Shown here: positions 1-64,000 of the stretch, piece by piece
Position numbering within the stretch: the first letter of the stretch is position 1
How the letters are laid out: each line of letters begins with the position of its first letter
Virus record (IMG/VR): IMGVR_UViG_3300031853_000006
Location: 52,897-116,896 of that record
DNA: 64,000 nt
Direction: 5' to 3' (one strand)
DNA from: a virus
Lineage: Duplodnaviria; Caudoviricetes
The notes under the pieces: model-generated
What the model was told of the DNA's origin: nothing
Databases searched by the model: none
Seen by the model: only the letters and a program-made list of their open reading frames with translations
Translations under genes and position numbers: made by a program

Positions 1-2
1 CT

Positions 3-407
3 TATTCAGAGCCGATTGAAACTAGCATATTCTTTGAAGGTAATCCTAAAGTAAGGACATTCAAAAGGCTCGGATGGGTAGTTGAAAACGCACAGGACTT
101 ACCTGCCCTAATACATTGTAGTTTCAACTTACCGCATGTACAGCGTGACAGTATCTTCAGGATCGCAGGGCAGTATTCCGAATTACCTGATAGGATATTC
201 CGAGTAACTGAAATAACATATGATGCACAAAGTCCTGATCACTTGGTGTGCCAGATTGTTCCCATAAACGGAACAGAAGAACAGATAGTAGGCCGTACAA
301 AAGTAGAAGTAAAGAAAACATTCAATACTTCAAACCATTTCTTGAAGTCCGAACTAGATTACAGAGGTAATCAGCATATGACTGTAGAAGAAACAGAGGA
401 GAGATAA
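3..407 (+). CDS. 5'-truncated virion neck/head-completion-like protein
   Basis: Open frame from position 3 (YSEPIETSIFFEGNPKVRTFKRLGW...) to TAA 405-407; lies directly upstream of the terminator-like and sheath genes. Confidence 0.55.
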   Translation, partial: YSEPIETSIFFEGNPKVRTFKRLGWVVENAQDLPALIHCSFNLPHVQRDSIFRIAGQYSELPDRIFRVTEITYDAQSPDHLVCQIVPINGTEEQIVGRTKVEVKKTFNTSNHFLKSELDYRGNQHMTVEETEER

Positions 408-411
408 TTCT

Positions 412-1032
412 ATGTTATGGGCATATGATGACGCAATTGTCAAAGACTTATCAGATTGTATAGACCCTTCGGGAGAAGCAAACAACACTGTCCGAGTGAT
501 GGGTGAAGAAGGCATCATGGGAGTAATGGGTCAGCTGCAAGACGATAGAATTACTTTTCCCGCTATATTTCTAGATCGACATGCAGATACTCCGCTTGAT
601 CCTAGCAGATACAACTTTACTCGTATGAAGAAAGGAGTACCTGCTGTATTTGATCCAGAAGAGAATAACATCTATCTAGAGAAGTCAGTGCCCATTTCAC
701 TCAAATATGATTTGCATGTGTTAACAACTAATACTGTTGACATGGACGAGCTAATGCGAGAGATTCTATTTCGGTACAGTTCTCTCTATTATATAACAAT
801 GGAAGTGCCATATGAATCTAAACGTAAGATCAGATTCGGTGTTGCAATCAATCCTGATACTTCTATCTCTCGCAAGTCAGGCACTGCAGAGTATCTTGAA
901 AACGGCAGACTTTACGAATCAATCATGGAACTAGAGTGCCAAGGGGCAGTGTTAATACACTATACTCCTAGGCATATGGAACGGGTTGTTCTGGATCATA
1001 ATATCCAGATCAAGAACCCCGAAGAACCTTAA
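412..1032 (+). CDS. putative tail terminator / sheath stabiliser (T4 gp15-like position)
   Basis: 206 aa; 'ITFPAIFLDR' and 'VPISLKYDLHVLT...DELMREIL' resemble tail-completion proteins; upstream of sheath. Confidence 0.55.
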   Translation: MLWAYDDAIVKDLSDCIDPSGEANNTVRVMGEEGIMGVMGQLQDDRITFPAIFLDRHADTPLDPSRYNFTRMKKGVPAVFDPEENNIYLEKSVPISLKYDLHVLTTNTVDMDELMREILFRYSSLYYITMEVPYESKRKIRFGVAINPDTSISRKSGTAEYLENGRLYESIMELECQGAVLIHYTPRHMERVVLDHNIQIKNPEEP

Positions 1033-1054
1033 ATAAAAAGGAAGAGGTGATTCA

Positions 1055-1351
1055 ATGTTATACAAAAATGTATCCAGCTCCGTTAAAACTTTTCACGGAA
1101 AAGAATTTCAACCTGGACAGATTCAAGAAGTAGACAAGTATATCAATAACAAATTCATGATATTGGTAGACGAACAGCAGAACACCCAAAAGGAAAACAA
1201 ACCGCAGAAGGAACCGTCTTCTGAACAGTCTAAGAAGGACACTCCTAAGAAAGAAGATCCTAAGCCCGATGTGTCAACAGAGGCTAAAGAAGAGTCAAAA
1301 GATAATCAGAAAGAGAATCAAAAAGACTCTAAAGACTCGAAGAAGGCGTAA
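1055..1351 (+). CDS. hypothetical protein with K/E/Q-rich tail
   Basis: ORF with RBS GAGGTG; ACCTTAAATA motif upstream. Confidence 0.7.
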   Translation: MLYKNVSSSVKTFHGKEFQPGQIQEVDKYINNKFMILVDEQQNTQKENKPQKEPSSEQSKKDTPKKEDPKPDVSTEAKEESKDNQKENQKDSKDSKKA

Positions 1352-1425
1352 CGATTAGCAATCAGACGAGTGTTTGTCTTAAACAAAACGTAACATATTA
1401 ACTACAGTATTAAGGAGGAAGGTTC

Positions 1426-3252
1426 ATGGCTAAGATAACCATCAATGAAATCTCCAAGAACTATACTTACTCTAGCGGTACTAGTTCATTTTGCTCAGTA
1501 GCTCTGCCAATGACGGCAAGCTGGGGACCTGCATTTGAGGATCCCAAAGCAGCAGGACAGGATCTTGCAACAATGCTAGAGACTACTGCATTCCAGCATT
1601 TCGCATCTACTCAGGAAGGTCTGGAAGCATTTACAGCAACTTATAGAGGACCCGCTGCTAACTACAGATCAGCAAAGGATTACTCATACCAGATTGCGCT
1701 CACGTTGCTTACAATAGGATATGATCTTGATGTATGCCGTGTATGTGCAGGATCACACGCGTCAGGAAGATTTGATGCAACAATCGGATCATCAGCTGGA
1801 TCGCTTACACTTAGAGCAAAGTACCCAGGATCATTTGGTAATAACCTGATCGGTGCTTTTTCAAAAGTAAACGGAAGAAACTACTGGAACCTTATCACTT
1901 ATGTTGTTGATTCAACAGGTGCTAAGTCCGCAGTAGAGAATCTCGTGTTTGTGTTCGACATCGAGAACTCAACAGACACTATTCCGCATGTTTCTGAGAT
2001 TGAGTCAGCATTCTTTGATCTGATTGTAGACGGAATTGACACAGACGACGATGTAGTATTCAACGCCGAAACAGTTACACTTGAAGGTGGATCCGATCGT
2101 CTTGCAGATGACGCCGCGGACGTAATGATGGATAGCGCTATTGCGCTTGCAACAACACGTTACGGACTTGTTTCTGCATCAGATCCGACTGATTACCTTG
2201 CAACACTCAACAATGTAAAAGCATCAAACCCGTCGGTATCAAAAGCATCAACAATCCGCTACATGGAGTGGAACTACAATGCAGCTTATTACGTACTTGA
2301 GATACTTACAGATAAGCTTGCATACAATCATAAGAGAATGATCCTTCCCGGATGGGATGACCAGAACTTCGAGTTCCTAACAGGTGAACAGGTAGCAAGA
2401 ATCGGAAGCATTTCACCGCTTCACGCAAGAATGATGAATGTAGCAGCACAGACCAGATGCGCATGTGCATTGCTTGATATTCCGAAATCACTTCTTAGAT
2501 CCGGCGTATGGAACGACTCAACAGTTCCTACACAGGAAGGCTACGCACAGAAGATCGGCAGATACGTTCCTGATTCATCGATCAGCTCAGACGGATTGTT
2601 CCAGACACACAGTGCATTGTTTGCACCTTGGTGCCAGTACAAATACGTAGGCACAGCAAGAAATAATCCGGCTCCGCCGGCATTCCTCGCACTGATGCTT
2701 CAGATCTCAATGCTCAAGAATCAGTCACTTCAGTACGAGTGGGCTATGCCGACAACAAGAAAACATAATCTTGTAATCGGCGCACCTGATTACAAAGTGC
2801 CGAAGAAGCTGTTGGATCAGTGGCAGGGAGAAAGTGGAGTAAGCCTAAACATCATAACACCTATCCCGGATCAGGGCATGACCTTATGGGGCAACAGTAC
2901 GGTTTTCGACCTCCCCGTAGCAACTTATCAGGCGCTTGCAAACCTGTCATCTAGATATCTTCTCGACGCCGTCGAAGATGTCGTTTACAGATGTGGTATC
3001 GGGATTACCTTCCAGTATAACAACGAGGAAGCATACAGCAAGTTCTACGCGGGGGTATCTCCTTTATGCGATACTATGAAAGCAGTTGGTGCTATCACGT
3101 CTTATAATATTACAATGTCCAAAGATATCAACGGATTGGATTCAGTCAATTTGAATTCTGTAGTTGGTGTCGTGGAACTTTATGTAGAAGGTATTATTAC
3201 ATCGATTACTTGCGACCTGGTAGTACTCCCCGCAGGTACAGAAGGGGCTTAA
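1426..3252 (+). CDS. contractile tail sheath protein
   Basis: 608 aa; sheath motifs 'LRAKYPGSFGNNL', 'ALFAPW', 'LWGNST', 'LSSRYL...FQYN'; RBS AAGGAGG. Confidence 0.9.
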   Translation: MAKITINEISKNYTYSSGTSSFCSVALPMTASWGPAFEDPKAAGQDLATMLETTAFQHFASTQEGLEAFTATYRGPAANYRSAKDYSYQIALTLLTIGYDLDVCRVCAGSHASGRFDATIGSSAGSLTLRAKYPGSFGNNLIGAFSKVNGRNYWNLITYVVDSTGAKSAVENLVFVFDIENSTDTIPHVSEIESAFFDLIVDGIDTDDDVVFNAETVTLEGGSDRLADDAADVMMDSAIALATTRYGLVSASDPTDYLATLNNVKASNPSVSKASTIRYMEWNYNAAYYVLEILTDKLAYNHKRMILPGWDDQNFEFLTGEQVARIGSISPLHARMMNVAAQTRCACALLDIPKSLLRSGVWNDSTVPTQEGYAQKIGRYVPDSSISSDGLFQTHSALFAPWCQYKYVGTARNNPAPPAFLALMLQISMLKNQSLQYEWAMPTTRKHNLVIGAPDYKVPKKLLDQWQGESGVSLNIITPIPDQGMTLWGNSTVFDLPVATYQALANLSSRYLLDAVEDVVYRCGIGITFQYNNEEAYSKFYAGVSPLCDTMKAVGAITSYNITMSKDINGLDSVNLNSVVGVVELYVEGIITSITCDLVVLPAGTEGA

Positions 3253-3285
3253 GTAACCTACAACGTACTTCAAGTTAATTCAATC

Positions 3286-3322
3286 AGAGCGAAGCTTATA
3301 AAAGAGCTTCGCTCTTTTTTTT
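3286..3322 (+). terminator. intrinsic terminator after sheath gene
   Basis: AGAGCGAAGCT / AGCTTCGCTCT stem followed by a T run. Confidence 0.85.
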
Positions 3323-3332
3323 GAAAAAACAG

Positions 3333-3361
3333 TTGACAAAATTGCAAATACATATTATAAT
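3333..3361 (+). promoter_or_regulatory. sigmaA/sigma70-type promoter
   Basis: TTGACA-17 nt-TATAAT. Confidence 0.8.
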
Positions 3362-3416
3362 TCTTACACAATGTTAACTAGTCCTACTATTCTGTTAAAG
3401 TAAGGAGGAATATAAT

Positions 3417-5672
3417 ATGCCTAAAGCAATCAATCTAACTAGCACACAAGTAGAAGAACTGAAACAGCTAATTGCAGACGGCACTACACAGCAAAACGCT
3501 TGCAAACATTTTGGAATCTCCGAAAGTAAGTTAGCAGCTATTTGCAAAGAGAATAACATTGAACGCAAGTGGGTTAGAGAATATACTTGTGTTCTGTGCG
3601 GAAAGGTCTTCAAGGCATCTCATAAATCTGCTATATGTCCTGAATGCAAAGCTACTCCGAATGTGTGTGTAATCTGCGGAAAAGCATTCCCAAAGAAGTA
3701 TTTCCCTTACAATCAAAAGACGTGTTCCGCTAAATGTCGAGGAGCATACAGAGCTCAATCCGGCACCGCAAAAGCAGGAGCACAGAAAATGAAAGAAACT
3801 AAAATGGAGCGCTACGGCACGCTAGATCCTGCGGAAGTAACTAAGAAGAAAAAGGGAGGAGAACTTGATCCCAAGATCTGCCCATTGTGTGGAAAAGAAT
3901 TTGTACCGGATACTCCTAGACAAGTCTACTGCAAAGATGTTCATTATGTTCCCTGTCCGGTCTGTGGCAAGATGACAGAACTCAAAGATATTTCTATAGG
4001 CCCTCAGGCTTGCTCAGAAGGATGTAGAATGGCAAGGATCAATCAAACTTGCCTAGAGCGATACGGGAATAAGGACGCAGTCAATTCGGAGCACGCGAAG
4101 AAACTGGGAAAGCAAACATCGCTTAGAAAGTATGGCAAAGAATATTACATGCAGACTGATAAAGCGAAGCAGCATTACAAAGATGTTATCCAAGAGAGAT
4201 ATGGAGTCACAGCTCCTATAGCATATCCAGAATTCAAGGAGAAGGCTAAGCGGACTAATCTGGAGAAGTATGGAACAGAGTATGCTTCACAGTCTGAAGA
4301 GATAAAAGAAAAGGTTAGACAGACTAATCAAGAGCTCTATGGTGGGGCAGGCTTCGCTTCGCCTATATTACGCAAGCGCATAACAGAAACAAACAAAGAG
4401 CGGTATGGAGTAGAATTTCCAGTGAGCAGCCCAGAAATCCGACAGAAGATATCTCAGTCCCTTCGTGATAATTATGGAGTAGATAACTTCTGGAAAACCA
4501 AAGAAGACTTAGCAAGACGGATCAAAGATCCAAGAAAGATTGACGATTACTACGCATTTAAGCAAGATCCTAGAGGGTATGTAGAAAGCCATTACGAAGA
4601 TAAACCTCCAATCTATGTACTAGCAGATGATCTGGGAGTCACAGATACGCCCATTTATGATATACTCATCAACGCGAAATGTCAAGATGTAATAGATAGA
4701 ACTAAACAGTCTAGCATGGAGTATGAAATCGAGCACTTATTGCGAAAGCTGGTGCCCGATGCAGAGATATGGGTCAATTGTAGACGAGTTCTTCCTGAAA
4801 ATAAAGAGATTGATTTCTACTTGCCAGAATACAAATTCGGCATTGAATGTAATCCAACTATCACGCATAATTCTACAGTGTCTGCATGGAACCCTGGAGT
4901 AGATCCCGCGCTGCCCGTCAGTTATCATAAACAGAAATCAGAACAAGCCATGCAGGTAGGCGTGTTCCTATTTCATATATTTGGATATGAATGGACAAAC
5001 AAACGAGCCATAATAGAATCAATGATTGCAAATATCTTAGGCAAAAATACAAATAAGGTCTATGCGAGGAATACACAGATAATACAAGTAGACGCGCCGA
5101 CGGCTAAGAAGTTTCTAGACGATAATCACCGCCAAGGAGGGACTAACGCACCTATCAGATTAGGGCTCAAAGATAAGATTACTAACGAATTAGTGAGCCT
5201 CATGACCTTTGGAAAAACACGTCCTAGTATCGGAAAGGAGCAAGATGCATTAGATACAGATTACGAATTGATACGATTCTGCAACAAATTGGGTACATCT
5301 GTAGTCGGAGGAGCGTCGAAGTTATTTAAGCATTTCTTATCAGAATATGCCCCAACAAAAGTGATATCATTTTCTGACATAGCACATACTAAAGGAGGAC
5401 TGTACCGGACACTAGGGTTCAAGGATGTAAGTCATTCTGATCCCGGATATGTATGGGTGAAACATTACACTGACGAATACCGAAACCGTGTATCCTGCCA
5501 GAAGGCGAACCTTCTAAAAATGTTTGACGATGTGACAGAAGAGGATATTGAAACAAAGTCAGAACGAAAAATCATGATAGACCACAAATACGTACAGGTT
5601 TACGATAGCGGAGTCATACGATGGGAGTATACTCCAGTATCGTTAAATAGTGCAGAAGATGGAGGTGAATGA
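3417..5672 (+). CDS. Hef-like free-standing homing endonuclease (HTH, CxxC zinc ribbons, TxxERYG repeats, PD-(D/E)xK-like domain)
   Basis: 'EIDFYLPEYKFGIECNP..THNS..YH', 'YARNT..FLDDNHRQG..LVSLMTF..ELIRFC..VVGGASKLF' match the large-phage Hef-like family. Confidence 0.75.
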   Translation: MPKAINLTSTQVEELKQLIADGTTQQNACKHFGISESKLAAICKENNIERKWVREYTCVLCGKVFKASHKSAICPECKATPNVCVICGKAFPKKYFPYNQKTCSAKCRGAYRAQSGTAKAGAQKMKETKMERYGTLDPAEVTKKKKGGELDPKICPLCGKEFVPDTPRQVYCKDVHYVPCPVCGKMTELKDISIGPQACSEGCRMARINQTCLERYGNKDAVNSEHAKKLGKQTSLRKYGKEYYMQTDKAKQHYKDVIQERYGVTAPIAYPEFKEKAKRTNLEKYGTEYASQSEEIKEKVRQTNQELYGGAGFASPILRKRITETNKERYGVEFPVSSPEIRQKISQSLRDNYGVDNFWKTKEDLARRIKDPRKIDDYYAFKQDPRGYVESHYEDKPPIYVLADDLGVTDTPIYDILINAKCQDVIDRTKQSSMEYEIEHLLRKLVPDAEIWVNCRRVLPENKEIDFYLPEYKFGIECNPTITHNSTVSAWNPGVDPALPVSYHKQKSEQAMQVGVFLFHIFGYEWTNKRAIIESMIANILGKNTNKVYARNTQIIQVDAPTAKKFLDDNHRQGGTNAPIRLGLKDKITNELVSLMTFGKTRPSIGKEQDALDTDYELIRFCNKLGTSVVGGASKLFKHFLSEYAPTKVISFSDIAHTKGGLYRTLGFKDVSHSDPGYVWVKHYTDEYRNRVSCQKANLLKMFDDVTEEDIETKSERKIMIDHKYVQVYDSGVIRWEYTPVSLNSAEDGGE

Positions 5673-5673
5673 C

Positions 5674-7686
5674 ATGGCAACTTACACCTGCAAACGGTGC
5701 GGAAAACAGTTTGACCTAAGAGGTTTCAGCAAGTATTGCAAAGAATGTCGTGATTACTACACACCTTGCGTTATTTGCGGAACTCCAGTGCACCAGACGA
5801 ATCCGGAAAATGAAGCTAAAACATGTTCAAGAAAGTGTGCAGGGCTGTATAGAAAACAATCTGGAATAAGTAAAGCTACTGCGGAGAAATCGATAGCGAC
5901 TAAGAATAAGAAGTACGGCAACGGGTCAGGGGCTAAGTACAAGCCGAGGAAGTGTAAGCTCTGCGGAAAAGAGTTTATCCCAAATGGTTCAAAACAAGTT
6001 TACTGCAAGAATCCACATTACGGTCCGTGCCCTGTTTGCGGTAAGCAAACACTTATAAGGGAATTAAGCAAAGGACCGAACGCTTGTTCAGAAGAGTGTA
6101 GAATAGCTCTTATTACTAAGTTAGCGAGAGAGCGCGATAATACCGAGTCGCTGAAGAAGAACCGGCAGACTTGCTTAGAAAGGTACGGAGTTGAATATTA
6201 TTCCCAGACTAAAGAGTGGCGTGACAAAGTAGCCGAAACGTCAATGGAACATTACGGAACTACTTGCCCGCTAGCTAGCCCCGAAATTCATGAACAACTT
6301 GTTAAAACTAATATAGAGAAATATGGCTATGCTAATCCTGCGCAAGCTCCTGAAATAATTGAAAAGATTTCAAAGACTTTAGAAGAGCGTCATGGAGGTT
6401 GCGGAATGGCATCTGACGCAACACGTGAAAAGATATATGCAACTAACAAAGAACGCTACGGAGATATCCACCCTGCAAGGACTTTACAATGTAAGGAGAA
6501 GGGGAAGCAAACATCGTTGGCTCGTTACGGATACGAAAGCTATGCAAGTACTAAGGAAAGCATTGCACGTAGTATGCTAGATCCTAGCAAAATTGATGAC
6601 TTCTGGAGCTTTCGCGCAGATCCTGAAACGTATGTAACATCTCATTACAAAGTGAAACCATATGCAGATGAATTAGCTGCCGATCTAGGATTCAATGAAA
6701 CATCTGTATATGACATATTGATCAACTTCAACTGCAAAGATGTAATCAATCGTAGCAAAACTTCTATTATAGAAAGAGAGATGTACGAGTTCCTGACTAC
6801 ATTAGTCCCCGAATCTGAAATCAGAAAATGTGACAAACGGACAATCACCCCACTAGAATTAGATTTCTATCTGCCGAACTATAATTTTGCAATTGAATGC
6901 AATCCAACATATACTCACAATTCCTCATTCAAGTCCTTCGGAGAGGGTGAGCCTAAAACAACAGTGTACCACAGAAACAAAACAGATAAAGCAGAAGAAG
7001 CTGGGATATTTCTGATGCATGTTTTCGGGTATGATTGGCTTTATAAACAGGACATCATTAAATCGATGATACGCAACGCCTTAGGAAAATGTGATACTAC
7101 AATTTACGCCCGGAATACAGAAGTAAAAGAGCTAGATGCAAAAACTACTCGTGAGTTTCTCAACACTAATCACAGACAAGGTGATGCATCATCTCCTATC
7201 AGATTAGGTCTAATAGATAAGCAGACGAAAGAGCTTGTTTCAGTAATGACGTTTAGCAAACCTCGTACAACTATCGGAAGTAGTGCAGATGATCCTGAAG
7301 GATCTTATGAGCTTGTCAGATTCTGTAGTTTGCTAAATACTTCTGTAGTAGGAGGGGCTTCAAAACTATTCAAGTGGTTTAGTAGTAACTATAATCCTAC
7401 AAAGATAATATCATTCTCAGATAGAGCGCATACTCGAGGAAACTTATACAGCTCCTTAGGTTTTCACGAAGTTCGAAGATCTGATCCCGGTTACGCATGG
7501 GTCAACGTATACACAGAAGACTACAAGAGCCGTGTAGCCTGCCAAAAACACAAACTCCCTCAGCTATTTGACGACGTAACTGAAGAAGATATGAGCAATA
7601 AGTCAGAACGAATCATAATGATGGAACATAATTACGCGCAAGTTTATGACAGCGGGACAATACGATGGGAGCTAGAACCCCGTTGA
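5674..7686 (+). CDS. Hef-like free-standing homing endonuclease (paralog)
   Basis: Same architecture as 3417-5672; start moved to ATG 5674 after GGAGGTG. Confidence 0.75.
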   Translation: MATYTCKRCGKQFDLRGFSKYCKECRDYYTPCVICGTPVHQTNPENEAKTCSRKCAGLYRKQSGISKATAEKSIATKNKKYGNGSGAKYKPRKCKLCGKEFIPNGSKQVYCKNPHYGPCPVCGKQTLIRELSKGPNACSEECRIALITKLARERDNTESLKKNRQTCLERYGVEYYSQTKEWRDKVAETSMEHYGTTCPLASPEIHEQLVKTNIEKYGYANPAQAPEIIEKISKTLEERHGGCGMASDATREKIYATNKERYGDIHPARTLQCKEKGKQTSLARYGYESYASTKESIARSMLDPSKIDDFWSFRADPETYVTSHYKVKPYADELAADLGFNETSVYDILINFNCKDVINRSKTSIIEREMYEFLTTLVPESEIRKCDKRTITPLELDFYLPNYNFAIECNPTYTHNSSFKSFGEGEPKTTVYHRNKTDKAEEAGIFLMHVFGYDWLYKQDIIKSMIRNALGKCDTTIYARNTEVKELDAKTTREFLNTNHRQGDASSPIRLGLIDKQTKELVSVMTFSKPRTTIGSSADDPEGSYELVRFCSLLNTSVVGGASKLFKWFSSNYNPTKIISFSDRAHTRGNLYSSLGFHEVRRSDPGYAWVNVYTEDYKSRVACQKHKLPQLFDDVTEEDMSNKSERIIMMEHNYAQVYDSGTIRWELEPR

Positions 7687-7696
7687 TAACACAACG

Positions 7697-7733
7697 AAAA
7701 AGGTTGTATCTCTAATTGAGGTACAACCTTCTT
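7697..7733. terminator. probable bidirectional terminator
   Basis: AAGGTTGTATCTC / GAGGTACAACCTT stem between convergent genes. Confidence 0.65.
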
Positions 7734-7838
7734 GATATTTATGTAGAATGTGAATCTAGTGGAGTTTCGAGGTTAGATCAGTGTGTTAATTGGCCTTGCG
7801 TGTCATGACTCCTATTGCATGCTCTAAACTACTTGTTA

Positions 7839-8405
7839 CTATCGGCTAGCAACTTCTACAGCGCGTTTGATTACTTTCTTAGCATAGTCGAAAGCCTCTT
7901 CGTAAGATCCATATTTCTCTCCGTTTACAGTTATAATTCTTGTATAAGTTTCTAAATTTTCTATCTGCTCATCAGTCAAATATTCTTTAAGTTTTTCAGA
8001 TTTCAGCTCCTGATCTTTGTTATATTTCTGTGAAGCGCTGCGCTTGGGACTATGATTAGATATGCGCAATCTGATCCTGATATTAGCTATGACATTTCCA
8101 TCTGCGTCTGTTGCTAAGTAGTTATAGTAGTGTGAATGATCTGGACTAACATTTTTATATGTCCCAATCAATCCGTAGTTAACTTCGCACAGCCATTCTA
8201 TGTCCTCCATGAATGCTTCGAAATCATCTATCATCCATTGCTTAATCTTCTTCTTATGCCTCGAAATTACGGGCCTGGAGGGGAGTTTAGGATGCGGAAT
8301 ACGTTCAGCTGCAGCTATAGTTCGAGGGTCAATCGAATAACCTGCGTCTACTACTATGTCAATGATTGCAGGATTAGTTTGATTACCCCTAACAAATATC
8401 TTCAT
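7839..8405 (-). CDS. LRIS[DN]H-motif protein, paralog of 46485-47000 (possible RNase-like effector)
   Basis: Shares S-x-YY...LRISNH...I-x-V-x-G..Y..A motifs with 46485; RBS AGGAAGGAG. Confidence 0.75.
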   Translation of the reverse strand: MKIFVRGNQTNPAIIDIVVDAGYSIDPRTIAAAERIPHPKLPSRPVISRHKKKIKQWMIDDFEAFMEDIEWLCEVNYGLIGTYKNVSPDHSHYYNYLATDADGNVIANIRIRLRISNHSPKRSASQKYNKDQELKSEKLKEYLTDEQIENLETYTRIITVNGEKYGSYEEAFDYAKKVIKRAVEVASR

Positions 8406-8421
8406 ATCTATACTCCTTCCT

Positions 8422-8586
8422 AAAATATAAAAGCATCACTAGAAGTAGAACAGTATGTTCTCGGCCAAGACAACAATACCCACGATTCTCTAGTGATGCT
8501 AATATTCATAACGATTTACATCGTTGGGTACTTATCTCTATGTCTTGGCTTAATTTTATTATAAGCCCTGATAGGTGAAAAGTCAA
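8422..8586 (-). promoter_or_regulatory. sigmaA promoter plus structured leader RNA with internal ATCGTTA motif
   Basis: TTGACT(8586-8581)-17-TATAAT(8563-8558); stems 8549-8541/8472-8464, 8530-8520/8486-8477, 8500-8489/8443-8432; U tract before RBS. Confidence 0.7.
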
Positions 8587-8725
8587 GACTTTTCTTAATA
8601 TTTTCCAAATTACACAACGATTGCATATGAAAATCGTTAAATAATTCAAGAAGGGCACTTGACCCCTCACACGACGTAATGAGCAAATTACTTGAATCAG
8701 GATTCTAAAAGGAGAAGAACCGCCT

Positions 8726-9034
8726 ATGGATCACAGAGATAACAAAAAGAAAGTACTAAGTTCCGGAGGAAGCCGAAGATTATCGAATCAGCTGAATCCG
8801 TCGTTTACAACAGAACGAAGAAAAGATGAATGGTTGATTGATAGTTGCATTTACAAAGCCGATCAAAAGTTTTCTAATTCGCACTGCGGTAAGAGGTGTA
8901 AGAATAGGAATGTTAGCGCTCTTAAGTGCCGAGGCGGATGCGGTTGTGAATACTACTTGTCGACGAAAGAATGGCGTCTTTCAAAGAAGGGCAAAGCGAT
9001 TAACCTGAAGGAGGAGTTAGGTCATGCCAGATGA
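8726..9034 (+). CDS. hypothetical Cys-rich protein
   Basis: ORF with AAGGAG RBS; several Cys residues. Confidence 0.55.
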   Translation: MDHRDNKKKVLSSGGSRRLSNQLNPSFTTERRKDEWLIDSCIYKADQKFSNSHCGKRCKNRNVSALKCRGGCGCEYYLSTKEWRLSKKGKAINLKEELGHAR

Positions 9035-9389
9035 TAACTACGACAGCTCTATAATTGTCCAAAATTGGCTCAAAGATCACAACATTCCTTTCACTACAGA
9101 ACAGACATTCGAAGGACTTGTAGGACAGAGCGGAGCTCACTTGAGATTCGACATTTACCTAGAACAGCACAAAATGTGTATAGAAGTGGACGGGCAGCAG
9201 CATTATCGAGCGTGCAAAAATGTCAATATGAAAACTTTTCTCAAAAAGAGAAATCATGACAGGCGTAAAGAATGGTACTGTTATACACACGGGCTGTTCT
9301 TGTTGAGACTAGTCTGGGACGAACTCGCTTACTTAGATCAAATTCTCGGTTTCCTACTAAAATGGGAAGCGACGCTAGTACAAAGCTGA
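9024..9389 (+). CDS. PD-(D/E)xK (Vsr/DUF559-like) endonuclease
   Basis: 'EQTF..L....LRFDIYL....CIEVDGQQHY...HD..K..YC..HG..LLR' motif. Confidence 0.75.
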   Translation: MPDDNYDSSIIVQNWLKDHNIPFTTEQTFEGLVGQSGAHLRFDIYLEQHKMCIEVDGQQHYRACKNVNMKTFLKKRNHDRRKEWYCYTHGLFLLRLVWDELAYLDQILGFLLKWEATLVQS

Positions 9390-9426
9390 GAAACTAGACT
9401 AATTTTGTTTTCATTATAAAAAAGTC

Positions 9427-9455
9427 TTGACAAATTCATATATTTATCATATAAT
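9427..9455 (+). promoter_or_regulatory. conserved sigmaA-type early promoter repeat
   Basis: AAAGTCTTGACAAATTCATA...ATCATATAAT; TTGACA-17-TATAAT. Confidence 0.85.
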
Positions 9456-9502
9456 ATAATTGTATCGATCATTAAACACTTTATCAGGTAGGAGGCGTAA
9501 TC

Positions 9503-10066
9503 ATGAAAGTATTCAGAGAGATGGAAACAGATACAAATACCTTCAAAATAGGAGACAGGATCGAAGTACAGTTCGGGAATGAATCTCACTACGCAACAGC
9601 CATCCAGCAAAGAGGCTATGAAATGCTCTTTCTAACCGATGATTACCTCGACGATGCAATGCCTATGAATCCAACACCCTTGACTGAGGGAGGATGGGCA
9701 GAGAGTGAACTCAGGAAAAGACTGCAGAGTGTAGCAGAAACCGTCGACATCAAAGATCAGCTAGTGCCCTTTGAAAACGGGGACCTTTTGACTCTCTTAA
9801 GTATTCAAGAGATGTTCGGACTTGACAAGAGCTTCAATGAATGCGAAGGGCAGATTGAGTGGCTGAAAGATCGCAGACACAGAATCACAGAAAGAAAGGG
9901 CGATCCTTACGAATGGGGATGGCTGCGCTCAGTCGTATCCGCGTCGAGTTTCGCGATTGTCGACAGTGACGGCTGTGCGGACCGTGGGGGTGCGTCCTAC
10001 GCTCATGGCGTCTGCCCAGCTTTCCTGATCAAGAATACTATCACAGAAAGCGAGGTAGAGGAATGA
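9503..10066 (+). CDS. DUF6273-like (CLec-fold) protein, candidate DGR target
   Basis: 'GW..SELR..L' and C-terminal 'WGWLRS....F..V...G......A....GVCPAF'. Confidence 0.7.
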   Translation: MKVFREMETDTNTFKIGDRIEVQFGNESHYATAIQQRGYEMLFLTDDYLDDAMPMNPTPLTEGGWAESELRKRLQSVAETVDIKDQLVPFENGDLLTLLSIQEMFGLDKSFNECEGQIEWLKDRRHRITERKGDPYEWGWLRSVVSASSFAIVDSDGCADRGGASYAHGVCPAFLIKNTITESEVEE

Positions 10067-10611
10067 AGAACTCAATGGAGGTATTAAGAGAGATCGAGAC
10101 AAAAACAGATCGTTTGCAGGTCGGGGATAGAATAAAAGTTAGCTTTTCAGGAGAAGAGCACTATGCAACGGCTATTCAGCAAAGAGGCGATGTGATGCTC
10201 TTTCTGACTGACGACTACCTCGATGACGCTATGCAGATGAACCCTACAGACACGACTGAGAGAGGATGGGCAGGGAGTGAGCTCAGAAAAAGACTGCAGG
10301 ATATAGCGGACAACACAGATATAAATGATCAGCTGATACCCTTCGAGAACGGAGATCTTCTGACTCTTCTGAGCATCCGGGAGATGTTTGGACTCGATGA
10401 AAATTTTGATGAGTGTGACGGTCAGATTGAATGGCTAAAGGATCGCAGACACAGGATCGCATTAAGAAAAGGAGAATCCAACGAATGGGGGTGGCTTCGC
10501 TCCGTCATGTCGGCGACGCATTTCGCTAATGTCTACAACAATGGGTTAGTGAACTACTACTACGCGGGGAGTGCTATTGGCGTCCGTCCAGCTTTCCTGC
10601 TTAAGTTATAG
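10063..10611 (+). CDS. DUF6273-like (CLec-fold) protein, tandem paralog, candidate DGR target
   Basis: Highly similar to 9503 except in the C-terminal WLRS...GVRPAF segment. Confidence 0.7.
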   Translation: MKNSMEVLREIETKTDRLQVGDRIKVSFSGEEHYATAIQQRGDVMLFLTDDYLDDAMQMNPTDTTERGWAGSELRKRLQDIADNTDINDQLIPFENGDLLTLLSIREMFGLDENFDECDGQIEWLKDRRHRIALRKGESNEWGWLRSVMSATHFANVYNNGLVNYYYAGSAIGVRPAFLLKL

Positions 10612-10686
10612 AAAGTGAGGTAGAAGAATGAAGATAGCAATTGGTACACCTGACGAAATCCATGAGAAGACAGGAGGAGATGACAA

Positions 10687-10962
10687 ATGCTAGAAATCTA
10701 CCAGAAAGAACTGTTAAAGTTAGCCGAAGGCCTTATTAAGAGGGCTGTACCGTTCAAATTCATCCCGCTAGAGGGAGGTGGGCAGATACGAACAGCTACC
10801 TGGGACGCTGTGTGTCATAAGTACAGCTATGGAGGAGAATCAGGTAAGCTAGAAGTAGCTGGCAGCATAGTAAACACTCATAAGACCGATGACACAGTCG
10901 AAGGAGACTTAACTGCAGAAGAAGTGCTTTCAAGAATTGATAAAGGCGCGCTATCGGAATAA
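10687..10962 (+). CDS. hypothetical phage protein
   Basis: ORF with AGGAGG RBS; 'WDAVCHKYSYGGE.G.LE' motif. Confidence 0.7.
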   Translation: MLEIYQKELLKLAEGLIKRAVPFKFIPLEGGGQIRTATWDAVCHKYSYGGESGKLEVAGSIVNTHKTDDTVEGDLTAEEVLSRIDKGALSE

Positions 10963-11050
10963 TAAAACAGCCACTAGTTGCACAGAAGAAAGCTGATGCA
11001 ATGCACAGTGGCTGTTTTTCTTTGTATGTTAATGCTTTTAAGGAACTTGG

Positions 11051-11764
11051 TTATCGATAAAGCACGCCTGAATAATTAGGAGTGCTGATATTTGTTACGC
11101 CGTCCATTCGGTCTGCTATCCACATATTGGAATTCAAGTCTGTTATCACATCACTACATTGCCATTGAGGATAAGCTCCGTATATCTGTGACCCTGTTGT
11201 GATGCCTATACGGTAAGTGCTTACTTTGAATGATGATCCTGGATTATCATGATTGTATATCTTAGTACTGGAGCTCGTCTGATTTGCAAGCAATGTAAGG
11301 CTTGACGAGCTATTGAAAGTTGCCCAATCTACAAAACTAAGAGGAACCTCAGTCTTACTAGCAGTGCTTAACTCTCCCGTCAAGTAAAGTGATCCTGTAA
11401 TGGGACGTATTACTGACACATAGCTTGTATAATCAGTGTTGTAATTACAACCAAACTGCACAGAATCAGCATCTTCTATGAATCTGTATGCTACGTCCCG
11501 ATCGGGTGAGAGAGATATGCAGGTCTGCCCATACCAAATCATCGAAGTATGCAGATCTAATGGTTGGTAAGCAGATGAGGCGATCGTCACTGAAGGTGTT
11601 ATCGACGTATTAAAGTGTATGATAAGTAGGTCACCCTTATGCAAGTTTGTGAGCGTACAACTAGCCCCTCCTGGCCTAATTATCGCTGACGCAATCGGGA
11701 GCGCAAGCGTTATTATTCCGCCCCCTCCTGAAGAGCTATCTTGGTTTGAAATAATTGTACTCAT
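11051..11764 (-). CDS. MS[TCS]xx...GGG family, S/T/Y-rich adhesin-like protein
   Basis: MSTIIS...GGGG N-terminus; AAGGAGG RBS; GTCGACCTT motif upstream. Confidence 0.7.
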   Translation of the reverse strand: MSTIISNQDSSSGGGGIITLALPIASAIIRPGGASCTLTNLHKGDLLIIHFNTSITPSVTIASSAYQPLDLHTSMIWYGQTCISLSPDRDVAYRFIEDADSVQFGCNYNTDYTSYVSVIRPITGSLYLTGELSTASKTEVPLSFVDWATFNSSSSLTLLANQTSSSTKIYNHDNPGSSFKVSTYRIGITTGSQIYGAYPQWQCSDVITDLNSNMWIADRMDGVTNISTPNYSGVLYR

Positions 11765-11823
11765 AATATATTTGTTTCCTCCTTTACTTGAAAAATAAAT
11801 AAAGTGTTTCTCCTACTTGACAC

Positions 11824-11845
11824 TATTTAAGGTCGACCTTAAATA
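11824..11845. promoter_or_regulatory. 22-bp perfect palindrome; two back-to-back ACCTTnnATA motifs
   Basis: TATTTAAGGTCGACCTTAAATA centred between divergent paralogs. Confidence 0.75.
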
Positions 11846-11897
11846 CTTTTAAGTAGGAAAACACTATACTTTTTCTTTGTAAGGAGGAACATATATT

Positions 11898-12641
11898 ATG
11901 AGTACAATAGTTGAATCAATCGGCGGCGGATCTGCGTTGGACATACTAGACGAAAATGTAACTGTAACTCAACTCTGGTCGTCTACCGATCAACGATGGC
12001 AGGAAATATCGGCATACATGCAAGACGATGGCTTATATGTATATACTAACATAGGTAATGCGACCTATCCACAATTCACTGTGAGGATAATGTTACTGAA
12101 GAAGGAAGCAAAGATATACCCAGTTATCATTCAAGGGTGTGCAGGCTCTAGCGACTATTATGCTCAATTTGTTGCGGAATCGCTTGACTCATTCCATGTG
12201 TATCCTTCCGGTAACGGTGCAACAGCTAGGCTATACAAGTTAGCTGATTCTAAATTATCATCTCATATCGAGTATAAAGGGTTATTGAGTGCGAACAACT
12301 ATAACATATACATACCTAAATCATATGGAAGCGGGATGTATATTGTTGTGGGGTTCAATAAAGATGCAACAAAAAGTTATATAGGGGCCTCGTCGGTGTC
12401 ATTAACTGGATTATGCGTGTCCATTCCTTCCGATGATTATCTGATGTGGTTGCCCGTTTCGCATGTTGTCACATCAGCTGCTATTCAATCTTACTCACCT
12501 TATGGGTACAGCGCGATAGCGAGCTATAACGGAGGTCATGGCGAACTTTATAACGGAAGTTTCTTCGATCGTCTGACCACTTATTATAACAACAGTAATC
12601 CAGGTAAGGCAAATACAGCATTGCTATATAAGATAGTATAA
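11898..12641 (+). CDS. MS[TCS]xx...GGG family, S/T/Y-rich adhesin-like protein
   Basis: MSTIVESIGGG N-terminus; AAGGAGG RBS. Confidence 0.7.
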   Translation: MSTIVESIGGGSALDILDENVTVTQLWSSTDQRWQEISAYMQDDGLYVYTNIGNATYPQFTVRIMLLKKEAKIYPVIIQGCAGSSDYYAQFVAESLDSFHVYPSGNGATARLYKLADSKLSSHIEYKGLLSANNYNIYIPKSYGSGMYIVVGFNKDATKSYIGASSVSLTGLCVSIPSDDYLMWLPVSHVVTSAAIQSYSPYGYSAIASYNGGHGELYNGSFFDRLTTYYNNSNPGKANTALLYKIV

Positions 12642-12660
12642 GTTTTAATTTTAACTATAC

Positions 12661-12699
12661 GCAAAAGAAGGACTAGCTTATTGCTTGCCCTTCTTTTGC
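12661..12699. terminator. bidirectional terminator
   Basis: GCAAAAGAAGG / CCTTCTTTTGC stem between convergent genes. Confidence 0.7.
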
Positions 12700-12734
12700 T
12701 ATATGTGTTTAAGGAGATAGAATGAAAGCTTTAA

Positions 12735-13547
12735 TTACTTGATGTAAGTTTTTCCTTGATACTGTGCCGCAAGCCATCCGGAAGAACATTGGATCCAATA
12801 ATCCTTTCCTGACTTCTTTACAGCCTTACATTTTACTCTAGATCCCTTATCAAGCGCTCCGTCTTTATCTTTGTCTTTTTTCTTGTCAGCAGACGAAAGA
12901 TCAGAATACTTCAACTTGCCGTATTTAGTGCCCGGACCTTTTCTAACATTCAATTCAACCTGTAGAGTATAAGCCTTGCCTACCTCGTAAGGATCTTTCT
13001 TCTTGTTATCATCGTCATCGTCTGCGCCTAATAACTTGTTGACCTGAGAAACTATATCAGAGTGTTTATCAACAAGATACTTCCCAGGACAAGCTGTATC
13101 GCTAAACCATCTGTGAAGCGTCATATTTTGCTTATCTACTTTACCAATAAGGCTCTTATCGTTCTTCCACAAGAGCTTCTTGATCTTGTTTCTTTTGCAA
13201 ATATCTGCAACCAATTTAATTAGCGTCTTATACGCTGCAGGCTTTACAGCATAAGGTGCATTCTTGTCCGAAGCAACTTCAATAGTAACTGCTCTGCTAT
13301 CGTTAGCTCTGTTAGACGATGTCCAAGCCCGATCCTTCTCTTCTACATACATGCCGACTCTTCCGTCCGGTCCTATTCCGTAGTTAGAAGAAGCCTGGCG
13401 GCTCGGATTAGCAAATATCTCTCCGCATGTTTCAACTGAGCACTGACCTGCCATGCAGTGAATTGTGATGGTATCAATCTTTTTATTAGTCATCACCGTC
13501 TTATTTGGGGAAATCTTTTTGTAATTAACTAAGCTTGAATTACTCAT
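12735..13547 (-). CDS. N-acetylmuramoyl-L-alanine amidase (Amidase_2) with C-terminal SH3b-like domain; endolysin
   Basis: 'ITIHCMAG', 'ASSNYGIG', 'RAWTS', 'TIEVA', 'HRWF..TACPG'; 'LNVRKGPGT.Y' SH3b. Confidence 0.9.
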   Translation of the reverse strand: MSNSSLVNYKKISPNKTVMTNKKIDTITIHCMAGQCSVETCGEIFANPSRQASSNYGIGPDGRVGMYVEEKDRAWTSSNRANDSRAVTIEVASDKNAPYAVKPAAYKTLIKLVADICKRNKIKKLLWKNDKSLIGKVDKQNMTLHRWFSDTACPGKYLVDKHSDIVSQVNKLLGADDDDDNKKKDPYEVGKAYTLQVELNVRKGPGTKYGKLKYSDLSSADKKKDKDKDGALDKGSRVKCKAVKKSGKDYWIQCSSGWLAAQYQGKTYIK

Positions 13548-13678
13548 TTGATATTTTCTCCTTCCTCATTATTGTTTGAAAGGTTCGCAAGAGTTTCTTC
13601 TGGTACGTCTTTGATGCTTTTGATCTCCTCGTCGAACGCGTCTTCTTTAGTTTCGTCAAATACATCATCTTTAGCCAT
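13544..13678 (-). CDS. 44-aa acidic peptide translationally coupled to the endolysin
   Basis: AAGGAGGT RBS; MAKDDVFDETKEDAFDEEIK...; its TGA overlaps the amidase ATG (ATGA); below the ORF-track size limit. Confidence 0.6.
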   Translation of the reverse strand: MAKDDVFDETKEDAFDEEIKSIKDVPEETLANLSNNNEEGENIK

Positions 13679-13806
13679 GTGTGTTACCTCCTTTAGATAT
13701 TCAGAACAATACCAATCTACCCATATAAAAGGTGAGCCTCCGTGAAATCGTTAAGTAAAATGAGAGAGGTGACAGTTCAAATCAATCACCACGGAGGTAA
13801 AGAAAC

Positions 13807-14904
13807 ATGATTAAAGTAGAAAACATTGATGTATGGGGGTTCGAACATGCTATAAGAGGAATGCGGAACCCAATGAATTCATGGGACAAAAGTGATAGTG
13901 GGGTAGGGTGCTCCTCTGCAGACGGCAACACGTCATTCTGCTTGCATTGCACAGAGAACTCAGAATGTGTTGCCGGATTTCACAACTACTGTGTAGGCGA
14001 AGCTGATCTCGGTTTGATGCAAAGGCTATTCAGAGCGAGCAAGGATGGTAACAACGCTCACAGAAAGTACCTTAGGCAAATCTTTGTGTCGATGGATATC
14101 ACGGCTCCGCTATACTGGTGGAAGGAGTTTGACACATACAAAGTAGGCACAGTTTCCAATTCGTGTTCGACCATGCACAAGATCCATGCAAATAAATTCA
14201 CTCCAGATGATTTCAGCATTGAGCATCTAGATGCGATTCCGAGAATCCGCATGCTTGACTTAATTGATACACTCAATAATTGTCGAGAGACTTATCTCAA
14301 GTCTAAGGATAAGCACGACTGGTGGCAAATGATACAGCTTCTGCCCTCGTCCTACAATCAAAGACGCACCCTCACGTTTGATTATGAAAATGTATACGCA
14401 ATGATACAGCAGCGAGAGGGTCACAAGTTAGACGAATGGCGAGAGTTCGTCAAAGTGCTCAGAGACCTGCCGTATGTCAAGGAAATAGCAGGTTGGGCTA
14501 CTAGCAAATCCAAAGAAACTTGCTCAGAATCCGAAGAAACTCGTACTGAATCCAAAGAAGTCCTGATGTATGTGGGTACTTTTGAATATGATCACTCTGA
14601 GGGCATCACTAATATTAAAAAGGTGCCGGTGTCGAAATCTGATATTGAACCCGACGTAATTTCGATTACTTCGATTAAAGCGGAATTCGACACTGAAGTC
14701 CCTGGCATAGCTGGGCAGTGCAGCGTAAGGTATGACGGAGAAGCAGGAAAGATATTAGTCATTTATCCTGTGGGATTTCCGCTGAGCCTCAGAAATACTA
14801 TCGCACGTGAATTCGAATTGGACAAAGACTGCACAGTATTCCTATCAGGATTGCGCTACGCCACTAGCCCATTCATTGAACATTTTGGAGGTAAGTTCGA
14901 TTAA
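13807..14904 (+). CDS. conserved phage protein (ThyX-fold-like) with C-terminal extension
   Basis: 'AIRGMRNPMNSW', 'HRKYLRQI', 'APLYWWKEFDTYKVGT..NSCSTMHK', 'HKLDEW'. Confidence 0.6.
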   Translation: MIKVENIDVWGFEHAIRGMRNPMNSWDKSDSGVGCSSADGNTSFCLHCTENSECVAGFHNYCVGEADLGLMQRLFRASKDGNNAHRKYLRQIFVSMDITAPLYWWKEFDTYKVGTVSNSCSTMHKIHANKFTPDDFSIEHLDAIPRIRMLDLIDTLNNCRETYLKSKDKHDWWQMIQLLPSSYNQRRTLTFDYENVYAMIQQREGHKLDEWREFVKVLRDLPYVKEIAGWATSKSKETCSESEETRTESKEVLMYVGTFEYDHSEGITNIKKVPVSKSDIEPDVISITSIKAEFDTEVPGIAGQCSVRYDGEAGKILVIYPVGFPLSLRNTIAREFELDKDCTVFLSGLRYATSPFIEHFGGKFD

Positions 14905-14914
14905 AAAAAAAGTC

Positions 14915-14943
14915 TTGACAAATTCATATAAATATCATATAAT
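14915..14943 (+). promoter_or_regulatory. conserved sigmaA-type early promoter repeat
   Basis: TTGACA-17-TATAAT with the conserved spacer. Confidence 0.85.
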
Positions 14944-14989
14944 ATACTTGTACCGCTTAAATTCTTCCGTTATGAAAGGAGAGATTAAA

Positions 14990-15517
14990 ATGATGGAACA
15001 CAATTTCCCAGAATCGACAGTTAGAGGAGAAGACCTCCCAACGTACGAAGATTACATGGAACAAGAACGTGAGAAGAAACGTCAAGAACGTATCGAGAAG
15101 ATGAAAGAAAGCGAATCTAAAGAGTGCTACCTGATGTATTACTACAAAGACGAGATGAAGATTCAGGAAGGGCTCTTAACTCCAAGCGGAGGTCATGTTT
15201 GGTCAGATGGAGTTCGTGGTTATGGTATATTCAGAGAAAACGGAAGCCGGAATTACAAGTGTAAAGTCCCTCTTGTGCCATTTGAAGTCAAAAGAAATAA
15301 GATCATCTGCTTCAACGAAAAAGATATCCCGAAGGCTAAAGAGGTACTTGCATCTACAAGGCAATCCAACCAGAGAGCACGCGACTCAAAGAATAAGACG
15401 TTAGCAGTAACTAGGACGTCAGTCAGAGAAGTAGCCGACGAACTTTTCGAACAGTATGCGGAAGATCCACATATCGTCGCAATGGCAAATAGACTGCTCA
15501 AGATAATACAGGAGTAG
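14990..15517 (+). CDS. hypothetical protein
   Basis: Start moved to ATG 14990 after AAAGGAG, downstream of the promoter. Confidence 0.7.
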   Translation: MMEHNFPESTVRGEDLPTYEDYMEQEREKKRQERIEKMKESESKECYLMYYYKDEMKIQEGLLTPSGGHVWSDGVRGYGIFRENGSRNYKCKVPLVPFEVKRNKIICFNEKDIPKAKEVLASTRQSNQRARDSKNKTLAVTRTSVREVADELFEQYAEDPHIVAMANRLLKIIQE

Positions 15518-15532
15518 TAAAGGAGGTAGAAA

Positions 15533-17653
15533 ATGATGGAAACAATGGAAGAACTTGTAGAGCAACTTAATAAAGCGTCAGACGCGTATTATAACCTAGG
15601 TAGACCGATCATGACTGACTTCGAGTTTGACGAACTGATCAACAAACTTCTCTATTTAGAAGAAAAAGAAAAGAGAGTCCTGCCTAACAGCCCGACACAG
15701 ACAGTTGGTGCTCCAGTAGTAGATACTCTTGAAAAGTTTGAGCATCCTTATCCTGCACTCTCACTAGATAAAACAAAAGACAAAAAGTTAATCGAGCAGA
15801 AATTCAGAAACGGTTTAGGGGCGTCTGATCCGCCGGACAGCAGACTCGTTGTGATGTATAAAGAGGACGGAGCAACAATCCAGGCCTATTACAATAACGG
15901 AACACTTGATAAACTCGTCACTCGTGGAGATGGGCATATTGGAAGCGTCATAACGCACAACGCAAAGTGTATCAAAGGACTCCCAGTAAGAATAGCCTAC
16001 AGGGGTCACTTAGTAGTGCGAGGCGAAGCACTGATGTCTTACAAAGAGTTCGAGCGGATCAATGAAAAGCTTCCAGACGAGGAGAAGTATCGAAATCCGA
16101 GAAACCTTGCAGCGGCAACACTCACAATGCTCGACAGTAATGAAGCAGCCGAAAGGCAGTTAGTCCTGAAAGCATTCAACTTAGTCCACATCGATATGGA
16201 CGATGAGACTAATGCAAATGCATCGAAGGAAGCCATTGTTCTTCAGAATAGTTTCAACGAACGTCTGAACTATCTGAATGCACTCGGCTTCTCAACCGTT
16301 GATAGAGAACTGACACCCCTCAGCGGCCTGCCGGAAGTAATGGATAAGTTTAGCGATAATGTTAAAGTTTATCCATATCCGGTTGACGGATTAGTGATCG
16401 CAATGAATAGTTACTCAACAACAAAAGATCTTACGGGAACAGAACATCACCCTAATATACTGTCAGGATATGCTTTCAAGTGGGCAGATGAAGAAGTAGA
16501 AACAGTCTTAAGAGAAATCGAATGGTCGCCTTCTAGGACAGGTCTGTTGAATCCGGTGGCGATTTTCGATCCAGTTGAGATTGACGGAACTATCGTCCAA
16601 AGAGCATCGCTTCATAACTTTTCAATCATGCGGGAGATGAACATCATGGTAGGCGATCGTGTTAACGTCATAAAAAGCAACCAGATAATTCCACAGATCA
16701 CAAAGAACCTGGATAAGGGCAATCATCCTAACTTCTATGATTCATGGGATTGGATTGTGAGAGAACTTATCGGCAAATGTCCGACTTGTGGCTGCACTGC
16801 AACAATTCAGAGATCGCCGGAAGGCGTTGAAACAGTCTACTGCCCCAATCAGGATTGCCCGGAAAAACTTCTTGGCAAGTTTGAGCATTTCTGCTCAAGA
16901 GAGTGTATGAACATTGACGGAATGTCCTACGAAACAATCAAAAAGTTGTACGATAAGGGCTTCATAAAAGAGTATTCCGATTTCTTCAGGTTAGAGAATG
17001 AACCGGCAATATCATTACTTCCCGGTTTTGGCAAACAGAGTTGGAAGAAAATGTACCAAGCAGCTGAGAAAGCAAAAACAACTGACTTTGTTCGGTTCTT
17101 CACTGCTCTTGGTATTCCGGACATCGGAAAAGGTCAGTTGAAGATCTTGAAGAAACATATCAACGAGAATTACGAAAGCATTGCAAACCAAGTTGGAGTT
17201 GACCCTGAAGGTTATAACTTAGGTGTCTTGTTATCTGCGATGGGCAGGACTAACTACGCATTTGAGAAGATCGACGGCTTTGGATCAATTCTTGCCAATA
17301 ATCTCAGGACTTGGCTCCAGGAAAGATTTGACTTCGAGGGAACTTGGACACCCGAAATTAACGTCTACGGCTGCCTGACATTCACAGATAAGCCTGCAAC
17401 GGCTGCGAAAGACAGTGCAATTTCCGGTCAGTCCTTCTGCATAACAGGTAAACTAGTTTCCTATAAGAATCGACAAGCTCTCGTGGATGTAATTGAAGCG
17501 AACGGGGGCAAGTGGGTAGATAGTGTGTCAAGTAAGACTAACTACCTTATCAACAACGATACAGAAAGTAGTTCGGGAAAGAATAAAAAAGCAAAAGAGC
17601 TTAATATTCCTATAATAAGTGAAGAAGAATTCAATCAAATGATAGGAGGGTGA
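15533..17653 (+). CDS. ligA: NAD-dependent DNA ligase
   Basis: KEDG adenylation motif, TRGDG, RGE, NPRNLAA, DGLV, AFKW, SRTG, zinc finger, HhH, C-terminal BRCT. Confidence 0.95.
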   Translation: MMETMEELVEQLNKASDAYYNLGRPIMTDFEFDELINKLLYLEEKEKRVLPNSPTQTVGAPVVDTLEKFEHPYPALSLDKTKDKKLIEQKFRNGLGASDPPDSRLVVMYKEDGATIQAYYNNGTLDKLVTRGDGHIGSVITHNAKCIKGLPVRIAYRGHLVVRGEALMSYKEFERINEKLPDEEKYRNPRNLAAATLTMLDSNEAAERQLVLKAFNLVHIDMDDETNANASKEAIVLQNSFNERLNYLNALGFSTVDRELTPLSGLPEVMDKFSDNVKVYPYPVDGLVIAMNSYSTTKDLTGTEHHPNILSGYAFKWADEEVETVLREIEWSPSRTGLLNPVAIFDPVEIDGTIVQRASLHNFSIMREMNIMVGDRVNVIKSNQIIPQITKNLDKGNHPNFYDSWDWIVRELIGKCPTCGCTATIQRSPEGVETVYCPNQDCPEKLLGKFEHFCSRECMNIDGMSYETIKKLYDKGFIKEYSDFFRLENEPAISLLPGFGKQSWKKMYQAAEKAKTTDFVRFFTALGIPDIGKGQLKILKKHINENYESIANQVGVDPEGYNLGVLLSAMGRTNYAFEKIDGFGSILANNLRTWLQERFDFEGTWTPEINVYGCLTFTDKPATAAKDSAISGQSFCITGKLVSYKNRQALVDVIEANGGKWVDSVSSKTNYLINNDTESSSGKNKKAKELNIPIISEEEFNQMIGG

Positions 17654-17659
17654 GAATAG

Positions 17660-17776
17660 ATGCATTCAAAATTAGACGCAGCTCATCGAATAGTAGATGC
17701 CCTTATCTTGCTCACATTGACCGGCATTTTAATTCTGGTGCTGTATGCAGGAGTTGATGTCATAACTAGGATGTAG
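17660..17776 (+). CDS. small single-TM protein
   Basis: MHSKLDAAHRIVDALILLTLTGILILVLYAG...; AGGAGG upstream. Confidence 0.45.
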   Translation: MHSKLDAAHRIVDALILLTLTGILILVLYAGVDVITRM

Positions 17777-17828
17777 TGATGAACCTTTCATATGATATGA
17801 GATATTACTTGAAAGGAATAGATGCAAC

Positions 17829-18158
17829 TTGAAAAGCAAAATTAAGCTGGAGGGGATTACGTGTTATTGCAGTGAAGATGCAATAATAATTAAATATTCG
17901 CACCTCATTGACTGTAAAGATGCAAAACAGTTTTGCAGGAAGCTCAAGCAAGTAACAGATGGCTACTACGCAAGGAGTGCTAGCTCGTGGACTGCAGAAT
18001 TGGTTGCACACAATATTCTGTATCATGCAAACCTTTTCCACGTGCACGTTGTAGATACAGATCTAGAAGAAAATGAAAAATTACACAGACGTATCGCTTA
18101 TCGCATTATTTACCTGGGTTACCTGATAACGTCTGTGTTCCAGAGGAGATCTAACTAA
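17829..18158 (+). CDS. hypothetical protein
   Basis: ORF with TTG start after AAAGGA; ACCTTTCATA motif upstream. Confidence 0.55.
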   Translation: MKSKIKLEGITCYCSEDAIIIKYSHLIDCKDAKQFCRKLKQVTDGYYARSASSWTAELVAHNILYHANLFHVHVVDTDLEENEKLHRRIAYRIIYLGYLITSVFQRRSN

Positions 18159-18159
18159 C

Positions 18160-18645
18160 ATGGGAGACATTAGCAACTTAGGTAAGAAAGCAGAAGGGAA
18201 GATCAGAGAATGGCTTGACAGGCCAGAAGACGGATTCTGTTTCATGCGAATACCTGATCAGCAGACAGGCTTTTGGGGGTCGACTAACATCTGCGATTTC
18301 ATACTATATAAAAAGCCTAACTTCTATCATTTAGAGAGCAAAGCTACTTACCAGGATAACTTTCCGCTAGGCCGAGGAGTAGCAATCAGTGAAGTGCAGT
18401 ACGACGGAATGCTCAAGAAATCTGAAATAGAAGGAGTTAAGTCTTACATAGTTGTTTTATTTGCGTCGTATCAACGAGCATTTCTATTTGATATACGAGA
18501 TATCGACAAGCAGATTAAAGAAGGCGGGCCTAAATCAGTAAACATCAAGAAAATTGATAAATGGACTATTCCATATATTGAAATAAAAACAATTCCTAGT
18601 AGGAAACAATTACTTGACTACGATCCTGAACAGGATATTTTCTAA
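18160..18645 (+). CDS. RecU-like Holliday junction resolvase
   Basis: 'GKKAE', 'RIPD', 'CDFI.Y....YHLESKAT', 'ISEVQ' RecU/PD-(D/E)xK pattern. Confidence 0.7.
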   Translation: MGDISNLGKKAEGKIREWLDRPEDGFCFMRIPDQQTGFWGSTNICDFILYKKPNFYHLESKATYQDNFPLGRGVAISEVQYDGMLKKSEIEGVKSYIVVLFASYQRAFLFDIRDIDKQIKEGGPKSVNIKKIDKWTIPYIEIKTIPSRKQLLDYDPEQDIF

Positions 18646-18820
18646 CTAATCAGCTTACTAGCCAATTTTGGTCATTCATATACTCCTCGAAAAGCAGCCT
18701 GTAACAAGGTTGCTTTTCTAATTTAACATGAACTACCTTATATATCATCAGGTCCAGAAATAAAATAACTAATCTATGTGACAGCTGTTTGTGTAGATTG
18801 GGTAAAAAAGGTGGATAATT

Positions 18821-19276
18821 ATGTCTTTTCAAGAAATATTAGAAGCAATTGTAAGAGATAGAGAACCAATACTGCTAACAATCTTATTAGTTGGCACAGT
18901 GGTACAGATAGCCCCGATTAAACTTAATCCGTGGGGCGCGATTTTCAAATGGCTTGGCCGTCAATTGAACCGAGAGGTAATAGATAAAATTGATACCCTA
19001 GAGACTCAGCTCGATGATCACATCAGAGAATCAGGAGAAGCCGAACTCAGGGCAAGACGTGTTAGCATTCTAGATTTCAGTTCTAGTATCATTCAAGGAG
19101 TAAATTATCATAAAGAAAAATTCGACTTCATGATTGCTGAATGTGATAGCTACGAAAAGTATTGCCAAGATAACAACATAAAGAATGGTGTTGCGGAAGC
19201 GTCAATTGCAGAAATCAGACGCGTATATAAAGAAAAGCTACATAACAACAGTTTCCTTAGCGAGGGAGGAGAGTGA
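18821..19276 (+). CDS. membrane-anchored protein (holin-like)
   Basis: N-terminal TM segment, 'QIAPIKLNPW', coiled coil, 'YEKYC...KNG'. Confidence 0.55.
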   Translation: MSFQEILEAIVRDREPILLTILLVGTVVQIAPIKLNPWGAIFKWLGRQLNREVIDKIDTLETQLDDHIRESGEAELRARRVSILDFSSSIIQGVNYHKEKFDFMIAECDSYEKYCQDNNIKNGVAEASIAEIRRVYKEKLHNNSFLSEGGE

Positions 19277-19280
19277 AGTT

Positions 19281-19691
19281 ATGGCTAAGCAAAGCTTAAT
19301 AATGAATCTACTAATATTAGGCCTATTTATGCTATACATAGGATTAGGTAACCTCTACATCTACGGAGCAGTAGATGAATATCCTGTTTTTGCACGAAGT
19401 ATGCTAGTAACTACGCTAATATATGTCATTCAAGGGCCTATAACAGAGTCACTTGGATTCTACCGAGTATCTATTGGTGTCGGAATTACTGCATTCATTG
19501 CACTTTGTATCTTGCTATTTTACTCAAGCCATTGGTACGACTTACTTGTATTTGCCCCTTGTGTTACAGTCATGCTGCTGCACAGATCGTTCAACATGTA
19601 TGATGACCTTAAGGATCAGTATAAGCAACGCAAAGCATGGAAGGCAGCACATCCGCATAGATTTACAAGTCCCAGATCTCGCAATAACTAA
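19281..19691 (+). CDS. multi-pass membrane protein
   Basis: About 4 hydrophobic segments; start at ATG 19281 after GGAGGAG. Confidence 0.65.
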   Translation: MAKQSLIMNLLILGLFMLYIGLGNLYIYGAVDEYPVFARSMLVTTLIYVIQGPITESLGFYRVSIGVGITAFIALCILLFYSSHWYDLLVFAPCVTVMLLHRSFNMYDDLKDQYKQRKAWKAAHPHRFTSPRSRNN

Positions 19692-19813
19692 CACACGGTT
19701 TTCAAATATCTCTTCCTACGTTCCGAGCCCTGCACGTTTTGTGTGAGGCTTGATTTTAAGTTGGAATCGTTAAGTAATATAGAAAGATTTGCTACATGAT
19801 AGGAGGAATCAAT

Positions 19814-20527
19814 ATGTATGATTACAATTCAGTAACTGACGGTATTAAAGACCTAGTAGGTTCTCACGTAGACATAGCCGGAAAGAACATGGAGGAGCTG
19901 GTTGAAAGTTATGAGAAGCTACTTATTGGAGTGTACCTTCTCAATAAACCCGATGAAGCCATCCGGAACGACGGATCTAATGGATACTGTAAAATGCTAG
20001 ATTGGCTACGCACTACTGATTTCTATACATGCCCAGCATCGACTAGGTACCATGAAGCATATCCGAGCGGGCTATTGGTACATTCCTTGCGGGTGTATAA
20101 CATTGCAGTATCGCTAACTGCAACACCAGAATTCGCTAATACAGATCTCAAATCAGCAGCACTTGCAGCATTAGTTCATGATTGGTGCAAGATCGGACTG
20201 TATGAAGTTTATTATCGGAACGTCAAAGATGAGCAGACTGGGCAATGGACTAAGCAAGCTGCATATAAGCATAACCAGAAGGGAATACCTTTAGGGCACG
20301 GAGCAACTTCTATGTTTCTGGCCCAGAAGTTCTTTCATCTATCTGCGGAAGAAGCATTAGCAATCAGATGGCATCAAGGTAGATGGAACGTCTGTGATGC
20401 TGAGGTCAATGAATTCCAACTTGCTAATGAAAAATATCCGCTTGTCCATCTACTGCAGTTTGCAGATCAGTTATCTATTACTGACTACTGCACAGCACTG
20501 GATGCAGAACAGGAAGCAACCAGTTAA
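19814..20527 (+). CDS. HD-domain phosphohydrolase
   Basis: 'PASTRYH....GL..HSL.V', 'HDWCK', 'GHG', 'AIRWH', 'AD'. Confidence 0.85.
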   Translation: MYDYNSVTDGIKDLVGSHVDIAGKNMEELVESYEKLLIGVYLLNKPDEAIRNDGSNGYCKMLDWLRTTDFYTCPASTRYHEAYPSGLLVHSLRVYNIAVSLTATPEFANTDLKSAALAALVHDWCKIGLYEVYYRNVKDEQTGQWTKQAAYKHNQKGIPLGHGATSMFLAQKFFHLSAEEALAIRWHQGRWNVCDAEVNEFQLANEKYPLVHLLQFADQLSITDYCTALDAEQEATS

Positions 20528-20592
20528 TGAACCTTCTATACTATTCGATGAAATAACTAATTATATTCCTATTTTCAAAGGAGAGTTAGAAC

Positions 20593-20985
20593 ATGAAAAA
20601 GAAAGTTGTAATCACGTCATCTAAACATCAGAAGAATCTTGAGAACTACCGCAAAAAGTATGTTCGTGCCGCTGAGGGCGACCTGGATGATTTTGACATG
20701 GATGATGCAGACGTAGATGGTGTTCTAGATGCAATAGATGATGTTGCAGATAACGTAGACGATCTCCAGGATGCTATCGACAGCATTGACGAAGATGATC
20801 TAGACATTGCGATGAATAACAATATTGCAAATCACTACATCGCAGAATGTGGCAAATGCTACGGAGTGTTTATCTCTGCAGTAGTTGAGTCTGATCAGAA
20901 GATCGAATACGTTTCAGGACAGTGCCCTATCTGCCATAAAGATACTGAACAGTATCTGAAATGGGTCATAAAGGAGGTGGACTAA
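20593..20985 (+). CDS. acidic zinc-ribbon protein with MKK..ITSS N-tag
   Basis: Two CxxC pairs; ACCTTCTATA motif upstream. Confidence 0.7.
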   Translation: MKKKVVITSSKHQKNLENYRKKYVRAAEGDLDDFDMDDADVDGVLDAIDDVADNVDDLQDAIDSIDEDDLDIAMNNNIANHYIAECGKCYGVFISAVVESDQKIEYVSGQCPICHKDTEQYLKWVIKEVD

Positions 20986-21381
20986 ATGAAACGAGTTATC
21001 AGAGCTTCTGAATCAACTGCAGATACTAACCCATCTGAATGGGAAGATGTTAAGTGGAAAATAGATTATAAAGGCATTGGCAATCGGTATATGTTTAAGG
21101 GCAAGGCCAATAACGATCGTGGTATCTTTATTGGAGATGTAGTTAAGCTAGCAGCTTATGACGACGCCGATTACTACTGGGCTCGAGTTAGAGGTAGCGG
21201 ATTAGTAGAATTCATTCACAATGGTCGTGTTCAGGATAAGATGCAACTTCCTAATTATCTTGATTTTGCAGAGGATTATGAGACTGTTGCTGAGTATTTC
21301 GAAGTAGAGGTAATGGATCCAATCCTGGATGTGCTTGTTGATTACAATAAGAGCATCAAGCCTCGCATGATGTATGACTGA
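20986..21381 (+). CDS. MKRxIxAS-tagged hypothetical protein
   Basis: MKRVIRASE N-terminus; AGGAGG RBS. Confidence 0.7.
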   Translation: MKRVIRASESTADTNPSEWEDVKWKIDYKGIGNRYMFKGKANNDRGIFIGDVVKLAAYDDADYYWARVRGSGLVEFIHNGRVQDKMQLPNYLDFAEDYETVAEYFEVEVMDPILDVLVDYNKSIKPRMMYD

Positions 21382-21398
21382 GAAAGGAGAAGTCAGCA

Positions 21399-23435
21399 AT
21401 GAAGATTACGCGAAGAAAGATCACCGCTGCTACTAGAGTAGCCGAAGTTCCTGCGCCTTTCAACAAGTATTATAGGCTGATGTCAGATGCTGAATTTGAA
21501 GATGAATTTGATGTACCCGCTCACCCGTCACCCTGCGAAGAGCAAAAAGGTTATGATGTTGAATTCATTTCATACATTACAGCGAAGCCTAATGTAGCTG
21601 GAGTTTTAGAAGACGAAGGCCTAGACGTGCTGGAATTGATAAAAGAAGGCGGGAGAATTTTTCCAGCATACACAGTACATGATCGTATCATTCCGCTTTC
21701 AGAGTCAGAACTTCCTGAATTGTACGATTGGGATGACGACGAATATGTAGAATCTACTACAGAAGTTGAAAGCGCTGTAGATACTGGATTAACTTACTGG
21801 TATTACAGCCGTCATGGTATGGGTCCGGGAACAATACCAACTAATGTAACGGTCTTGGATACAGTAGAAGAAGGATGGAAGACCTGGATGCTACTCGATA
21901 AGATGCTCACAACAGAAGAGCTTGATTTCTACGATCTCAAAGAGGAACAGCCGCCGGAAGGATCTGTAACTCATAACGGTGACACAATCGAGGGATATGA
22001 CGAAGTAACTGCTTCGAGTTGCGAGAAGGTTAGCGAAACAGACGATACAATAAGCTATGTTGTTACATCTTCTCAAGCAGAAGGAGATGTAGAAGCAACA
22101 AGCCTTGTTAACTACAAGGGGTACAAGATACTCCCGGATCGACATGCGTTCTGCTGGAATGTCCTTGACAAAGATGCTTCGCTCATAGAAACAGGTTTCC
22201 AGAACGAGCGTGCAGCAAAAGAATACATTGACGTCAATCTGTCAACTGAAGCAGATGGTGAAAGCATTACAGCTGCAATAGACGTTGACAGTATCGACTT
22301 AGATGCACTCAAGCGTGAGATTGAAGAAGCAATCGTAGAATACTTTAAGAGTCCGGAAGCCGGATGGTCAGAAGATGAAGCTGAACAGGCTGCAAGAGAC
22401 TACTCCGTTGTAGAGGTAGAAAAATACGACGACAATTCCATCAAAGTAGAAGTAAGAACCGATCTTTCATTTGACAGCATGATGAATCTTTCGCAGTTGC
22501 TTGATCCGATTGTTGAACAGTACGACGAAGATGCATATTTCGATATGGAAGATGCAGGCATCATGAATGCCTTCTTAACTAACGAGGTTGATACCTCTAC
22601 CGAAATAGAAGCTGCCCATAGCGATTTTCAGAGTGATCGGTCAGCAGCACTTGATAGACATAACGAGCGCATGATAGGTCAATACGACAGATACCATGGC
22701 GAGCCTGGCGAGGGCAAAGAAATACCTGAACCGGATCCAATCTATTCTGAGTTCGACTTCAACTATTTAGTATCTGTAGACTCTGAGGGTAACGTGATAC
22801 ACTTAGACGATGACGCCCTCATGCATGCATCACTGCTCGATGAGGAAGGTGTTTCAGAAGAATCAATGCTCGAAAGTTTCGATGAATTGATGCTATGGTA
22901 CATTCCGGATAGGCCAGGTAACTATCGAGTAAAGGGTCACATCAAGATGGTGTATGCTCCTGAATGGAACAGCTTCGATGTTGATTATGACTACGATCTC
23001 GATCCAGAAGCAACTGCTGTAACAGATGTTCAAGTAACTAACGCCGGAAACCGAGTAGAGTCTTCAATTGCATCAGAAGGTACTGCAGTAGAAGCTGCAA
23101 TGACGGAGGACGAACTCGACAATGCGATCTTAGAAGGCAAACCATTCAGTCTTCAAGACTTCAAGAAATACAAGTCTTTCGACACTGATGAATACGTAAT
23201 GCCAGAAGACCTGAAAGTCGGAGACATTATCGTCAACGACGCAACAGCAGATCAGATGGAGTGGGGCACACGTTACGAAGTAATCAGCATCAACGATCCG
23301 GCAGACACAATGTTCGATTACACGGTACGCGTTAGGCTCCTGACGGATCCGAGAGTCAAGGGCAAGAAAGAAGGCGATATCATGACGCTTTACTTCTACC
23401 AAGACGATCCTGTAGGCAGTTACTACGAAGGTTGA
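21399..23435 (+). CDS. acidic multi-domain protein with DarA_C-like module; candidate polyprotein
   Basis: 'YWYYSRHGMGPGTIP...LTTEELDFYDLKE' resembles DarA C-terminal domain; repeated [VI]x[AS][AST] linkers. Confidence 0.7.
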   Translation: MKITRRKITAATRVAEVPAPFNKYYRLMSDAEFEDEFDVPAHPSPCEEQKGYDVEFISYITAKPNVAGVLEDEGLDVLELIKEGGRIFPAYTVHDRIIPLSESELPELYDWDDDEYVESTTEVESAVDTGLTYWYYSRHGMGPGTIPTNVTVLDTVEEGWKTWMLLDKMLTTEELDFYDLKEEQPPEGSVTHNGDTIEGYDEVTASSCEKVSETDDTISYVVTSSQAEGDVEATSLVNYKGYKILPDRHAFCWNVLDKDASLIETGFQNERAAKEYIDVNLSTEADGESITAAIDVDSIDLDALKREIEEAIVEYFKSPEAGWSEDEAEQAARDYSVVEVEKYDDNSIKVEVRTDLSFDSMMNLSQLLDPIVEQYDEDAYFDMEDAGIMNAFLTNEVDTSTEIEAAHSDFQSDRSAALDRHNERMIGQYDRYHGEPGEGKEIPEPDPIYSEFDFNYLVSVDSEGNVIHLDDDALMHASLLDEEGVSEESMLESFDELMLWYIPDRPGNYRVKGHIKMVYAPEWNSFDVDYDYDLDPEATAVTDVQVTNAGNRVESSIASEGTAVEAAMTEDELDNAILEGKPFSLQDFKKYKSFDTDEYVMPEDLKVGDIIVNDATADQMEWGTRYEVISINDPADTMFDYTVRVRLLTDPRVKGKKEGDIMTLYFYQDDPVGSYYEG

Positions 23436-23612
23436 GATTACAGAATCTCACGGTTTCGCACATAGAAAAACACAACGCTTACTACTTATATCAGAGTCTC
23501 CAATATATTTCCACGGTACTTCGAGGGGCTGTCCTCACACACAGCCCCTCAAGTGCTGTATTGAAGAACAATCAAAACTCTTATAAGTAACTGAAAGTCG
23601 GGTGACGGGCTG

Positions 23613-24632
23613 TTACTCGACTTCATTGGTGTATTCGTATTCATCTAAATAATCCGTCGTGATATAATCATACCTCTTTTTCATCTCAATCACGTTGTCT
23701 CTTGAATTGACTTTCCGCAACCCCTCTTCCAATCTCCAATATACGTCATACATGCCCTCTTTCACAAGTTTCACAGACAGCGACTTAAGAAGTTCTGGAC
23801 TAGCTAATGACCTCGGGACTACACATTTGAAAGAATCAATTCCAATTGTATTCAAAGCCTCGCCCATCAACTTAGAATAATAATTTGGATTCATATAGTT
23901 GCCTCTCGTGCCGAAGTCCGCAAGATAAATAACACCTTGCTTCCGTTCAAACCGCAAAACTTGATATAATATCCCATCATCGACTAATCCAACAGAAGTA
24001 TGAATCTTCCCGAATTTAGGACAAACACGTTGCCCATATCGCTTCAAAAACTCAACACTCGCCCTTTCTTTCAATACGTAGACCTGCATGTGTTCTTCTT
24101 CAATTCTAAATAAAGGGCCATCTGGGTTCGGCAAAGTCTTGAGAGGGAATTCAGTCAGTATCGTCTGTGTGAACTTATCCTTAATTGTAGTTGATAAACT
24201 TTCAGATTTCTTGAGTTTCTTTATATTGTCTACTCCATACTTACGCTGTAAGGTTTCAACTCCTTTCCGATAGATTTCAGGAGATTGCATCGCGTAGTCA
24301 ACTCCGAATTTCTTTTGCATTGTCGCTTTTGCTTTCTCTCTTGCTTCTGGATTATTACCAGGGGCCTTCATTCCATATTTCTTCATACTAGTTTCCTGCG
24401 TACGCTTAACTCTGCAAGCATACGAACACGCAACCGGAGGCCGCTTCAAGTTATCATCATTAGTAACTAAGTATCTCTTACCACAAACAGGACAGTTCAT
24501 ATAGTGAGGTTCCTTACAGTATTTTTGAGAAGCTGTTTTAGGTATGAAAGGCTTTCCGCAGAATTCACAAATCTTCTCCTTTTTGAAATCATCTTCCATG
24601 TGGTCACACTTCCTTTCCGGTTTTAGAGCCAT
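23613..24632 (-). CDS. degenerate Hef-like protein (zinc ribbon and KYG repeats; nuclease motif missing)
   Basis: N-terminus matches the Hef-like paralogs; no D..E.NP/DP motif; C-terminus weakly similar. Confidence 0.65.
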   Translation of the reverse strand: MALKPERKCDHMEDDFKKEKICEFCGKPFIPKTASQKYCKEPHYMNCPVCGKRYLVTNDDNLKRPPVACSYACRVKRTQETSMKKYGMKAPGNNPEAREKAKATMQKKFGVDYAMQSPEIYRKGVETLQRKYGVDNIKKLKKSESLSTTIKDKFTQTILTEFPLKTLPNPDGPLFRIEEEHMQVYVLKERASVEFLKRYGQRVCPKFGKIHTSVGLVDDGILYQVLRFERKQGVIYLADFGTRGNYMNPNYYSKLMGEALNTIGIDSFKCVVPRSLASPELLKSLSVKLVKEGMYDVYWRLEEGLRKVNSRDNVIEMKKRYDYITTDYLDEYEYTNEVE

Positions 24633-24661
24633 GTGGTGCTGTCATGTGATTAGTTGTTTTC

Positions 24662-24690
24662 ATTATAATATAGTTTAGTCGAAAAGTCAA
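24662..24690 (-). promoter_or_regulatory. sigmaA-type promoter for 24632(-)
   Basis: TTGACT-17-TATAAT on the minus strand. Confidence 0.7.
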
Positions 24691-24751
24691 TATGTAATCT
24701 TAAATATTTTCGTAACATCAACATAAATCAAACACCGAAAGGAGAAATCAT

Positions 24752-26126
24752 ATGTTTACACCTTTACACATGGGTGAGGGTGCCCCGCATATTCAGTGAT
24801 GAGTGTGTGCTACTCGGGTTAACTGCTTTGAATTCCTAAGAGCCTCAGTCGCTACAACGTAGATTGAAAAGTCAAGCGTGAATGCCGCGAAAGCAGAAAG
24901 AAGAATTGAGGATGGCCTAAGGTGAAACAAAAGCCTTGCAGAATTTAAGCATAGTTCTACAAGGTCCTAAGGGTCAATCAACAATGGATGTTTAGCAGCG
25001 AAAGTCCTAAGTTCGTATCACGAATAAGGAACACGTTCAACGATCAGCCCCTTGAGGGGGATGTAGAACCGCAAGCCAATGGCGGAAGAAAAATCCGAGC
25101 TCCTTAGGTATTAAGGATGACGAAATGATCTGAGCTTCACTGAAAGGTGAAGTTGCTCTAAGAGCAGAATACTTCTTGCGAAAGTATTTGAACAATTAAC
25201 AAAGTGTACCAATCATATGCTCGGCGTGGATTAACATACCGGTCCCTTCACATAGTAATATGTGTCGACTAACTACATAGAATTGCTGGAACAACCGTAA
25301 AGCCTACTCAGCCACAACGCAGAGATGAAATATGCTCAGACGTGATGGCGGCGAAAGCAGAAAAAATCGAGTAGGATAGGCCAAGGTGAAATACAAGCCA
25401 GAAAAAGTAATCCTGGTCCTAAAGTCCATCTAACAATCGGAAATCAGCAGCCAAGCTCCGAACAGGAGAAGGTTCAACGAGTAAGCAGCCTCGAAATCGC
25501 GAGGACAGTAATGTAGGTCCTAAGCCTCCGGCAGGACATTATGTACTCTGGTCTATCAAGAAATTGATAGCGGCTCTTGAAAAGGGCGGTGGGAACCTTG
25601 CGAAGTCCCATGAACAATAACGGCATATGTACCTTTAACAACTAACAACTTTGAGATCCGTATCTACGGACTTGACGGAGGCGCTCCAACAGAAAACGCA
25701 GACCTCTTAACACTCTCTACATCAGAAATCGGAGAGATTCAGGAGGAACAAGACGTAATCACCGTACACTACGGAAACGGCATTGTTAAGTTCCCGAGCA
25801 AAGTAACATTTGCAGATGTTGACTGGACACTTAACTGCTATTGCGAGCCGAATGTGCTCGGAGCTCTGAGAGATTGGAGAAAGCAGGTGTATGATCCTGA
25901 TACGGAACGTATGGGATTGCCTACATCGTACATGCGTACTGTATACTTCATCCGTTATGATGCTTCTGGCCGTCAGGCAAGGGACATCATCAAGTGCCCG
26001 GGTACCTGGATCAGGGGATTAAAGAACGGAAACATGAACCAGGAAGGTGGCTCGATTGTTCAGGCCTCCGTAACGCTGGTCATCTCAAAAGCAACTTACA
26101 TGACAGGATCACAGATTCCGTCATAA
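24752..26126 (+). CDS. tail tube protein (T4 gp19-like), spliced from 3 exons: 24752-24775, about 25208-25231, 25623-26126
   Basis: AAAGGAG RBS and ATG 24752; joined frame MFTPLHMG-TNHMLGVD-AYVPLTTNNFEIRI...ITVHYGNGIVKFPSKVTFADVDWTL...W..QVYDP.T, about 183 aa; tube-like motifs. Confidence 0.8.
24776..25206 (+). mobile_element. group I intron 1 (IA-like, no internal ORF)
   Basis: P1 GGGU/GCCC; P3 CTCGGGTT(24813)/AATCCGAG(25092); P AACTGCTTTGAA; Q TTTAGCAGCG; R GTTCAACGATCA; P7 GATCA/TGATC; GNRA-capped P2 and P9; 3' end uncertain (25204-25207). Confidence 0.9.
25232..25622 (+). mobile_element. group I intron 2 (IA-like, no internal ORF)
   Basis: P1 GGAU/GUCC with U.G; P AATTGCTGGAA(25281); Q AATCAGCAGCC(25442); R GTTCAACGAGTA(25472); P7 GAGTA/TACTC; P3 CTACAT/ATGTAG; terminal G 25622 restores the frame. 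Confidence 0.9.
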
Positions 26127-26146
26127 TAAGCTCTTCCTACCACAGC

Positions 26147-26181
26147 AAAGGCCTGACTCGAAACAGAGCCAGGCCTTTTCT
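26147..26181. terminator. bidirectional terminator after tube gene
   Basis: AAAGGCCTG...CAGGCCTTTT stem. Confidence 0.7.
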
Positions 26182-26182
26182 A

Positions 26183-27844
26183 TTATCTTTTCCATTCAAA
26201 AACCATCTGGCCGCAGTCATAAACGGATCGCCAACCGGATCTAATCATCAGTGCTTCATTAGAAGTACCTTTTCCGTAGTTTGTATGAAAAAGTTGATCA
26301 AAACCTCGTTGACGCAATAAATTATCAGTTACGTATTCAACACCTCTTGACCAGACCTTTGCGGGACTTGATGTATGATGTAAGGACATACCAATCTTTT
26401 CATATACTTCTCCATTGAATTTTGCTCTATCGCAATAACTGATGATAGATTCAGGATTTACTTCTTTCAAGAACTTTTGGAACATTTTAGAAGCTCCCCC
26501 TACGACTTGATGCTTAGAGTCTGTACACAGTCGTAAAAGTTCCCATTCATAATTTTTATTATATCGAGGTTTGCCAAAAGTCATTACGCTCAGTAACTCA
26601 CCTTGATAGAATAGTGCGTAGGCGTACTTAGCACCTCTCGCATCTCCTTGAATATGGTTACGTTGAATGAATTCAGTAACATCTTTAGGATCCACAGATT
26701 TAACTTCACATCTCCTAGCATATATTTTTTCTTTTGGCAACACTAAGTTAAGAACTTTTTCTCTTTCATCCCAATCAAATACATGAATACATCTATAGCC
26801 ATTGTCCTGTGCTAACCTTGATCTCTCAATGTGATACCTAGGATCTTTTCCTACAGACTCCCAGTGGTTAGGCAGGTCTGAATGAGTATAGGACGGATCA
26901 ATCTCAACTACTATATTAGTTCCAAGCACTCGCATATCAAACCATTTACCATCAATATATTCTTCTTCCTTCACTTTAACTCCATTACTTTCCAAGAATT
27001 CCATGAATTCTTGATTGACCTTTGATGACCTACCTGTTCTGTTTTCTAGCATAGCTTGTCGTGCCTTTTCTTGACTTTCAGGAAGTTGCAAAGTGCATTT
27101 TACTCCATATCTTTCTTCGCAAGTCTGCATTGCTTTCTCTCGTGATTCGGGTATCATTCCAGAATAAGGGACGCCATGGTTAGCCATAAGTGTTTCCATC
27201 ATAGCAATCTGAACGATTTCGCTCTGTGCCGGATAATTCGTTCCATATTTTTCACGACACGTATCAATGTGCTTTTGTCGTACTTCTTTGCTCTTTTGTA
27301 CTTCACTCATCTTCTTGCGTAGTTCAGGAGATTCATCCGGATTAGTAACTCCGTACCGTTCCATCATAGTTGCTTCTATTTTCTGCCGGAGCACTGGAGA
27401 AGCAGTACCGATACCTCCGTACTTGGATTCTAGAGTTGCTCTTGCCTTCTTATTGGTCTCAGGAATCTTGGCCTTGATCTTCTCAACAGCCTTGTCGTGA
27501 AACTCCTTGACTTGACTCGGATTGCGTACTCCGTATTTCGCTTCTAATGTATCCTGTGCTTTCTGTATTTTTAATTTAGATTCGCACTCTTTGGAACATG
27601 TGTAACGGACAGCACCGTATTTCTCACTCGGCACTTTCATAGCTATGGGTCTTCCGCAGACTAAGCAATCCAGATAATGAGTGCGTTTGCAATAGCGCTG
27701 TCTGCTCCCGTTACGTCCTTCTCCTACAAACAACTTCTTACAAAGCGGACACTCTTTGACTTTCGGAGTATCTTTAGTAACTCCAGAATAGTTATAATCA
27801 TCAGCAGAATATACTTTTTGCATAATTTCTTCGTGAGATAGCAT
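26183..27844 (-). CDS. Hef-like free-standing homing endonuclease
   Basis: Zinc ribbon, KYG repeats, 'FDMRV...VVEIDPSYTHS..YH', 'IYARRC..NHIQG..VVGGASK'; start probably ATG 27844 after AAAGGA and the ATCGTTA motif. Confidence 0.75.
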   Translation of the reverse strand: MLSHEEIMQKVYSADDYNYSGVTKDTPKVKECPLCKKLFVGEGRNGSRQRYCKRTHYLDCLVCGRPIAMKVPSEKYGAVRYTCSKECESKLKIQKAQDTLEAKYGVRNPSQVKEFHDKAVEKIKAKIPETNKKARATLESKYGGIGTASPVLRQKIEATMMERYGVTNPDESPELRKKMSEVQKSKEVRQKHIDTCREKYGTNYPAQSEIVQIAMMETLMANHGVPYSGMIPESREKAMQTCEERYGVKCTLQLPESQEKARQAMLENRTGRSSKVNQEFMEFLESNGVKVKEEEYIDGKWFDMRVLGTNIVVEIDPSYTHSDLPNHWESVGKDPRYHIERSRLAQDNGYRCIHVFDWDEREKVLNLVLPKEKIYARRCEVKSVDPKDVTEFIQRNHIQGDARGAKYAYALFYQGELLSVMTFGKPRYNKNYEWELLRLCTDSKHQVVGGASKMFQKFLKEVNPESIISYCDRAKFNGEVYEKIGMSLHHTSSPAKVWSRGVEYVTDNLLRQRGFDQLFHTNYGKGTSNEALMIRSGWRSVYDCGQMVFEWKR

Positions 27845-27976
27845 GCTTTGCACCAATCCTTTCTGATAATTATATAACGATTTTAGTATGGTTGACCTAA
27901 TTACGCGGTACACCTTACATCTATACGAACCTTCAATAAGTATACAAAATACCTAACTAAAGGAGGATCAGTACGC

Positions 27977-28765
27977 ATGTTTGATTTCTTGAAGAAAAAT
28001 GCAGCTATTGACCCGACTCAGTTTACCGGAGGAGTCATCAAGAAAAAAGAGGTCAATCCGACTAACTGGAACTATTCGGATCATAAGTCATGCAAAGCTG
28101 TAGCAGAGAAATCTCTGCCTGAAAGATTCAGTATCAAGGACAAGTTCGGAAAAGTATACTGCCAGCGATATGGTAACTGCACATCTAACGCTGTTTTAGC
28201 ATGTGATGCTTACTATTATCATGACCCAAACGGCACTTGGGAACCGTCAACTGTTTTTACCTATTATAATCAGCGAAAAGCTGACGGAGCATTGAAGGAT
28301 CCGGATGATGGTAGTAATGTAGAATGTGCTCTTGAAGTTACTCGTAAGCTTGGAGCTTGTAACGCAAAAGTATGGCCAAATACAAAACCATACACCAAGA
28401 AGCCGAGTAAGGCTGCTTATGCTAACGGACTTAAAGGCAAAGAGCTTACCAAGTATTATAGAGTTAAATCACTCCTTCAGATTAAGAAGGCACTGGTTGC
28501 TGGGTATCCGGTAGCTATCGCAATGGCGTGGGCATTTGATTACATCGATGAAAATCATGTGCTCAACGATCCGACAGATGAAGCAATCGAGGATTGCGTA
28601 TCAGGACACGCAGTAGTAATTGTCGGATATGATGACGAGAAGAAACTCTTCGAGATCAGGAACAGCTGGGGAGAAGGATGGGGCGACCACGGATACGGAT
28701 TCGTCACCTATAAAACAATGAAAAAAGCTATCTGGTTCGACGATAGCTACGCTGTAGTCAAGTAG
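27977..28765 (+). CDS. papain-like (C1 family) cysteine peptidase
   Basis: Q...GNCTSNA (catalytic Cys), GHAVVIVGYDD (His), RNSWG..WGD.GY (Asn). Confidence 0.9.
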   Translation: MFDFLKKNAAIDPTQFTGGVIKKKEVNPTNWNYSDHKSCKAVAEKSLPERFSIKDKFGKVYCQRYGNCTSNAVLACDAYYYHDPNGTWEPSTVFTYYNQRKADGALKDPDDGSNVECALEVTRKLGACNAKVWPNTKPYTKKPSKAAYANGLKGKELTKYYRVKSLLQIKKALVAGYPVAIAMAWAFDYIDENHVLNDPTDEAIEDCVSGHAVVIVGYDDEKKLFEIRNSWGEGWGDHGYGFVTYKTMKKAIWFDDSYAVVK

Positions 28766-29016
28766 TAACTTCATATTATAATAAGTAAGCAGACTAAAAT
28801 ATTATATCACATGTTGAAGAACCGCAGCTAATTGCAGCGAGATTCAACACGGATCGGGGATCAGTACACGTGGCTGATTCCCGATTTTTGTTGTAATTTT
28901 GTGAGATTTTTAGTAATTTTTAGAAAATCTTAAAAATATTTTTGTTCAGCGTCTTCCATGATCAGGCTATTCTATTAGAAAATTCGAAAGTTTACTAAAA
29001 ATATTATAAAAAAGTC

Positions 29017-29045
29017 TTGACAAATTCTAAGAAATATCATATAAT
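29017..29045 (+). promoter_or_regulatory. conserved sigmaA-type early promoter repeat
   Basis: TTGACA-17-TATAAT. Confidence 0.85.
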
Positions 29046-29125
29046 ATACTTGTAAGATAATCAAGTAGTAAATTCAAGTACTACAACAGACCCTATTCTA
29101 TCATATACCAAAGGAGGTATTCGTT

Positions 29126-30451
29126 ATGAAAAACAAACTTTTCAAAAAAGCGGTAGCGGTAGCAGCCGCAGCAGCAATGATTTTAGCATCAGCACCTGCA
29201 GTAGATTCAAAAGCAGCAGTAGCAATAACAGACAGCTACCCAATCACATCAGGAATTGATTCACTCAGCACAACAAGTTACTCATGCAAAGCAGCTAACA
29301 ACGTATCTTACGCAGGCAGCGCAGAAAACGTCATCAAGATTCACTTGAAAGAGCACAACGACTTAACCAGCACCGGAAAGCACGTAGAAGCTTTTACAGT
29401 ATTCACCGACGATCCATCTTGGATCAGCATCGTAGCCGTAGACAGCGGAGTAGATTGCAGCACTGCTCACATAGTAGACGATCAAAATTATCCGAATAGC
29501 CGATACACATCCGGTAGGAACATAACCGTCAGCAATCATCGTGCAGAGGAAGATGCATTCGGCAGGATCACATACGAAGGAGGAGCTTACGTCTACTTGG
29601 TAGCAAATAGTTACGCAGGGGGAGATGAAACAGATAGACGAGTTGGAGTAACTATCGTATCTAAAGCCAAGAGAGGTTCAACCGCATTTGAAGATTTGAC
29701 AAATATCACAATCGACATTGATGCAAAAGATCCTGAGCCAGAGCCAGCGCCGGAAGTTGAGCCAGAGCCTGAGACGGATCCCGAGTCTGAAGTTCTTAGA
29801 GGACCTGCTCCTGCACCGTCAGAAGCACCTGTAGCTGACAAGCAGGAAGACGAAAATGCTAAAGAGCCTGAAGCATCTAAAGAGCCAGAAGCATCTAAAG
29901 CACCTGAAGCATCTAAAGCACCTGAAAAGACTCCTGAGCCAGACGACAAGGACAAGGTAGAGGAAGAGAACGATGATCTCGAAGACACCGACAGCGCTGT
30001 CACATACGACGTAGGAGACGAAATAGAATCTCCGACAGCTATCTACACCGTAACAGCTGCAGACGACGGCAACTACGAATTAGAGTACTCAGATGTAGAC
30101 GATGAAGACTCAGAGGTGATCAACATTCCTAAGGTAGTTAAGTCAGACGGATTAACTTTCAAAGTAACATCCATCGGAGACGGGGCTTTCAAAGGTAACA
30201 CAACAGTAAAAGAAATAACAATCGGATCAAACATCGCTGAAATCGGAGATAAAGCCTTCTGGGGCTGCAAAGGTCTTCGAGTACTCAAGATAGTCAGCAC
30301 TAAACTTAAGCTGTCAAATATCGGCAGCCAGGCCTTCAAGAAGCTGAGCAGCAAGCTAGTAATCAAAGTACCTAAGTCAAAGATCAAATCATACAAAAAG
30401 ATCTTCCAGAAGAAAGGCCTCAGCAAGAAGGTTAAATTCAAAGCTATCTGA
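29126..30451 (+). CDS. secreted/surface protein with Pro/Glu linker and BspA-type leucine-rich repeats
   Basis: Sec signal peptide MKNKLFKKAVAVAAAAAMILASAPA; 'IPKVV....FKVTSIGDGAFKG...ITIGSNIAEIGDKAFWGC'. Confidence 0.8.
   Translation: MKNKLFKKAVAVAAAAAMILASAPAVDSKAAVAITDSYPITSGIDSLSTTSYSCKAANNVSYAGSAENVIKIHLKEHNDLTSTGKHVEAFTVFTDDPSWISIVAVDSGVDCSTAHIVDDQNYPNSRYTSGRNITVSNHRAEEDAFGRITYEGGAYVYLVANSYAGGDETDRRVGVTIVSKAKRGSTAFEDLTNITIDIDAKDPEPEPAPEVEPEPETDPESEVLRGPAPAPSEAPVADKQEDENAKEPEASKEPEASKAPEASKAPEKTPEPDDKDKVEEENDDLEDTDSAVTYDVGDEIESPTAIYTVTAADDGNYELEYSDVDDEDSEVINIPKVVKSDGLTFKVTSIGDGAFKGNTTVKEITIGSNIAEIGDKAFWGCKGLRVLKIVSTKLKLSNIGSQAFKKLSSKLVIKVPKSKIKSYKKIFQKKGLSKKVKFKAI
29861..29928 (+). repeat. 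18-bp in-frame tandem repeat (K[EA]PEAS)
   Basis: AAAG(AG/CA)CC(T/A)GAAGCATCT, about 3.7 copies. Confidence 0.85.
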
Positions 30452-30607
30452 TACAATAGGGTCTAGATAGATGCAGGAGAGTCCCGAATCGTTCGGGGCT
30501 CTTTTGCCGATTGAATGTCAAACTACGGAAAATCAATGAACACAGAACAGCTGAACCTTCAATAATATTGATAACAAGGAAGTTCAGAAAGCGAGGTAGC
30601 TAGTATC

Positions 30608-31006
30608 ATGAAAAGGGTCATATACGCAACTGCAACATACAGCACAAACAGCGAAGTCAAGGACTGTGCGAAATATGTACGCGACCTTATCAAGCAAACT
30701 AAAACTCCATTTACAGTGACGCTGGTAGATCCGTATTCGGACAAGAAGATGAATCAGAGAGTTAAACTCAATGCGCAAGTTTCGCAAAAGGGCAAGAATA
30801 ACTACTTCGTGAACGTCGAATACAATATGATGATCGACGAAGCCGATGAGGAAGAAAGCAATGACTTTCTGAATAACACAATAGATGACGTCATTGATGC
30901 AGCAATCGACAAGTATCCGATGCTTTCTATCGGTAGCAAGACAATATCCATCGGCGGATATCGTGGTCGAGTAGTTACTGGAATAACTGTCCGATCAGAG
31001 GGGTGA
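30608..31006 (+). CDS. MKRxIxA-tagged hypothetical protein
   Basis: MKRVIYATA; ACCTTCAATA motif at 30555. Confidence 0.7.
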   Translation: MKRVIYATATYSTNSEVKDCAKYVRDLIKQTKTPFTVTLVDPYSDKKMNQRVKLNAQVSQKGKNNYFVNVEYNMMIDEADEEESNDFLNNTIDDVIDAAIDKYPMLSIGSKTISIGGYRGRVVTGITVRSEG

Positions 31007-31012
31007 AACATA

Positions 31013-31216
31013 ATGAAAAGATGGATCCATGCAAAATCCACGATAATAGACGCAGCGTCAAACATAGGGACCTATAGGGGCGTGTCTTATGGAATGGAAG
31101 ATTCAGGCGATCAGCTTTATTACTTTGTAAAACGCAACGGTGAAGTAGAGTACGCTGAACTAGAAGACGAACTCTTCACACTAATAGATGAATACATCGA
31201 AAGGGGATACAAATGA
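31013..31216 (+). CDS. MKRxIxA-tagged small protein
   Basis: MKRWIHAKS...IIDAAS. Confidence 0.65.
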   Translation: MKRWIHAKSTIIDAASNIGTYRGVSYGMEDSGDQLYYFVKRNGEVEYAELEDELFTLIDEYIERGYK

Positions 31217-31554
31217 AACGATACATCCACTCATCACACGACTCAGAGAAAACATTCAAATACGAGATCTGGCAGATCAGTCACACACGTGAAGTTGATT
31301 ACGCATTCATGAGATGGAGTTATGCAGAGGATAATGGTTTCGACTTTGATGATTACAGCTTCGTTTACGAAGGAGAAATCGAAGAGAGCTCGGTAGAATG
31401 GGCATTGGAGAAACTTTTCACGAAGTTCAATTTACATCATCCGGCAGACTTCAGAGGTCATTCACTTAGTGTCAGCGATATAATCAAGCTAGACAACAAG
31501 TTCTACTACTGTGATTCCTTCGGGTTTGAAGATATCACAGATGTAATCCGATAA
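31213..31554 (+). CDS. YodL-like domain protein with MKRxIxSS tag
   Basis: 'YEIWQI', 'VYEG', 'LEKLFTKFN..HPADFRGHSLSVSDII', 'YYCDSFGF' YodL signature. Confidence 0.85.
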   Translation: MKRYIHSSHDSEKTFKYEIWQISHTREVDYAFMRWSYAEDNGFDFDDYSFVYEGEIEESSVEWALEKLFTKFNLHHPADFRGHSLSVSDIIKLDNKFYYCDSFGFEDITDVIR

Positions 31555-31667
31555 ACTAATAAGCTCACGTAGCTACATTAGTTATAGAAGAATCGAGTGC
31601 TGACCGAAGCGCCAGTGCTCTTTTTCTATGAAACCTAGAAGGGGAAATTAAGGGGAGGTCAAGCGAC

Positions 31668-32084
31668 ATGAACATATCAATACTTACTTGCAATGTTCAA
31701 CCCAGGATGCTCAGCGACACCGACGTAATGATTGAGAGTGCTACGATCATTATTGTAGTGTTTGTCGTTTTAGCAGTTATTGTCAACGCTCGCCTTGCTG
31801 TATCCAGAGATAGAGTTATTTATTTTGACACCTGGCTCTCAATAATCTGGGCCAAAGTAGCTGCGATGCATCTGAAGTATAACAATACCTCTCGAGTTAC
31901 CGCAGAACTTGAAGAAGCCAAATGCAAAACTTGGTTCTACTTAAATAGATCACAGATCAAACAACAGCTGACTGACGAAGGCGTATTAGAAGACGGTTGG
32001 GGAGTTAAGTCAGTGATCATTGAAGCAGTTTACAACATGTATTGCGAAGCAAGAGATTCAGCTGATGAAGAAATCGTTAAATAG
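31668..32084 (+). CDS. hypothetical membrane protein
   Basis: ORF with GGAGG RBS and one TM segment. Confidence 0.55.
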   Translation: MNISILTCNVQPRMLSDTDVMIESATIIIVVFVVLAVIVNARLAVSRDRVIYFDTWLSIIWAKVAAMHLKYNNTSRVTAELEEAKCKTWFYLNRSQIKQQLTDEGVLEDGWGVKSVIIEAVYNMYCEARDSADEEIVK

Positions 32085-32147
32085 AGTGTAGGCATCTAGT
32101 TCTTGTATAATTGCTGCAAGAACTAAGCATTGCAAAGGAGTACACTC

Positions 32148-32420
32148 ATGAACAAGGCTGAACGAATAATTGAACGAGCTGTAAGCAGCACATTTGCAAG
32201 ATTTCACAAGATCTCAAATGACGAACTCAGAAAAACATTCTGTTACAGCGATCTTTTCTTTCTGATTGAAAGGATGTTACGTGAAACCGCACAACTAGTT
32301 CTTACAGAGGACTACACTCCAGAAGAGCTTGCCAATGCTATCGCAGAGTACAGATGGGATCTCGTTTCATATCCGAGCGAGGTCAAATCGGACAACCGAT
32401 GGGCAAGTCTTTTGCAATGA
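32148..32420 (+). CDS. hypothetical protein
   Basis: ATG after AAAGGAG. Confidence 0.6.
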   Translation: MNKAERIIERAVSSTFARFHKISNDELRKTFCYSDLFFLIERMLRETAQLVLTEDYTPEELANAIAEYRWDLVSYPSEVKSDNRWASLLQ

Positions 32421-32436
32421 GGTGAAACTTAGAAAG

Positions 32437-32757
32437 ATGGAAACAAATCAGATAACACTGCAAGAAGAGCTTACACAGCTACTAGCTGATCCGGCTATTC
32501 AGCATGCGTTCAACGAAGCTTCTAAACGCGCACAGCAGCAGAACTTAGTAAGCCCAAAGGCAGAAGGTCGAGTATTAACACAGCCTGAAGCAGATCTAGT
32601 CATCTCAACAGTAGAACAAGTTCTGCAGAATGTGGAAATAATCAGATACACCGAACCAGAATTACGCAAAGCTTACATGGAAGGCTACCAAGAAGCGTGT
32701 AAGAATATAACAGAGATGATCAAGATCTCTGAAGCCGCAGAGGAAAGCAAATACTAA
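32437..32757 (+). CDS. hypothetical protein
   Basis: ATG after GAGGTG. Confidence 0.6.
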   Translation: METNQITLQEELTQLLADPAIQHAFNEASKRAQQQNLVSPKAEGRVLTQPEADLVISTVEQVLQNVEIIRYTEPELRKAYMEGYQEACKNITEMIKISEAAEESKY

Positions 32758-32779
32758 CAGAGAGGAGCCCTAACCTACA

Positions 32780-33055
32780 ATGAAAAGACCATTTGAAGCA
32801 TTTAGTTATATCGGACCATTCCAGAATGACGACGGAATGTGGACTGCAGAAGCACTCGGCAAGCTCGGAGTACATGTAGACATCGATACAGAAGCAGATT
32901 CTGTAAAAGATATCTGCACGGTTCTCAAGAAAGAAAAAATCATTCCATCCGCAGATATGCGGAGAGTCAACGCCACTATTGGCACCGACATAATCGAAGT
33001 ACACGAGAAAAAGGGCATGAAGCCGCTTTGTAGACTAGTAATCAAGCGCATCTGA
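32780..33055 (+). CDS. hypothetical protein
   Basis: ORF with GAGGAG RBS. Confidence 0.65.
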   Translation: MKRPFEAFSYIGPFQNDDGMWTAEALGKLGVHVDIDTEADSVKDICTVLKKEKIIPSADMRRVNATIGTDIIEVHEKKGMKPLCRLVIKRI

Positions 33056-33071
33056 AATAAAGGAGAACACT

Positions 33072-33320
33072 ATGCGAGCTTTTGTCAAAAGCCCTAAGCA
33101 GACTGAAAGATGTATTGTCGATAATTTCGGCATCCGCGAAAGCGATCGAGCAATCATGATGCCGGTCTACAGAGACGACGGGGCATATATAAGAGATATC
33201 TGGGTTCCGAAATCATTGATTGTTTCCAGAAGGCCTCATGGCGTAGGCTGCACAGCTTTTGAGATTAAGTCATGGTTCTTGCAGAAAGAATTAGAACCTG
33301 ACCAGACAATCGGAGAGTAA
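33072..33320 (+). CDS. hypothetical protein
   Basis: ORF with AAGGAG RBS; 'IWVPKS' motif. Confidence 0.65.
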   Translation: MRAFVKSPKQTERCIVDNFGIRESDRAIMMPVYRDDGAYIRDIWVPKSLIVSRRPHGVGCTAFEIKSWFLQKELEPDQTIGE

Positions 33321-33359
33321 TTCTAAAACATTTTCAATACACATTCACATTACAAAAAT

Positions 33360-33412
33360 GCAGAAAAAGGCCACTTGCTGATCAATACGATCGGCTTGTA
33401 GGCCTTTTCTGC
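33360..33412. terminator. bidirectional terminator-like stem
   Basis: GCAGAAAAAGGCC...GGCCTTTTCTGC between convergent genes. Confidence 0.6.
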
Positions 33413-33444
33413 AACTTATGAGTACAATTGTTAGTTAAGTAGGC

Positions 33445-33885
33445 TTATCTGGCGTAAATAGTTCCATTCCGAGCAAACTGCCAATGTGTGCAATAGTATC
33501 TGTATTGGCTTCCTTCCTGTTCGAGGTAACCCCTGACCATCATGATCCAAGCAGTAGGCCCTCCGTTATAATATGAAGTATATTGAAGATAACACGTGAG
33601 TGTGGTTTGTAGACTAGCTAGGAACTCATCTACTGCTGATTTAGTAGCTATTCCACTGCATCCAAAATAAATATCATTTGTTTCAGGTAGCTTCTGTTGC
33701 AGCATCCACTCGTTATACGAATCATATCCTAATTGCTGTTTTATAGCAGCGGTTACAACGCTTGTATATTCGTCCCAGCTACTTGCACTGTGCGATTCAT
33801 TTGGAAGAGGATTGCTCACAGTTACTGGTAACATTGTCCATTCTCTACTACCTGATCCGCCACATCCGTTCACATATGTTGACAT
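33445..33885 (-). CDS. MS[TCS]xx...GGG family adhesin-like protein
   Basis: Start MSTYVNGCGGSG at 33885 after GGAGG; GTCGACCTT upstream (about 33957-33949). Confidence 0.7.
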   Translation of the reverse strand: MSTYVNGCGGSGSREWTMLPVTVSNPLPNESHSASSWDEYTSVVTAAIKQQLGYDSYNEWMLQQKLPETNDIYFGCSGIATKSAVDEFLASLQTTLTCYLQYTSYYNGGPTAWIMMVRGYLEQEGSQYRYYCTHWQFARNGTIYAR

Positions 33886-33984
33886 ATTTTCTATGTACCT
33901 CCATTTTCGATAAATAATCACGTCATTACAACGTGTCGTCGAAAATATAAGGTCGACAGGTGTGCGCGGAGAATCTAATATTAA

Positions 33985-34701
33985 CTATCTATGTTTAGTC
34001 ATATATCCAAAAGTTGTATTCATAGAAACTGAAGTACATGGTTTTACGCCGCTACCTTTTTGTATGCAGAATCCAGCTAATATCTGATATGGATATAGCT
34101 TGAAAAAATAATCAGCGTAATATTCAATTATCAATTGATAAGGTAATTGAAAATCCTTGTCAGAATAAGAAGTTCCCGCAAACTTGTAAGTTAATTCTGT
34201 GTTTCCTGTCCAGCCTGCACTTGCACTTCGATGATCTATGAAGTTAGCACCTTGATTAAATTCTTGAGGTGGCAATTCAACTAAGGTAGTAAGGGCAGAT
34301 TGCTGTATGCCTTGTGAACATGAATAGTAAGTATCCGCTTGGATTCTCTTATACACTGTAAATACAGGATAAACAACACTACCCGTTAATTTCATAGTTA
34401 GCGGGACAGGAGCACCGCTTGCTTTAGACACACGGTACGCATAGTGATACGAATAGGTAGCATTCGGTTGAAACATTGCGTTTCCGACCTTAATGTATCC
34501 GTCGTTACCTAACTCTTCTACTACTACGCTGCCTGTGCTGTCCTGGAACGTTATTGGATATCCAGATAATATCAGATCTCCTTCTTGCCAGTTTGCAGTT
34601 ACGGATTCATTAAAGCCGGTTAAGTAACCAATGAATGCACACGCAAGCCCCATCTTTGGTACAGAACTCGGCGTCAGCTGACTACTCACATAACAACTCA
34701 T
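33985..34701 (-). CDS. MS[TCS]xx family adhesin-like protein
   Basis: MSCYVSSQL; AAGGAGG; GTCGACCTT upstream. Confidence 0.7.
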   Translation of the reverse strand: MSCYVSSQLTPSSVPKMGLACAFIGYLTGFNESVTANWQEGDLILSGYPITFQDSTGSVVVEELGNDGYIKVGNAMFQPNATYSYHYAYRVSKASGAPVPLTMKLTGSVVYPVFTVYKRIQADTYYSCSQGIQQSALTTLVELPPQEFNQGANFIDHRSASAGWTGNTELTYKFAGTSYSDKDFQLPYQLIIEYYADYFFKLYPYQILAGFCIQKGSGVKPCTSVSMNTTFGYMTKHR

Positions 34702-34872
34702 ATTTCTATATAACCTCCTTAAAAAGAAATTTCAACTTCATGACAAGAAAAATATAAGGTCGACACCATTTTCTCAGTCGAAACAAGGCTTCGCATACAC
34801 TCGACCTTTAATATGTCCGTCACACGAAACACATGAGAAAAGCTTTTTAATATAAAGGAGGAAAAAGAATAA

Positions 34873-35550
34873 ATGAGTTGTTATGTCAGCAGTCAGCTTA
34901 GCCCAAGTTTAGGCGGAGCATCCGGTAATTGGGAATATAAGTTCATCGGAGGAGTACAGTCAGGTCAAACAGGTTATGCAGAGTTACCTAATTTGAAAGT
35001 AGGGGATGTAATAGCATTTGGACCCAGTAACACCTCATATTTAAGCAATACTACTGTGCAAATGCAGAATGCAAGTTACAAAATAGTAGGGAATGTGCTT
35101 AGTGGAGGAGTAGGGGTGTATTCAAGAGCATCTATAGATGGTAGCCCTTCATTTTATATAACTTCTATATCAGGTACACCTACTATATCTATATCTAGTA
35201 ATTCAGGTTATCGATACATGTGCGTTATTAGCCAATCTAGTACTAAGCATACCGTGTTAAAAACAAACATCTCAGATAATCAGAATATTGGATTAGTATA
35301 TCAACCGGAGTTAGCTTCGGCTGACTACGCATACTGGACATTTGATAGTTCTGGTTCAAGTACTTTCTACTTGAATTTTTCTAATCAAAATGAGGTATCT
35401 TTCGAACATTATATCTCGCAGTCAGTATATGGATATAGGTCATATCCAGGAACATTGATACAAGATTATGCAGTTAATCTATCCAATATGTCACTTGCTA
35501 CTCAACTTAACACTTCTACTAATTATGTCAAAAAATACATAAGCATTTAA
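34873..35550 (+). CDS. MS[TCS]xx...GG family adhesin-like protein
   Basis: MSCYVSSQLSPSLGG; TCGACCTTTAATA at 34801. Confidence 0.7.
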   Translation: MSCYVSSQLSPSLGGASGNWEYKFIGGVQSGQTGYAELPNLKVGDVIAFGPSNTSYLSNTTVQMQNASYKIVGNVLSGGVGVYSRASIDGSPSFYITSISGTPTISISSNSGYRYMCVISQSSTKHTVLKTNISDNQNIGLVYQPELASADYAYWTFDSSGSSTFYLNFSNQNEVSFEHYISQSVYGYRSYPGTLIQDYAVNLSNMSLATQLNTSTNYVKKYISI

Positions 35551-35662
35551 GTAGTCCGACGCCATCGCAACCCCTCGACCTTTAATACTACACAACAGTA
35601 CGAAACACATTTGAAGTGTTTCGCATACAACTAATTGAGTATTAAAGGAGGTACATTAACTT

Positions 35663-36160
35663 ATGAGTAGTTATGTTGGATCAACAGGTACGAGTGGAGG
35701 CGGAGAGTTAAAAGACCCTCTCATGATATATCAGAAAACATCAGGCACCACCGAAAACGTGTATATTAGCTTTAGCGATACTCAAAGTTATATTCAGCAG
35801 GGATACACCTACATGTTTTTTGCGTTAAACGGAGAGTATAAATCAGGGGACACATATCGAGGCGGAGGGTTAGTAGGTAATTCGTTTTTGCCTTTACAAA
35901 TCATAGTAAAATTGTACGAGTTGCAGCGGCAAGATGCTGGAGGGAGCGGAGGTAACGGGTATTACTTCTGGGAGCGGTTATCTGAGTCTTCAACAACTAT
36001 GACGGCTCATCCATTCGGCGTATACTACTGTTATAACGCATCGAACACTGCATATGCGTATCCGAACTACATTAGCGGTAGCGGGCAGTTAGAAGTGGCA
36101 GTTCGGCGTAGCAGTACAGATAATGGCCGATATGTGTCACCCACAATTTATGTTATGTAA
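35663..36160 (+). CDS. MS[TCS]xx...GGG family adhesin-like protein
   Basis: MSSYVGSTGTSGGG; TCGACCTTTAATA at about 35575. Confidence 0.7.
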   Translation: MSSYVGSTGTSGGGELKDPLMIYQKTSGTTENVYISFSDTQSYIQQGYTYMFFALNGEYKSGDTYRGGGLVGNSFLPLQIIVKLYELQRQDAGGSGGNGYYFWERLSESSTTMTAHPFGVYYCYNASNTAYAYPNYISGSGQLEVAVRRSSTDNGRYVSPTIYVM

Positions 36161-36321
36161 TTAGTGTCGCAAGTACATTATCACATAATTGTACTCATAA
36201 TAAAAGAAAAAGCTCCTTTCTTCTTGGGAGCTTTTTCTATGTATTGTTATAGGAAATCTTTTAAGCCCTTACCTGCAAGCACTGAGGGCTTATTTTTTTT
36301 TGAATAATTTTAAGAAAAGTC

Positions 36322-36350
36322 TTGACTTTTTCATATAGATATCATATAAT
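36322..36350 (+). promoter_or_regulatory. conserved sigmaA-type early promoter repeat
   Basis: TTGACT-17-TATAAT. Confidence 0.8.
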
Positions 36351-36398
36351 ATACTTGTACCAGATAACATAGTACCTACACCGAAGGAGGTAACACTT

Positions 36399-36560
36399 AT
36401 GGAAAGAAGATACTTAGTAACAACTCAGGTACCCGAAACAGAAAGCACTTACACAAACTACATCGAGGCACATAGCGCTCAGGAAGCTGTAGATAAGGTT
36501 AGAGTATTTGATCCAGCTCCTGTCATCGAAGTATCAGTCATCGTTAAGGATTGGAAATGA
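36399..36560 (+). CDS. 53-aa hypothetical protein
   Basis: AAGGAGG RBS; MERRYLVTTQ...IEAHSAQEAV; not in ORF track. Confidence 0.6.
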   Translation: MERRYLVTTQVPETESTYTNYIEAHSAQEAVDKVRVFDPAPVIEVSVIVKDWK

Positions 36561-36590
36561 TACAAAGGACTTGAAAGGAGTGTAACGCAT

Positions 36591-37364
36591 ATGACGATAG
36601 AGACCTTAGAGAAGAGAATAGCCGGAAAAGAAAAAGCAATAGCTACGTTGGAGAAAAAGATACAGCGAATAGAAGCAGCTAAAGCAACTAATTGGGAAAA
36701 GAACCCATACTATTATGATGAGCAAGATCTTAAATGGGCTAAAGAAGAACTCGCATCTGAGATGAATGTTTTAGTTAAGTATCGGGAGCAGCTTAAACAG
36801 GAGCAGGAAAAAGTAGCAAGCAGAAATGTAGAAGCTCTTGTAACATTCTTAGAGACCTGGAAGGAGGATTGCATTAGTTACTTTTTAGAGGAGCATCAAA
36901 AGTACCTAGAGGCTCGCAAAGAATACTACGCAGCTGGTAAGCAGTTTTGCGAAAGATTTAATTCACGCAGGGCATTAGGGCTTACAACAGATGAGATCAA
37001 CAAGCTTGAAGCAGACTACAAAAAGTTGAGAGAAACGTTTAAGCAGAGATGGAGACACGTAATACAATTTGATCAGGGAAGCCTCTCTTGGGAAGAAACC
37101 ATGAGGAAACATCTTGAGATAGAGAAAAATCGCAAGTACGATGATATTATCAAGAGGACTAACAAGGTTGTCGGAAAGATAGCAGACGCCTCAGGCCTAC
37201 ACGTAGGTGCAAAAGGAGACCTCAACGGCATTATAATCGGCACAGAAGGGAAGGCTAAAGTAGAAACAATTGGCGCCGGAGGGTACAACGAAGACGTAAT
37301 TCTTGAAAGCGGACGTCACGGTCAGTGTTATCATTTCAGGACACTTATTCACGAGATCAACTAA
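36591..37364 (+). CDS. conserved coiled-coil phage protein
   Basis: C-terminal 'LNGIIIG..G.AKVETIGAGGYN...QCYHFRTL'. Confidence 0.7.
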   Translation: MTIETLEKRIAGKEKAIATLEKKIQRIEAAKATNWEKNPYYYDEQDLKWAKEELASEMNVLVKYREQLKQEQEKVASRNVEALVTFLETWKEDCISYFLEEHQKYLEARKEYYAAGKQFCERFNSRRALGLTTDEINKLEADYKKLRETFKQRWRHVIQFDQGSLSWEETMRKHLEIEKNRKYDDIIKRTNKVVGKIADASGLHVGAKGDLNGIIIGTEGKAKVETIGAGGYNEDVILESGRHGQCYHFRTLIHEIN

Positions 37365-37377
37365 AGGAGGATAACAT

Positions 37378-37671
37378 ATGGATCAGAAAGTAACATTAAG
37401 AGGAAATACTCGCACAGAATGCAAGAACTGTAACTTCTGTGAGCATATTATGCAGACAACTGATCTATCGACTGAACTGGGCTTGCAGAAATTCTTCACA
37501 GGACTGATTGTCGTATCGTTATATAAGAAGGGAGGATGTCCTCTTAACACTGAACTCAACTTGTTAGGGCTCATCACTCCTGAAGATCGTACACAGTCAT
37601 TCATATCAGCCTATCGACAAACAGTTAATAGTGCTGAAATCATCGAGAAGGAGAACAGAATCCATGACTAA
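37378..37671 (+). CDS. hypothetical protein
   Basis: AAGGAGG RBS; CxxCxxC. Confidence 0.6.
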   Translation: MDQKVTLRGNTRTECKNCNFCEHIMQTTDLSTELGLQKFFTGLIVVSLYKKGGCPLNTELNLLGLITPEDRTQSFISAYRQTVNSAEIIEKENRIHD

Positions 37672-37849
37672 TCTTTCTAAGCTGGATGAAACTAATTCAG
37701 CAAAACCTAATTCCGCCTATCTGAGCGAGCAGGAATACAGAGCGTTGCTCAGTCAGCGGATGAAACAATACAGAGAATACTTGTCGAAACGCGAAAAATT
37801 CGCAAACACTCGAATGACCGAAAAGGGGGACAACAGTAACCATGACTGA
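37664..37849 (+). CDS. hypothetical protein
   Basis: ATG after AAGGAG. Confidence 0.5.
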   Translation: MTNLSKLDETNSAKPNSAYLSEQEYRALLSQRMKQYREYLSKREKFANTRMTEKGDNSNHD

Positions 37850-38090
37850 AGTTAACACTATTGAGATTGCTGACGCACCGCTGAAGTGCGAGATTGTATT
37901 TCAGCCCGATGAATTGCTCAAGCTGCAAGCTATCGGAGCACACAGAGGAGAATCCATTGGTGAAGTAGTATCAGATGCCTTATACTCAAGGTATCAATCA
38001 CTGCGTAGCGTAGGTGCGTTTGAAGAAATAACAGATGAAAACATGCAGTTAAGAAAAATCAAAGTCCTGCGGTTCTGGAAAGATAACTGA
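37842..38090 (+). CDS. hypothetical protein (possible ribbon-helix-helix)
   Basis: ORF; short strand followed by two helices. Confidence 0.55.
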   Translation: MTEVNTIEIADAPLKCEIVFQPDELLKLQAIGAHRGESIGEVVSDALYSRYQSLRSVGAFEEITDENMQLRKIKVLRFWKDN

Positions 38091-38122
38091 TCCGCCGGTA
38101 TCGTTATGTACTGATGTAGGAG

Positions 38123-38797
38123 GTGTATTTAATGAATGTTGTGATAACAGGATCGTCTGAAGGAATGGGACACGCAACTGCTGCTAAGTTTGTCAATGAA
38201 GGTCACTCAGTGATCGGCATAGACATCATGCCTTGTCCTCCTGACTTAAAAGATTGCCCCTTATATAAGCATTGTAGAGCAAACATTGCAGATCCTAACG
38301 AGCTGCCCGATATTCCTAATGTAAACATATTGATAAACAATGCCGGAGTTACCGGTACGGGAATGGATATTGATACAAATCTGAAAGGTCTCATGGAAGT
38401 TACTCGTAAGTATGCACTTGACAATCCGGCAATCAAGTCAGTCCTTAATCAAGCAGCAGCATCGGCACATATGGGAACAGAGTACGATGAGTATGTTGCA
38501 TCCAAAGGCGGAGTTATCGCTTATACTAAATGGGTTGCTAAAGAGATTGCAAAATATGGCGCAACTTGTAACAGCTTGTCATTCGGAGGAGTATTGTCAG
38601 CTGCTAACAGGCCCGTTATAGAGAACGATGATTTGTGGCAGCAGATCATGGACTTAACACCGCTCAAGAAATGGACAACTACTGAAGAAGCAGCCGAATG
38701 GATCTATTTTATGACCGTGATTAACAAATCCTGTTCAGGTACCGACATAATAATAGACAACTTGGAAAGCTTGAACGGAGTGTTTGTCTGGGAGTGA
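38123..38797 (+). CDS. short-chain dehydrogenase/reductase (SDR)
   Basis: ITGSSEGMG Rossmann motif, NNAG, YVASK catalytic motif. Confidence 0.9.
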   Translation: MYLMNVVITGSSEGMGHATAAKFVNEGHSVIGIDIMPCPPDLKDCPLYKHCRANIADPNELPDIPNVNILINNAGVTGTGMDIDTNLKGLMEVTRKYALDNPAIKSVLNQAAASAHMGTEYDEYVASKGGVIAYTKWVAKEIAKYGATCNSLSFGGVLSAANRPVIENDDLWQQIMDLTPLKKWTTTEEAAEWIYFMTVINKSCSGTDIIIDNLESLNGVFVWE

Positions 38798-38814
38798 AAG
38801 GAGCAACAATAGTA

Positions 38815-39183
38815 ATGCAACCGAAGAAAGCAAATTCGTACACTGTGAAAGTGAAGAATAAGCTTAGCAAGAAAGATCTTAAAAAGCGGAAGAAAGCTAG
38901 GAAGCCGAAATACTCTGCATACATGTACACGGTGGCGGAGCCAGCTCACGGCGGCATCATGTATTCGACATTTGTAATGCTCTGTGACGGTAAGTATCCA
39001 TCCATGGAGGATATACTCGAAATCTCTCGTAATATCGGGCCTATAGTCTGCATACAGCGTCTTTCGCTTGAGGGCATGGAAGAGCAGATCAAAGATCAAG
39101 AAGCAATTCGGAGAGGTGACTTAATCTTTCCAAGTCTGGACGACTACAACGATGATGACGAAGATTTTGACCCGTTCAGTTAA
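38815..39183 (+). CDS. hypothetical protein
   Basis: ATG after AAAGGAG. Confidence 0.6.
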   Translation: MQPKKANSYTVKVKNKLSKKDLKKRKKARKPKYSAYMYTVAEPAHGGIMYSTFVMLCDGKYPSMEDILEISRNIGPIVCIQRLSLEGMEEQIKDQEAIRRGDLIFPSLDDYNDDDEDFDPFS

Positions 39184-39214
39184 TCAAAAGCGTATAACAT
39201 GGAGGAGTTGAATA

Positions 39215-39919
39215 ATGAAAAAGATTATAGTAACAGCTTTGTTGCTTTTTGTAGCAACGGTAGTTGTCAGTAGTAACTCTGCGGCCAAAGAAGTCAAAGA
39301 GCCATTAGGTAAATGGTACATTTCGAGCTACAAGCCGAGTGATAACACTCCGGCAGGCAGCTATCAAACATCATCAGGAGCCCGTGCTATTCCGTGGGCT
39401 ACTTGTGCTGTTGACCAGAGAGACCCGCTTGTGCCCATAGGGACAACAATTGAAATTGAGGGACTAGGCAGATTCAAGGTCAACGATTATGGTGGCTTCG
39501 GAAGTTACAACGGAGGCCGACGAGCAGTTGACGTATTCATCAATGACAGCGATGCGGGATTCTTAGTAGAGAGGAAAGTGTACCTTATTCGTGAAGAAAC
39601 ACCTCTCGAAAAGACAAACAGAGTACTCAAGGAACGACGAGAAGCACAGGCTAAACCATTCAAAGTACTTCATGATCCTCGATTGCTTCCTTGGCAAGTA
39701 ATTACAGATCCAAAGATTGTACCGTCGGGTAACATCACTATACAGTGGAAGATGGATAAGTTTCAGCCGTTCCAAGTTCTCGAAGTAGTTGATACTAAGA
39801 AGAATATTGGTAATGTCATCTATGTAGGTGATTTCCATAGAGCATCTGTATACAGAGAGGTATCATTACACGAGGTACACGAGAAAGAGTCAGGATATGG
39901 TCAAGCAGATCGGACTTAA
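39215..39919 (+). CDS. secreted 3D-domain (lytic transglycosylase-like) protein
   Basis: Signal peptide; 'TSSG...CAVD...PIGT.I.IEG.G...V.DYGG......VDVF'. Confidence 0.8.
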   Translation: MKKIIVTALLLFVATVVVSSNSAAKEVKEPLGKWYISSYKPSDNTPAGSYQTSSGARAIPWATCAVDQRDPLVPIGTTIEIEGLGRFKVNDYGGFGSYNGGRRAVDVFINDSDAGFLVERKVYLIREETPLEKTNRVLKERREAQAKPFKVLHDPRLLPWQVITDPKIVPSGNITIQWKMDKFQPFQVLEVVDTKKNIGNVIYVGDFHRASVYREVSLHEVHEKESGYGQADRT

Positions 39920-40009
39920 AGCCAATCTTTTATAAGATAAGATGTATTGTTCATCTGTGTTAGCATTTCCCGACTAGGTCCGAGCAGCAGAAAGGAGCAA
40001 CAAACTAAT

Positions 40010-40924
40010 ATGAAACAGGTAACTGATAACGACATCACAATTTGTGGACACGGAGGCGGAAGGCCTTCTGTCAAGAATCTAAGAGTGTATTCTCAGAATC
40101 GCTACAATCAGCGAGCTGCTAATCGTGTCCATAAGGGCATCGTAGAAGTGAGACGGTTGAAGCTCATGACAGATGCAGATCGTAAGAAGTTTGTAAAAGC
40201 GTATAAGACGATTCTAGGTAGAAACTTCTATAGTCAGATATTAAGAGCTCACGTATACAAGAAGTATAAAGATGGAAGATACTACAGCGATTGTAGTTCA
40301 TCCGGGATGGCAGCATTCAACAAGATTGGTCTTAGCACCGGCGGGTTGCTTAGCACTGCGGGAATTCACAGTAGCTCTAAGTTCAAAACCGTTCCGGTCA
40401 CAATCAAAGCTGGCCACATTATGGATCCTTGGAAACTCCAAGTAGGAGACTGCATACTGTTTGCAGGATCTGATCCATCTAGACCTAAACAGATTGGCCA
40501 TGTAGAATACGTATATAAAGTTCCAGGAGTAGAGTGCACCGTATCTACTAAGTGCTCAATCCGTCAGAAGAAAGATCAGCTTGCAAAGCGTCTGAAGACA
40601 CATTTTGCAAGTGATCGCATCAGAATCTTAGAAGATTGTAAAGACGGATGGAGCCTATGCACAGACGGGAGCGTACTTGGCTACGTTAAGAACCGTGCAA
40701 TTAAACGAGTAGGCAAGTCGAATTATCCAGTAGGGTCTGTCACTCATGATTGCAAGTTGCACATGAAACCGAGTTCTACATCGAAAGCAACTGGAACGAT
40801 CAATTCAGAAACTGCAATCAAGATTGTTACAATGCGCAAGAAGTGGACCTATGTCAACTTAACTGACACTAAGGGAGCTAAACTTAGCGGATGGATCCCG
40901 ACGAAGCATGTGTCTTATAAATAA
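40010..40924 (+). CDS. NlpC/P60-like cell-wall hydrolase with SH3b-like domains
   Basis: 'YSQ..R', 'YSDCSS', 'GDCILF', 'GHVEY'; C-terminal 'GYV' and 'GWIP' SH3b-like. Confidence 0.7.
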   Translation: MKQVTDNDITICGHGGGRPSVKNLRVYSQNRYNQRAANRVHKGIVEVRRLKLMTDADRKKFVKAYKTILGRNFYSQILRAHVYKKYKDGRYYSDCSSSGMAAFNKIGLSTGGLLSTAGIHSSSKFKTVPVTIKAGHIMDPWKLQVGDCILFAGSDPSRPKQIGHVEYVYKVPGVECTVSTKCSIRQKKDQLAKRLKTHFASDRIRILEDCKDGWSLCTDGSVLGYVKNRAIKRVGKSNYPVGSVTHDCKLHMKPSSTSKATGTINSETAIKIVTMRKKWTYVNLTDTKGAKLSGWIPTKHVSYK

Positions 40925-40945
40925 TCACGCGGAGGACGCTTAACA

Positions 40946-41185
40946 ATGGAAAGAATATGCTGCATAGCTATTAAAAGCTCTACAAAGATATCGTATGTAT
41001 CGTTCGGAAACTATGCAACAGTCGCAGACATCATAGAAGTACTAGATGAGGAGGTTGCTGATCTGAATGGGACATCTTATCAAATTGTTGGAGTAGGCTT
41101 CTTCTCTAATTCAGATTCAAAAGCCCTCTTTAAGATGATCTCAGATTGGGAAGAGGAGATTGCAAAGCGACTTGAAGCTGATTAG
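40946..41185 (+). CDS. hypothetical protein
   Basis: ORF with GGAGG RBS. Confidence 0.6.
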   Translation: MERICCIAIKSSTKISYVSFGNYATVADIIEVLDEEVADLNGTSYQIVGVGFFSNSDSKALFKMISDWEEEIAKRLEAD

Positions 41186-41244
41186 GTACAAATCGTTAAA
41201 TAAACTGAAGCCTAATATTCACTTTACTTACAATGCTTAGTACG

Positions 41245-41416
41245 GGTGCGCCTGACAAGCTTTGTAGATATTTCCGCTAGCGCAAATTGTCCTGTGCAAA
41301 GTCTGATAACGCACGTTGCACCGCCTTTCTTTTTCCGAAGATTAAACCCACATGCGCTAGCGGTATTATCAGCTAATCCTGGCGGCATAGCTCTGATTAA
41401 TCAGGTCTAGCCGCCA
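41245..41416 (+). ncRNA. candidate pseudoknotted non-coding RNA
   Basis: Intergenic; ATCGTTAAATA motif at 41192; CCGCTAGCGCA(41274)/TGCGCTAGCGG(41353), CTGATAA/TTATCAG, GGTGCG/TGCACC, terminal TGGCGGC/GCCGCCA hairpin. Confidence 0.5.
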
Positions 41417-41446
41417 TTGAATTGTTCCGTACAAAGGAGACTAGCC

Positions 41447-41653
41447 ATGACGACAAAGAATGTTACAAGACTCGATGAACTAGAAAACGGAGAAAGATTC
41501 AACTACAACGGCAGCACGTTTGTACGTATTAAAAAGATCTCTACTCACTCTAAGTACGAAAAAGACGTGTATCTCTGCAAAGGGCCAACTGGAGAGATGC
41601 TTTTTAGTGCCGACGCGGAAGTAGATCCGTATCAGCATCGATTGAAACTGTAA
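41447..41653 (+). CDS. small hypothetical protein
   Basis: ATG after AAAGGAG. Confidence 0.6.
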   Translation: MTTKNVTRLDELENGERFNYNGSTFVRIKKISTHSKYEKDVYLCKGPTGEMLFSADAEVDPYQHRLKL

Positions 41654-41672
41654 AAAGGAGCAACAATAGCCA

Positions 41673-41855
41673 ATGGACGAAGAAACAACATTAAGATGTG
41701 CTAACTGCGGAAGAGTCTTGGATCACAACGTCTCAGATGACAAAAGGGTATGCAGGGACTGCAGTGCTAAACTTGCGTGTGCATACAAGAAGCCAATGCA
41801 ACTTAAGAAAGACAACGATGACAAGACGCGTATTCGCATCAATTGTTTGAGGTAG
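41673..41855 (+). CDS. small zinc-finger protein
   Basis: CxxC...CxxC. Confidence 0.55.
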   Translation: MDEETTLRCANCGRVLDHNVSDDKRVCRDCSAKLACAYKKPMQLKKDNDDKTRIRINCLR

Positions 41856-41867
41856 GAGGGTGTAGCA

Positions 41868-42140
41868 ATGACAGAAAATGAACAAAAATGTTATATGTGC
41901 GGCGCCGAACATCCTCCGTATCCGTACCACGGTAAGATGTTGTGTCCTAACTGCCTGGCCACATTGGTAAGTCTCAGCAAAGCTTATGGGTACTCAGTTG
42001 ATGATCTGATCGAATACTTTGAGCCGCAGCGGGAAGAGATAGAGGCCCATCGTGCATATTGGCAAAACGCCATGAGGATTATTGAAGAATGTGCAGACTA
42101 CGTCTACGACGACGTAGTGTACAGTGACGTCTGGGAGTGA
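41868..42140 (+). CDS. small zinc-finger protein
   Basis: CxxC...CxxC; AGGAGG. Confidence 0.6.
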   Translation: MTENEQKCYMCGAEHPPYPYHGKMLCPNCLATLVSLSKAYGYSVDDLIEYFEPQREEIEAHRAYWQNAMRIIEECADYVYDDVVYSDVWE

Positions 42141-42196
42141 GGTAAGAATGTAAACTCGCTCCTATCGCTATGTTATCTAATCTTTCAAAAAAAGTC

Positions 42197-42225
42197 TTGA
42201 CAAACTCATATAAATATCATATAAT
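42197..42225 (+). promoter_or_regulatory. conserved sigmaA-type early promoter repeat
   Basis: TTGACA-17-TATAAT. Confidence 0.85.
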
Positions 42226-42292
42226 ATAAGTGAACCTACTCCTAAATCGTTAAGTATTTTGCTACCTAACAAAGATTGGAGGACAATAACAG

Positions 42293-42550
42293 TTGGACAA
42301 TACTAATGAAGCACCGCTCCGTCCCGAAGAAATTACACTTGGGTTCTTTTATCTAATGTGGTCACGCGATCCAGATGCAACACAACGTATTCGTGTACAT
42401 ACACAAGAGGGAGGTAAGTGGAAATTACTCCCGCCTATACTCTCTGCGATAGAAACACACGGCCATCTGCATTTGAAAAACGTACAGTGCAGTGAAGATG
42501 TGCTCGACATTTACTTGCTACAGGAGGACACAGCCTATGGCTCTAATTGA
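42293..42550 (+). CDS. hypothetical protein
   Basis: TTG start after GGAGG. Confidence 0.55.
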   Translation: MDNTNEAPLRPEEITLGFFYLMWSRDPDATQRIRVHTQEGGKWKLLPPILSAIETHGHLHLKNVQCSEDVLDIYLLQEDTAYGSN

Positions 42551-42827
42551 ATTCATCTTTTCTAGTTTCTGGACATTCTTGGGAACATTGTTGTTACTTG
42601 GTGTCCTGTTAGATGGAGTTGTTTCAATCATTGCAGCAGTGCGTGATTCGTCTAAGAAGGTCAATCGCAAGCTAGACCATTCAGATAAAGCGTGGAGCCA
42701 GCTGATCGAAGAAATTGAACGGCTACCGGTAACCAATAATAACGAAGCGGAGTTCAAGAAACTGGTAATGAACACAGTAGTTTACTACTACGGATATTCA
42801 AGGAGGTATGATCATGAGGAGAGCTAG
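42537..42827 (+). CDS. small membrane protein
   Basis: MALIEFIFSSFWTFLG... TM segment; AGGAGG. Confidence 0.6.
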   Translation: MALIEFIFSSFWTFLGTLLLLGVLLDGVVSIIAAVRDSSKKVNRKLDHSDKAWSQLIEEIERLPVTNNNEAEFKKLVMNTVVYYYGYSRRYDHEES

Positions 42828-43206
42828 AAGACGTAACACAAGTGGCAGGCCGATAGACAGGTCAAAGCGGTCTAATCACCGATGTCTTAATTGCACTCAT
42901 TTTTGCTATGTAGATGGGACCATTGGGAAGACCTGCTGCGAGCTGACAGGTGACCCTAAGACATTCTACAACAGTTGTGCGAAGTTAGAATGGGATCCGG
43001 AGCTCATCTATACGGAGCCGCTTGAGCAGGAACCCGAAATCGTAGAAGAATGGAGTTGTGAAGTAGATGATTTCTACGACACTGACCCGTATACAGCTGC
43101 TGTTAATACGTCACTTCAGAAATCAACCGCAGTTGCAGTCGGAGCCTTCATTCTTGGTATTACTTCGATAGTTGCGGCAGTAGTGCTGAAAAGGAGATCA
43201 GCGTGA
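42808..43206 (+). CDS. Cys-rich protein with C-terminal TM anchor
   Basis: CxxC..C..C; hydrophobic C-terminus. Confidence 0.6.
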   Translation: MIMRRARRRNTSGRPIDRSKRSNHRCLNCTHFCYVDGTIGKTCCELTGDPKTFYNSCAKLEWDPELIYTEPLEQEPEIVEEWSCEVDDFYDTDPYTAAVNTSLQKSTAVAVGAFILGITSIVAAVVLKRRSA

Positions 43207-43412
43207 CTCGTCAGGAAGCTGAAGGCAACCTTATTCGTAAACCTTGCCTTCATTGCCGTACTGCAAAATATCTAGATTACAGGATTTCGTTTATAGGTAT
43301 CATCAATAATAAGCATATACGGTCTTCGGAGCTTTGGTGCATTCGATGCCGTAGCGTAATAGGGGCTGTAAATTGGGATTCAGAGGAGGAACCAAATGAA
43401 CGGGACTCATAA
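43203..43412 (+). CDS. small zinc-ribbon protein
   Basis: Two CxxC. Confidence 0.5.
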   Translation: MTRQEAEGNLIRKPCLHCRTAKYLDYRISFIGIINNKHIRSSELWCIRCRSVIGAVNWDSEEEPNERDS

Positions 43413-43683
43413 TAGGGTAAGAGTATTCGGAGTGAGAACTGCGCATGACAAGATGCTTTTCACCGAACTGCTTTACAACGAGTTAAGTGATTGCAGTTAT
43501 GTAGGCGAAAGCAGGGTGCCTGTAAGATGGCAAGCGGCAGTAGATGACCCTAGATTTGAAAATGGCATCAAGTTCTGCGTACTATATGTGCCGACTGATC
43601 GGACAGAGGAAGTAATCACACTACTCGAACAACGGTCAGACAACGAATTCATCGCAGAGATTTGGTATAGCGACGATCAGTAA
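43396..43683 (+). CDS. hypothetical protein
   Basis: GAGGAGG RBS. Confidence 0.6.
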   Translation: MNGTHNRVRVFGVRTAHDKMLFTELLYNELSDCSYVGESRVPVRWQAAVDDPRFENGIKFCVLYVPTDRTEEVITLLEQRSDNEFIAEIWYSDDQ

Positions 43684-43768
43684 ATCAACTAGATAAACCA
43701 GAATCAAGGTAAGTTGAACCGTGTATATACTAAGGGGAACACCATAGGGATATACAGGAGGTCGACTA

Positions 43769-44053
43769 GTGATTACTTTAGACGAAGCGTTACAGTCAGC
43801 AGTAGACGAAAACACAGTTAAAGCTTACCAAGAGGGATATGATGCAGGCATCAAAGATGCATGGGAAGCCGCTCGTGAAATATTGTGCGAATTCACCAAA
43901 AGCACAATGGTAGAAGAACTTGGCTTTCCGGACTACGGGAGCTATACACCGTTCATGAATTCAGAATACGGATACGCTATTTCAGTGATAGCAAACGCTT
44001 CTCCTGAATTAGCAGTTCGATTAGTAAAGAATTGCAACGCAACATCAGAATAA
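43769..44053 (+). CDS. hypothetical protein
   Basis: 'AYQEGY..G..DAWEAAREI' motif common in Firmicute phages. Confidence 0.6.
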   Translation: MITLDEALQSAVDENTVKAYQEGYDAGIKDAWEAAREILCEFTKSTMVEELGFPDYGSYTPFMNSEYGYAISVIANASPELAVRLVKNCNATSE

Positions 44054-44078
44054 TAGAATTGATAGGGAGGATCGTTAA

Positions 44079-44474
44079 ATGAAACAATACCAGCTTACAT
44101 TTGGAGTCCCTGACGACTTTAATCCGGAAGAGCTTGAAATCAATGTGACCTATAAAGATGATATAGAGATCATTGACGAAGGTTACAGAGACTTCTACAA
44201 AAAGATAGAGGACTTAATAACTGAGAAAGTTTCATTACTGACTAAGAACACTGAGGGAGATAACGTAGTAATCTTCAAGTTCCCGGGTGAGCTTACTCAA
44301 TTCCCTCAATACATAACCCATCTTAAAGAGGTTCTTGAGCTTAAAACAGACAAGACGGTTATCGGAGTACTCGACAATGTAGATATTCTTGTTCAGAACG
44401 CCGATGACGCAATTGAAATGCTCGAAGGGATGATCGGAAAGATCAAAGCAAGGGCATTGATATTAAGGAAGTGA
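44079..44474 (+). CDS. hypothetical protein
   Basis: GGAGG RBS. Confidence 0.65.
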   Translation: MKQYQLTFGVPDDFNPEELEINVTYKDDIEIIDEGYRDFYKKIEDLITEKVSLLTKNTEGDNVVIFKFPGELTQFPQYITHLKEVLELKTDKTVIGVLDNVDILVQNADDAIEMLEGMIGKIKARALILRK

Positions 44475-44484
44475 GGAATCAACA

Positions 44485-45087
44485 ATGGCAGAAATGAGGA
44501 TGTGCAAAGAATGCGGAAAGCTATTCCTACCAAAAGGAAGAGAGAAATACTGTCCAGATACTCACTATAGACCTTGCCCTATATGCGGAACACCTGTAGT
44601 GAATATTTATTTAAGCGACCCGCCTAGAAAATGCGACAACTGCAGGGGCAGGCGAAATCTCAAGCCTGCTACAAATCATTCTAAACTCTTCAATGACAAA
44701 AAGTTCGGATTTGATGATAACAAGTTCAAGTTCGCTCCGAAGCCTGCCGCAGAATCTGCAAAACCAGAAAGCACTCCAAAAGTAGCACAAGTTACTTATA
44801 CAGCTCCTAAAATCAAGACTCAGGACATCATAACAGAGATACCCGAAACAATTGATCAGAAAGAGTTCTGTGATGAGGTAACTGGTACAGTAAGAAGATA
44901 TGTCGGACCTGTAATCAAAAACGCCTTTATTCCGGGTCACGACTATGAGCTAACAATAAATCACAACGACCAAACATACGGAGTAAAATCGGATCTAGAT
45001 GTAACTGATCATAAAGAGGTCAACATTTTTCTACATTTCACAAGTCAAATAAGTATCAATCAGAATTTCGCTCGAATTAAAGAGTGA
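44485..45087 (+). CDS. protein with the Hef-family zinc-ribbon N-terminus and an unrelated C-terminus
   Basis: 'CKECGKLFLP....KYC...HY.PCPICG' shared with 3417, 5674, 24632 and 27844. Confidence 0.7.
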   Translation: MAEMRMCKECGKLFLPKGREKYCPDTHYRPCPICGTPVVNIYLSDPPRKCDNCRGRRNLKPATNHSKLFNDKKFGFDDNKFKFAPKPAAESAKPESTPKVAQVTYTAPKIKTQDIITEIPETIDQKEFCDEVTGTVRRYVGPVIKNAFIPGHDYELTINHNDQTYGVKSDLDVTDHKEVNIFLHFTSQISINQNFARIKE

Positions 45088-45221
45088 CAACAAAAGTAAA
45101 GTTATAATTCAGTTAAAGGCGAATTAACTTCTCTGACTGCAGCATGAAATAGCCTCTAAACGGCGACCTTTAATATCGGCATCATATTCACCATAACAAG
45201 ATAAACAGGAGGCGAAGAACG

Positions 45222-45481
45222 ATGTCGACAATGGTTACTTTGAGGCGAGTATAGAATATAGAGACAGCCCCTATCTAAATATGCGCAACACTTATGCGAG
45301 CAATTCCAACTGGAGTAGTCAGAATTTTACAAGTTTCAAATTAGGTACAGCTTTTACGCCTAGCGGATCTGAGTTAATATCTCGAATGACTGTAACAACT
45401 CCGTCAAATCTATATCGCACAACTTCCTTAGTTATTAACGTCGGCATTGATCAAGAGCTTATCCTAGCGATTGTGGGATAA
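45222..45481 (+). pseudogene. frameshifted short member of the MS[TCS]xx family
   Basis: GCGACCTTTAATA motif, AGGAGG, ATG 45222 MSTMVT; stop at 45252, but the -1 frame continues (EASIEYRDSPYLNMRNTY...) to 45481. Confidence 0.5.
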
Positions 45482-45567
45482 TCTACAGTGCTTCATTACA
45501 AGATAAGCAGCACCAAACCTTGAATAGTGGTAACAATCATACTACTCAAGGAAGGAGTTGACTACTA

Positions 45568-46212
45568 TTGAAACGGCAACAGTCTGATAAAGAAACAATG
45601 CAGTGGCAACGCAAGATGCTAGCGCTGTACGGAGTATTGTTACCGATACTTGCACCGCTTGTAGGGTTCATCGCGTATAGCAAGAACGGACCTACATTCT
45701 GGTACAGTATTTCGGCTACATTCTATGCAACGAGTAACATATTCATGATCGGCTCACTTGCAGTATTTGCTTTCTTCTTGTGGACCTACAGAGGATACGA
45801 TCTAGGCGATTTCTTTACATGTAAGTTTTCGGCAGCTATGGCAATAGGAATTCTTGTATTCCCTTGTGAATGCGATGCCGCAGGAGTTACCACAGGAGTT
45901 CTAAATCTACCTACTGCAGTAAGTAATGTGTTCCATTGTATTATTGCAGCACTGCTTTTTGGATCATTTGCATACATGATTGGCTTTAGATTCACTAAGT
46001 CGGGAGCAGATTCAAAAACTTCCGGAAAGGAAAAACGAAACAAAGCCTACATCATATGTGCAATCATAATTGCAGCCTTTATGCTTAATCAAGTAATCAC
46101 ATCTGTTCTTGACATCAAATGGATGACTATCGTCAATGAAGCTTTTATGCTCTGGGCATTCTCGTTTGCATGGGCAGTAAAAGCAGGAATGTTCGAACAG
46201 TTTGAAGACTGA
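45568..46212 (+). CDS. multi-pass membrane protein (DUF998-like)
   Basis: About 6 TM segments; 'SISATFY', 'YRGYD..D', 'H...A.L.F'. Confidence 0.65.
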   Translation: MKRQQSDKETMQWQRKMLALYGVLLPILAPLVGFIAYSKNGPTFWYSISATFYATSNIFMIGSLAVFAFFLWTYRGYDLGDFFTCKFSAAMAIGILVFPCECDAAGVTTGVLNLPTAVSNVFHCIIAALLFGSFAYMIGFRFTKSGADSKTSGKEKRNKAYIICAIIIAAFMLNQVITSVLDIKWMTIVNEAFMLWAFSFAWAVKAGMFEQFED

Positions 46213-46277
46213 CCACTGAATGTTGCAGGTAATGCGGAGGTTCTATGCCTCCGCTTATTTTTTTTTTTTGAAAAGTC

Positions 46278-46470
46278 TTGACAAATTCATAGAAATATCA
46301 TATAATATACTTACACGCTACATTAAACCTATTATATCATTGCTAGAGGAAGTTACAAATACGTAAATCGTTATATTAAAGCGTAATCCGCCGTCTATTT
46401 CGTATTTGTAATTCTGTTTTCCTCTAGCAAGAAAAACACGATTCCAAACAATAGGCGGCGTTTTATATTT
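46278..46470 (+). promoter_or_regulatory. sigmaA promoter plus structured leader RNA with internal ATCGTTA motif
   Basis: TTGACA(46278)-17-TATAAT(46301); stems 46340-46351/46419-46430, 46352-46363/46401-46412, 46389-46399/46450-46460; TTTTATATTT before RBS. Confidence 0.7.
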
Positions 46471-46484
46471 CAGGAGGAGCATCC

Positions 46485-47000
46485 ATGAAAAGATTCATTA
46501 AATCATCGCAAACAGCTGAAGGAGTAAACAGAATTGAAATTGATTTCTACGGAGTTGATCTTGAAGAGGAGGTCGAAGCTGCCAGAAATAATCCAAGGAA
46601 GGTATTCAAGAATGCTGATGTAGTCATTCGAGATGTTAAGGCTTACTTAGAAGACAAAGGATTGAAAATTTTGCGAACTTCTAGAAGTAATCATAAGAAT
46701 TCAGACTCTACATACTACGATGTCGATATTAAAGTAACTAACAATAAGGGTAAGTATGAATTCATTTACCTTCGTATATCTGATCATCCTGAATCAAGTT
46801 TGAATGATCTTCCGAGAAAGAACTATCATGATAGAATAACTCGTTCGTACAAAGGGCTAAAAGATACTGATAATGTTGACGGCTTGTATCACTACGCATC
46901 TATTGAAGTAACAGGAAAGCAATTTAATAACTACGACAGAGCAATGAATCGAGTCAAAGAGCGTATTGATGAGATTCTGAAAGGAGTTGGTTTAGAATGA
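46485..47000 (+). CDS. LRIS[DN]H-motif protein with MKRxIxSS tag, paralog of 7839-8405
   Basis: 'SDSTYY...YLRISDH...IEVTGKQFNNYDRAM'. Confidence 0.75.
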   Translation: MKRFIKSSQTAEGVNRIEIDFYGVDLEEEVEAARNNPRKVFKNADVVIRDVKAYLEDKGLKILRTSRSNHKNSDSTYYDVDIKVTNNKGKYEFIYLRISDHPESSLNDLPRKNYHDRITRSYKGLKDTDNVDGLYHYASIEVTGKQFNNYDRAMNRVKERIDEILKGVGLE

Positions 47001-47458
47001 GGACTTTGAACTACACTTTCACATTTCACTTATATCCTGCAGATCTTAGATTAACTAATCCAGGATACGATGAAAACGGAGACGAAGATACTGAATTCAA
47101 CGGTAACTATCGAGACAGTGCAAGGCGTGCAGCGGCATATGCGTTACTCCAATCTGTTCCCAATCTGGTTTATGACCCGGAAGAAGAAGTCCATACACCT
47201 CAGGAAGTAACAGTAGCATATAAAACTAGAGATTCAAAATATATTTTACGAATAGTAACAGATATTAACGCATGGCCACAGAAAGATCCCGAGATCTGTA
47301 AACAAAGAAAAGCACAGGCTGATCGTAATGAATTAGGACAGAAGTGGTGGATCCACCATTTGAGCTTTCCAGATGGTACTACATTAGACTGCGATACAAT
47401 TACATGTCCAGAAGAAGAGGCTATTGCAAGTTACGTAAAGGCTCACTTGTGTGATTAA
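46997..47458 (+). CDS. hypothetical protein
   Basis: Overlapping start (ATGA) after AAGGAG. Confidence 0.6.
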   Translation: MRTLNYTFTFHLYPADLRLTNPGYDENGDEDTEFNGNYRDSARRAAAYALLQSVPNLVYDPEEEVHTPQEVTVAYKTRDSKYILRIVTDINAWPQKDPEICKQRKAQADRNELGQKWWIHHLSFPDGTTLDCDTITCPEEEAIASYVKAHLCD

Positions 47459-47480
47459 GATTTGTTAGGAGGAGGAAATT

Positions 47481-47918
47481 ATGAAGCGATACGTCAAAGC
47501 ATCTTTAACATCTGGGCTAATCGGCATCTGGTGGGTCTACAACGATACTGTAATTGCAGATTACAAAACACTGGATGACGGATACAACGATGGAAACTTC
47601 ATTAACTATGACGAAAAGAAAAACCATGCAACGGAGTGGAATAAGCTAATCAAGGAGTACTTTCCCGAACAGGCAGAAGAGATCATTGCATTTGGTTATA
47701 AAGGAATAGAAAGAGGTCGAGTAATCTACAATCTCAGAACACAAGCTTACGAAGTAACGTGCAGTCAAGAAGTTTACAAGGACTCGAAACAGCGTAAGCT
47801 TATTGTTGATGCGTTCGAACTCAACGATTGCAGATATGACTTCTTCGTTCTGAGGCACTATTATGTAGCGAAGCTCACCGGAAATCCTGCACTTGATCAG
47901 TTTGAATATGGTATATAG
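47481..47918 (+). CDS. MKRxVxAS-tagged hypothetical protein
   Basis: 'GIWW...H...W...Y...ERGRVIY...I..AF.L'. Confidence 0.7.
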   Translation: MKRYVKASLTSGLIGIWWVYNDTVIADYKTLDDGYNDGNFINYDEKKNHATEWNKLIKEYFPEQAEEIIAFGYKGIERGRVIYNLRTQAYEVTCSQEVYKDSKQRKLIVDAFELNDCRYDFFVLRHYYVAKLTGNPALDQFEYGI

Positions 47919-47936
47919 AAACTTTTTGAAAAAGTC

Positions 47937-47965
47937 TTGACAAACTCATATAAATATCATATAAT
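47937..47965 (+). promoter_or_regulatory. conserved sigmaA-type early promoter repeat
   Basis: TTGACA-17-TATAAT. Confidence 0.85.
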
Positions 47966-48012
47966 ATACTTGTAGGAATAAAACATATCAATTTAGATAG
48001 GAGGTCCTGCTT

Positions 48013-49323
48013 ATGTCAACATTTCTTATTCACGAATCTAATTGGGAGCGTTTCGAGAAGAAAATCTACTCTCTGAGAGCAAAGGCTGAGAAGAGTCATT
48101 GCATCATTTGCTATCTTCCACAGGGGTATGAATTCAAAGCTTGCAAAGATGCAGACGGTAACGAGTACATCGCCAAATACTACGTTGTAGAAGTTTCCGG
48201 CGAAGCTAAATACAATGGGTGGCGATTTGTCGCAACTCTTGATCATCACGAAGAAGGTAACGTAGTAAGAGCTTACGATACCGATCTTGTTATTCCAGAC
48301 AAGTATAAGACTTGCGGTCCAACTTGTGAGCATTGTAACAAGATCCGTTCTCGTAAGGATACTTATCTCATTTACAATGAAGAGTCTAAAGAATTCAAGC
48401 AGGTAGGTAAATCTTGCCTTCAGGAATTCACCAACGGCCTTTCAGCCGAAAACATTGCATTTTTCTGCTCAATATACGAACAGTCAGAATCTTACGGATC
48501 ATATTCAGGTCCTAATTTCAATCGTTATATAGAAGTGGAGGGGATCCTCCGTTACGCTTTTGAGTGCTATAAGCATTGGGGCTATCAGAAATCAGAAGCT
48601 ACTTACGCAGATGATAACGGATATGTTCCAAGCAATTATCGCTCTACAAAAGACCGAGTATTAAGCTACTACTTCATCAATCGCTGCCTTGAGAAAGATA
48701 GAGAAAGATACCGTAACGAGATGGAGGAGGTAAGCTTCAATGCTGATAGCGAATATGCAAAGGAGTCAGCTGAGAAAGCTCTCGAGTGGATAAGAGGATT
48801 AGCAGATAAAGATATCACAAGCGAGTATATCAGAAATCTTCATGTAATATGCTCAGACAGCTATACAGACTTCAGAAGTCTCGGCATCTTAGTTTCTCTT
48901 ACCGTCGCATATGCTCGTCACCTGAAGCAGCTGGAAGAGTATAAAGAGAAGGAAAAGGCACAGGAGGAAATGAAAAAGTCAGAATTCGTTGGATCTGAAG
49001 GCGATAGGATAGACATTACAACAGACGACTTCACACTTGTATCCTCCTGGGAAGGTAAATACGGAATGACCTATCTATACAAGTTCTCAGATGGGTCTAG
49101 TATCTTCTCATGGTTCTCTAGTAAACCCATCAACGATCCTGAACGTGTTGTGGCAGTTACAGGAACAGTGAAGTCACATAATGAATATAAAGCAATCAAA
49201 GAAACTATACTTACTAGGTGCAAAGTAACTTACAAGCCCGAAGAGCCCAAGGAGGCTCCGGCTGCTGCTAGCAACGACGTAGAGGAGGCAGTATCTCAGT
49301 TTCTCGATTACTGCAACGGGTGA
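48013..49323 (+). CDS. conserved large-phage protein with zinc site and C-terminal OB-like fold
   Basis: 'CEHCN..R.RK.TY...QVGKSCL..F'; 'S.FVG..G.RI...GTVKSH.EY...ETILTRCK'. Confidence 0.7.
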   Translation: MSTFLIHESNWERFEKKIYSLRAKAEKSHCIICYLPQGYEFKACKDADGNEYIAKYYVVEVSGEAKYNGWRFVATLDHHEEGNVVRAYDTDLVIPDKYKTCGPTCEHCNKIRSRKDTYLIYNEESKEFKQVGKSCLQEFTNGLSAENIAFFCSIYEQSESYGSYSGPNFNRYIEVEGILRYAFECYKHWGYQKSEATYADDNGYVPSNYRSTKDRVLSYYFINRCLEKDRERYRNEMEEVSFNADSEYAKESAEKALEWIRGLADKDITSEYIRNLHVICSDSYTDFRSLGILVSLTVAYARHLKQLEEYKEKEKAQEEMKKSEFVGSEGDRIDITTDDFTLVSSWEGKYGMTYLYKFSDGSSIFSWFSSKPINDPERVVAVTGTVKSHNEYKAIKETILTRCKVTYKPEEPKEAPAAASNDVEEAVSQFLDYCNG

Positions 49324-49337
49324 AAGGAGGATGCCCT

Positions 49338-49565
49338 ATGCTAGACAAAATCAAGCTTACTGAAAAGAATCTACTCAGGTACGGAGAGATAGTGCTCGAA
49401 AAAACTCGCAAGACGCCAGGAGGGTCTATAGTCACTGAACGATACATCATCTGGGACACAGATAAGATGAACGGGATAGAAGATGACCGGTACAATCCTA
49501 ACAAGCGCAAGATGTACTGGTTAGTAATGTCAAACGGCGAATCAATAATTATGAAACAAGTGTGA
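49338..49565 (+). CDS. hypothetical protein
   Basis: ATG after AGGAGG. Confidence 0.6.
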   Translation: MLDKIKLTEKNLLRYGEIVLEKTRKTPGGSIVTERYIIWDTDKMNGIEDDRYNPNKRKMYWLVMSNGESIIMKQV

Positions 49566-49575
49566 AAAGGAGGTT

Positions 49576-49965
49576 GTGATTATGGAAAATACTTATTGGA
49601 AGGGTCACGGAAAGGAAACACATAGAAGAGTTGCGATTGTGATGTACGACGATCCTCGCGACGATTTGTTCCAGTCCGGGTACAAAGTAACCGCTGAAGT
49701 AAAGTACCTAGATGACGGGAGCATCACTGAGATCTACGAAGACGACAACATCGCTGATAGATTTCACATCGACAAAGAGATCTCCAAAGAAGAACACACA
49801 TTTTACACGCTGGCATCACGGATGGTCTCTGAGATTTACCATGACAAACATGCCGAAATACTCACACGTAGCCGTAACGAAACAATAGTTCACTTAGCTC
49901 AAGAAATCCGCACACTTGTACCTATTGTGTTAGGAAAACAGTCTACAAAGGAGGATATACAATGA
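49576..49965 (+). CDS. hypothetical protein
   Basis: AGGAGG RBS. Confidence 0.6.
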   Translation: MIMENTYWKGHGKETHRRVAIVMYDDPRDDLFQSGYKVTAEVKYLDDGSITEIYEDDNIADRFHIDKEISKEEHTFYTLASRMVSEIYHDKHAEILTRSRNETIVHLAQEIRTLVPIVLGKQSTKEDIQ

Positions 49966-50213
49966 AACGATTAGACGCAGCTGCACAGTATTTAGAATTA
50001 CTCGAGGAGCGGTTACACCCGCTACTGATCACAATGTCAGACAGAGATCTGGCTGAAAAGTCATTAAAGATCGCAACTCAAAGTTTGAGAGCGTGGTCAG
50101 AGATCTTAGAGGGGCTGAAGCCAGAAGAGATGAGCGAGAACGAGTGGACTGAATCGACATTGTATGCAAACATCGTTAAGTATATTGAGAAAGTAGTTTC
50201 AATAGAAGAATAG
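49962..50213 (+). CDS. hypothetical protein
   Basis: AGGAGG RBS. Confidence 0.6.
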   Translation: MKRLDAAAQYLELLEERLHPLLITMSDRDLAEKSLKIATQSLRAWSEILEGLKPEEMSENEWTESTLYANIVKYIEKVVSIEE

Positions 50214-50231
50214 AGTAGGAGGTTAGCTAAT

Positions 50232-50411
50232 ATGACAAACGAGGAGAAGATTTTGACAATAAAGGAGTTACTCAGCGAGCTCAAAGAGGAGACAGTTACA
50301 GTAGGAGAAGTCTACAACGAGATCGATGGAAAGGATCAGGTAGCCGTGTCCTCAGAAATGCTCACACTCATTGAACTATTACAAGAGATCAAAAAGGTAG
50401 CAAACAAGTGA
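50232..50411 (+). CDS. 59-aa hypothetical protein
   Basis: AGGAGG RBS; MTNEEKILTIKELL...; not in ORF track. Confidence 0.55.
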   Translation: MTNEEKILTIKELLSELKEETVTVGEVYNEIDGKDQVAVSSEMLTLIELLQEIKKVANK

Positions 50412-50464
50412 TGGACACATTCTCCTTCGGCAAAAAAAAAAATTGAAAAAATTATAAAAAAGTC

Positions 50465-50493
50465 TTGACTTTTTCATAGAATTGTCATATAAT
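50465..50493 (+). promoter_or_regulatory. conserved sigmaA-type early promoter repeat
   Basis: TTGACT-17-TATAAT. Confidence 0.8.
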
Positions 50494-50531
50494 ATACTTG
50501 TAAGCCAATAACATCGAAAATCCAATAGGAG

Positions 50532-50828
50532 GTGGCTATTATGATGACCAACGAACTAATTAACGCAAAGGTAGAGGAAATCCGGAAGATCAATGAGAGC
50601 ATTAACTTACTCCGTGATCAGAAAGCACAGCTTGAGCAGGAACTCAAAGATGAGTGTGATGCACGCAAGGTAGACGAAATAGTTACTGCTCTGCATAAGA
50701 TCATTTACAACTGCTACGAGCGTAGCGGGGTAGACACAGATAGGCTTAGACAAGATGGCTTGTATGATAAATACAAGAAGACAAGCGTATGCACACAGTT
50801 CAAAATCACCGACATCAAATCAGCCTAA
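50532..50828 (+). CDS. small coiled-coil protein
   Basis: 'R..VDT.RL....LY.KY.K.S....F.I'. Confidence 0.65.
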   Translation: MAIMMTNELINAKVEEIRKINESINLLRDQKAQLEQELKDECDARKVDEIVTALHKIIYNCYERSGVDTDRLRQDGLYDKYKKTSVCTQFKITDIKSA

Positions 50829-50848
50829 GAGGGTAGGAGGATACTAAC

Positions 50849-51091
50849 ATGAGAACATATATCGAAGACATGGTAGATGTATTAGCATTTGTATTGAGCG
50901 TAATCATCGGAGCAGTAGTAACTGCAGTAATTCAGGACGGATTAACAGAGTCACTTTATGAGGCTAGAGGTAAGCAGGCCTTCGGAGGTGAATTCATTCT
51001 ATACATTGCAGTTTTTGCAATAGTAACAATCTTAGCCTATCAGGTTACTTCGTTCATCGGACATAAACTCGACAGTGCTGCCGATAAGTAA
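50849..51091 (+). CDS. small two-TM membrane protein
   Basis: 'Y..RG..AFGGE' loop between two TM segments. Confidence 0.65.
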   Translation: MRTYIEDMVDVLAFVLSVIIGAVVTAVIQDGLTESLYEARGKQAFGGEFILYIAVFAIVTILAYQVTSFIGHKLDSAADK

Positions 51092-51392
51092 ATAACTGTA
51101 CAGGCTAAAGATCAGATTAACAATCGCAAATAAGTTAAGTTTGGGTTACAAACTCCTTTCATGAGGCGGGCAGGGTGCATCCTTGCCCGTCTTTAATGGT
51201 TTGATAACGATTGTATATCTATATGAAATATTAAGAAAGTATTAAAAGATTTTAAGAAATTATTAAAAAACAGTTGACTTTTTCGTAAAAATATCTTAAA
51301 ATATAAATGTAACTTGATAATAGGAACCAGGTAGGAGCAGGAAGTTTCTAGAAATAAGTTCTTATTATCTCAACTTGCCCGAAAGGAGTTTT

Positions 51393-52163
51393 ATGAGTAA
51401 CAAGTCACAGAGTAACTTCGTGCCAGGAGTAATAATAGGTACGACGGCAATCGTAGGACTACTAATCATGATACTTGCATCAACAAGTTTAACTTCAGAA
51501 GGAAAGGTAACAGAAACTAACAACTACATATCTTACTATGCAGGTAGCGTAGTATCAGGATCATCTGCATCAGGTGCAGCTGTATCAGGTACTGCAGTAA
51601 CAGGAACCGCAGTAGACTCAGCCGTTCCGAAACCGGCATACCCGATCAAAAAATTATCTCGCGTTCGTTACGCAACTAAAACAATTCTAATCAAGAAAGA
51701 GCCCAGAAAGAAATCAAAAACACTTAAGAAGATCAAAAAAGCAACTAAGATCAAAATTACTGGTAAGGTTATCGGTACGAAGTATTGCAGGATAAGGTAC
51801 GGAAAGAAGAAAGTTGGATACATCAAGATTAAGAAAAATGTTTCCAAGACGAAACCCTGGATGGGTGCAGTGCTCAATCGAAGCAACGGTACTGTAATGG
51901 GACCGAGTGGAAAGGAGACTTACTACAATCTGCCAATGGGCGGAGTAGTAAGAATTCTTAGAAATCACGGCTGTAAAGGTAAGTATTGGGTGCGATCAGA
52001 CGGCATGAAGATGTTCGGAAAGTACATTATAGTAGCAGCTAATCAGAAACTTCGTCCTGTCGGGACTGTTGTAAGGACGTCCAGGGGGCTAGGAATCGTT
52101 GGTGATACAGGTACCTTCGCTAGTTACAACAGACGTCAGCTTGATCTTGCAGTTGCATGGTAA
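51393..52163 (+). CDS. membrane-anchored SH3b plus 3D-like cell-wall protein
   Basis: TM segment, AVSG/AVTG repeats, SH3b-like domain, 'ETYYN...VAA...GIV.DTG...LDLAV.W'. Confidence 0.7.
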   Translation: MSNKSQSNFVPGVIIGTTAIVGLLIMILASTSLTSEGKVTETNNYISYYAGSVVSGSSASGAAVSGTAVTGTAVDSAVPKPAYPIKKLSRVRYATKTILIKKEPRKKSKTLKKIKKATKIKITGKVIGTKYCRIRYGKKKVGYIKIKKNVSKTKPWMGAVLNRSNGTVMGPSGKETYYNLPMGGVVRILRNHGCKGKYWVRSDGMKMFGKYIIVAANQKLRPVGTVVRTSRGLGIVGDTGTFASYNRRQLDLAVAW

Positions 52164-52366
52164 GTTAAAAACTGCAAAGAGCTCTAAAACATATTTAGAA
52201 GGTGGGTTGTCCGCACAGATGACTCACCTTTTATATTTGCAGAATTATTTGAAAGCACTGGAGTGCCGATAGTATACTTTACAATCGGTAGCAGAGGCTT
52301 CAATGTAGACAGTAATTCGTGTTACATCAATAAATATATTCTTAAACCGTAAGGAGGAAATCGACT

Positions 52367-53179
52367 ATGATGTCAGAAAAAGTCGAGCTGCTCGGAAAAG
52401 GTCTGTATGCAGATATTCCCGACCAGCTTACACTCAAAGCAATTCCAACTGTTTCCGAACTGGACTACGTAGGTTCAGAAGATTTTGAGGAAACAATGCT
52501 CAATGTTATTTTCCCAGAAGCTATCGAAGAAAAGATCAACTTTCATAACCTACTGGAAATCGACTTCCAGTGGATTTGTCGTTGTTTGAGATTTCTCAAC
52601 TATGGACCGTATTTCACAACGAATACTATTTTATGCGAAAACTGTGGCCCGGTTCGTATTGAGTCTCAAGTTGATCTTAGAACAATTGATTGTAAAGCCC
52701 TGCCTGAGAATTTCAAGAACGAGCTTATAATCAAGAAAGGCGAGCTGATTGATTACAAAGAAGAGATCCATCTTCATATGTTAACTATTCAGGAGTCCCT
52801 CAATCTCAGAAAGGACAACCTGTTCAAGCGCGTCAATGGAGAGATCAATACAGACCTAGGAAGAATCTGCTATTCCATATCTTCGATGGGCATGGATGCA
52901 CATTCAACTCCGATCAGTGCGAAACTTGAAATAGAGAAGAATATGAGCCCCGCAGACTATAAAGTGCTCAGGAGTAGAGTTCAGGAACTTACAGATTATG
53001 GATTGAGGGGAGGTGGCAGATGCCAGTGTCCGCAGTGTAAATCGAATAACGCTGCATTTATTGCACTAGCAGATGACCGCTTTTTTCGTCCGACCGTGGG
53101 AGATCTCCGGAAAGGGCGAGATGATAGAAGTCTCAGGGGAGTTAAAGACCCCACAGGAAATAAGGCAGAGGCTGTATGA
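52367..53179 (+). CDS. baseplate hub assembly chaperone (T4 gp26-like)
   Basis: 'L..ID.Q.I...LR..NYG', CxxC, C-terminal CPQC...FF; precedes the tape measure gene. Confidence 0.7.
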   Translation: MMSEKVELLGKGLYADIPDQLTLKAIPTVSELDYVGSEDFEETMLNVIFPEAIEEKINFHNLLEIDFQWICRCLRFLNYGPYFTTNTILCENCGPVRIESQVDLRTIDCKALPENFKNELIIKKGELIDYKEEIHLHMLTIQESLNLRKDNLFKRVNGEINTDLGRICYSISSMGMDAHSTPISAKLEIEKNMSPADYKVLRSRVQELTDYGLRGGGRCQCPQCKSNNAAFIALADDRFFRPTVGDLRKGRDDRSLRGVKDPTGNKAEAV

Positions 53180-53345
53180 GAACATAATCGATGAAGCAAT
53201 GTTCATTACTCGAGGGTCTGAAGGTTCTGTTTCTCTTGAATGGCTGATGCAACAACCTATATTCATCCGAAAGAAATATATGAAGATGATGGAAGAGGAA
53301 ATAGATGAACGAAAACGGATACTTAATGAACGAAAGAATAAGTAG
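53121..53345 (+). CDS. small hub/tail assembly protein (gp51-like position)
   Basis: 'LYENIIDE..FI......LMQQPIF.RK.Y'; between gp26-like and tape measure genes. Confidence 0.55.
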   Translation: MIEVSGELKTPQEIRQRLYENIIDEAMFITRGSEGSVSLEWLMQQPIFIRKKYMKMMEEEIDERKRILNERKNK

Positions 53346-53366
53346 ACTGAAGGGAGGTGAGTCCGG

Positions 53367-56300
53367 ATGGCAGAGCAAAAGATGCCTGATAGCGGAGTAA
53401 ACAACTCAATAGCTGATTATATAGAAGCGATGTCCCTCGATACCGAAGGCACGCTGAAATCAATTGACCTTACTCTGAGATCTATTGCTAAAAGCGACGG
53501 ACTCCTCATTTCTCAGTCTAGTTTGAAAGATCTTGCAGAACAAGAACGAATGTCTGCAAGAGCAGATGCAAGACGTCCCGGTAATAGATATTCATCTGAC
53601 TCTCAGCGTAATCAGGGAGGTCCCAGAGGTCAGAATGCGTATACACGCGGTCAAGATAATTGGAGCAACACTACTAAGCGTGATGCGAAGCTAACTACAG
53701 ACAAGATAAGCAACGACTTCGAGAAAGCCTTCAAAGAAGCTCTTTTCGGCACTCGCAACCCATTCAAAGATGTGCTTAACAAATCGGTATCTGAATTTGC
53801 TAAGAGCTTAGGTACTGATGTTAAAGGGCTGAGTGGCGAGTTAGGTAAACGCCTTGGTACGATGATCAAGGATTCAAGTCTCGGTAAGCCATTGAAAGAC
53901 ACAATGGATTACTTCCAGACTAAAGCCTCATCTATTCTCAATAGCGGACTTGCACAAGCTAGCAAGGCGATGGGTGGAACCGGTGACATCGACTTGAAGA
54001 ATGCATTCTCTCAGACAACTACCCAGGATCTCAAAGATGCAGTAGATTCTAGCACGTCTGAAGCATATGCAAATATGCAAGCAAGTCAGCAAACATTCCA
54101 GAACGACATGAATGTCGGATTTGACAATGTTGACATTCGATTACAAGAGCTTATCGCAGCCGCAAGGCAGCGAGCGATGAGCACTAATCAGTCTGACACA
54201 GATATTACTGATCTTGTAGATAATGTAGTTGATGTACCCGTTCCAGAACTTCCTGCAACTTCTGGTGCAGGCGAGTTAACTGATGTAGTTGATTCGTTGT
54301 TAGGGCTTCCTGGCCCTGTAGAAGAAGCAGGAACTGCCCTTGTAGAATCTACAGCAACAGCTTCGACCGAAGTAATGGCGTTAGGTGAGACGGGACTGAT
54401 TGCAGGAGAAGGGATGGCAGCTGCAGGAGCAGGAGCAACAGCGGCCTCGGCAGCGTTCCCGCCGCTTGCAATAGCATTACTTGCAGCACCTCTTGTTATA
54501 GAAGCATTTACAGCAGCTTTTGGACCCGCAATAGAAGGTTTCAAAGAATTTCATAAAGCGCTCAGTAATGCAGCTAGCAGAACTCAGACACAGAACACCA
54601 AAAACTTAGACCTATGGAAAACTCGAATTACTGAAGATGTTAAGTCTGCAACTACTGCAGCATTTGACGTAATCAAAGAATCAGCGCAGTCTGCATTAGA
54701 TGCATGGGATGCCGTTTCTGGAACAATTGCAGCTACTCAGGGATATACTAAGGAAGGTGTCCAAGATCTATTCGGCAGCTATGCTGAAAGGTTACGTGCA
54801 AACGGCTTAGATCTATATGTGTCATCTGCCGATATTATGAAGAACTTGGAATCAGTTCTTCAGCAGGGCTTATATGGTGAAGCAGCAGAAGAATTTGCAT
54901 GGATGGCAACCGTCCTTAACAAAGCAGTTCCTAATCAAGATTTCTTCCAATATGCTTCTTCGTACGCATCGATAGCGGCCAATGCAATGAAGGGAGGGCT
55001 TTCACAGAAAGAAGCGCTCCAGGTTGCTAATGATGAGTTAGAAGCATTCGCTAGTAACTTACTATACGCAAGTCGAGAAATATCAGGAGGCTTCTCTACT
55101 AGCTTACAGAATGGCTCACAGCTGTTTGCAGATGCAGCGAAGATAGCCCTTTCAAGTCAGCTAGAAAGCGCGGATGTATCTGATATTTCAGGAGTCCTTA
55201 CATCAGTATCTGCGATAGTAAGTGCAACTGCTCCAGACCTTGCAGATTCAATTGTATCAGCAGTCGTAAACGCTGCTACAGGCGGTAATTCTTCTTCAAT
55301 AACTGCCTTACGATCTATGGCAGGGACAGGTGCATCAAATACTGCATTCTTGCAAGCACTTGCAAAAGATCCGCAGAAGGTATTCAGCACATTATTTAGT
55401 AACTTATCACAATTGCAGAATATGTCCTCAAGCAACTACATGGAGGTTGCAGAAGGACTTTCAGAAGTATTCGGAATGTCCATGGAGGCATTCACTCGTG
55501 TTGACTTTGGATATCTTGCAGATGCAATCAATGCGATGAGCCTCAATAATAATGCATTAGCACAGAACATGGAGCTGATGAAAGCCGGTCAGACAACTAG
55601 TACGGCAGAGCAGCTCAGGATGCAGAAAATCAACGAATACATGGTAGAAGAAGGTCTTGCATATGTACTTGACAGTGAAGTTGGTAGAGCTGTTCAGGAA
55701 CACATGTGGGAAGAGCAGTTGATGCGAGAAATCGAGGAGAACACATTTGCAGTAGACCTGCAAGGAGGGGCACTCGAATTCTTGCAAGGCATTTTCCAGA
55801 CTGTTGAAAATATCATCAATTTCTTGAACCCATTATCTTGGTTAAAAGGCATTGGCAACGTATTATTCACTGCACTTGAAGCCGCAGAGATCAATCAGGA
55901 CATTGTCGATATTGTCTCGTCAGGAGTTGTGGGTAGTGCAAATCAGAAAGCACTTTCAACATTGTTCCCGTCAGGCCCTACCGATTACAGAGAGCAAGGA
56001 TTGCTAGACCTTGACTATCATAGATGGGTAACAGGAGAAACTTCCAATACAGAAGAATTACGACAGGGAGCCTTCAGCTTCTGGAAGGGCATAACAGGAC
56101 AAGTTGCGCTCAACGATTTAACATCAGCCCTGACAGGTGCAATAAGCAAATCCGGAGTAGCTGATCAAGGTTCCAAGAATAAACGCTCGAATGCTTACTA
56201 CCAGACGAAATTAGTAAGCAAGAGTGCAGCAGGTGCTTACACCTATTCAGGAGATTGGCGCGATAATTATAACTACAACGCAATATATCAGCCAGAGCAG

Positions 56301-57227
56301 CAGAAGACCCGTGTGCTCAAAATGAAAGTAGGCGACCGGTTAGTCGACGACACAGGTACTCAGAAAGGTGCAACAGCAGCACAAAAAGAAGCACATGCAA
56401 TGGCTATTCAGTCGGCACTTAGCGAATCTATGTCAGATTACTTAGCAACGGCAGATAAGAGTAAAGACCTTACAGCAAAATTCATGGAGACTGATGTCAA
56501 GCTTCAGAAAGAATATGCTGACCTGGCGAAGTATGCTAGGATAGAAGATATCACTACTAAGAGTAAGACCGGCGATAAGACTTTCATGACTCAGCAGGAG
56601 ATCGAGAAAGAATTAGCGAAAACTAGCGCAGACATCGCATCAAAGAACTTAGAGCCGAGCTTCGAGCAATGGGCTAAGGAAGTATACGGAATGTCCGTGC
56701 AAGAACTTTCAGAAGCCCTTCTCAATTATGGTACTGACATAAATACTATAATGGCCAAGTTCGACGAGATGCAATCAAAAGAAGCATCTAAGCAACAGAA
56801 AGCTAGAGACCTTCACGAAGTGCAGTTCTGGGAGGATATGCAGAGATTTGCAACCGATCTCTTCCCTGAATATTTGAATGAATGGAAGAAATACTACATA
56901 CTCAACACAGCATATACAGATGCAACCAGAATTGCATACGACGAAGCAATGAGGGCTGCTGAAGCTAATAAAACAAAAACAGAAGATGCAGTTCTGGAAC
57001 TTGCAAATCATCTTACAGGTGATGATATATGGCAAGGGCTTGCGAAAGAAATTGCAAACCCGACAGTTCAGACAAACATGCTGTTATCGCAGATACTCTT
57101 ATATGTACATGCAATCATGCAGCAGAACAACGAAACAAGCATCGTGTCAGTTCCCACGGCATTATCGAGCTTGGGTTTGGGATTGACCACCACAGGAACC
57201 TCCAATTCAAGTGAAAAACAGAAGTAA
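53367..57227 (+). CDS. tail tape measure protein
   Basis: 1286 aa, A/S/L-rich and helical, hydrophobic Ala/Gly segment; position in tail module. Confidence 0.8.
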   Translation: MAEQKMPDSGVNNSIADYIEAMSLDTEGTLKSIDLTLRSIAKSDGLLISQSSLKDLAEQERMSARADARRPGNRYSSDSQRNQGGPRGQNAYTRGQDNWSNTTKRDAKLTTDKISNDFEKAFKEALFGTRNPFKDVLNKSVSEFAKSLGTDVKGLSGELGKRLGTMIKDSSLGKPLKDTMDYFQTKASSILNSGLAQASKAMGGTGDIDLKNAFSQTTTQDLKDAVDSSTSEAYANMQASQQTFQNDMNVGFDNVDIRLQELIAAARQRAMSTNQSDTDITDLVDNVVDVPVPELPATSGAGELTDVVDSLLGLPGPVEEAGTALVESTATASTEVMALGETGLIAGEGMAAAGAGATAASAAFPPLAIALLAAPLVIEAFTAAFGPAIEGFKEFHKALSNAASRTQTQNTKNLDLWKTRITEDVKSATTAAFDVIKESAQSALDAWDAVSGTIAATQGYTKEGVQDLFGSYAERLRANGLDLYVSSADIMKNLESVLQQGLYGEAAEEFAWMATVLNKAVPNQDFFQYASSYASIAANAMKGGLSQKEALQVANDELEAFASNLLYASREISGGFSTSLQNGSQLFADAAKIALSSQLESADVSDISGVLTSVSAIVSATAPDLADSIVSAVVNAATGGNSSSITALRSMAGTGASNTAFLQALAKDPQKVFSTLFSNLSQLQNMSSSNYMEVAEGLSEVFGMSMEAFTRVDFGYLADAINAMSLNNNALAQNMELMKAGQTTSTAEQLRMQKINEYMVEEGLAYVLDSEVGRAVQEHMWEEQLMREIEENTFAVDLQGGALEFLQGIFQTVENIINFLNPLSWLKGIGNVLFTALEAAEINQDIVDIVSSGVVGSANQKALSTLFPSGPTDYREQGLLDLDYHRWVTGETSNTEELRQGAFSFWKGITGQVALNDLTSALTGAISKSGVADQGSKNKRSNAYYQTKLVSKSAAGAYTYSGDWRDNYNYNAIYQPEQQKTRVLKMKVGDRLVDDTGTQKGATAAQKEAHAMAIQSALSESMSDYLATADKSKDLTAKFMETDVKLQKEYADLAKYARIEDITTKSKTGDKTFMTQQEIEKELAKTSADIASKNLEPSFEQWAKEVYGMSVQELSEALLNYGTDINTIMAKFDEMQSKEASKQQKARDLHEVQFWEDMQRFATDLFPEYLNEWKKYYILNTAYTDATRIAYDEAMRAAEANKTKTEDAVLELANHLTGDDIWQGLAKEIANPTVQTNMLLSQILLYVHAIMQQNNETSIVSVPTALSSLGLGLTTTGTSNSSEKQK

Positions 57228-57285
57228 AACCTTAAGCAGAATTGTAACACCGAACAATTTTCCTACAGTTCTAAGAGGTGATTAA

Positions 57286-57386
57286 ACGAAGCTAGCAGAA
57301 AAAGAGAGAAGTGGAGACCTATATCTACATTTGAAGAATACTACGAAGTTTCAAGCATGGGTCGAGTTTATAGTATCAAGAATTAG
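57286..57386 (+). pseudogene. NUMOD4 (HNH homing endonuclease) remnant
   Basis: 'EKWRPISTFEEYYEVSSMGRVYS' NUMOD4 motif, then TAG; ACG in place of ATG after GAGGTG. Confidence 0.7.
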
Positions 57387-57493
57387 TAGCTACAGCTACG
57401 TGAAAATACACGGAAGTTAGCACAGCCACTTGATCACCTTGTATAGCACATATAGATACATTAGTTCAAACTTTGAGCGAAGGAGAAACAGAG

Positions 57494-60193
57494 ATGAATT
57501 TCATTACTTTTTCATCGGCAACAACAAACATCTTCCCTGCAGCTAATTCGACAACAGGTAGTCAGTTAGTGACAGAATACAACATTCGGTCAAGGGAAAC
57601 TGTAGCGACAAATTCAGAAGTAACTTATACAATAGGCCCATCGTATGTTCATGGAGAGCCAGACTTTGAAGTAAATATCCTGATGGATGCGGGCGGAGCT
57701 TACATAAACGGCTACACACTGCAGATTGCCGAAGGACGAGGTGTCATCAACGGACATTACGTTGAAACACTAGCACCGATGACAATCGACCTTGTTGAAG
57801 CTAATGCGAAGCTTCAGTCAGAGGCTAGGCCGGTACTTAAAGGAGATCTTGCAATCGGCATTAGGACATTCTATTCTACTGATCAAACAGTAGCTGGATC
57901 CATCTTGGTAGAAGATGAAGATGAAATGTTCTTAGGTATTCAGCTTGTAATACTGCCACAAGAAGAATTCATAACTCCTGCACAGTCACCGCTTGATAAG
58001 ACGAAAGTAACTGCAGATCTTCTGCTTGCTACGTTCACATTTATTAACAACAATATATCTAACTTGAAGAACTCTACCAAGAAGTTAGAGTATCTGAATT
58101 CTGACCGTATCGCTAATCTTGATAACTGGATTTCAGATAGGTATGTTACTAAATATGGACTCAACTCGAAAAAGATATATGCGTTTGCAGGAAAGGGAGC
58201 AAATCCTGCTACCGGTTATGATACATGGGAGGATGCAACAGACAGCTTGATGGTTTGGGATGCTGACCCAGTTAGGACATTAGAGAAGCCTAGCCTGAAG
58301 CAAGCTGAATTCACTGTATCAAACGATAGAAATTATCTTGTGCTTCCTCATAAGCAGATAACAGGAATGACAGATGAAGACGGTAACGACGAATATTATG
58401 CTCCTAGAATACTTGCAATGCCGATGGCAGATTATGGTGATAATACACCTGGTATGGTCAACAAAGCTTACACACAGCAGATCAAGTCATTAGCAAGTAA
58501 AGTCAATGATTTCAGAACAGACCTTACGGGTAAGCAAATCTACTTTATGGACACCAGGACGTCAACTGATGAACTTCCTGAAATCAACGATGCTTGGGAC
58601 ACAGGTGATTACATACTCGTTAAATACGATGAACATTTCAACGGTGACTCAAGTGATACAGCAAGCCCGCCGGCAACTAAATATGTAGTGCTGCCTGGCC
58701 AAGTAGATCAGATTAAGTTTGTAGCCCAAGTTGACGGAGATGCAGGACATCCTGCACCCATCCCCTCAGACATTGTGGGCTATCCGCTTGTAGTGCTGGA
58801 ATGGATGGAGGAAGCAGGGCAAGAAAGGCCCGATACGGAATATCCTGAATACTATCCGATATTCTTCGGATCAGGCGATACAATGAGAGGTACCCCATAC
58901 GATGCAGGCACATCTACATGGTATGATTACTTCAAGGTAAGATATTATCCCGAATATACTGGATCAGGTACAGATCCACATGCTTACACAGATTATTATT
59001 ACGGAGTGCTTACTGCAGGACCGCGTCAGTGGTCAGACGCCGTGATGGTGACTGGGCAAGTAGCATTTGCAACAGAAGATGAAATAGGCGGATTCTTGAA
59101 TGCGTCAGAAGATGCAGTCGATTACGGATATGTGAGACTTGACGATACGGGTCACTTAGTGCTTACAGATTACGAAATTCTAAGATCAGGTACGCTTGCA
59201 TATCAGATTGCTGCAGATGCAACAATTCCGGATGCAAGTGATTACGATACATTGCAAGGTTACTTCGATGATTACATCAATGAACGTGTAGCATTCCCGA
59301 AAGTGCCTAATACAGCTGCTACGCCGTCTATACTTAACATATATGTGAACCTTCCAGAAGTAGATGAGGGAGGGACACTTAACATACACGGTATTGATTC
59401 GCGATTTAATACAGCGGTGTGCTTCCATTTTATGGGGGCAGAGGTAACGAACAATGTCACAATTAACATATCAGACTGCGAGAAGATAATCATTGATTCA
59501 CACATAGAGGGGACACCTGTAATCAATGTAGTCAGAACCTGCCTATACTACGATCCAGTTATCTTCAACTATATCAGGACATGTGCTCGTGACGCATCTG
59601 TGTACGGCGACTTCACAGGTTTTCAAGACTTGTCAATATGGCATGTAAGAAGAACAACCGAAGATCCTGCACTTGTAGTTGACGGAATGACCGTCAGCGA
59701 GTTACAGGCACAAGTTATTTCAACTGAGATAGATTACTGGAAGGAACTCGGAACAGCTGCTAATGATAATAACTACTTAGTAGCTCTTAAGAGCATTACT
59801 TTTGCAGGAAACGGGGACATCGTAGGTTGCGAAGTACTCGCTGCTAATAACTCAACTGACAACGTAGAGCCCGGTGAGAAGATGGTTGTAGGTGACTTTG
59901 TACTTCCTCAAGGAGCAACATTGACATATCCGTTAGCGTGCCTCGTCAGGAAACTTAAAATCACAGGAACATTCACTTCGGCATACTGCTCGGATGCAAC
60001 TTGGTATGTAAGTAACAATTCATTTACACTGCTTACCGGAACTTACGATCCATACAGTTTAGCAGAATCAATGACAGGAACGATTGCATTCCATTCGTCA
60101 ACTGTATTGATCCCGTCAACAATTTCTCAGACGTCCATCGAACCTTGGGAGCCTGATACCTACAACATATTTAGGGGAGGTGCTATCAGCTAA
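57494..60193 (+). CDS. large acidic virion (baseplate/tail) protein
   Basis: About 900 aa; 'I..GRGVINGHYVE' typical of structural N-domains; ACCTTGTATA motif upstream. Confidence 0.65.
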   Translation: MNFITFSSATTNIFPAANSTTGSQLVTEYNIRSRETVATNSEVTYTIGPSYVHGEPDFEVNILMDAGGAYINGYTLQIAEGRGVINGHYVETLAPMTIDLVEANAKLQSEARPVLKGDLAIGIRTFYSTDQTVAGSILVEDEDEMFLGIQLVILPQEEFITPAQSPLDKTKVTADLLLATFTFINNNISNLKNSTKKLEYLNSDRIANLDNWISDRYVTKYGLNSKKIYAFAGKGANPATGYDTWEDATDSLMVWDADPVRTLEKPSLKQAEFTVSNDRNYLVLPHKQITGMTDEDGNDEYYAPRILAMPMADYGDNTPGMVNKAYTQQIKSLASKVNDFRTDLTGKQIYFMDTRTSTDELPEINDAWDTGDYILVKYDEHFNGDSSDTASPPATKYVVLPGQVDQIKFVAQVDGDAGHPAPIPSDIVGYPLVVLEWMEEAGQERPDTEYPEYYPIFFGSGDTMRGTPYDAGTSTWYDYFKVRYYPEYTGSGTDPHAYTDYYYGVLTAGPRQWSDAVMVTGQVAFATEDEIGGFLNASEDAVDYGYVRLDDTGHLVLTDYEILRSGTLAYQIAADATIPDASDYDTLQGYFDDYINERVAFPKVPNTAATPSILNIYVNLPEVDEGGTLNIHGIDSRFNTAVCFHFMGAEVTNNVTINISDCEKIIIDSHIEGTPVINVVRTCLYYDPVIFNYIRTCARDASVYGDFTGFQDLSIWHVRRTTEDPALVVDGMTVSELQAQVISTEIDYWKELGTAANDNNYLVALKSITFAGNGDIVGCEVLAANNSTDNVEPGEKMVVGDFVLPQGATLTYPLACLVRKLKITGTFTSAYCSDATWYVSNNSFTLLTGTYDPYSLAESMTGTIAFHSSTVLIPSTISQTSIEPWEPDTYNIFRGGAIS

Positions 60194-60717
60194 TGTTCAT
60201 TCACGATACTATTAAAATAATGTATGTGAATATCGGATATCTTCCTAACTATCCTTACTATCTGACTTCAGATGCAGAAATGATTGATGCTTTCAGAAAG
60301 GAAGACGGATTCTTCAACGATTACTATCCGTGTCCGTCAGAGGATTTGGAAGAAGATTACAACACGCTGAAGCTTGCAATATGGGAGAGGTTAGATGATT
60401 ACCTTAAATCGGGAGGGACTATCAAGATACCCGATTGGGTCTACTCTTACATGTTGATGCGTCCTATAACATATGAATCAGACGAACTTGACATCGCTTA
60501 CTTGTATGAATTAACAGGAGTAGATCCAGTAGTGGTACCACTCACAGAGTTCTCACCCGAATTAGCAAGAGCTTGTCTTGCTACAAGTATCGAATGGATG
60601 AAGAAAAGGCCATCTCAGTACAGGGATAGGCCCCCGACAATGTTCGGAGAAACACACGTAACCAAGTGCTTGCGACTCAAGCAAGCTAACATATTGATTG
60701 AAGCGGAAGGTGCATAA
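60193..60717 (+). CDS. hypothetical virion-module protein
   Basis: Translationally coupled within the structural operon. Confidence 0.6.
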   Translation: MFIHDTIKIMYVNIGYLPNYPYYLTSDAEMIDAFRKEDGFFNDYYPCPSEDLEEDYNTLKLAIWERLDDYLKSGGTIKIPDWVYSYMLMRPITYESDELDIAYLYELTGVDPVVVPLTEFSPELARACLATSIEWMKKRPSQYRDRPPTMFGETHVTKCLRLKQANILIEAEGA

Positions 60718-61823
60718 TGCAATTTCTAATAATAGGTAAAAACGATACGCTACAAACAATATCCAGAATAATCGGCTCGCAGAACATAGACCTACTCCTT
60801 GCAGAGAATGGCCTTAAACGCGAGCCTAAAATTGGTAAACAATGGAATAAAAAGTGTGATGATCTTCTAGCTACGCAACCTAACGAAATATCTGCTGCTA
60901 GAAAGTCAACACTCTTAAACGCAGTAACTGACAGCCAAGAGGTATTTGAGAAGTGCTGCTTACTAGACGAAGATGGATGGAAGATTTTTTCAGCTTTCCA
61001 AGCCTTCAGAGATGCACTTAGGATACCTGAAGCAATACGCTTGCCGTATTCTGCTAAGGTTATTGGTTCGTCAGCAGGGGCTGTATCAACTGCTCGAATA
61101 GGTGTTCAGTCAAAAAGGTCAGCTAGACCATCGCCTTCACCTGTTTCACAATCGGGGCAGACAGATCCTATCAGCTCTAACACTTATCGAACAGTAATGA
61201 ACGAGCTCAAGAATTCAGGAACAATACAGCCCGAAGTATTTAATAAAGTGAATACATCGTTCCCTGTCAGCTTAGATAGTTCTAAGGGAACTCGGATCAG
61301 TGTCAAGTTACCTCAATATTCTTACTCGCTTCCGTGGGGAAAGATTCAGATGTACTCAACGCTTATCGACGAAGTCATGGACTTTCCAGTTTACCCTGAA
61401 GAAGTTAACACGAGCAGATCGGCAAGCTACGCAGCTATGCCTGACATCATTTATCAATACGAGCCCTGGGTCATGTACGAAGGCTCAGGTCCTCGTGAAC
61501 AGGATTTAACATTCCACATGCATCGTGATCTTTGGACAGGAAATCACCTTGACGGGCAAGCGAATAAGCTGATCAGATTCTGCGAAGCAAATACTTTCCC
61601 AAAGATAACAGGGTCGACTGTAGAATCGCCTACAGTTAGATTCTACATTGACGGTGCGTTGTTTATCGCAGGAGTGCTTACTCGTACCGACGTCAAGTGG
61701 TCAGGCCCCATTGGATTAGACAACTGGTACTTAGATTTCGAGTTAACGCTGTCCATACAGGAAGTTTCCCCAATGCAGCTGAATATAGACACAGTGCAGA
61801 AGATAGGAATAATAGGAGTGTGA
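60717..61823 (+). CDS. baseplate tube-initiator-like protein with N-terminal LysM-like segment
   Basis: 'DTLQTIS...LL.ENGL'; 'FPVYPEEV..S.SA.Y....EP...Y.GSGPR...F'. Confidence 0.6.
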   Translation: MQFLIIGKNDTLQTISRIIGSQNIDLLLAENGLKREPKIGKQWNKKCDDLLATQPNEISAARKSTLLNAVTDSQEVFEKCCLLDEDGWKIFSAFQAFRDALRIPEAIRLPYSAKVIGSSAGAVSTARIGVQSKRSARPSPSPVSQSGQTDPISSNTYRTVMNELKNSGTIQPEVFNKVNTSFPVSLDSSKGTRISVKLPQYSYSLPWGKIQMYSTLIDEVMDFPVYPEEVNTSRSASYAAMPDIIYQYEPWVMYEGSGPREQDLTFHMHRDLWTGNHLDGQANKLIRFCEANTFPKITGSTVESPTVRFYIDGALFIAGVLTRTDVKWSGPIGLDNWYLDFELTLSIQEVSPMQLNIDTVQKIGIIGV

Positions 61824-61830
61824 CAAGATT

Positions 61831-62256
61831 ATGCAATTTCTTAATACAAATACGCCATACAAAGTTGTTGAAAGAGATCCAATTCAATACACATACTGCG
61901 TAGACTTTAATCATGTTTCTCGCTACAGGTGCTTGCGTCAAGTGATACATCAAGGCAAGTCAGAAGACCGATTTATCGCACTTGAAACATCTAATCCGTT
62001 TACAACTTCGATTAAGACTAAGTATTATACAGTGCCGTATCACCTCGAGAATCGGTTAGACCTTATAGCGGAGGAACAATTAGGGTCAGCTAGTTACGCC
62101 TGGGTTATCGCCTATTTCAACAACATACAGGATGGTTATACCGTGTTAGAAGGAACAAGACTTGCGATACCTACTTCAATATCGTCATTATTTGAAGCAG
62201 GAGAAATACTGCAGAGCGTAACAGCTAACAAGCTGAATCTCGGAAGCGAGCCCTGA
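61831..62256 (+). CDS. baseplate wedge LysM-like protein (gp53/GpX-like)
   Basis: 'RLDLIA...LG...AWVIA.FN.I.D...V..G..L.IP'. Confidence 0.75.
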   Translation: MQFLNTNTPYKVVERDPIQYTYCVDFNHVSRYRCLRQVIHQGKSEDRFIALETSNPFTTSIKTKYYTVPYHLENRLDLIAEEQLGSASYAWVIAYFNNIQDGYTVLEGTRLAIPTSISSLFEAGEILQSVTANKLNLGSEP

Positions 62257-62276
62257 TGTGTAGGAGGAGATCATAA

Positions 62277-63725
62277 ATGAAGAAGCAACCCTTCGTGACT
62301 TGCACACTTGCAGGACTGAATATCACTTCGTTCGGGATGAAGATTCCGAGCCCATTTTGCTCTCTAACACTGAATAATTCAGAAACAGACAGCTATACCA
62401 GCTGGGAGTTATCAGTAACCGTAGGAGGAGATTCAACTCGCCAAGTTAATATTGCAGCGTTTGAAGCACTTATCTATTCAGCTGCACAGACATCTGGCTA
62501 TGCGAATGCTAGTGGTGTTCCAGTAACATTCATGTTAGGGTGGTTAAACGATGCAGGCGAAATTGAAACCTACTTATCTTATCAGGGATGGACAATGAAG
62601 TATAACGCCAGAACTTCTGGAATGTTCATGACGTATTCGTTGACCGGATATGCTTCGCAGATAGTCAATGCTAACACTCCTGTATTCAACATTCCAAGAA
62701 CTGAAGGAATCGTACAGCCTTCTGCCGTTTTAGAAGGGCTTGCTAAGAGCTTGAAAGCAACCGATTACTATGAACTAGATATTGACCATTGCGATGCTCC
62801 TACGCTTGTCAGTCATAATGCAATGACTACAAGCCTTACAACGTACGTTAGAGGAGATCGAACAGGCGAAGACGATTATGACTCATTTCCTGGTCTGTTG
62901 TCACTTTCTAAGTCGTACAATTCATCTAGAGATGCAGCAGGCCTAACTCCTGGATCAGGAAAGCTTTCGACATTGATGAATAATGTTGGATCTGAGAATA
63001 TTGGAAATTATCTGAGCTCAAGTATCACAGATAAAACCCCGCAAAGCTCGACGTTTTCCTTCTGGGTAGACGAGCCGACTATGACACAGCCAGGTGTTAT
63101 CCATTACAAATGCACTAGTACGATCATGACAACAAAGGATAGCCGAGTGCTTAAGTACGGAACACCTGATAGTAATATCCTGAGCCTTTCGGGATCTTAT
63201 GACGGTATCGCGTACAATATGTCAGATATGAGCTTCTCTACTCTTGGCTTCACATTAGATGATACAGGCACAACTATTGTTAATCCTTACACGGTAACTA
63301 ATAGCTGGAGTAATTCGCTTTCGAGTGTTTATCAAACCGCTAACATTATAAACGATATCAACGCGTTGTCGACTCAGTTTAGTGGAGACTTTACTGTTAC
63401 CATTCCAGGAGCTACTCGAGGTTATACTATATGCGAGCCAATAACGCTTCTTGTAATGGCAGGTAACACAGTGTCACCGGTAACTGGGATATACAATATC
63501 AAGTCAGTTAGCCATACAATTTCGACAACCTTTGTAACTACAATTAAGCTGCAGAGACTTTCAATTAGTTCTGCAAACCAAGTTGCGACAAGTGCCGGCA
63601 TTTATGCAGCCGGTTCGCGTAATGGATCGCAATCGAGTTATGAAACTACAAGCAACATCATATCCACTAGTAAAGTTGACTTTGGGACGCTTTACCCGAC
63701 GTGGGCAGATGTTCAAACAATGTAA
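62277..63725 (+). CDS. baseplate hub protein (gp27/GpD-like)
   Basis: C-terminal 'TVTIPG...TG.Y.IKSVSHTI...FVTTIKLQR'. Confidence 0.65.
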   Translation: MKKQPFVTCTLAGLNITSFGMKIPSPFCSLTLNNSETDSYTSWELSVTVGGDSTRQVNIAAFEALIYSAAQTSGYANASGVPVTFMLGWLNDAGEIETYLSYQGWTMKYNARTSGMFMTYSLTGYASQIVNANTPVFNIPRTEGIVQPSAVLEGLAKSLKATDYYELDIDHCDAPTLVSHNAMTTSLTTYVRGDRTGEDDYDSFPGLLSLSKSYNSSRDAAGLTPGSGKLSTLMNNVGSENIGNYLSSSITDKTPQSSTFSFWVDEPTMTQPGVIHYKCTSTIMTTKDSRVLKYGTPDSNILSLSGSYDGIAYNMSDMSFSTLGFTLDDTGTTIVNPYTVTNSWSNSLSSVYQTANIINDINALSTQFSGDFTVTIPGATRGYTICEPITLLVMAGNTVSPVTGIYNIKSVSHTISTTFVTTIKLQRLSISSANQVATSAGIYAAGSRNGSQSSYETTSNIISTSKVDFGTLYPTWADVQTM

Positions 63726-63757
63726 CAGAATATTTAATTAAGATAGGAGTTCAAACC

Positions 63758-64000
63758 GTGGACAAGAATCTTGCTACTCGACTCACCTTCGGAGGAACCT
63801 GCAAGGTAACTAATGAAGCTAATCTGAAGAGTGATAACCCAACTTCGTTCACTGCCTCTATATCAGGAGTAAGCGGAGTTTTTAATTTATTTCTAGGGGA
63901 GATGGAGTATATTGACCGAGCCGATGGTTATTTTGCAGTTAATATCATGCCAAATCCTCAAGAAGTGATCAGATACTGCAATCTTACTTCAGTTATAAAC
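63758..64000 (+). CDS. 3'-truncated baseplate-region protein
   Basis: GTG after AGGAG; open to the window end. Confidence 0.5.
   Translation, partial: MDKNLATRLTFGGTCKVTNEANLKSDNPTSFTASISGVSGVFNLFLGEMEYIDRADGYFAVNIMPNPQEVIRYCNLTSVIN

Follow-up and report, generated by a model that had tools for sequence, protein, structure and literature searches.

A recurring leader with crossing helices, probably an RNA switch, precedes genes of an uncharacterized protein family in metagenomic phages

In trp-type attenuators, T-boxes, and riboswitch platforms, a 5' leader carries a U-run terminator together with a competing upstream structure, and the same arrangement is predicted at the phage locus analyzed here (locus A). 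The c4 antisense RNA of phages P1 and P7 (Rfam RF01695) is encoded on the same strand as its target gene and upstream of it, owes its specificity to short complementary sequences that vary from one related phage to another, and acts on the ribosome-binding region with Rho-dependent effects. In type III loci of the ToxIN kind, a promoter is followed by a structured RNA, a terminator, and then the protein gene. In the pIP501/pT181 (PMC4981023) and RnaG/icsA (PMC2879508) systems, the pairing of an RNA with the 5' part of the nascent leader induces an upstream terminator.

Locus A belongs to a 116,896-bp linear virus record from bovine gut metagenomes, whose completeness is estimated at 78%; the window referred to below is the whole 64,000-nucleotide stretch of this record that was analyzed. 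The locus is a solitary minus-strand cassette flanked by homing-endonuclease genes, and because of this position it fits a mobile accessory gene. Our working picture is that of a self-contained accessory-gene cassette, which would comprise a consensus host-type promoter, a cis-regulatory leader of ~125 nt, a Shine-Dalgarno sequence (SD), the gene for a 188-aa protein, and a terminator. Two paralogous loci are present in the same genome. Locus B lies on the plus strand at 46278-47000 and repeats the layout of locus A, with arms of 12, 12, and 11 bp, and locus C (a gene at G000 16757-17416, with the motif HLRFSDH) lies outside the window. The topology of locus C is that of loci A and B, with arm A (CGTCAAGACAAA) and its complement, arm C (ACGCCACTC) inside them, and C' followed by TTTTT outside.

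Elements and predicted folds of the leader

Sequence inspection recovered, on the minus strand between 8586 and 8403, every leader element that the original prediction had listed, and in the order that it had claimed. The features of the cassette are as follows.

8558-8586, minus strand: host-type (sigma-70/sigma-A-like) promoter, with TTGACT at 8586-8581, a 17-nt spacer, and TATAAT at 8563-8558 (11 of 12 consensus positions)
8549-8541, minus strand: arm A, GCCAAGACA, the 5' strand of helix P1; its partner A' (8464-8472) is 100% complementary over 9 bp
8530-8520, minus strand: arm B, TACCCAACGAT, the 5' strand of helix P2; its partner is B' (8477-8486)
8519-8508, minus strand: 12-mer GTAAATCGTTAT, in the apical loop of the 5' hairpin, a copy of the intergenic motif AAATCGTTA[AT]
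8500-8488, minus strand: arm C, AGCATCACTAGA(G), the 5' strand of the terminator-closing helix, forming 13 bp with C', including one G-U
8486-8477, minus strand: B', ATCGTGGGTA, pairing with B
8472-8464, minus strand: A', TGTCTTGGC, pairing with A
8464-8486, minus strand: B'-A' switch segment, whose partner is either A/B (5' hairpin) or the linker at 8447-8463 (interior of the terminator rod)
8447-8461, minus strand: linker L3, forming either a local hairpin (AGAACA-TAC-TGTTCT) or, in the terminator fold, the partner of B'A'
8444-8432, minus strand: C', (T)TCTAGTGATGCT, running straight into the U-run
8432-8422, minus strand: U-run, TTTTATATTTT, which together with C' makes up the 3' half of an intrinsic-terminator-like element
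8420-8413, minus strand: Shine-Dalgarno sequence, GGAAGGAG
7839-8405, minus strand: ORF of 188 aa, LRIS[ND]H family, with ATG at 8405
7700-7730, common to locus A and the convergent plus-strand homing-endonuclease gene: cassette-ending hairpin, a predicted bidirectional terminator

The predicted transcription start (~8551-8549) coincides with the first base of arm A. A repeat search independently recovered the A:A', B:B', and C:C' inverted repeats, and the crossing stem pair amounts to 22 bp in total, a value that none of 300 dinucleotide shuffles reached (shuffle maximum, 16). Arm C is situated within P1/P2, 1-2 nt 5' of B', and the 3' part of arm B (AACGAT) has an alternative partner in the ATCGTT of the motif, with which it can form a hairpin with a GTAA loop. 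A search for repeats across the leader region (8380-8620) returned no tandem repeat, and no sigma-70-like promoter was found on the plus strand within 7600-8800.

Computed folding assigned -27.9 kcal/mol (z -4.96) to the 5' hairpin formed by A:A' and B:B' (8464-8549) and -27.8 kcal/mol (z -4.95) to the 3' rod (8423-8502), in which C:C' is predicted to close an inner helix of B'A' with the linker, capped by a 6-nt loop, with the U-run at the foot. For locus B, the corresponding values were -30.3 kcal/mol (z -7.6) and -25.0 kcal/mol (z -4.6). The two predicted folds are mutually exclusive, as both need B'A'. When the RNA was truncated at the U-run, the difference between the forced-terminator fold and the C'-free fold was no more than about 4 kcal/mol in eight of nine leaders. 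The C:C' helix (13 bp with one G-U) abuts the U-run, and this arrangement of stem and U-run is present in all 10 leaders described below; C and C' are 43 nt apart, and a simple terminator scan made no call for the element.

C, the 5' strand of the predicted terminator, lies inside the 5' hairpin, and therefore the helices cross and the folds are topologically interlocked. C:C' has no nucleotides in common with A:A'/B:B', so a true pseudoknot with both formed is sterically conceivable. It follows that the direction of regulation proposed below is one reading of the predicted folds; the 5' hairpin need not be the antiterminator, and the reverse could apply. Mutually exclusive pairings of a shared segment, as predicted for this leader, are the logic of an attenuator (1:2 / 2:3), with C:C' as a putative extra clamp.

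Recurrence of the leader and of the intergenic motif

With upstream DNA fetched for homologues of the protein, we examined 10 distinct leaders: those of loci A, B, and C from the same genome, and those of the homologues L002, L003, L007, L010, L016/17, L018, and L022. All 10 are laid out in one order, beginning with a P1 5' arm (9-19 bp), which is followed by arm C and the 3' arms; a linker then leads to C' (7-13 bp), a run of at least 4 U, and the SD. The second helix, P2, is frequent among them; the linker measures 13-27 nt, and 0-15 nt separate the end of arm C from the 3' arms. From locus to locus, the arms show no sequence relationship, with pairing kept, and in 8 of the 10 leaders the crossing arrangement exceeds all shuffles. 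When the whole genome was scanned for long-range terminators that an upstream helix (P1) crosses, only leaders of LRIS[ND]H genes were returned. More specifically, the three LRIS[ND]H paralogues, one of which lies outside the window, are the only genes of this genome found to have the crossing layout before them, and the layout recurs before homologues in seven metagenomic phage loci, where the arms are unrelated but complementary. Taken with the shuffles and the genome-wide scan, the 10 leaders bear out the original view that the leader is a genuine structured RNA, conserved and associated with LRIS[ND]H genes. The arms of loci A and B are unrelated in sequence, just as had been stated, and we infer from this divergence that the RNA of each locus would act on its own gene. 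A comparison of the leader arms with the genome disclosed no complementary trans target beyond chance 11-12-mers, which fits an action of the arms on their own locus.

The L022 protein is 92% identical to that of locus B, and its P1, P2, and C sequences differ yet still pair. In a fourth (D) helix, AATCGT/ACGATT at locus B corresponds to AATCTT/AAGATT at L022, so that both sides have changed. A sequence-only alignment of the four B-type leaders showed the D helix to be 95.8% paired and the C helix 92.9%, with three compensatory pairs between them; only these two helices align. P1 and P2 scored poorly in the MAFFT alignment of the B-type leaders, though paired within each own sequence, because MAFFT misaligns the unrelated arms. 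In the same way, MAFFT with RNAalifold yielded no consensus for eight 5' hairpins, since their arms are unrelated in sequence.

Some homologues lack the leader (L011-L014, L020, L021, and L008) and have a plain promoter or an operonic position. At two further homologous loci, a small gene replaces it, namely one for an HTH_3 protein (24.2 bits) at L015 and an unassigned 53-aa ORF at L004; such replacement by a small gene of DNA-binding type suggests that the LRIS[ND]H gene needs tight control.

The leader was not matched in the collections searched. No Rfam 15 family matched anywhere in the window at gathering score, and a permissive Rfam search of 7700-8800 gave chance-level matches only (E above 1). 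The INPHARED phage collection contained no match by DNA or protein, scans of IMG/VR and GTDB genomes with the A-type profile found no relatives, and a metagenome scan found three loci only. Among sequencing runs, no RNA run containing the sequence was found, and four DNA sequencing runs provided no contig spanning the leader and no informative variants.

The 12-mer in the apical loop and the TTTTATATTT-SD block are identical between loci A and B. The 12-mer had at first been taken as specific to the leader; it turned out to be a genome-wide signal, one copy of the intergenic motif AAATCGTTA[AT]. The core AATCGTTA occurs 21 times in the genome (5.8 expected), and ~17 of these copies are intergenic, co-oriented with the downstream gene, and typically 7-50 nt before the SD. 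The extended consensus is AAATCGTTA[AT][AG]TA. Related contigs hold 28 copies in 93.7 kb, nearly all of them on the coding strand. From its sequence context, AAATCGTTA[AT] is probably a phage-specific promoter of the -10 type, and we treat it as a candidate. In several cases a hairpin and a U-run come immediately after the motif, an unexpected arrangement for a promoter, and the promoter role is for this reason graded as only probable.

Short, single, recurrent intergenic elements that share the orientation of their genes and lie a short way from the SD are likewise known as promoters of phage sigma factors of the phiEco32 gp36 type (PMC8948821). Their consensus differs from AAATCGTTA[AT], and in our 78%-complete record no sigma or RNA polymerase gene was detected, as searches for sigma70_r2, sigma70_r4, and a T7-type RNA polymerase were all negative; the polymerase control was likewise without signal. 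With respect to the leaders, 6 of the 10 have the motif 3' of arms A/B and 5' of arm C, L002 and L010 have it 5' of the entire structure, and L007 and locus C have only degenerate copies. In view of these last four leaders, an internal promoter cannot be a general part of the design.

The LRIS[ND]H protein family

A profile search defined the LRIS[ND]H family as 173 representative clusters, mostly of 160-200 aa and all metagenomic. The proteins of loci A and B are homologous, as had been supposed (hhalign, 89.9%, E 1.7e-6 over 163 columns), whereas the locus C protein matches the family core more weakly (72.7%). AlphaFold models were obtained for A (pLDDT 87) and B (pLDDT 83), and their comparison upheld the expected structural relationship, with a common core order of helix, three strands, helix(es), strand, and helix. 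In both models, the N-terminal ~45 residues are of low confidence (pLDDT about 50-70; 60-69 for A). The N-terminus MKIFVRG...TIAAA, from which the original prediction had suggested that the protein may be virion cargo, is present; the N-terminal MK[RK]x[IV] signature is found in 26 of 152 ORFs of the genome, as well as in most family members.

Searches of Pfam, PHROGs, and PDB sequences with the protein and 107 relatives returned nothing meaningful, Foldseek returned no match with E <= 0.001 in either PDB or BFVD, and ESM Atlas offered no usable match. Longer relatives had no informative fused domain, and the single FliD_C fusion looks mis-assembled. An exhaustive structural aligner returned best matches with Z of only 4-6.2, all below 8. 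Restriction-endonuclease-like proteins recurred in both lists (Z 4.1-4.8 for A and 4.6-6.2 for B), and the recurrent matches were I-Bth0305I, Hjc, VRR-NUC, Bax1, EndA, the R2 endonuclease, and a tRNA-splicing endonuclease.

The order of elements in the core of the PD-(D/E)xK fold (helix, three strands, helix, strand) fits that in the LRIS[ND]H models, whose fold is weakly endonuclease-like. PD-(D/E)xK nucleases carry their D...(D/E)xK residues on strands 2 and 3; the LRIS[ND]H proteins instead have S, Y, R, S, H, N, and Y. Columns conserved at >=85% are S87, S91, Y93, R114, S116, H118, N161, Y168, and A171. D61, which lies in helix 1, is the one acidic position that is conserved (78% acidic), and because strands 2 and 3 bear no conserved acid, a canonical metal-dependent site is absent. 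The claim of nuclease activity is accordingly weak, and the protein may be a metal-independent nuclease or a binding module.

Models of control and comparison with known systems

We consider that the recurring leader design is probably an undescribed RNA switch controlling an uncharacterized protein family. As to its mode of action, we favor, with roughly even confidence, a transcription attenuator with an interlocked terminator that would control an uncharacterized accessory protein. According to this model, the switch segment B'A' would pair either with the 5' arms A and B to give the long 5' hairpin, or with the downstream linker to give the interior of a rod closed by C:C' and followed by the U-run, which would be an intrinsic terminator. 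Transcripts from the host-type promoter would form the 5' hairpin first, hindering the terminator and leaving the gene on; were arms A and B removed or occupied, the terminator would form and the gene would be off. We favor the 5' hairpin as the antiterminator because it would form first during transcription and because a structure placed directly before a terminator has been shown to reduce termination (bioRxiv 10.64898/2026.06.17.733018). The apical loop of this hairpin bears the promoter-like motif of the phage family, and transcripts begun there would lack A and B and could adopt the terminator fold only; control would consequently depend on the promoter used and therefore be temporal. The LRIS[ND]H protein itself would be an accessory protein made early, with a fold that weakly resembles endonucleases.

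A further step beyond attenuation would be a countertranscript switch acting from the same strand, a spelled-out form of the original prediction, which we regard as tentative and rather improbable. Here, the internal AAATCGTTAT promoter would give rise to a terminated RNA of ~80 nt (about 8502-8423), whose exposed B'A' would pair in trans with A/B of nascent early transcripts, impose the terminator fold, and turn the gene off. Shut-off would come when phage-specific transcription begins, and locus-specific arms would keep the three cassettes independent. In favor of such a switch, 6 of 10 leaders have the motif after arms A/B and before arm C, the short RNA is predicted to fold into a clean terminator rod, B'A' is a perfect complement of A/B at the same locus and has no other complement in the genome, and RNA-induced attenuation has precedents, namely RNAIII of pIP501, for which such attenuation in a leader is established (PMC4981023), and RnaG (PMC2879508). 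Against it, B'A' would be partly paired with the linker in the short RNA, L007 and locus C have no motif or a degenerate one, L002 and L010 have it 5' of the whole leader, orthogonality would bring no obvious benefit if all copies were shut off together, and the promoter role of the motif is itself a probable one. We are equally doubtful of the full temporal switch, in which a phage promoter in the antiterminator loop would produce a self-terminating RNA antisense to its own early leader. If it were true, each cassette would silence its own early gene by RNA-induced termination, and fast-evolving arms would have generated three mutually orthogonal switches in one genome.

Still less probable, in our estimation, is an autoregulatory leader comparable to ribosomal-protein leaders or the T4 gene 32 leader, to which LRIS[ND]H or another phage protein would bind and so shift the balance between hairpin and terminator. 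The leader occurs only ahead of the LRIS[ND]H family and co-varies with the gene by locus, a small DNA-binding regulator gene takes its place at two loci, and the endonuclease-like fold is of a nucleic-acid-binding type, all of which would suit such regulation. On the other hand, conserved single-stranded sequence is minimal besides the genome-wide motif, and proteins that are 92% identical have leaders with quite different arms.

The order of promoter, structured RNA, terminator, and gene, which is the ToxIN layout, raises the question of a type III toxin-antitoxin-like pair, in which the terminated leader RNA would accumulate and neutralize a toxic protein made by read-through. The replacement of the RNA by protein regulators at two loci and the endonuclease-like protein fold are in keeping with it. 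We nevertheless judge it very unlikely, given a leader without tandem repeats, the lack of any Pfam or PHROG toxin family match for the protein and its 107 relatives (the toxin of such a pair would be related to the ToxN, AbiQ, and CptN endoribonucleases), and alternative folds that, with the U-run, indicate control in cis.

Several other candidates were discarded. A leader peptide is eliminated because the one frame at locus A, of 29 codons, is not conserved and lacks an SD, and no such frame exists at locus B; a riboswitch aptamer would call for more conserved sequence; the hairpins of a lambda nut-like boxA/boxB site are not conserved; and the motif does not overlap start codons as likeness to a T4 RegA operator would demand.

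In Firmicutes, 5' stabilizers have a structure that starts at +1. P1 starts at the predicted +1 in loci A, C, L003, and L007, C:C' and P1/P2 have no common nucleotides, and linkers of 13-27 nt could span P1/P2, so one can imagine A and C forming a constitutive pseudoknot that serves without switching as a 5' stabilizer or partial terminator (insulator) and sets a fixed low expression level; this is the least credible of the readings, as a static element would need neither the near-isoenergetic nested folds of most leaders nor the kept complementarity between linker and B'A'.

Returning to the attenuator, if the folds work as predicted, the leader would represent a so far undescribed attenuator family, acting on transcription and not represented in Rfam, in large uncultured gut/rumen phages. 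Such phages would time accessory-gene expression by RNA alone. Since specificity would reside only in freely variable arms, the design could also supply naturally orthogonal parts for synthetic biology. In addition, the leader flags a family of 173 clusters, unannotated in the libraries searched, as genes under tight phage control, and such control makes LRIS[ND]H proteins reasonable candidates for host-takeover or anti-defense functions.

Compared with ToxIN, locus A has no tandem RNA repeats, and its protein is unrelated by sequence to known toxin families. It differs from c4 in that it has no Rfam match and in that its output is a putative intrinsic terminator. With pIP501/pT181 and RnaG/icsA, the leader shares the placement of specificity in complementary arms. 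In those systems, the regulator is transcribed from the opposite strand, whereas no opposite-strand promoter was found at locus A, where any regulator RNA would be made from the leader's own strand, with the 3' arm of the inverted repeat as its pairing segment. The terminator/antiterminator leaders, among which the "tug-of-war" riboswitches (bioRxiv 10.64898/2026.06.17.733018) are of a comparable kind, have in common with locus A a segment with two alternative partners and a position between promoter and SD. Locus A is set apart from them by having no Rfam match, no leader peptide, and no recognizable aptamer, and by an unusual geometry of its own, in which the 5' strand of the terminator sits inside the competing hairpin (a pseudoknot topology) and the loop carries a promoter-like motif, so that a second, putative promoter is built into the switch.

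A recurrent motif and the promoters of the phage

An extended motif, AAATCGTTA[AT][AG]TA, recurs across the genome of the phage, and its core, AATCGTTA, is present in 21 copies against 5.8 expected. The core copies are mostly intergenic and in the same orientation as the genes, and they are also common in related contigs. The copies in the window are as follows, with more found elsewhere in the genome.

Motif copies
8632, 13746, 19765, 32072, 41191, 42245, 46366, plus strand
8509, 27875, 51205, minus strand

The AATCGTTA-type motif is probably a phage-specific promoter, but a hairpin and U-run lie directly 3' of several copies, which is a counterpoint to this reading. Separately, the host-type promoters of the phage share a stereotyped 29 nt (TTGACAAATTCATAnAAATATCATATAAT), a similarity that reaches well past the two hexamers. 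The spacer of the promoter of locus A, the minus-strand LRIS[ND]H cassette, differs from that of these promoters.

Stereotyped host-type promoters
3333, 9427, 14915, 29017, 36322, 42197, 46278, 47937, 50465, plus strand

Setting of locus A and an N-terminal signature

Locus A, the sole minus-strand gene of this part of the window, is bordered by two large paralogous homing-endonuclease genes and one short homing-endonuclease-like ORF (PHROG matches to 5e-106).

Homing-endonuclease genes and ORF
3417-5672, 5650-7686, 9024-9389, plus strand

Genome-wide, 26 of the 152 predicted ORFs, otherwise unrelated, start with MK[RK]x[IVL][HKRY][AS][AST] (e.g., MKRWIHAS and MKRVIRAS), and one possibility is that this N-terminal signature is a processing or targeting tag.

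Examples of signature-bearing ORFs in the window
46485, 47481, 20593, 20986, 30608, 31013, 31213

Third cassette and homologous loci

The P1 3' arm (5' hairpin helix) of the third paralogous cassette, L019, holds TTGACG and then a degenerate motif copy (ATCAATCGGTAAGT), immediately ahead of C', the 3' strand of the terminator helix. A second promoter here, if present, would bypass the terminator, not feed it. Two metagenomic loci, L015 and L004, are without the structured leader, and a small gene sits between promoter and LRISNH gene; no family match was found for the L004 ORF.

Cassette and homologous loci
G000 (whole virus record) 16532-17416, outside the window: L019 cassette
L015 1798-1977: small gene, 59 aa, HTH_3 (XRE-type)
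L004 5833-5994: small ORF, 53 aa
L008 242-2878 and 3436-4651: homologue with RtcB RNA-ligase and DnaA-like genes

At L020 2090-2125, homologue P0012 seems to extend upstream as (M)KRYVHPITINIDV, but ACG stands where the start codon is expected; either an error in the sequencing or the use of a non-canonical start codon may account for this. The L008 homologue lies immediately 3' of a 171-aa gene and adjoins two RtcB RNA-ligase genes and the DnaA-like genes; this arrangement would merit attention if the family proves to be RNA-cutting.

Follow-up and report, generated by a model that had tools for sequence, protein, structure and literature searches.

Introduction

Group I introns of the IA type are common in phages of Firmicutes. 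The tail tube gene orf142 of Staphylococcus phage Twort contains three self-splicing group I introns (Landthaler and Shub, 1999, as summarised in PMC11878797 and PMC10136302), and two similar IA2 introns of this gene lie around a skippable exon of 23 nt (PMC10136302; PMC11878797). On the Twort genome (NC_007021) Rfam places the introns at 16606-16892, 16973-17197 and 17248-17506, immediately downstream of the sheath gene, and the exon of 23 nt can be read there. Bastillevirinae and other phages of the Herelleviridae also carry introns of the IA type, often several per gene, with weak Rfam scores for the phage variants (PMC11878797). For Coxiella, the title of a 2007 study, as listed in PMC11270868, reports an intron end other than G in an rRNA gene, and an exon of 34 nt is mentioned in PMC10136302.

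Here we analysed a window of 64,000 nt (the whole stretch of DNA under study) in an IMG/VR virus record of 116.9 kb from the bovine gut, a metagenomic fragment of an uncultured phage that is ~78% complete. We assign a probability of roughly 0.87 to the reading that the window holds a tail tube gene with two small, ORF-less IA-type group I introns in its first 16 codons, and that these are spliced to give a 183-aa protein.

A tail tube gene with several introns and a micro-exon is already known from Twort, and the window presents a gene of the same kind, a different tube gene that is interrupted at its opposite end. Both are contractile-tail tube genes with several compact, ORF-less group I introns in tandem and a micro-exon (23 nt in Twort, 24 nt in the window), a UGAACA motif is common to the 3′ tails of the introns, and 29 nt of window intron 2 (P1/P2) are 93% identical to Twort intron 1. 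The Twort introns, however, cluster near the 3′ end of the gene whereas those of the window fall inside the opening 16 codons, introns 2 and 3 of Twort are near-duplicates, unlike the two introns of the window, and the two tube proteins are not detectably similar by sequence (tblastn, no Staphylococcus match). The Twort junctions as read are canonical whereas that of window intron 1 is not, and splicing and exon skipping were shown experimentally in Twort whereas splicing in the window is predicted from sequence. Two features set it somewhat apart, an off-by-one junction across a whole intron family, and an intron hot spot with apparent retargeting.

As far as the sources named above describe it, the Coxiella case resembles the window in having two group I introns around a very short exon, one of them off the terminal-G rule; its host gene encodes rRNA whereas that of the window is a phage protein gene. 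In Raghavan's 2007 Coxiella intron study the odd terminal base is said to be an A. The Herelleviridae introns lie in genes for DNA polymerase, terminase, ribonucleotide reductase and thymidylate synthase and mostly have an internal endonuclease gene, whereas the window introns are ORF-less and interrupt a tube gene. Collaborative homing between an ORF-less intron in cyanophage psbA and the free-standing F-CphI was reportedly described by Zeng, Bonocora and Shub in 2009, and the window shares with that system the combination of ORF-less introns in a conserved gene and adjoining free-standing genes of homing-endonuclease type.

Structure of the interrupted gene

A ribosome-binding site read from the sequence (AAAGGAG; 24738-24744, + strand) lies 7 nt upstream of an ATG at 24752, and sites of the GGAG type are likewise found upstream of exon 1 in related loci. 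The frame of this ATG encodes MFTPLHMG and seven more codons and is then closed (15 codons in total). Exon 1 (24752-24775, + strand; 8 codons) translates to MFTPLHMG, the same eight residues with which the uninterrupted homologs P0005 and P0131 begin; a 5′ cut after the wobble U would end exon 1 at 24775, and a cut one base upstream would end it at 24774. Intron 1 (24776-25207, + strand) is an ORF-less group I intron of 432 nt and of an IA-like subgroup with borders set by protein homology, and in an alternative register it spans 24775-25206 with G25206 as its terminal G. The 24-nt micro-exon (25208-25231, + strand; TNHMLGVD) is defined by translation and by contiguity in homologs, since in P0002 and P0131 it adjoins both flanking exons, and P0125 has it joined to exon 3. 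Intron 2 (25232-25622, + strand), an ORF-less group I intron of 391 nt, has canonical ends, with U25231 before it and a terminal G25622.

Exon 3 (25623-26126, + strand; 167 codons and TAA) encodes the body of the tail tube protein. Its frame is open from 25614 to 26126, about 870 nt downstream of the start, and has no ATG, GTG or TTG before a GTG at 25854, which lies some 80 residues inside the part with homology to tube proteins; homologs of exon 3 have about 20 extra N-terminal residues. Joining 24752-24775, 25208-25231 and 25623-26126 gives a protein of 183 aa (8+8+167) with the predicted N-terminal peptide MFTPLHMGTNHM, and the predicted mRNA junctions read ...CACAUGGGUACCAAU... and ...GUGGAUGCAUAUGUA... 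No ORF of at least 60 aa was found inside intron 1 or intron 2, and a promoter and terminator scan of the + strand around the tube gene returned nothing convincing. The first-pass annotation had described a ribosome-binding site and ATG that otherwise lead nowhere, two ORF-less introns, a micro-exon of about 24 nt and a rebuilt tube-like protein of about 183 aa; its coordinates were right, and these features were all recovered here.

Identity of the protein and its gene neighbourhood

Exon 3 matched positions 25-180 of the 214-position profile PHROG 4542 'tail tube protein' (E = 7e-12), and tblastn linked it to annotated tube genes that sit after sheath genes in Bacillus phages SP-15 and HSE3 and in Listeria phage LIS04. 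Pfam gave no match to exon 3 or P0131, PF06841 (T4 gp19-type tail tube) included; homologs from SP-15 and HSE3 passed PF06841 with 34.6 and 35.7 bits against a cut-off of 28.2. An AlphaFold model of P0131, made with 33 close homologs as input and weak at a pLDDT of 57, served the fold search alone. With this weak model Foldseek placed at the top the tube of Klebsiella phage KP1 (E = 2e-6), the tubes of the anti-feeding prophage (AFP) and Photorhabdus PVC and T4 gp19 (5iv5/5w5f), and Hcp structures were matched too. A profile search against PDB sequences reached a tail tube protein at no better than E = 0.09. The gene thus encodes a contractile-tail tube protein with the T4 gp19/Hcp fold, its start split from its body, and it is the only tube homolog in the whole record.

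A match to the sheath family PF04984 was absent from the whole record (~78% complete), and no sheath gene lies beside the tube gene. Neighbours of the tube gene between 12000 and 31000 of the window include genes for a NAD-dependent DNA ligase, a Holliday junction resolvase, a 678-aa acidic protein and a papain-like peptidase. Two free-standing genes resembling homing endonucleases flank the tube gene. The upstream one (23613-24632, - strand; 339 aa) is divergent and matches PHROG 3339 'homing endonuclease' (E = 7e-10) and Pfam DUF7487; the downstream one (26183-27913, - strand; 576 aa) is convergent and matches PHROG 3339 (E = 6e-82), PHROG 559 (E = 4e-53) and DUF7487. In many related loci, whether these have introns or not, relatives of both adjoin the tube gene.

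Group I folds of both introns

The group I core elements that the first-pass annotation had noted twice were examined with group I models, as it had suggested. The Rfam default scan of the window with the group I intron model RF00028 (gathering score 50 bits) gave no match, and E-value mode on 1.2 kb gave two matches over model positions 1-253, at 24766-25152 (intron 1; 37.3 bits, E = 1.2e-7) and at 25222-25570 (intron 2; 23.5 bits, E = 0.0017). Both lie under the gathering threshold, and independent support was therefore sought in relatives.

The helices assigned to intron 1 are P1 (24772-75/24782-85), P2 (24786-95/24800-09), P3 (24813-18/25094-99), P4 (24823-27/24994-98), P7 (25042-46/25126-30), P7.1 (25048-51/25057-60), P7.2 (25069-72/25082-85), P8 (25101-06/25112-17), P9 (25135-41/25146-52), and P9.1 and P9.2 up to 25187. 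When this assignment was laid on an alignment of 12 distinct introns from the same insertion site (site A), 89.6% of cells were paired, against 35-41% with the 3′ partners slid by 1-3 columns. Both sides had changed in 50 of the 79 pairs, and the observed values were reached by none of 500 shuffles. Double changes were found in P2, P3, P7, P7.1, P7.2 and P9, with variants such as CUCGG/CCGAG, CCAGG/CCUGG and CCUUC/GAAGG in P3 and GAUCA/UGAUC, GACUA/UAGUC and GAUUA/UAAUC in P7. The P7.1 and P7.2 hairpins, which lie between P7 and P3′, were 100% paired in the 12 sequences, with double changes, and intron 1 was placed in subgroup IA because of these two hairpins. Intron 2 has a single hairpin of this kind.

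For intron 2, helices P1 to P9 all form in its own sequence: P1 (25228-31/25242-45), P2 (25249-54/25259-64), P3 (25273-78/25511-16), P4 (25284-88/25445-49), P5 (25295-97/25438-40), P6 and P6a (25450-73), P7 (25479-83/25544-48), P7.1 (25489-93/25500-04), P8 (25518-21/25533-36) and P9 (25553-59/25564-70). In a set of 11 sequences (the window and 10 relatives, several of which score above the Rfam cut-off), 77.8% of cells were paired compared to 34-43% in the slid versions, with both sides changed in 30 of 55 pairs. Pairing reached 97-100% in P2, P4, P5, P6, P6a and P7, with double changes; P3, P8 and P9 are poorly aligned between the more distant introns.

P7 reads GAUCA/UGAUC in intron 1 and GAGUA/UACUC in intron 2, compared to the consensus GACUA/UAGUC, and these are double substitutions that keep the G-C. 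The guanosine-binding G-C, counted as the first P7 pair, is invariant in the intron 1 family (12/12) and in the intron 2 set (11/11). The two introns are not close paralogs, and their common stretch, 61 nt with 77% identity, belongs to the large insertion at P5. On the strength of this covariation both elements are classed as group I introns with a predicted conserved core, P3-P9, including the P3/P7 pseudoknot, as the two sets of core elements noted earlier had indicated.

Intron-less alleles and intron sites in related loci

The exon 3 protein has 737 database relatives, with the full-length start MFxPLxMGTNHMLGxDxYVPLTTNNFEIRIY. P0131 (183 aa, ~90% identical, uninterrupted) starts MFTPLHMGTNHMLGVDAYVPLTTNNF, which corresponds to exon 1, 25208-25231 and exon 3, and its first 32 residues equal those of the predicted spliced product. 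P0002 and P0125 are both identical to exon 3 over the shared length; P0002 reads MG-TNHMLGVD-AYVPL unbroken, and P0125 reads MLGVD-AYVPL unbroken and is an allele without intron 2 in which intron 1 is probably still present. These are natural empty alleles, and they therefore fix the exon borders and mark the introns as polymorphic among near-identical phages. The database calls P0002, P0006, P0037, P0086 and P0111 start at Met7 (MGTNHM...) rather than at MFxPLxMG.

We fetched 47 viral and 80 metagenome loci, which gave 86 distinct loci with a judgeable 5′ end. An uninterrupted gene with the full MFxPLxMGTNHMLGxDxYVPL N-terminus was found in 58 of these, and the remaining 28 are interrupted within the first ~30 codons. 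The first-pass annotation had named a start of homologous tube proteins within exon 3 as evidence against its reading; the homologs do not start there, and the comparison with intron-less homologs that it proposed gave N-termini equal to the predicted product.

Of the sites used, five or more hold group I introns and one holds a group II intron. The insertion sites include site A (G|T; 12 loci, plus L052 and intron 1 of the window), site B (N|H), site C (M|L), N|Y (L036), L|T, N|N-F (second intron of L052) and FEIR|I (L043), and the site of window intron 2, D|A, was used in no other locus examined. RF00028 scored above its cut-off in the two-intron loci L131 (94 and 74 bits), L043 (91 and 72 bits) and L015 (63 and 59 bits) as well as in L118 (69 bits) and L072 (62 bits), the related introns in this stretch of the tube gene ranging from 58 to 94 bits. 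Double introns are common in the 5′ stretch of the tube gene within this phage clade, and Twort orf142 is itself a tail tube gene with three group I introns, so that the rarity in late genes put forward in the first-pass annotation was overstated.

In L048 (2380-3015), an ORF-less group II intron of ~630 nt that starts with GUGCG is inserted at ...VP|L..., and it scores above the cut-off with both RF02004 (63 bits) and RF00029 (57.5 bits). L044, L106, L117 and L125 probably have an ORF-less group II intron of the same class.

The core of intron 2 (P4′-P6-P7, 25442-25480) was matched by very many bovine gut contigs, with a summed depth of up to ~5,500 in one run; the core is widespread in bovine gut runs. 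In the contigs of four runs (two DNA-like, two labelled metatranscriptomic but probably DNA), neither intron was skipped at the predicted borders; the joints found there come from related phages, e.g., an intron-1-like contig running into exon 3 with 149 other letters between.

Megablast against phages gave one match of 55 nt alone. Introns 1 and 2 have 70-78% DNA identity to unannotated stretches in Clostridium, Enterococcus, Staphylococcus, Lactococcus and Enterocloster phages, and three such places that we inspected are intron or IStron sites. In Enterococcus phage ECP3 (L135; 77606-77834) an intron-1-like stretch follows a truncated 'virion structural protein' (a tube gene fragment) beside the sheath gene and precedes an 'intron encoded nuclease', and the tube gene of this phage seems to have a related intron as well. 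In Clostridium phage c-st (L134; 128257-128554) IS605-type transposase genes come directly after an intron-1-like stretch, an arrangement typical of an IStron (a group I intron fused to an insertion sequence). The third place lies within the portal gene of Staphylococcus phage Romulus (L136; 9365-9477), where an intron-1-like stretch is followed by an IS605-type transposase gene.

Splice junctions and alternative readings

In group I introns the 5′ exon ends in a U, which forms a U.G wobble with the guide, and the last base of the intron is a G. The intron 2 junction is canonical, with a 5′ exon ending in ...GUGGAU (U25231), GGAU pairing with GUCC (25242-45), an intron end of ...AACG (G25622) and a join GAU|GCA that gives D-A as in the homologs. 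For intron 1 the homologs demand ...AUG GGN ACC..., the 5′ side being ...AUGGGU|GAGGGU-GCCCC... and the 3′ side ...ACAAAGUGU|ACC. The conserved G is 25206, and U25207 is the final base ahead of the homology-defined exon. With U24775 before the cut and G25206 as the terminal G, the mRNA gains one base and the frame is broken. The wobble U24775.G24782 is present in 12 of 12 family members, and a cut after U24775 clashes with the terminal G and the frame. All 12 also have GGGU at the 5′ side, the guide (G/U)U-GCCC, and a conserved G and one pyrimidine (10 U, 2 C) before ACN. In P10 the partner of the A of ACN is the U immediately 5′ to the guide G (U-A in 12/12), the G-C pair is found in 10/12, and further pairs covary, e.g., ACAAAU with GUUUGU in L041.

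We consider the chances about even that introns of this family have their 5′ cut one base ahead of the conserved U.G wobble, which would leave a G (G-C pair) at the exon end and a canonical terminal G. This cut after GGG is the only register that joins an in-frame product with a terminal G. In this register P1 and P10 form one unbroken helix (GGG|YAC on GUGCCC), the wobble U is the first intron base and the variable pyrimidine takes the third position of the Gly codon. One other reading keeps the frame, in which intron 1 is cut after the U as usual and ends in G+Y; a non-G end has one precedent by title in Coxiella (cited in PMC11270868), but a pyrimidine in the guanosine site is chemically hard to accept. 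In a large IStron mutant library the alternative 3′ sites all end in G (PMC13521648), and the tail of Twort intron 1, ...UUGAACAUAAUG|, aligns with the tails of the intron 1 family, and the cut after GGG is preferred to the G+Y end because of both.

An alternative P1 for intron 1 (ACACAU/GUGUGU) was rejected, as every family member forms its covarying P2 hairpin from this stretch, and frameshifting or the use of other frames to absorb the extra base had no supporting signal. Two introns at site B, L015:2098-2576 (...AUGA|CAU) and L131:158-480 (...AAGA|CAC), have G+A before CAY and are off by one like intron 1. These are two of four introns at this site; the relatives in L006 and L060 end in GG, for which a canonical reading is possible. 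The remaining introns of the tube gene that were read are canonical.

Three further readings of the locus were weighed against in-frame splicing to the 183-aa protein. Intron 1 could be cut fully canonically at U24775 and G25204, the only choice in the window that obeys both rules and keeps the frame, leaving UGU in the mRNA and yielding 184 aa with an extra Cys (MFTPLHMG-C-TNHM...). We regard this as improbable, as no homolog has that residue, not even P0002 with its 100% identity elsewhere, an in-frame G is missing at that place from the 11 further introns of the family, G+Y stands directly before ACN in all of them, and P10, with the pairing counts given above, sets the A of ACC beside the guide G. 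Still less probable is that exon 1 is not joined in frame, canonical cuts leaving the extra base, and that translation of the tube protein begins at the Met inside the micro-exon (MLGVD...), the start that gene callers assign to such alleles. Many database calls do start at MLGVD, and canonical cuts break the exon 1 frame in 12/12 family members, but no ribosome-binding site precedes the micro-exon ATG, whereas exon 1 has a strong one. Across the family the P1 pairing GGGU/GCCC and a covarying P10 are kept along with it, an arrangement that is sensible only with productive joining, and the MFxPLxMGTN N-terminus is conserved in the 58 uninterrupted loci.

That one or both elements are decayed relics in a gene that is dead in this genome is the reading to which we give the least credence. 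The low Rfam scores and the origin of the assembly as a metagenomic fragment would fit such decay, yet the core helices are all intact and their changes are compensatory rather than disruptive, the exons are undamaged and show 100% identity to intron-less alleles, and the record has no second tube homolog.

Proposed intron mobility and retargeting

In the explanation that we propose, the pre-mRNA would carry its translation start signals at 24738-24754, and each ribozyme would fold, cut its own 5′ splice site using guanosine and join the exons, the product being MFTPLHMG, TNHMLGVD and exon 3 (183 aa). Both splicing events would be needed, and otherwise no tube protein would be made. Self-splicing of introns 1 and 2, the exact 5′ cut of intron 1 and homing by the neighbouring nucleases are inferred; the sequences themselves show the gene anatomy, the covarying group I folds, the agreement of the predicted product with intron-less homologs and the presence/absence polymorphism of the introns.

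In this explanation the introns are mobile or recently so; near-identical alleles lack one or both of them and relatives have introns at neighbouring sites. The closest interrupted relative, L052 (90% protein identity), has a site-A intron and a second intron (L052:591-1029) with 83% identity to window intron 2 across 272 nt, at a site 30 nt further downstream (N|N-F). The guide in this second intron is GUUC and matches the exon end GAAU, and that of window intron 2 is GUCC and matches GGAU. The second intron of L043 (L043:2716-2990) has the same GGAU/GUCC pairing as window intron 2 at a third site, FEIR|I. It looks like one intron lineage has been retargeted within the tube gene.

The flanking free-standing genes of homing-endonuclease type would be the likely mobilisers. 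As a conjecture, these nucleases may target the tube gene itself, with the introns possibly riding along. Unlike the situation described for psbA and F-CphI, the nuclease genes here also flank intron-less alleles, and collaborative homing is therefore only a possibility.

Implications

Exon skipping, if it occurs, would remove exactly eight codons in frame if intron 1 is cut after U24775, and would break the frame if it is cut after G24774. If the cut does fall after the G, nature would provide in the intron 1 family an exception to a textbook rule of ribozyme site choice. The clade as a whole is a natural series for intron movement and retargeting, with 30 codons that include several group I sites, a group II intron, empty alleles and a retuned guide. 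An essential, abundant virion protein is missed here by ordinary gene callers, which give truncated forms starting MLGVD... or MG..., or nothing, and the tail modules of gut phages are therefore under-annotated.

Follow-up and report, generated by a model that had tools for sequence, protein, structure and literature searches.

An orphan phage gene family that combines a private promoter variant with a shared five-residue start peptide

The internal proteins of the T-even phages (IPI, IPII, IPIII and the products of the polymorphic IP locus) are unrelated, fast-evolving small proteins that have a short conserved N-terminal peptide in common (PMC3012670). Gut phages of Bacillota encode the 'tgt2' proteins, which are stand-alone receptor-binding candidates of the C-type-lectin type (DUF6273) consisting of a single domain of ~230-290 aa and located apart from the fibre genes (PMC10743442). 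Tail-fibre and tailspike families join a conserved N-terminal anchor of tens to hundreds of residues to a variable body, and classical morons are expressed in the prophage from host-type promoters. Decoration proteins such as lambda gpD dock by a short N-terminal strand.

The genes described here form an orphan family of an uncultured cattle-gut phage, and comprise six intact copies (A to F) and three decayed remnants, all within a window of 64,000 nucleotides (positions 52,897 to 116,896 of IMG/VR record IMGVR_UViG_3300031853_000006). What the members have in common is limited to a variant form of the promoter, a start peptide of five residues and an amino-acid composition like that of fibre proteins, and the intact proteins range from 146 to 247 aa (Table 1). 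Like the T-even internal proteins, the six intact proteins carry a short conserved N-peptide on bodies that, except for B and C, resemble one another at noise level only, and the units are cassette-like and vary between related phages. Unlike the internal proteins, which are small, highly charged and DNA-compatible, the family proteins are very charge-poor and fibre-like, and in their peptide, which consists of five residues followed by a Gly/Ser tether, a protease site cannot be recognised. The family resembles 'tgt2' and Mtd of Bordetella phage BPP-1 in that small putative binding proteins are encoded apart from the long fibre genes, and D has weak, short collinear motifs in common with this phage's DUF6273 tips, although the true DUF6273 genes here (9503-10611, fibre tips) have neither the MS peptide nor the CG-extended promoter variant. 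As with morons, each unit has its own promoter motif, the A-D cluster is bounded by hairpins between two transcription units, and presence varies between strains, but the family is paralogous and uses a variant of the phage late-type motif. The joining of a conserved N-terminus to a variable body is also reminiscent of tail fibres and tailspikes, although binding and attachment to the virion are putative here and the five-residue peptide is far shorter than their anchors.

Table 1. Positions in the window of the family genes, their promoter motifs and the decayed remnants.
Feature	Position	Strand	Start peptide	Sequence	Remarks
Gene E	11051..11764	-	MSTII	starts MSTIISNQDSSSGGGG	237 aa
Promoter motifs of E (-) and F (+)	11825..11844			AAGGTCGACCTT	divergent and overlapping; sequence is the common palindromic core
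Gene F	11898..12641	+	MSTIV	starts MSTIVESIGGGS	247 aa; 84% orthologue P0004 (sister strain) starts MSTLLEASGGGS
Left stub	33416..33438	+	MSTIVS, then stop		promoter-less F-like 5' end; directly after hairpin 33359-33413
Gene A	33445..33885	-	MSTYV	starts MSTYVNGCGGSGS	146 aa; sole member with predicted helix-like stretches
Promoter motif of A	33945..33956	-		TCGACCTTATAT	
Gene B	33985..34701	-	MSCYV	starts MSCYVSSQLTPS	238 aa; weak full-length paralogue of C
Promoter motif of B	34752..34763	-		TCGACCTTATAT	
Promoter motif of C	34801..34812	+		TCGACCTTTAAT	
Gene C	34873..35550	+	MSCYV	starts MSCYVSSQLSPS	225 aa; lowest charge in genome (9.3% DEKR)
Promoter motif of D	35575..35586	+		TCGACCTTTAAT	hairpin of 10 bp in the leader downstream (35599-35625)
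Gene D	35663..36160	+	MSSYV	starts MSSYVGSTGTSGGG	165 aa; weak collinear motifs common to phage DUF6273 fibre tips (lead only)
Right stub	36178..36203	-	MSTIM, then stop		promoter-less E-like 5' end; directly inside terminator 36205-36238
Promoter motif of G	45163..45174	+		GCGACCTTTAAT	
G, decayed copy	45222..45481	+	MSTMV	MSTMVTLRRV	stop at 45252-45254; S/T/N-rich -1 frame open 45224-45481

ATGs that encode MS[TCS][IYM][VI] number ten in the whole 116,896-bp record. Seven of these are family starts with a Shine-Dalgarno (SD) sequence, GGAGG, located 9-13 nt 5' of the ATG, and two of the other three are truncated family starts, at 33418 (plus strand) and 36198 (minus strand). An earlier note on this DNA had recognised the seven starts, and all of them are present at the positions it gave, but its count of seven genes has to be revised: six are intact, G being decayed with a stop after 10 codons, and the family has nine 5' ends once the two stubs are included.

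The first 12 codons of B and C differ by four synonymous changes and one conservative change, whereas identity beyond them is ~22%, and Ser2 is encoded across the family by AGT, TCA and TCG, which represent both serine codon families. The N-peptide is therefore under selection at the protein level, and the same observations led us to drop conservation of the start region at the nucleotide level as an explanation. In the sister-strain orthologue of F (P0004), four of the first eight residues differ and the N-peptide reads MSTLL rather than MSTIV, so the tag is a pattern (M-S-T-hydrophobic-hydrophobic) and not a fixed sequence. Conservation in homologues, which the earlier note took as critical, thus holds for the hydrophobic pattern in the sole orthologue of F but not for the residues themselves, and a peptide of five residues that varies conservatively in that orthologue may not suffice for docking on its own. 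The Gly/Ser linker said to follow the peptide in most members is recognisable as a Gly-Gly within residues 9-16 in five of the six intact proteins, with B as the exception.

The motif (T/G)CGACCTTWWAT is found 58-87 nt 5' of the ATG in all seven family units. It contains the core of a late-type class of sites in this phage, ACCTTnnATA, which lies 30-140 nt 5' of structural and lysis genes. Among the 31 ACCTTnnAT sites that precede gene starts, CG stands directly in front of the motif in 7/7 family sites and 0/24 others (Fisher p ~4e-7, our own calculation), and the remaining 11 copies of CGACCTT are intragenic and have no WWAT tail. The CG-extended promoter variant is private to the family. 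Non-family ACCTT sites precede the portal gene, the sheath operon, the endolysin operon, a peptidase gene and large ORFs of 270 and 906 aa in the tail/baseplate region, and from the identity of the genes that carry this putative promoter motif we infer that the family is expressed late. The proposal that each member has its own extended ACCTT motif was borne out at all seven sites, and the description of the members as stand-alone cassettes was likewise upheld, as each comes with a promoter motif, a leader and an SD of its own. Whether a phage late regulon is divided into sub-classes could be tested cleanly with this promoter variant.

Genes A to D form a cluster that is flanked by two terminator hairpins (33359-33413 and 36205-36238) and lies between operons. 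A 37-nt inverted repeat (84%) at the starts of B and C indicates that the two arose by inverted duplication. C and D share direct repeats that cover promoter, leader and SD, which points to a tandem duplication; one of these repeats, of 23 nt (87%), pairs the C promoter motif and the 10 bases in front of it with the D promoter. Elsewhere in the window, the leader between E and F is quasi-palindromic, as expected from an inverted duplication, and the pair adjoins the endolysin gene. The neighbour of G is a gene for a multi-pass membrane protein, itself preceded by an ACCTT promoter motif, and the stop after 10 codons together with an S/T/N-rich open -1 frame identifies G as a decayed or frameshifted copy.

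Cassette content, which the earlier note had suggested comparing among related phages, differs between strains. A contig from another cattle sample joins position 34783 to 35577, so that the region upstream of B continues directly into the D promoter, and the sister strain represented by this contig therefore does not have cassette C (one contig at depth 3 with 30-nt sides, run X2). Parts of A, C and D are uncovered in runs X2-X4, where the contigs are short and of low depth, so nothing about absence can be concluded from these gaps. Neither the family nor the motif was found in a 120-kb distant relative (G001) with a 53% identical sheath protein, and contigs that share the gene at 36591 or the endolysin gene are not syntenic and contain no family member.

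Beyond the start peptide, the bodies had been described as unrelated, and this is true of most pairs, which compare at noise level. The exception is B and C, which align end to end (25% identity, blastp 7e-5; body-only Smith-Waterman z 3.2). An N-x-x-x-GD-hydrophobic motif near residue 40 is common to B, C and E. The adhesin-like composition that the earlier note attributed to the family was confirmed: charged residues make up 9-15% of the six intact proteins against a genome median of 26.6%, and these proteins rank 1, 2, 4, 5, 9 and 15 of 125 from the lowest charge upward. The company they keep at that end of the ranking consists of the DUF6273 fibre proteins and tips, a 482-aa protein of the tail region and a handful of ORFs that are short or of the membrane type. 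The possibility that the N-terminus is a signal peptide or that of a lipoprotein was rejected, as there is no hydrophobic signal and no lipobox.

Searches with the family proteins recovered very little. No member had a significant match in Pfam, PHROG, NCBIfam or PADLOC; two weak PADLOC rows, with E 0.013 and E 0.032, do not rise above noise, and the Pfam search was empty at E<=0.1 for every member and, in the case of D, even at E<=10. A PDB sequence search with D returned antibody light chains only (E 0.2-0.6), a composition effect. A HMMER profile of B and C run against 1.84 billion representatives recovered B and C alone, A found only itself among 5.8 billion proteins, and a word-index search with C, F and A gave self-matches and the single orthologue of F, which is 84% identical over its full length and undisrupted. 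A set of 50,697 phage records searched by tblastn with A, D, E and F gave no match, and neither did IMG/VR scans with C, F, D and E or a scan of genome contigs with the F alignment. The combined pattern of promoter, SD and peptide had seven matches in IMG/VR and the JGI metagenomes, none of which belongs to the family: they are chance occurrences in high-G+C or non-coding contexts, except for one unrelated MSRLI protein. Judged by these sequence collections, the largest protein sets being searched with A, C and F and with the profile of B and C, the family is private to the phage lineage, with no relatives in any other organism searched beyond the sister-strain copy of F. As the proteins stand as orphans in a space of 15 billion sequences, a structure of any one of them would add something new.

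Structure prediction gave no confident fold with AF2 (pLDDT 32 for F and its orthologue, 33 for D), and ESM Atlas models of C (0.39) and A (0.37) had no meaningful neighbours. The low-confidence AF2 models of F and D consist almost wholly of strands, preceded by ~20 residues of coil, and the family proteins are probably all-beta, although A looks partly helical by sequence and may differ in architecture from the other members. D presents FFAL, LYE, YYFWER and a C-terminal VSPTIYVM in the order of the DUF6273 hallmarks (FAL, YE, WWERS and SPFG[CV][LM]), and scores 0.002 in pairwise blastp (Smith-Waterman z 6.1) against one spare DUF6273 tip. The five other members have none of the hallmark motifs, and no member reaches Pfam PF19789 (DUF6273). 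Against an HMM of the phage's DUF6273 tips, D scores 6.6 bits (E 0.36 in a set of 962 ORFs), the remaining members score lower, and hhalign of the family against these tips gives probabilities of 0.0-1.7% (1.7% for D), which is noise level. Since both profile methods returned noise, D as a DUF6273 domain was dropped to a lead only.

What might such a family do? The explanation we tentatively prefer, with somewhat less than even confidence, is that the genes are autonomous late cassettes for fast-evolving surface-binding proteins that share an address peptide, docking on the virion being a putative part of it. A cassette would consist of the variant late promoter, a leader of 50-70 nt, an SD and an ORF, and would be the unit of a lineage-restricted multigene family. 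The family may have grown by head-to-head duplication (E/F and B/C) and tandem duplication (C/D), with bodies diverging beyond recognition, and copies may decay, as in G and the two stubs, or be lost or swapped between strains via recombination at the repeated promoters. The products, which would be made late, alongside virion and lysis proteins, are charge-poor and rich in Ser, Thr, Gly, Tyr and Asn. Their composition matches that of the phage's own receptor-binding fibre tips, and this circumstantial likeness suggests a binding role. Their place of action would be outside the cytoplasm, where they would serve as modules that bind ligands of the host surface or the environment. M-S-[TCS]-hydrophobic-[VI] and its Gly/Ser-rich tether would then serve as a shared address or assembly tag, with the peptide most plausibly a short strand that fixes each body to one common partner. 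Should the peptide prove to be a genuine address tag, no shorter assembly or targeting signal would be known from a phage, and it could be put to use for the display of foreign proteins on a gut phage. The phage would also possess a private, fast-diversifying set of binding proteins outside its fibre genes, in which the whole cassette is duplicated and only the promoter and five codons are kept.

An alternative, which we consider very improbable, is that the products are capsid-internal proteins, loaded into the prohead by an N-peptide that acts as a capsid-targeting sequence as in T4, and injected to counter host defences. Encapsulin cargo is likewise addressed by a short peptide and a flexible linker, and a late-type promoter motif is in keeping with such a role. 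Moreover, a conserved N-tag on unrelated, fast-evolving bodies follows the same logic as the T-even internal proteins (PMC3012670). The family, however, includes the least charged proteins of the genome, unlike internal proteins embedded in DNA, and of the six proteins D alone (V-G-S-T) has the phage's putative head-protease motif, [VI]-x-[AS]-[AST], after the peptide. The phage has a second N-tag family that fits a cargo role better: the ~22 genes starting MKR[WVYFL][IV]x[AS] encode proteins that have 27-35% charged residues and contain this putative motif. The products might instead be late proteins that are not part of the virion and work at the surface of the host or at lysis, where they could hide receptors on debris, keep out superinfecting phages or, once released, attach to gut glycans; the N-peptide would then be a short export or processing leader of the double-glycine type and not a docking strand. 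The extracellular-like composition agrees with this suggestion, as do the location of E and F beside the endolysin and of G beside the multi-pass membrane protein, and the Gly-Gly seen in all intact proteins but B. Double-glycine leaders, however, are 15-30 aa long, end in GG, have conserved hydrophobic spacing and are handled by a transporter with a peptidase domain; the family leaders are shorter and that spacing is not evident in them, B has no GG at all, and proteins of 150-250 aa are atypical cargo for this export route. We regard the non-virion reading as distinctly unlikely.

It is also possible, if quite improbable, that the promoter variant and the first codons are a historical residue of serial duplication with no function in common, and that the bodies are drifting or dying. 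Of the nine family 5' ends, three have already died, namely G and both stubs; no homologues emerged from the searches, and cassette C is dispensable in one strain. Against decay, the six ORFs have stayed open over 146-247 aa in DNA of 38-42% G+C, the F orthologue is undisrupted, and the extreme composition is common to all members. In addition, the bodies are saturated with changes, yet the CG extension (7/7), Ser2 and the B/C dodecapeptide have been kept.

A more elaborate form of the preferred explanation, and a highly doubtful one, is a self-regulating repertoire in which an N-terminal strand and tether plug any body into one virion site, the private promoter variant separates the family from other late genes, and antisense from the stubs makes the E/F and A/D loci repress each other. 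If this were the case, virions or strains would display different combinations, and host range or adhesion could be switched with neither an invertase nor a retroelement. The narrower suggestion that the stubs, carried in the 3'UTRs of the A and D mRNAs, work as antisense elements that pair with the starts of the E and F mRNAs and establish a hierarchy or mutual exclusion, is itself unlikely, but it makes the stubs a testable case of RNA cross-talk among paralogues. The right stub, antisense within the 3'UTR of D, is perfectly complementary over 18 nt to the E start region, and it can be transcribed only in antisense because no minus-strand gene lies to its right. The left stub, antisense within the 3'UTR of A, is complementary to the F start region over 17 nt with one mismatch. 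The exact 14-mer of the stubs occurs only three times in 117 kb. Both stubs are directly 5' of terminator hairpins, a position beside the terminator that is the layout of 3'UTR-derived regulatory RNAs. They can, however, be explained equally well as scars left behind when a palindrome was duplicated or when conserved 5' ends recombined. As duplex partners among 193 gene starts, the family start regions rank top, with an energy of -21.7 kcal/mol that is barely stronger than the -19.4 kcal/mol of the best non-family sites.

The earlier note had described seven genes with a shared start peptide, M-S-[TCS]-[IYM]-[VI], and all seven starts were found in place, six of them heading intact ORFs (A-F). 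The seventh unit, G (45222, plus strand), stops after MSTMVTLRRV and has an S/T/N-rich -1 frame open from 45224 to 45481, and is thus a decayed or frameshifted copy. The note's statement that each unit has its own upstream motif was borne out, since (T/G)CGACCTT(W)(W)AT lies 58-87 nt 5' of every one of the seven starts. Its ACCTTnnAT core also precedes ~24 other genes, including those for the portal and a peptidase, the sheath and endolysin operons and large tail/baseplate-region ORFs, and plausibly represents a late-promoter class. CG directly before the core occurs at 7/7 family sites versus 0/24 other sites (Fisher ~4e-7, our calculation), and the remaining eleven genomic CGACCTT copies are intragenic and lack the A/T tail. 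The motifs of E and F overlap on opposite strands within one palindrome, AAGGTCGACCTT. In four leaders (C, D, E and F) a (G)AAACAC box follows 22-25 nt after the motif start, and the box in the D leader is also the 5' arm of a 10-bp hairpin.

Each start is preceded at 9-13 nt by GGAGG. Six of the seven units have a gap of 10-13 nt to the ATG, versus 7-9 nt in 52 of the 77 GGAGG-bearing phage genes; this wider spacing could mean that translation is deliberately kept weak or that the family has an initiation context of its own. Ten ATGs in the whole record encode MS[TCS][IYM][VI], and seven are the SD-bearing family starts. The peptide is conserved at the protein level. Ser2 is encoded by AGT in five units, by TCA in A and by TCG in G. 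B and C, with 11/12 N-terminal residues in common, differ there by four synonymous changes and a single Thr/Ser replacement, after which identity falls to ~22%. P0004, a Logan contig protein 84% identical to F and the sole orthologue found, begins MSTLLEASGGGS versus MSTIVESIGGGS in F, such that M-S-T-hydrophobic-hydrophobic and a glycine run, rather than the exact sequence, are retained.

Coordinates (window) of family units and associated features
Feature	Position	Strand	Remark
A	33445-33885	-	intact ORF
B	33985-34701	-	intact ORF
C	34873-35550	+	intact ORF
D	35663-36160	+	intact ORF
E	11051-11764	-	intact ORF
F	11898-12641	+	intact ORF
Left stub	33416-33438	+	encodes MSTIVS-stop; 2-3 nt after hairpin 33359-33413
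Right stub	36178-36203	-	encodes MSTIM-stop; directly inside terminator 36205-36238
(G)AAACAC box, C	34824-34839
(G)AAACAC box, D	35600-35615
(G)AAACAC boxes, E/F leaders	11800-11812, 11858-11866
Tandem stand-alone DUF6273 genes	9503-10066, 10063-10611	+	187 and 182 aa; Pfam 1.9e-6, 1.2e-8
MKR-family examples	20986-21381, 30608-31006, 31213-31554, 46485-47000, 47481-47918

Searches found the family only in the phage itself and, through P0004, in a sister strain. Library families gave no significant match for any member; 5.8 billion proteins searched with C, F and A yielded only the phage itself and P0004, and a B+C profile against 1.84 billion representatives only the phage itself. No other relative was found in 50,697 phage genomes (A, D, E and F), in IMG/VR beyond the phage itself (C, D, E and F) or in 185,579 species genomes (F), and the promoter-SD-peptide DNA pattern gave chance matches only in IMG/VR and JGI metagenomes. 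Both the family and the promoter motif are missing from a 120-kb relative (sheath 53% identical, 32% G+C).

The bodies following the peptide had been called unrelated, which describes all pairs but one: body-only Smith-Waterman scores against shuffles were at noise level except for B-C (z 3.2; blastp 25% identity over the full length, 7e-5), with hints of similarity also for C-G and E-F. In hhalign, the first 47-50 residues of E align with the B+C profile, including an N-x-x-x-GD-hydrophobic motif. All members share a composition low in Asp+Glu+Lys+Arg (9-15% versus a genome median of 26.6%) and rich in Ser+Thr+Gly+Tyr+Asn (39-50% versus 28%), ranking 1, 2, 4, 5, 9 and 15 for low charge among 125 ORFs. 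Their low-charge neighbors are mainly three ~496-aa fibre proteins and spare tips, together with a 482-aa tail-region protein; four scanned fibre proteins/tips match Pfam DUF6273, one just under the curated cut-off. Structural models are nearly all strand with the first ~20 residues coil, a low-confidence hint only, and scores were too low (AF2 pLDDT 32 for F and 33 for D; ESM Atlas 0.39 for C and 0.37 for A) to claim any fold.

Three features point to A-F being surface-binding accessory proteins: a composition resembling that of fibres, a promoter of the late type, and locations next to the endolysin and two DUF6273 genes (9503-10611). This reading agrees with the direction of the earlier adhesin idea without proving it. 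The observations fit a family multiplying as whole cassettes that are gained and lost between strains, with bodies diverging very fast and the promoter variant and first five residues held under selection. A T4-like role of the peptide in capsid targeting is less likely given the low charge of A-F, and a second, much larger N-tag family suits that role better. This MKR family comprises ~22 genes in the whole record starting MK[RK][WVYFL][IV]x[AS][STA] (e.g., MKRWIHAS, MKRVIRAS); its tag contains a [VI]-x-[AS]-[AST] motif, and its otherwise dissimilar proteins are highly charged (27-35% DEKR), in contrast to A-F. Some MKR members are probably early genes, and this speaks against their being simply capsid cargo. 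The peptide of A-F may instead be a leader, or the shared promoter and peptide may be explained by history alone.

In gut phages, DUF6273 proteins that consist of a single domain and stand alone are known candidates for receptor binding (PMC10743442). The tandem pair of these C-type-lectin-like genes just upstream of E/F has a WGWLRS motif and normal charge, and lacks the MS peptide and CG promoter variant. D can be aligned to the DUF6273 portion of a single spare tip (pairwise blastp 0.002, z 6.1) and has FFAL, YKSGDTYRGGG, LYE, YYFWER and C-terminal VSPTIYVM in the order of the tips' YFAL, FKGDxTYGxGG, WYE, YWWERSP and SPFG[CV][LM]. Against the tip HMM, D reached only 6.6 bits (E 0.36 among 962 ORFs); hhalign with the tips gave 1.7% and Pfam no match. 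A relationship of D to the tips is a tentative lead, less likely than not.

A 23-nt inverted repeat (83%) flanks the A-D cluster, each arm containing a promoter-less family start that points inward. The 14-mer TTATGAGTACAATT has exact copies only at E's start and both stubs, with one mismatch at F's start; the right stub has an 18-nt match to E, and the left stub a 17-nt match to F that includes one mismatch. The hairpin-plus-stub units (33359-33438, 36178-36238) are inverted, and their stems differ by compensating changes (GGCC/GGCC versus GCTCC/GGAGC). On the A and D mRNAs the stubs are antisense segments directly 5' of terminators, and among 193 gene starts their best predicted duplex partners are family starts, by a small margin over unrelated sites. 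The stubs may be functional antisense elements, or they may be scars left when a C-D-type unit was duplicated palindromically.

Cassette content, which the earlier note had proposed comparing among related phages, appears to vary between strains. Contigs of four cattle or gut metagenomes were compared over 31500-38000. In one run (X2), which comes from another sample and another study, B (34230-34783) has 99.6% identity amid flanks of 90-97%, which hints at recent cassette exchange or several strains in the sample. In one X2 contig, on thin support (depth 3, 30-nt sides), 34783 is followed after 19 other letters by 35577, so that the region 5' of C's promoter meets D's promoter at a 23-nt direct repeat and cassette C is missing; further on, the same contig jumps from 35608 to 36271. 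In another run (X4), identity is 95.6% for B and 91% for the start of D. A strong sigma-70-like promoter (TTGACT, 17 nt, TATAAT; 36322-36350) lies within 36274-36490. Contig depth there is in 4- to 15-fold excess in all four runs, with numerous loose ends, which indicates similar promoter sequences in many other contigs of the same samples.

The window forms the final 64 kb of an IMG/VR virus record of 116,896 bp, rated 78% complete by CheckV, and proteins identical to the phage's also occur on a 145,798-bp contig. The sequencing run is a bovine gut metagenome, and the host group is rumen bacteria. The phage encodes a tail sheath, portal, NAD ligase, amidase endolysin and several HNH-type homing endonucleases. 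Outside the window, a 421-aa transposase-like ORF (genome 38257-39522; phrog_506, 6e-35) is preceded by the late-type motif ACCTTAAATA.

Follow-up and report, generated by a model that had tools for sequence, protein, structure and literature searches.

A short element in the 3'UTR of a late-type gene of a bovine gut phage, lying directly in front of the terminator, reads on its opposite strand as the beginning of a gene. Judged by their sequences, this element (S4) and a second one (S3), located in the 3'UTR of another gene of the same cluster, are antisense copies of a translation-initiation region, from about -4 to +19, that belongs to a small family of late genes, designated here A to F. 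The underlying repeat is real, non-random and more structured than the initial annotation of this DNA described. The window analyzed, a stretch of 64,000 nucleotides, comprises bases 52897-116896 of a 116.9-kb IMG/VR virus record with a completeness estimate of 78% and a G+C content, from base composition, of 42%. The phage is uncultured, and its provenance from the bovine gut is given by the run metadata.

Gene family A to F and the four copies of the 18-mer

Two promoter families are present in the record. The first, revealed by repeat analysis (D1-D5), is of the strong sigma-70-type and early: at least nine near-identical copies consist of AAAGTCTTGAC-N17-TATAAT and a conserved ATACTTGTA (9405-9464, 14893-14952, 28995-29054, 36300-36359, 42175-42234, 46256-46315, 47915-47974, 50443-50502, and 51252-51311), and a search with the exact pattern found no matches elsewhere among viral contigs. 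An early-gene region contains a short-chain dehydrogenase/reductase gene (38123-38797; adh_short, E 5e-13 to 6e-17), and an 18-nt tandem repeat with at least four copies, encoding a Pro/Glu/Ala/Ser/Lys-rich linker, occupies positions 29859-29944. The second motif, ACCTT(W)(W)AT, is late-type and probably represents a late promoter element of the phage. It is located 20-85 nt 5' of an SD-plus-ATG in the lysis cassette (13733(-)), in large upstream genes and in the family genes A to F, further examples being 11836(+), 34804(+), 35578(+), and 45166(+). The large genes preceded by this motif lie in the upstream part of the record, the home of the tail-fibre loci.

Six genes share a TCG-extended form of the late motif, TCGACCTT(W)(W)AT, located 55-85 nt upstream of the ATG, and this extended form precedes no other intact gene in the record. 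All six have a strong SD at a spacing of 10-13 nt and an N-terminus in which MS[TCS][IY][VI] precedes a Gly/Ser-rich stretch, and a seventh member is decayed. The family comprises the following genes:

Gene A, 11051-11764, minus strand: 237 aa, MSTIISNQDSSSGGGG..., ORFan; late motif at 11836(-)
Gene B, 11898-12641, plus strand: 247 aa, MSTIVESIGGGS..., with one relative (84% identity) that starts MSTLLEAS; late motif at 11833(+)
Gene C, 33445-33885, minus strand: 146 aa, MSTYVNGCGGSGS..., its start at 33885 set by the SD and the family N-peptide; late motif at 33956(-)
Gene D, 33985-34701, minus strand: 238 aa, MSCYVSSQLTPSS...; late motif at 34763(-)
Gene E, 34873-35550, plus strand: 225 aa, MSCYVSSQLSPSL..., ORFan; late motif at 34801(+)
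Gene F, 35663-36160, plus strand: 165 aa, MSSYVGSTGTSGGG..., ORFan, with S4 in its 3'UTR; late-type promoter motif TCGACCTTTAAT at 35575-35586(+)
Decayed seventh member, 45163-45254, plus strand: GCGACCTTTAAT motif (GCG variant), SD, and ATG TCG ACA ATG GTT...

In the decayed member (ATG at 45222) the promoter motif and SD are intact, and the ORF ends after 10 codons (MSTMVTLRRV*); a 66-aa ORF in another frame follows (region 45163-45481). Genes C, D, E, and F form a cluster, C<-D<- and ->E->F, which constitutes a late-gene island between two early operons with terminators at both edges. Stable hairpins early in the 5'UTRs of F (35599-35625) and C (33919-33935), just 3' of the promoter motif, are possibly 5'-end protective stem-loops.

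The family members had been called adhesin-like paralogs in the initial annotation. The promoter motif and N-peptide are common to the six genes, but the gene bodies have no detectable mutual homology: beyond about 8 residues the A to F proteins showed no detectable relatedness, except weakly for D/E (z 2.8) and A/B (z 2.1), and none was detected between F and A. Nothing from Pfam, PHROGs or the ESM Atlas, where single-sequence models of the family ORFans reach a pLDDT of 0.40-0.48, supports an adhesin-like character, and A, E, and F have no relatives in libraries of 5.8 and 1.8 billion proteins. Paralogy is thus only weakly supported. The feature shared among A to F is, at the level of sequence, an expression module rather than a fold.

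The pairs A/B and D/E are arranged as head-to-head quasi-palindromes (repeat analysis I1, I4, and I5), the A/B intergenic region (11751-11911) being a quasi-palindrome of 160 bp. The palindrome at the A/B centre, AAGGTCGACCTT (11829-11840), is made up of two late promoter motifs overlapping on opposite strands, which suggests that the TCGA palindrome within the promoter itself gave rise to A/B by a fold-back inverted duplication. Immediately 5' of this locus are two tandem paralogous genes (9503-10066 and 10063-10611) with a common 300-nt repeat of 77% identity, the second of which matches DUF6273.

The repeat first noticed was the 18-mer ATAATTGTACTCATAATA, which at 36185-36202(+) is indeed identical to 11751-11768(+), with the distance of 24 kb and the strands as reported. 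Allowing up to three mismatches, it has four copies in the window:

S1, 11751-11768, copy on the plus strand, gene on the minus strand: real translation start region of A (-4..+14), to which S4 is perfectly complementary; minus-strand reading, TATT-ATG AGT ACA ATT AT
S2, 11894-11911, copy on the minus strand with 2 mismatches, gene on the plus strand: real translation start region of B
S3, 33414-33431, minus strand, 3 mismatches: antisense stub in the C 3'UTR
S4, 36185-36202, plus strand: antisense stub in the F 3'UTR, derived from the 5' end of a family gene

These four copies compare with 0.09 expected, and none of 100 shuffles reached four. For the 14-nt core AATTGTACTCATAA, S1 to S4 are the only copies in the whole 116.9-kb record. 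Base composition predicts 1.9e-5 copies of the 18-mer and 0.0027 copies of the 14-mer core in the record, and 2.6e-6 copies of the 14-mer in the 3'UTR spacers that separate stop and terminator in the remaining five family genes. Out of 174 candidate gene starts, the start region of A alone has a second exact copy. A chance repeat of an AT-rich 18-mer would be consistent with the recurrence of AT-rich start contexts. Matches of 15/18 are common in the genome, and the 16-mer TATTATGAGTACAATT starts unrelated MSTI... genes in many viral contigs, where a scan gave more than 117 single matches, all of them unrelated MSTI... gene starts and read as chance. However, the expected counts for the exact 18-mer in the record and for a second 14-mer in an equivalent spacer, together with the shuffles, are so far below the observed copies that chance is excluded for all practical purposes.

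Antisense gene starts at two terminators and their possible DNA-level origin

S4 is located between the F gene and its terminator, as reported in the initial annotation, 24 nt 3' of the F stop (36158-36160) and 2 nt 5' of the hairpin. Read on the minus strand, it gives TATT-ATG AGT ACA ATT ATG TGA (MSTIM*), a frameshifted MSTYV-type start, from which the removal of two bases yields an MSTYV start as in C. Its upstream TATT is that of A and B, and its 18 nt are all identical to A. The terminator stem contains an SD-like AAAGGAG, located 13 nt 5' of the stub ATG (minus strand), at a spacing typical of the family. S3 is located 13 nt 3' of the C stop and 0-1 nt 5' of the terminator hairpin, and reads on the plus strand AACTT-ATG AGT ACA ATT GTT AGT TAA (MSTIVS*), combining the upstream context of F with the codons of B. 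Promoter motif and gene body are absent from both elements. Going by these readings, S3 and S4 derive from the 5' end of a family gene.

Together, the two stubs form a perfect 14-bp inverted repeat (19/23 overall; 33416-33438 and 36178-36200) that brackets 2.75 kb. In a comparison of the two cluster arms this match (14/14 or 19/23) ranks second, after the D/E starts, and the terminators, 5'UTRs, and C and F bodies have no mutual similarity. The common core of S3 and S4 is the part shared between the A and B starts. The structures next to the stubs are the following:

T1, 36205-36238, plus strand: terminator with a 13-bp stem and U-run, 2 nt after S4, bidirectional in shape
T2, 36262-36298, plus strand: hairpin and U9, 5' of the next early promoter (36322-36350)
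C-arm terminator, 33359-33413, minus strand: hairpin immediately after S3, then a U-run

The intervals from stop to stub contain no terminator-like hairpin, a strong hairpin with a U-run follows right after both S4 and S3, and the F 3'UTR is 44 nt long. No terminators were found between D and C or between E and F. Because C and F are the outermost genes, every transcript leaving the cluster would end with an anti-start followed by a terminator. A local hairpin at 36172-36195, half-burying S4, was no more stable than its shuffles (z -1.2), and Rfam covariance models gave no matches at E<=1 on either strand of 33000-36600. A RegA-like protein operator at the stub was ruled out, since the 3'UTR bears the antisense and not the sense strand, and a promoter inside the stub was ruled out by an impossible hexamer spacing.

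A recombination scar from cassette shuffling had been offered as the alternative to antisense regulation, and this proposal is partly borne out by the finding that both elements are, on the opposite strand, stubs of a family 5' gene end. In its developed form, S3 and S4 would be neutral relics, family 5' ends left over from the recombination and inverted duplication through which the cassette family was built and is still reshuffled, and their complementarity to the gene starts would be an automatic by-product. The agreement of both stubs with family starts extends to the 4-5 nt 5' of the ATG and, in S4, to the SD-like AAAGGAG at the family-typical 13-nt spacing. The family itself is in flux, as evidenced by the A/B and D/E quasi-palindromes and the decayed member at 45222, and unrelated bodies stand behind a common 5' module.

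Possible strain variation may point in the same direction. A low-depth contig of a relative in run X2 omits E by joining 34783, upstream of D, to 35577 via a chimeric F-type promoter copy; from 35608, in the F 5'UTR, it continues at 36271, without F, S4, and T1. This is to be read with caution, as the sides of the junctions are only 30-31 nt at a likeness threshold of 80%. If this contig is real, it hints at two cassettes that vary between strains, E and the unit F+S4+T1, whose junctions would lie within or close to the promoter modules. One X2 contig spans the S4 region (36035-36334) at about 86% identity, and contigs of relatives leave 33340-33573 and most of E uncovered.

Relatives were also sought in several collections. 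F, D, and the relative of B (P0003) have no relatives in viral contigs; neither F and D in metagenome contigs nor B and D in genome contigs gave any match. The family promoter-SD-ATGAGT pattern has no matches in viral contigs, no family gene or motif occurs at 80 endolysin-bearing loci, and a blastn search of GenBank phages returned no match. The neighbouring 257-aa protein has relatives in viral contigs, namely phages at 47-60% identity, which lack the family and the promoter motif.

Shuffling of this kind has a precedent in the PeSLs of T4-type phages, repeated promoter and stem-loop units before ORFans, where recombination between the units inserts, deletes or swaps the ORFans among closely related strains (PMC2839356, PMC4122927). 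PeSLs are sigma-70-type early promoters with a stem-loop, in direct orientation and extending to the SD/ATG, and antisense 3'UTR stubs are unreported for them (PMC2839356, PMC4122927). Like them, the module TCGACCTT(W)(W)AT is a regulatory unit repeated before all six ORFans; unlike them, it is a late-type motif combined with a common N-peptide. By analogy, PeSL-mediated modular shuffling is the closest concept for the origin of the stubs, and its occurrence in T4-type phages favours a relic (PMC2839356). However, a relic would be expected to keep homology on at least one flank, and neither S3 nor S4 is related to any family gene on either side, with promoter and body wholly gone. Trimming to the same ~23 nt twice, at mirror terminator sites, would call for a single ancient origin or for two events that happened to coincide. 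In the former case, 14/14 positions would have been kept while all neighbouring non-coding DNA was randomized. Ordinary homologous gene conversion needs more than 14-18 nt to maintain such a likeness between copies. We regard neutral relics as a serious possibility, only slightly less likely than a function of the stubs in RNA.

The perfect 14-bp inverted repeat (19/23) around the 2.75-kb segment could also be a DNA recombination site, the core being the crossover for a site-specific recombinase whose gene would lie outside the sequenced portion of the genome. The invertible segment would then be either the four-gene cluster, between S3 and S4, or the F body (F start to S4), and S1 and S2, inverted repeats around the 125-bp A/B promoter region, would be further sites; upon a flip of the F body, the SD-like sequence by S4 would serve F. 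In the invertible segments of Mu (Gin/G), P1 (Cin/C), Salmonella (Hin) and the R64 shufflon, repeats lie between a fixed promoter or constant part and variable parts, and the recombinase gene is adjacent. The cluster resembles them in that short inverted repeats bracket a kb-scale segment with oppositely oriented genes. It differs in that the genes point outward with their own promoters, no recombinase was found in the record, and no expression switch would result. Serine (PF00239) and tyrosine (PF00589) recombinases were not found in the 116.9-kb record, 78% complete, in searches whose positive controls worked. Inversion of the cluster would change nothing obvious, since C, D, E, and F each have their own promoter motif and SD and terminators stand at both ends, and recombination between these stubs and S1/S2 would invert or delete 21-24 kb with structural genes. 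Finally, the contig from the source run is colinear over 31000-36322, and no joints at S1 to S4 are listed in Logan contigs of four runs, contigs being a form of data that hides rare isomers. A recombination site is, on balance, improbable.

The same 14-bp perfect inverted repeat, at the edges of a terminator-bounded late-gene island between two early operons, could be taken for the terminal inverted repeats of a non-autonomous transposon or MITE-like element comprising C to F. This is very improbable: there is no target-site duplication, the outer flanks (TCTGCAAC versus TAAAAGAA) differ, no transposase was noticed, the same motif is the working, outward-facing start of A and B, and only four copies exist in the record.

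Predicted pairing of the 3'UTRs with start regions

As described in the initial annotation, S4 in the plus-strand transcript is a perfect 18-nt complement of the A start region (-4 to +14) and a 15-nt complement of the B start region. Its partial match to the start of F itself, also mentioned there, is a 9-nt complement, which extends to 16 bp with a 2-nt bulge, and the longest perfect complement in D is 8 nt. The corresponding lengths for S3 are 14 nt (A), 13 nt (B), and 11 nt (F). Net cofold energies (kcal/mol) were calculated for the 3'UTR with its terminator against the target 5' region, with internal structure paid for:

F 3'UTR (S4): A -19.8; B -17.2; F -12.8 (inside its shuffle range)
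Shuffled-stub controls of the F 3'UTR: mean about -5 (-7 versus F); minimum about -11 (-13 versus F)
C 3'UTR (S3): A -17.9; B -18.8; F -18.6
Shuffled-stub controls of the C 3'UTR: mean -7.5 to -10; minimum -12 to -14

By predicted net energy, A and B stand out as targets of both stubs and F as a target of S3; C, D, and E are at background level. By plain duplex energy against 174 starts, S4 ranks A and B second and third (z about -3), and S3 ranks F, B, A, and D second to fifth. As predictions, these ranks of the family starts are good, not overwhelming.

In the predicted fold of the 647-nt F mRNA, positions 36183-36200 pair with the F start (35661-35676) through 9 bp, a 2-nt bulge and 7 bp (P ~0.85). 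S4 and the F start share 13.2 expected bp versus a mean of 1.7 in 25 shuffled-stub controls, one of which reached 12.4. The strongest predicted partner of S4 is thus the start codon of F itself, in cis, which was overlooked in the first reading. In the C mRNA, S3 has 0.44 expected bp with the start of C and is predicted to be 66% unpaired, which would leave it free for trans pairing. According to these models, S4 looks mainly like a cis element, possibly acting also on A/B, and S3 like a free trans element.

The trans-acting 3'UTR antisense proposed in the initial annotation is supported by its geometry, namely the location of S4 5' of the sole intrinsic terminator, the complement to -4..+14 of A/B and the second copy in the C 3'UTR, and by predicted binding energies beyond those of shuffled stubs; the occurrence of pairing in vivo and the direction of its effect, repression or stabilization, are what we infer. 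S3 and S4 may therefore be a functional 3'UTR anti-start element, acting in cis on F and in trans on A, B, and F, a reading to which we give serious but tentative credence. Under this functional reading, transcription of the F and C 3'UTRs would continue as far as the terminator, and within the complete F mRNA S4 would fold back onto the F start codon in a 5'-3' contact of the icaR type. In trans, the A and B mRNAs would be bound at their start regions by both stubs, and the F mRNA at its start by S3. The duplex would occlude the ribosome-binding window and/or make an RNase III substrate, and the outcome would be a tuning of the relative output of co-transcribed late genes. Because all six genes carry the same late-type motif, regulator and targets would be made together.

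The functional reading is favoured by the presence of two copies in mirror 3'UTR places, antisense and abutting a terminator, for which 2.6e-6 are expected. Constraint on the stubs would fit the likeness of S3 and S4 next to terminators, 5'UTRs, and C and F bodies that share nothing, and the coincidence of the S3/S4 core with the part common to the A and B starts also speaks for function. It is weakened by several observations. The 18/18 identity between S4 and A resembles the product of a recent copying of DNA more closely than a seed shaped by evolution. For C the cis model breaks down, since S3 has no match to the start of this gene. One of the 25 shuffled controls reached nearly the value of S4 itself, and A and B are not first in plain duplex energy. 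Codons 4-5 of the target vary between strains, as the only known relative of B begins MSTLLEAS. An RNA model has no use for the SD-like AAAGGAG by S4, which hints at a vestigial or DNA-level origin. Moreover, late mRNAs are translated while being made, and a 3'UTR acts only once the transcript is complete, which counts against regulation from this place.

A broader version is a post-transcriptional hierarchy of phage late ORFans wired by domesticated gene-start stubs. In such a hierarchy, the C and D-C transcripts would mask the F start in trans, the F and E-F transcripts would mask it in cis, and A and B, 24 kb away, would be masked by both sets of transcripts as well. Such an mRNA-mRNA network would have been born by inverted duplication of the 5' ends of its targets, an origin like that of some plant miRNA genes. 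The hierarchy is given somewhat less credence than the functional reading itself.

Among known systems, the closest mechanisms are two from Bacillota. A 3'UTR acting in cis is represented by icaR of Staphylococcus aureus, whose 390-nt 3'UTR contains a 7-nt anti-SD motif; by pairing with the ribosome-binding region on its own mRNA, this motif blocks initiation and creates an RNase III substrate, an effect that is proven (PMC3868564). Like this motif, S4 in the F 3'UTR is predicted to pair with the start of its own gene. Unlike in icaR, the predicted partner is the start codon with the first codons instead of the SD, the 3'UTR is 44 nt long, and the element is a gene-start copy. Trans mRNA-mRNA pairing is known from Listeria, where the hly 3'UTR pairs with the 5'UTR of prsA2, a functionally linked mRNA, and stabilizes this target against RNase J1 (PMC8722363). 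For the stubs, too, the predicted partners are the 3'UTR of one complete mRNA and the 5' region of a second, in what is likewise a Bacillota-type system, but the targets belong to the same promoter/N-peptide family and any effect may be repression or stabilization. Phage antisense RNAs offer another parallel. The sar RNA of P22 is a cis-encoded overlapping antisense against ant, and c4 of P1/P7 is a processed small RNA against the icd-ant leader, with its targets downstream on the same transcript. Both are phage-encoded and control the translation of a phage gene, and the stubs resemble them in being phage RNA complementary to a ribosome-binding region; they differ in that an unprocessed 3'UTR segment would act on genes 24 kb away.

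Implications for phage late genes

To our knowledge, bacterial regulatory 3'UTRs are limited to a handful of cases, with no example from phage late genes known to us. Should the stubs act as proposed under the functional reading, they would represent a compact and easily engineered form of mRNA-mRNA regulation, based on 3'UTR copies of the target start, and would show one route by which such regulators are born, the inverted duplication of a gene 5' end. If they are inert, the stubs would mark the breakpoints at which an expression module, consisting of a late promoter, an SD and five codons, was attached to unrelated ORFan bodies, and would thus bear on the creation and exchange of phage accessory genes.
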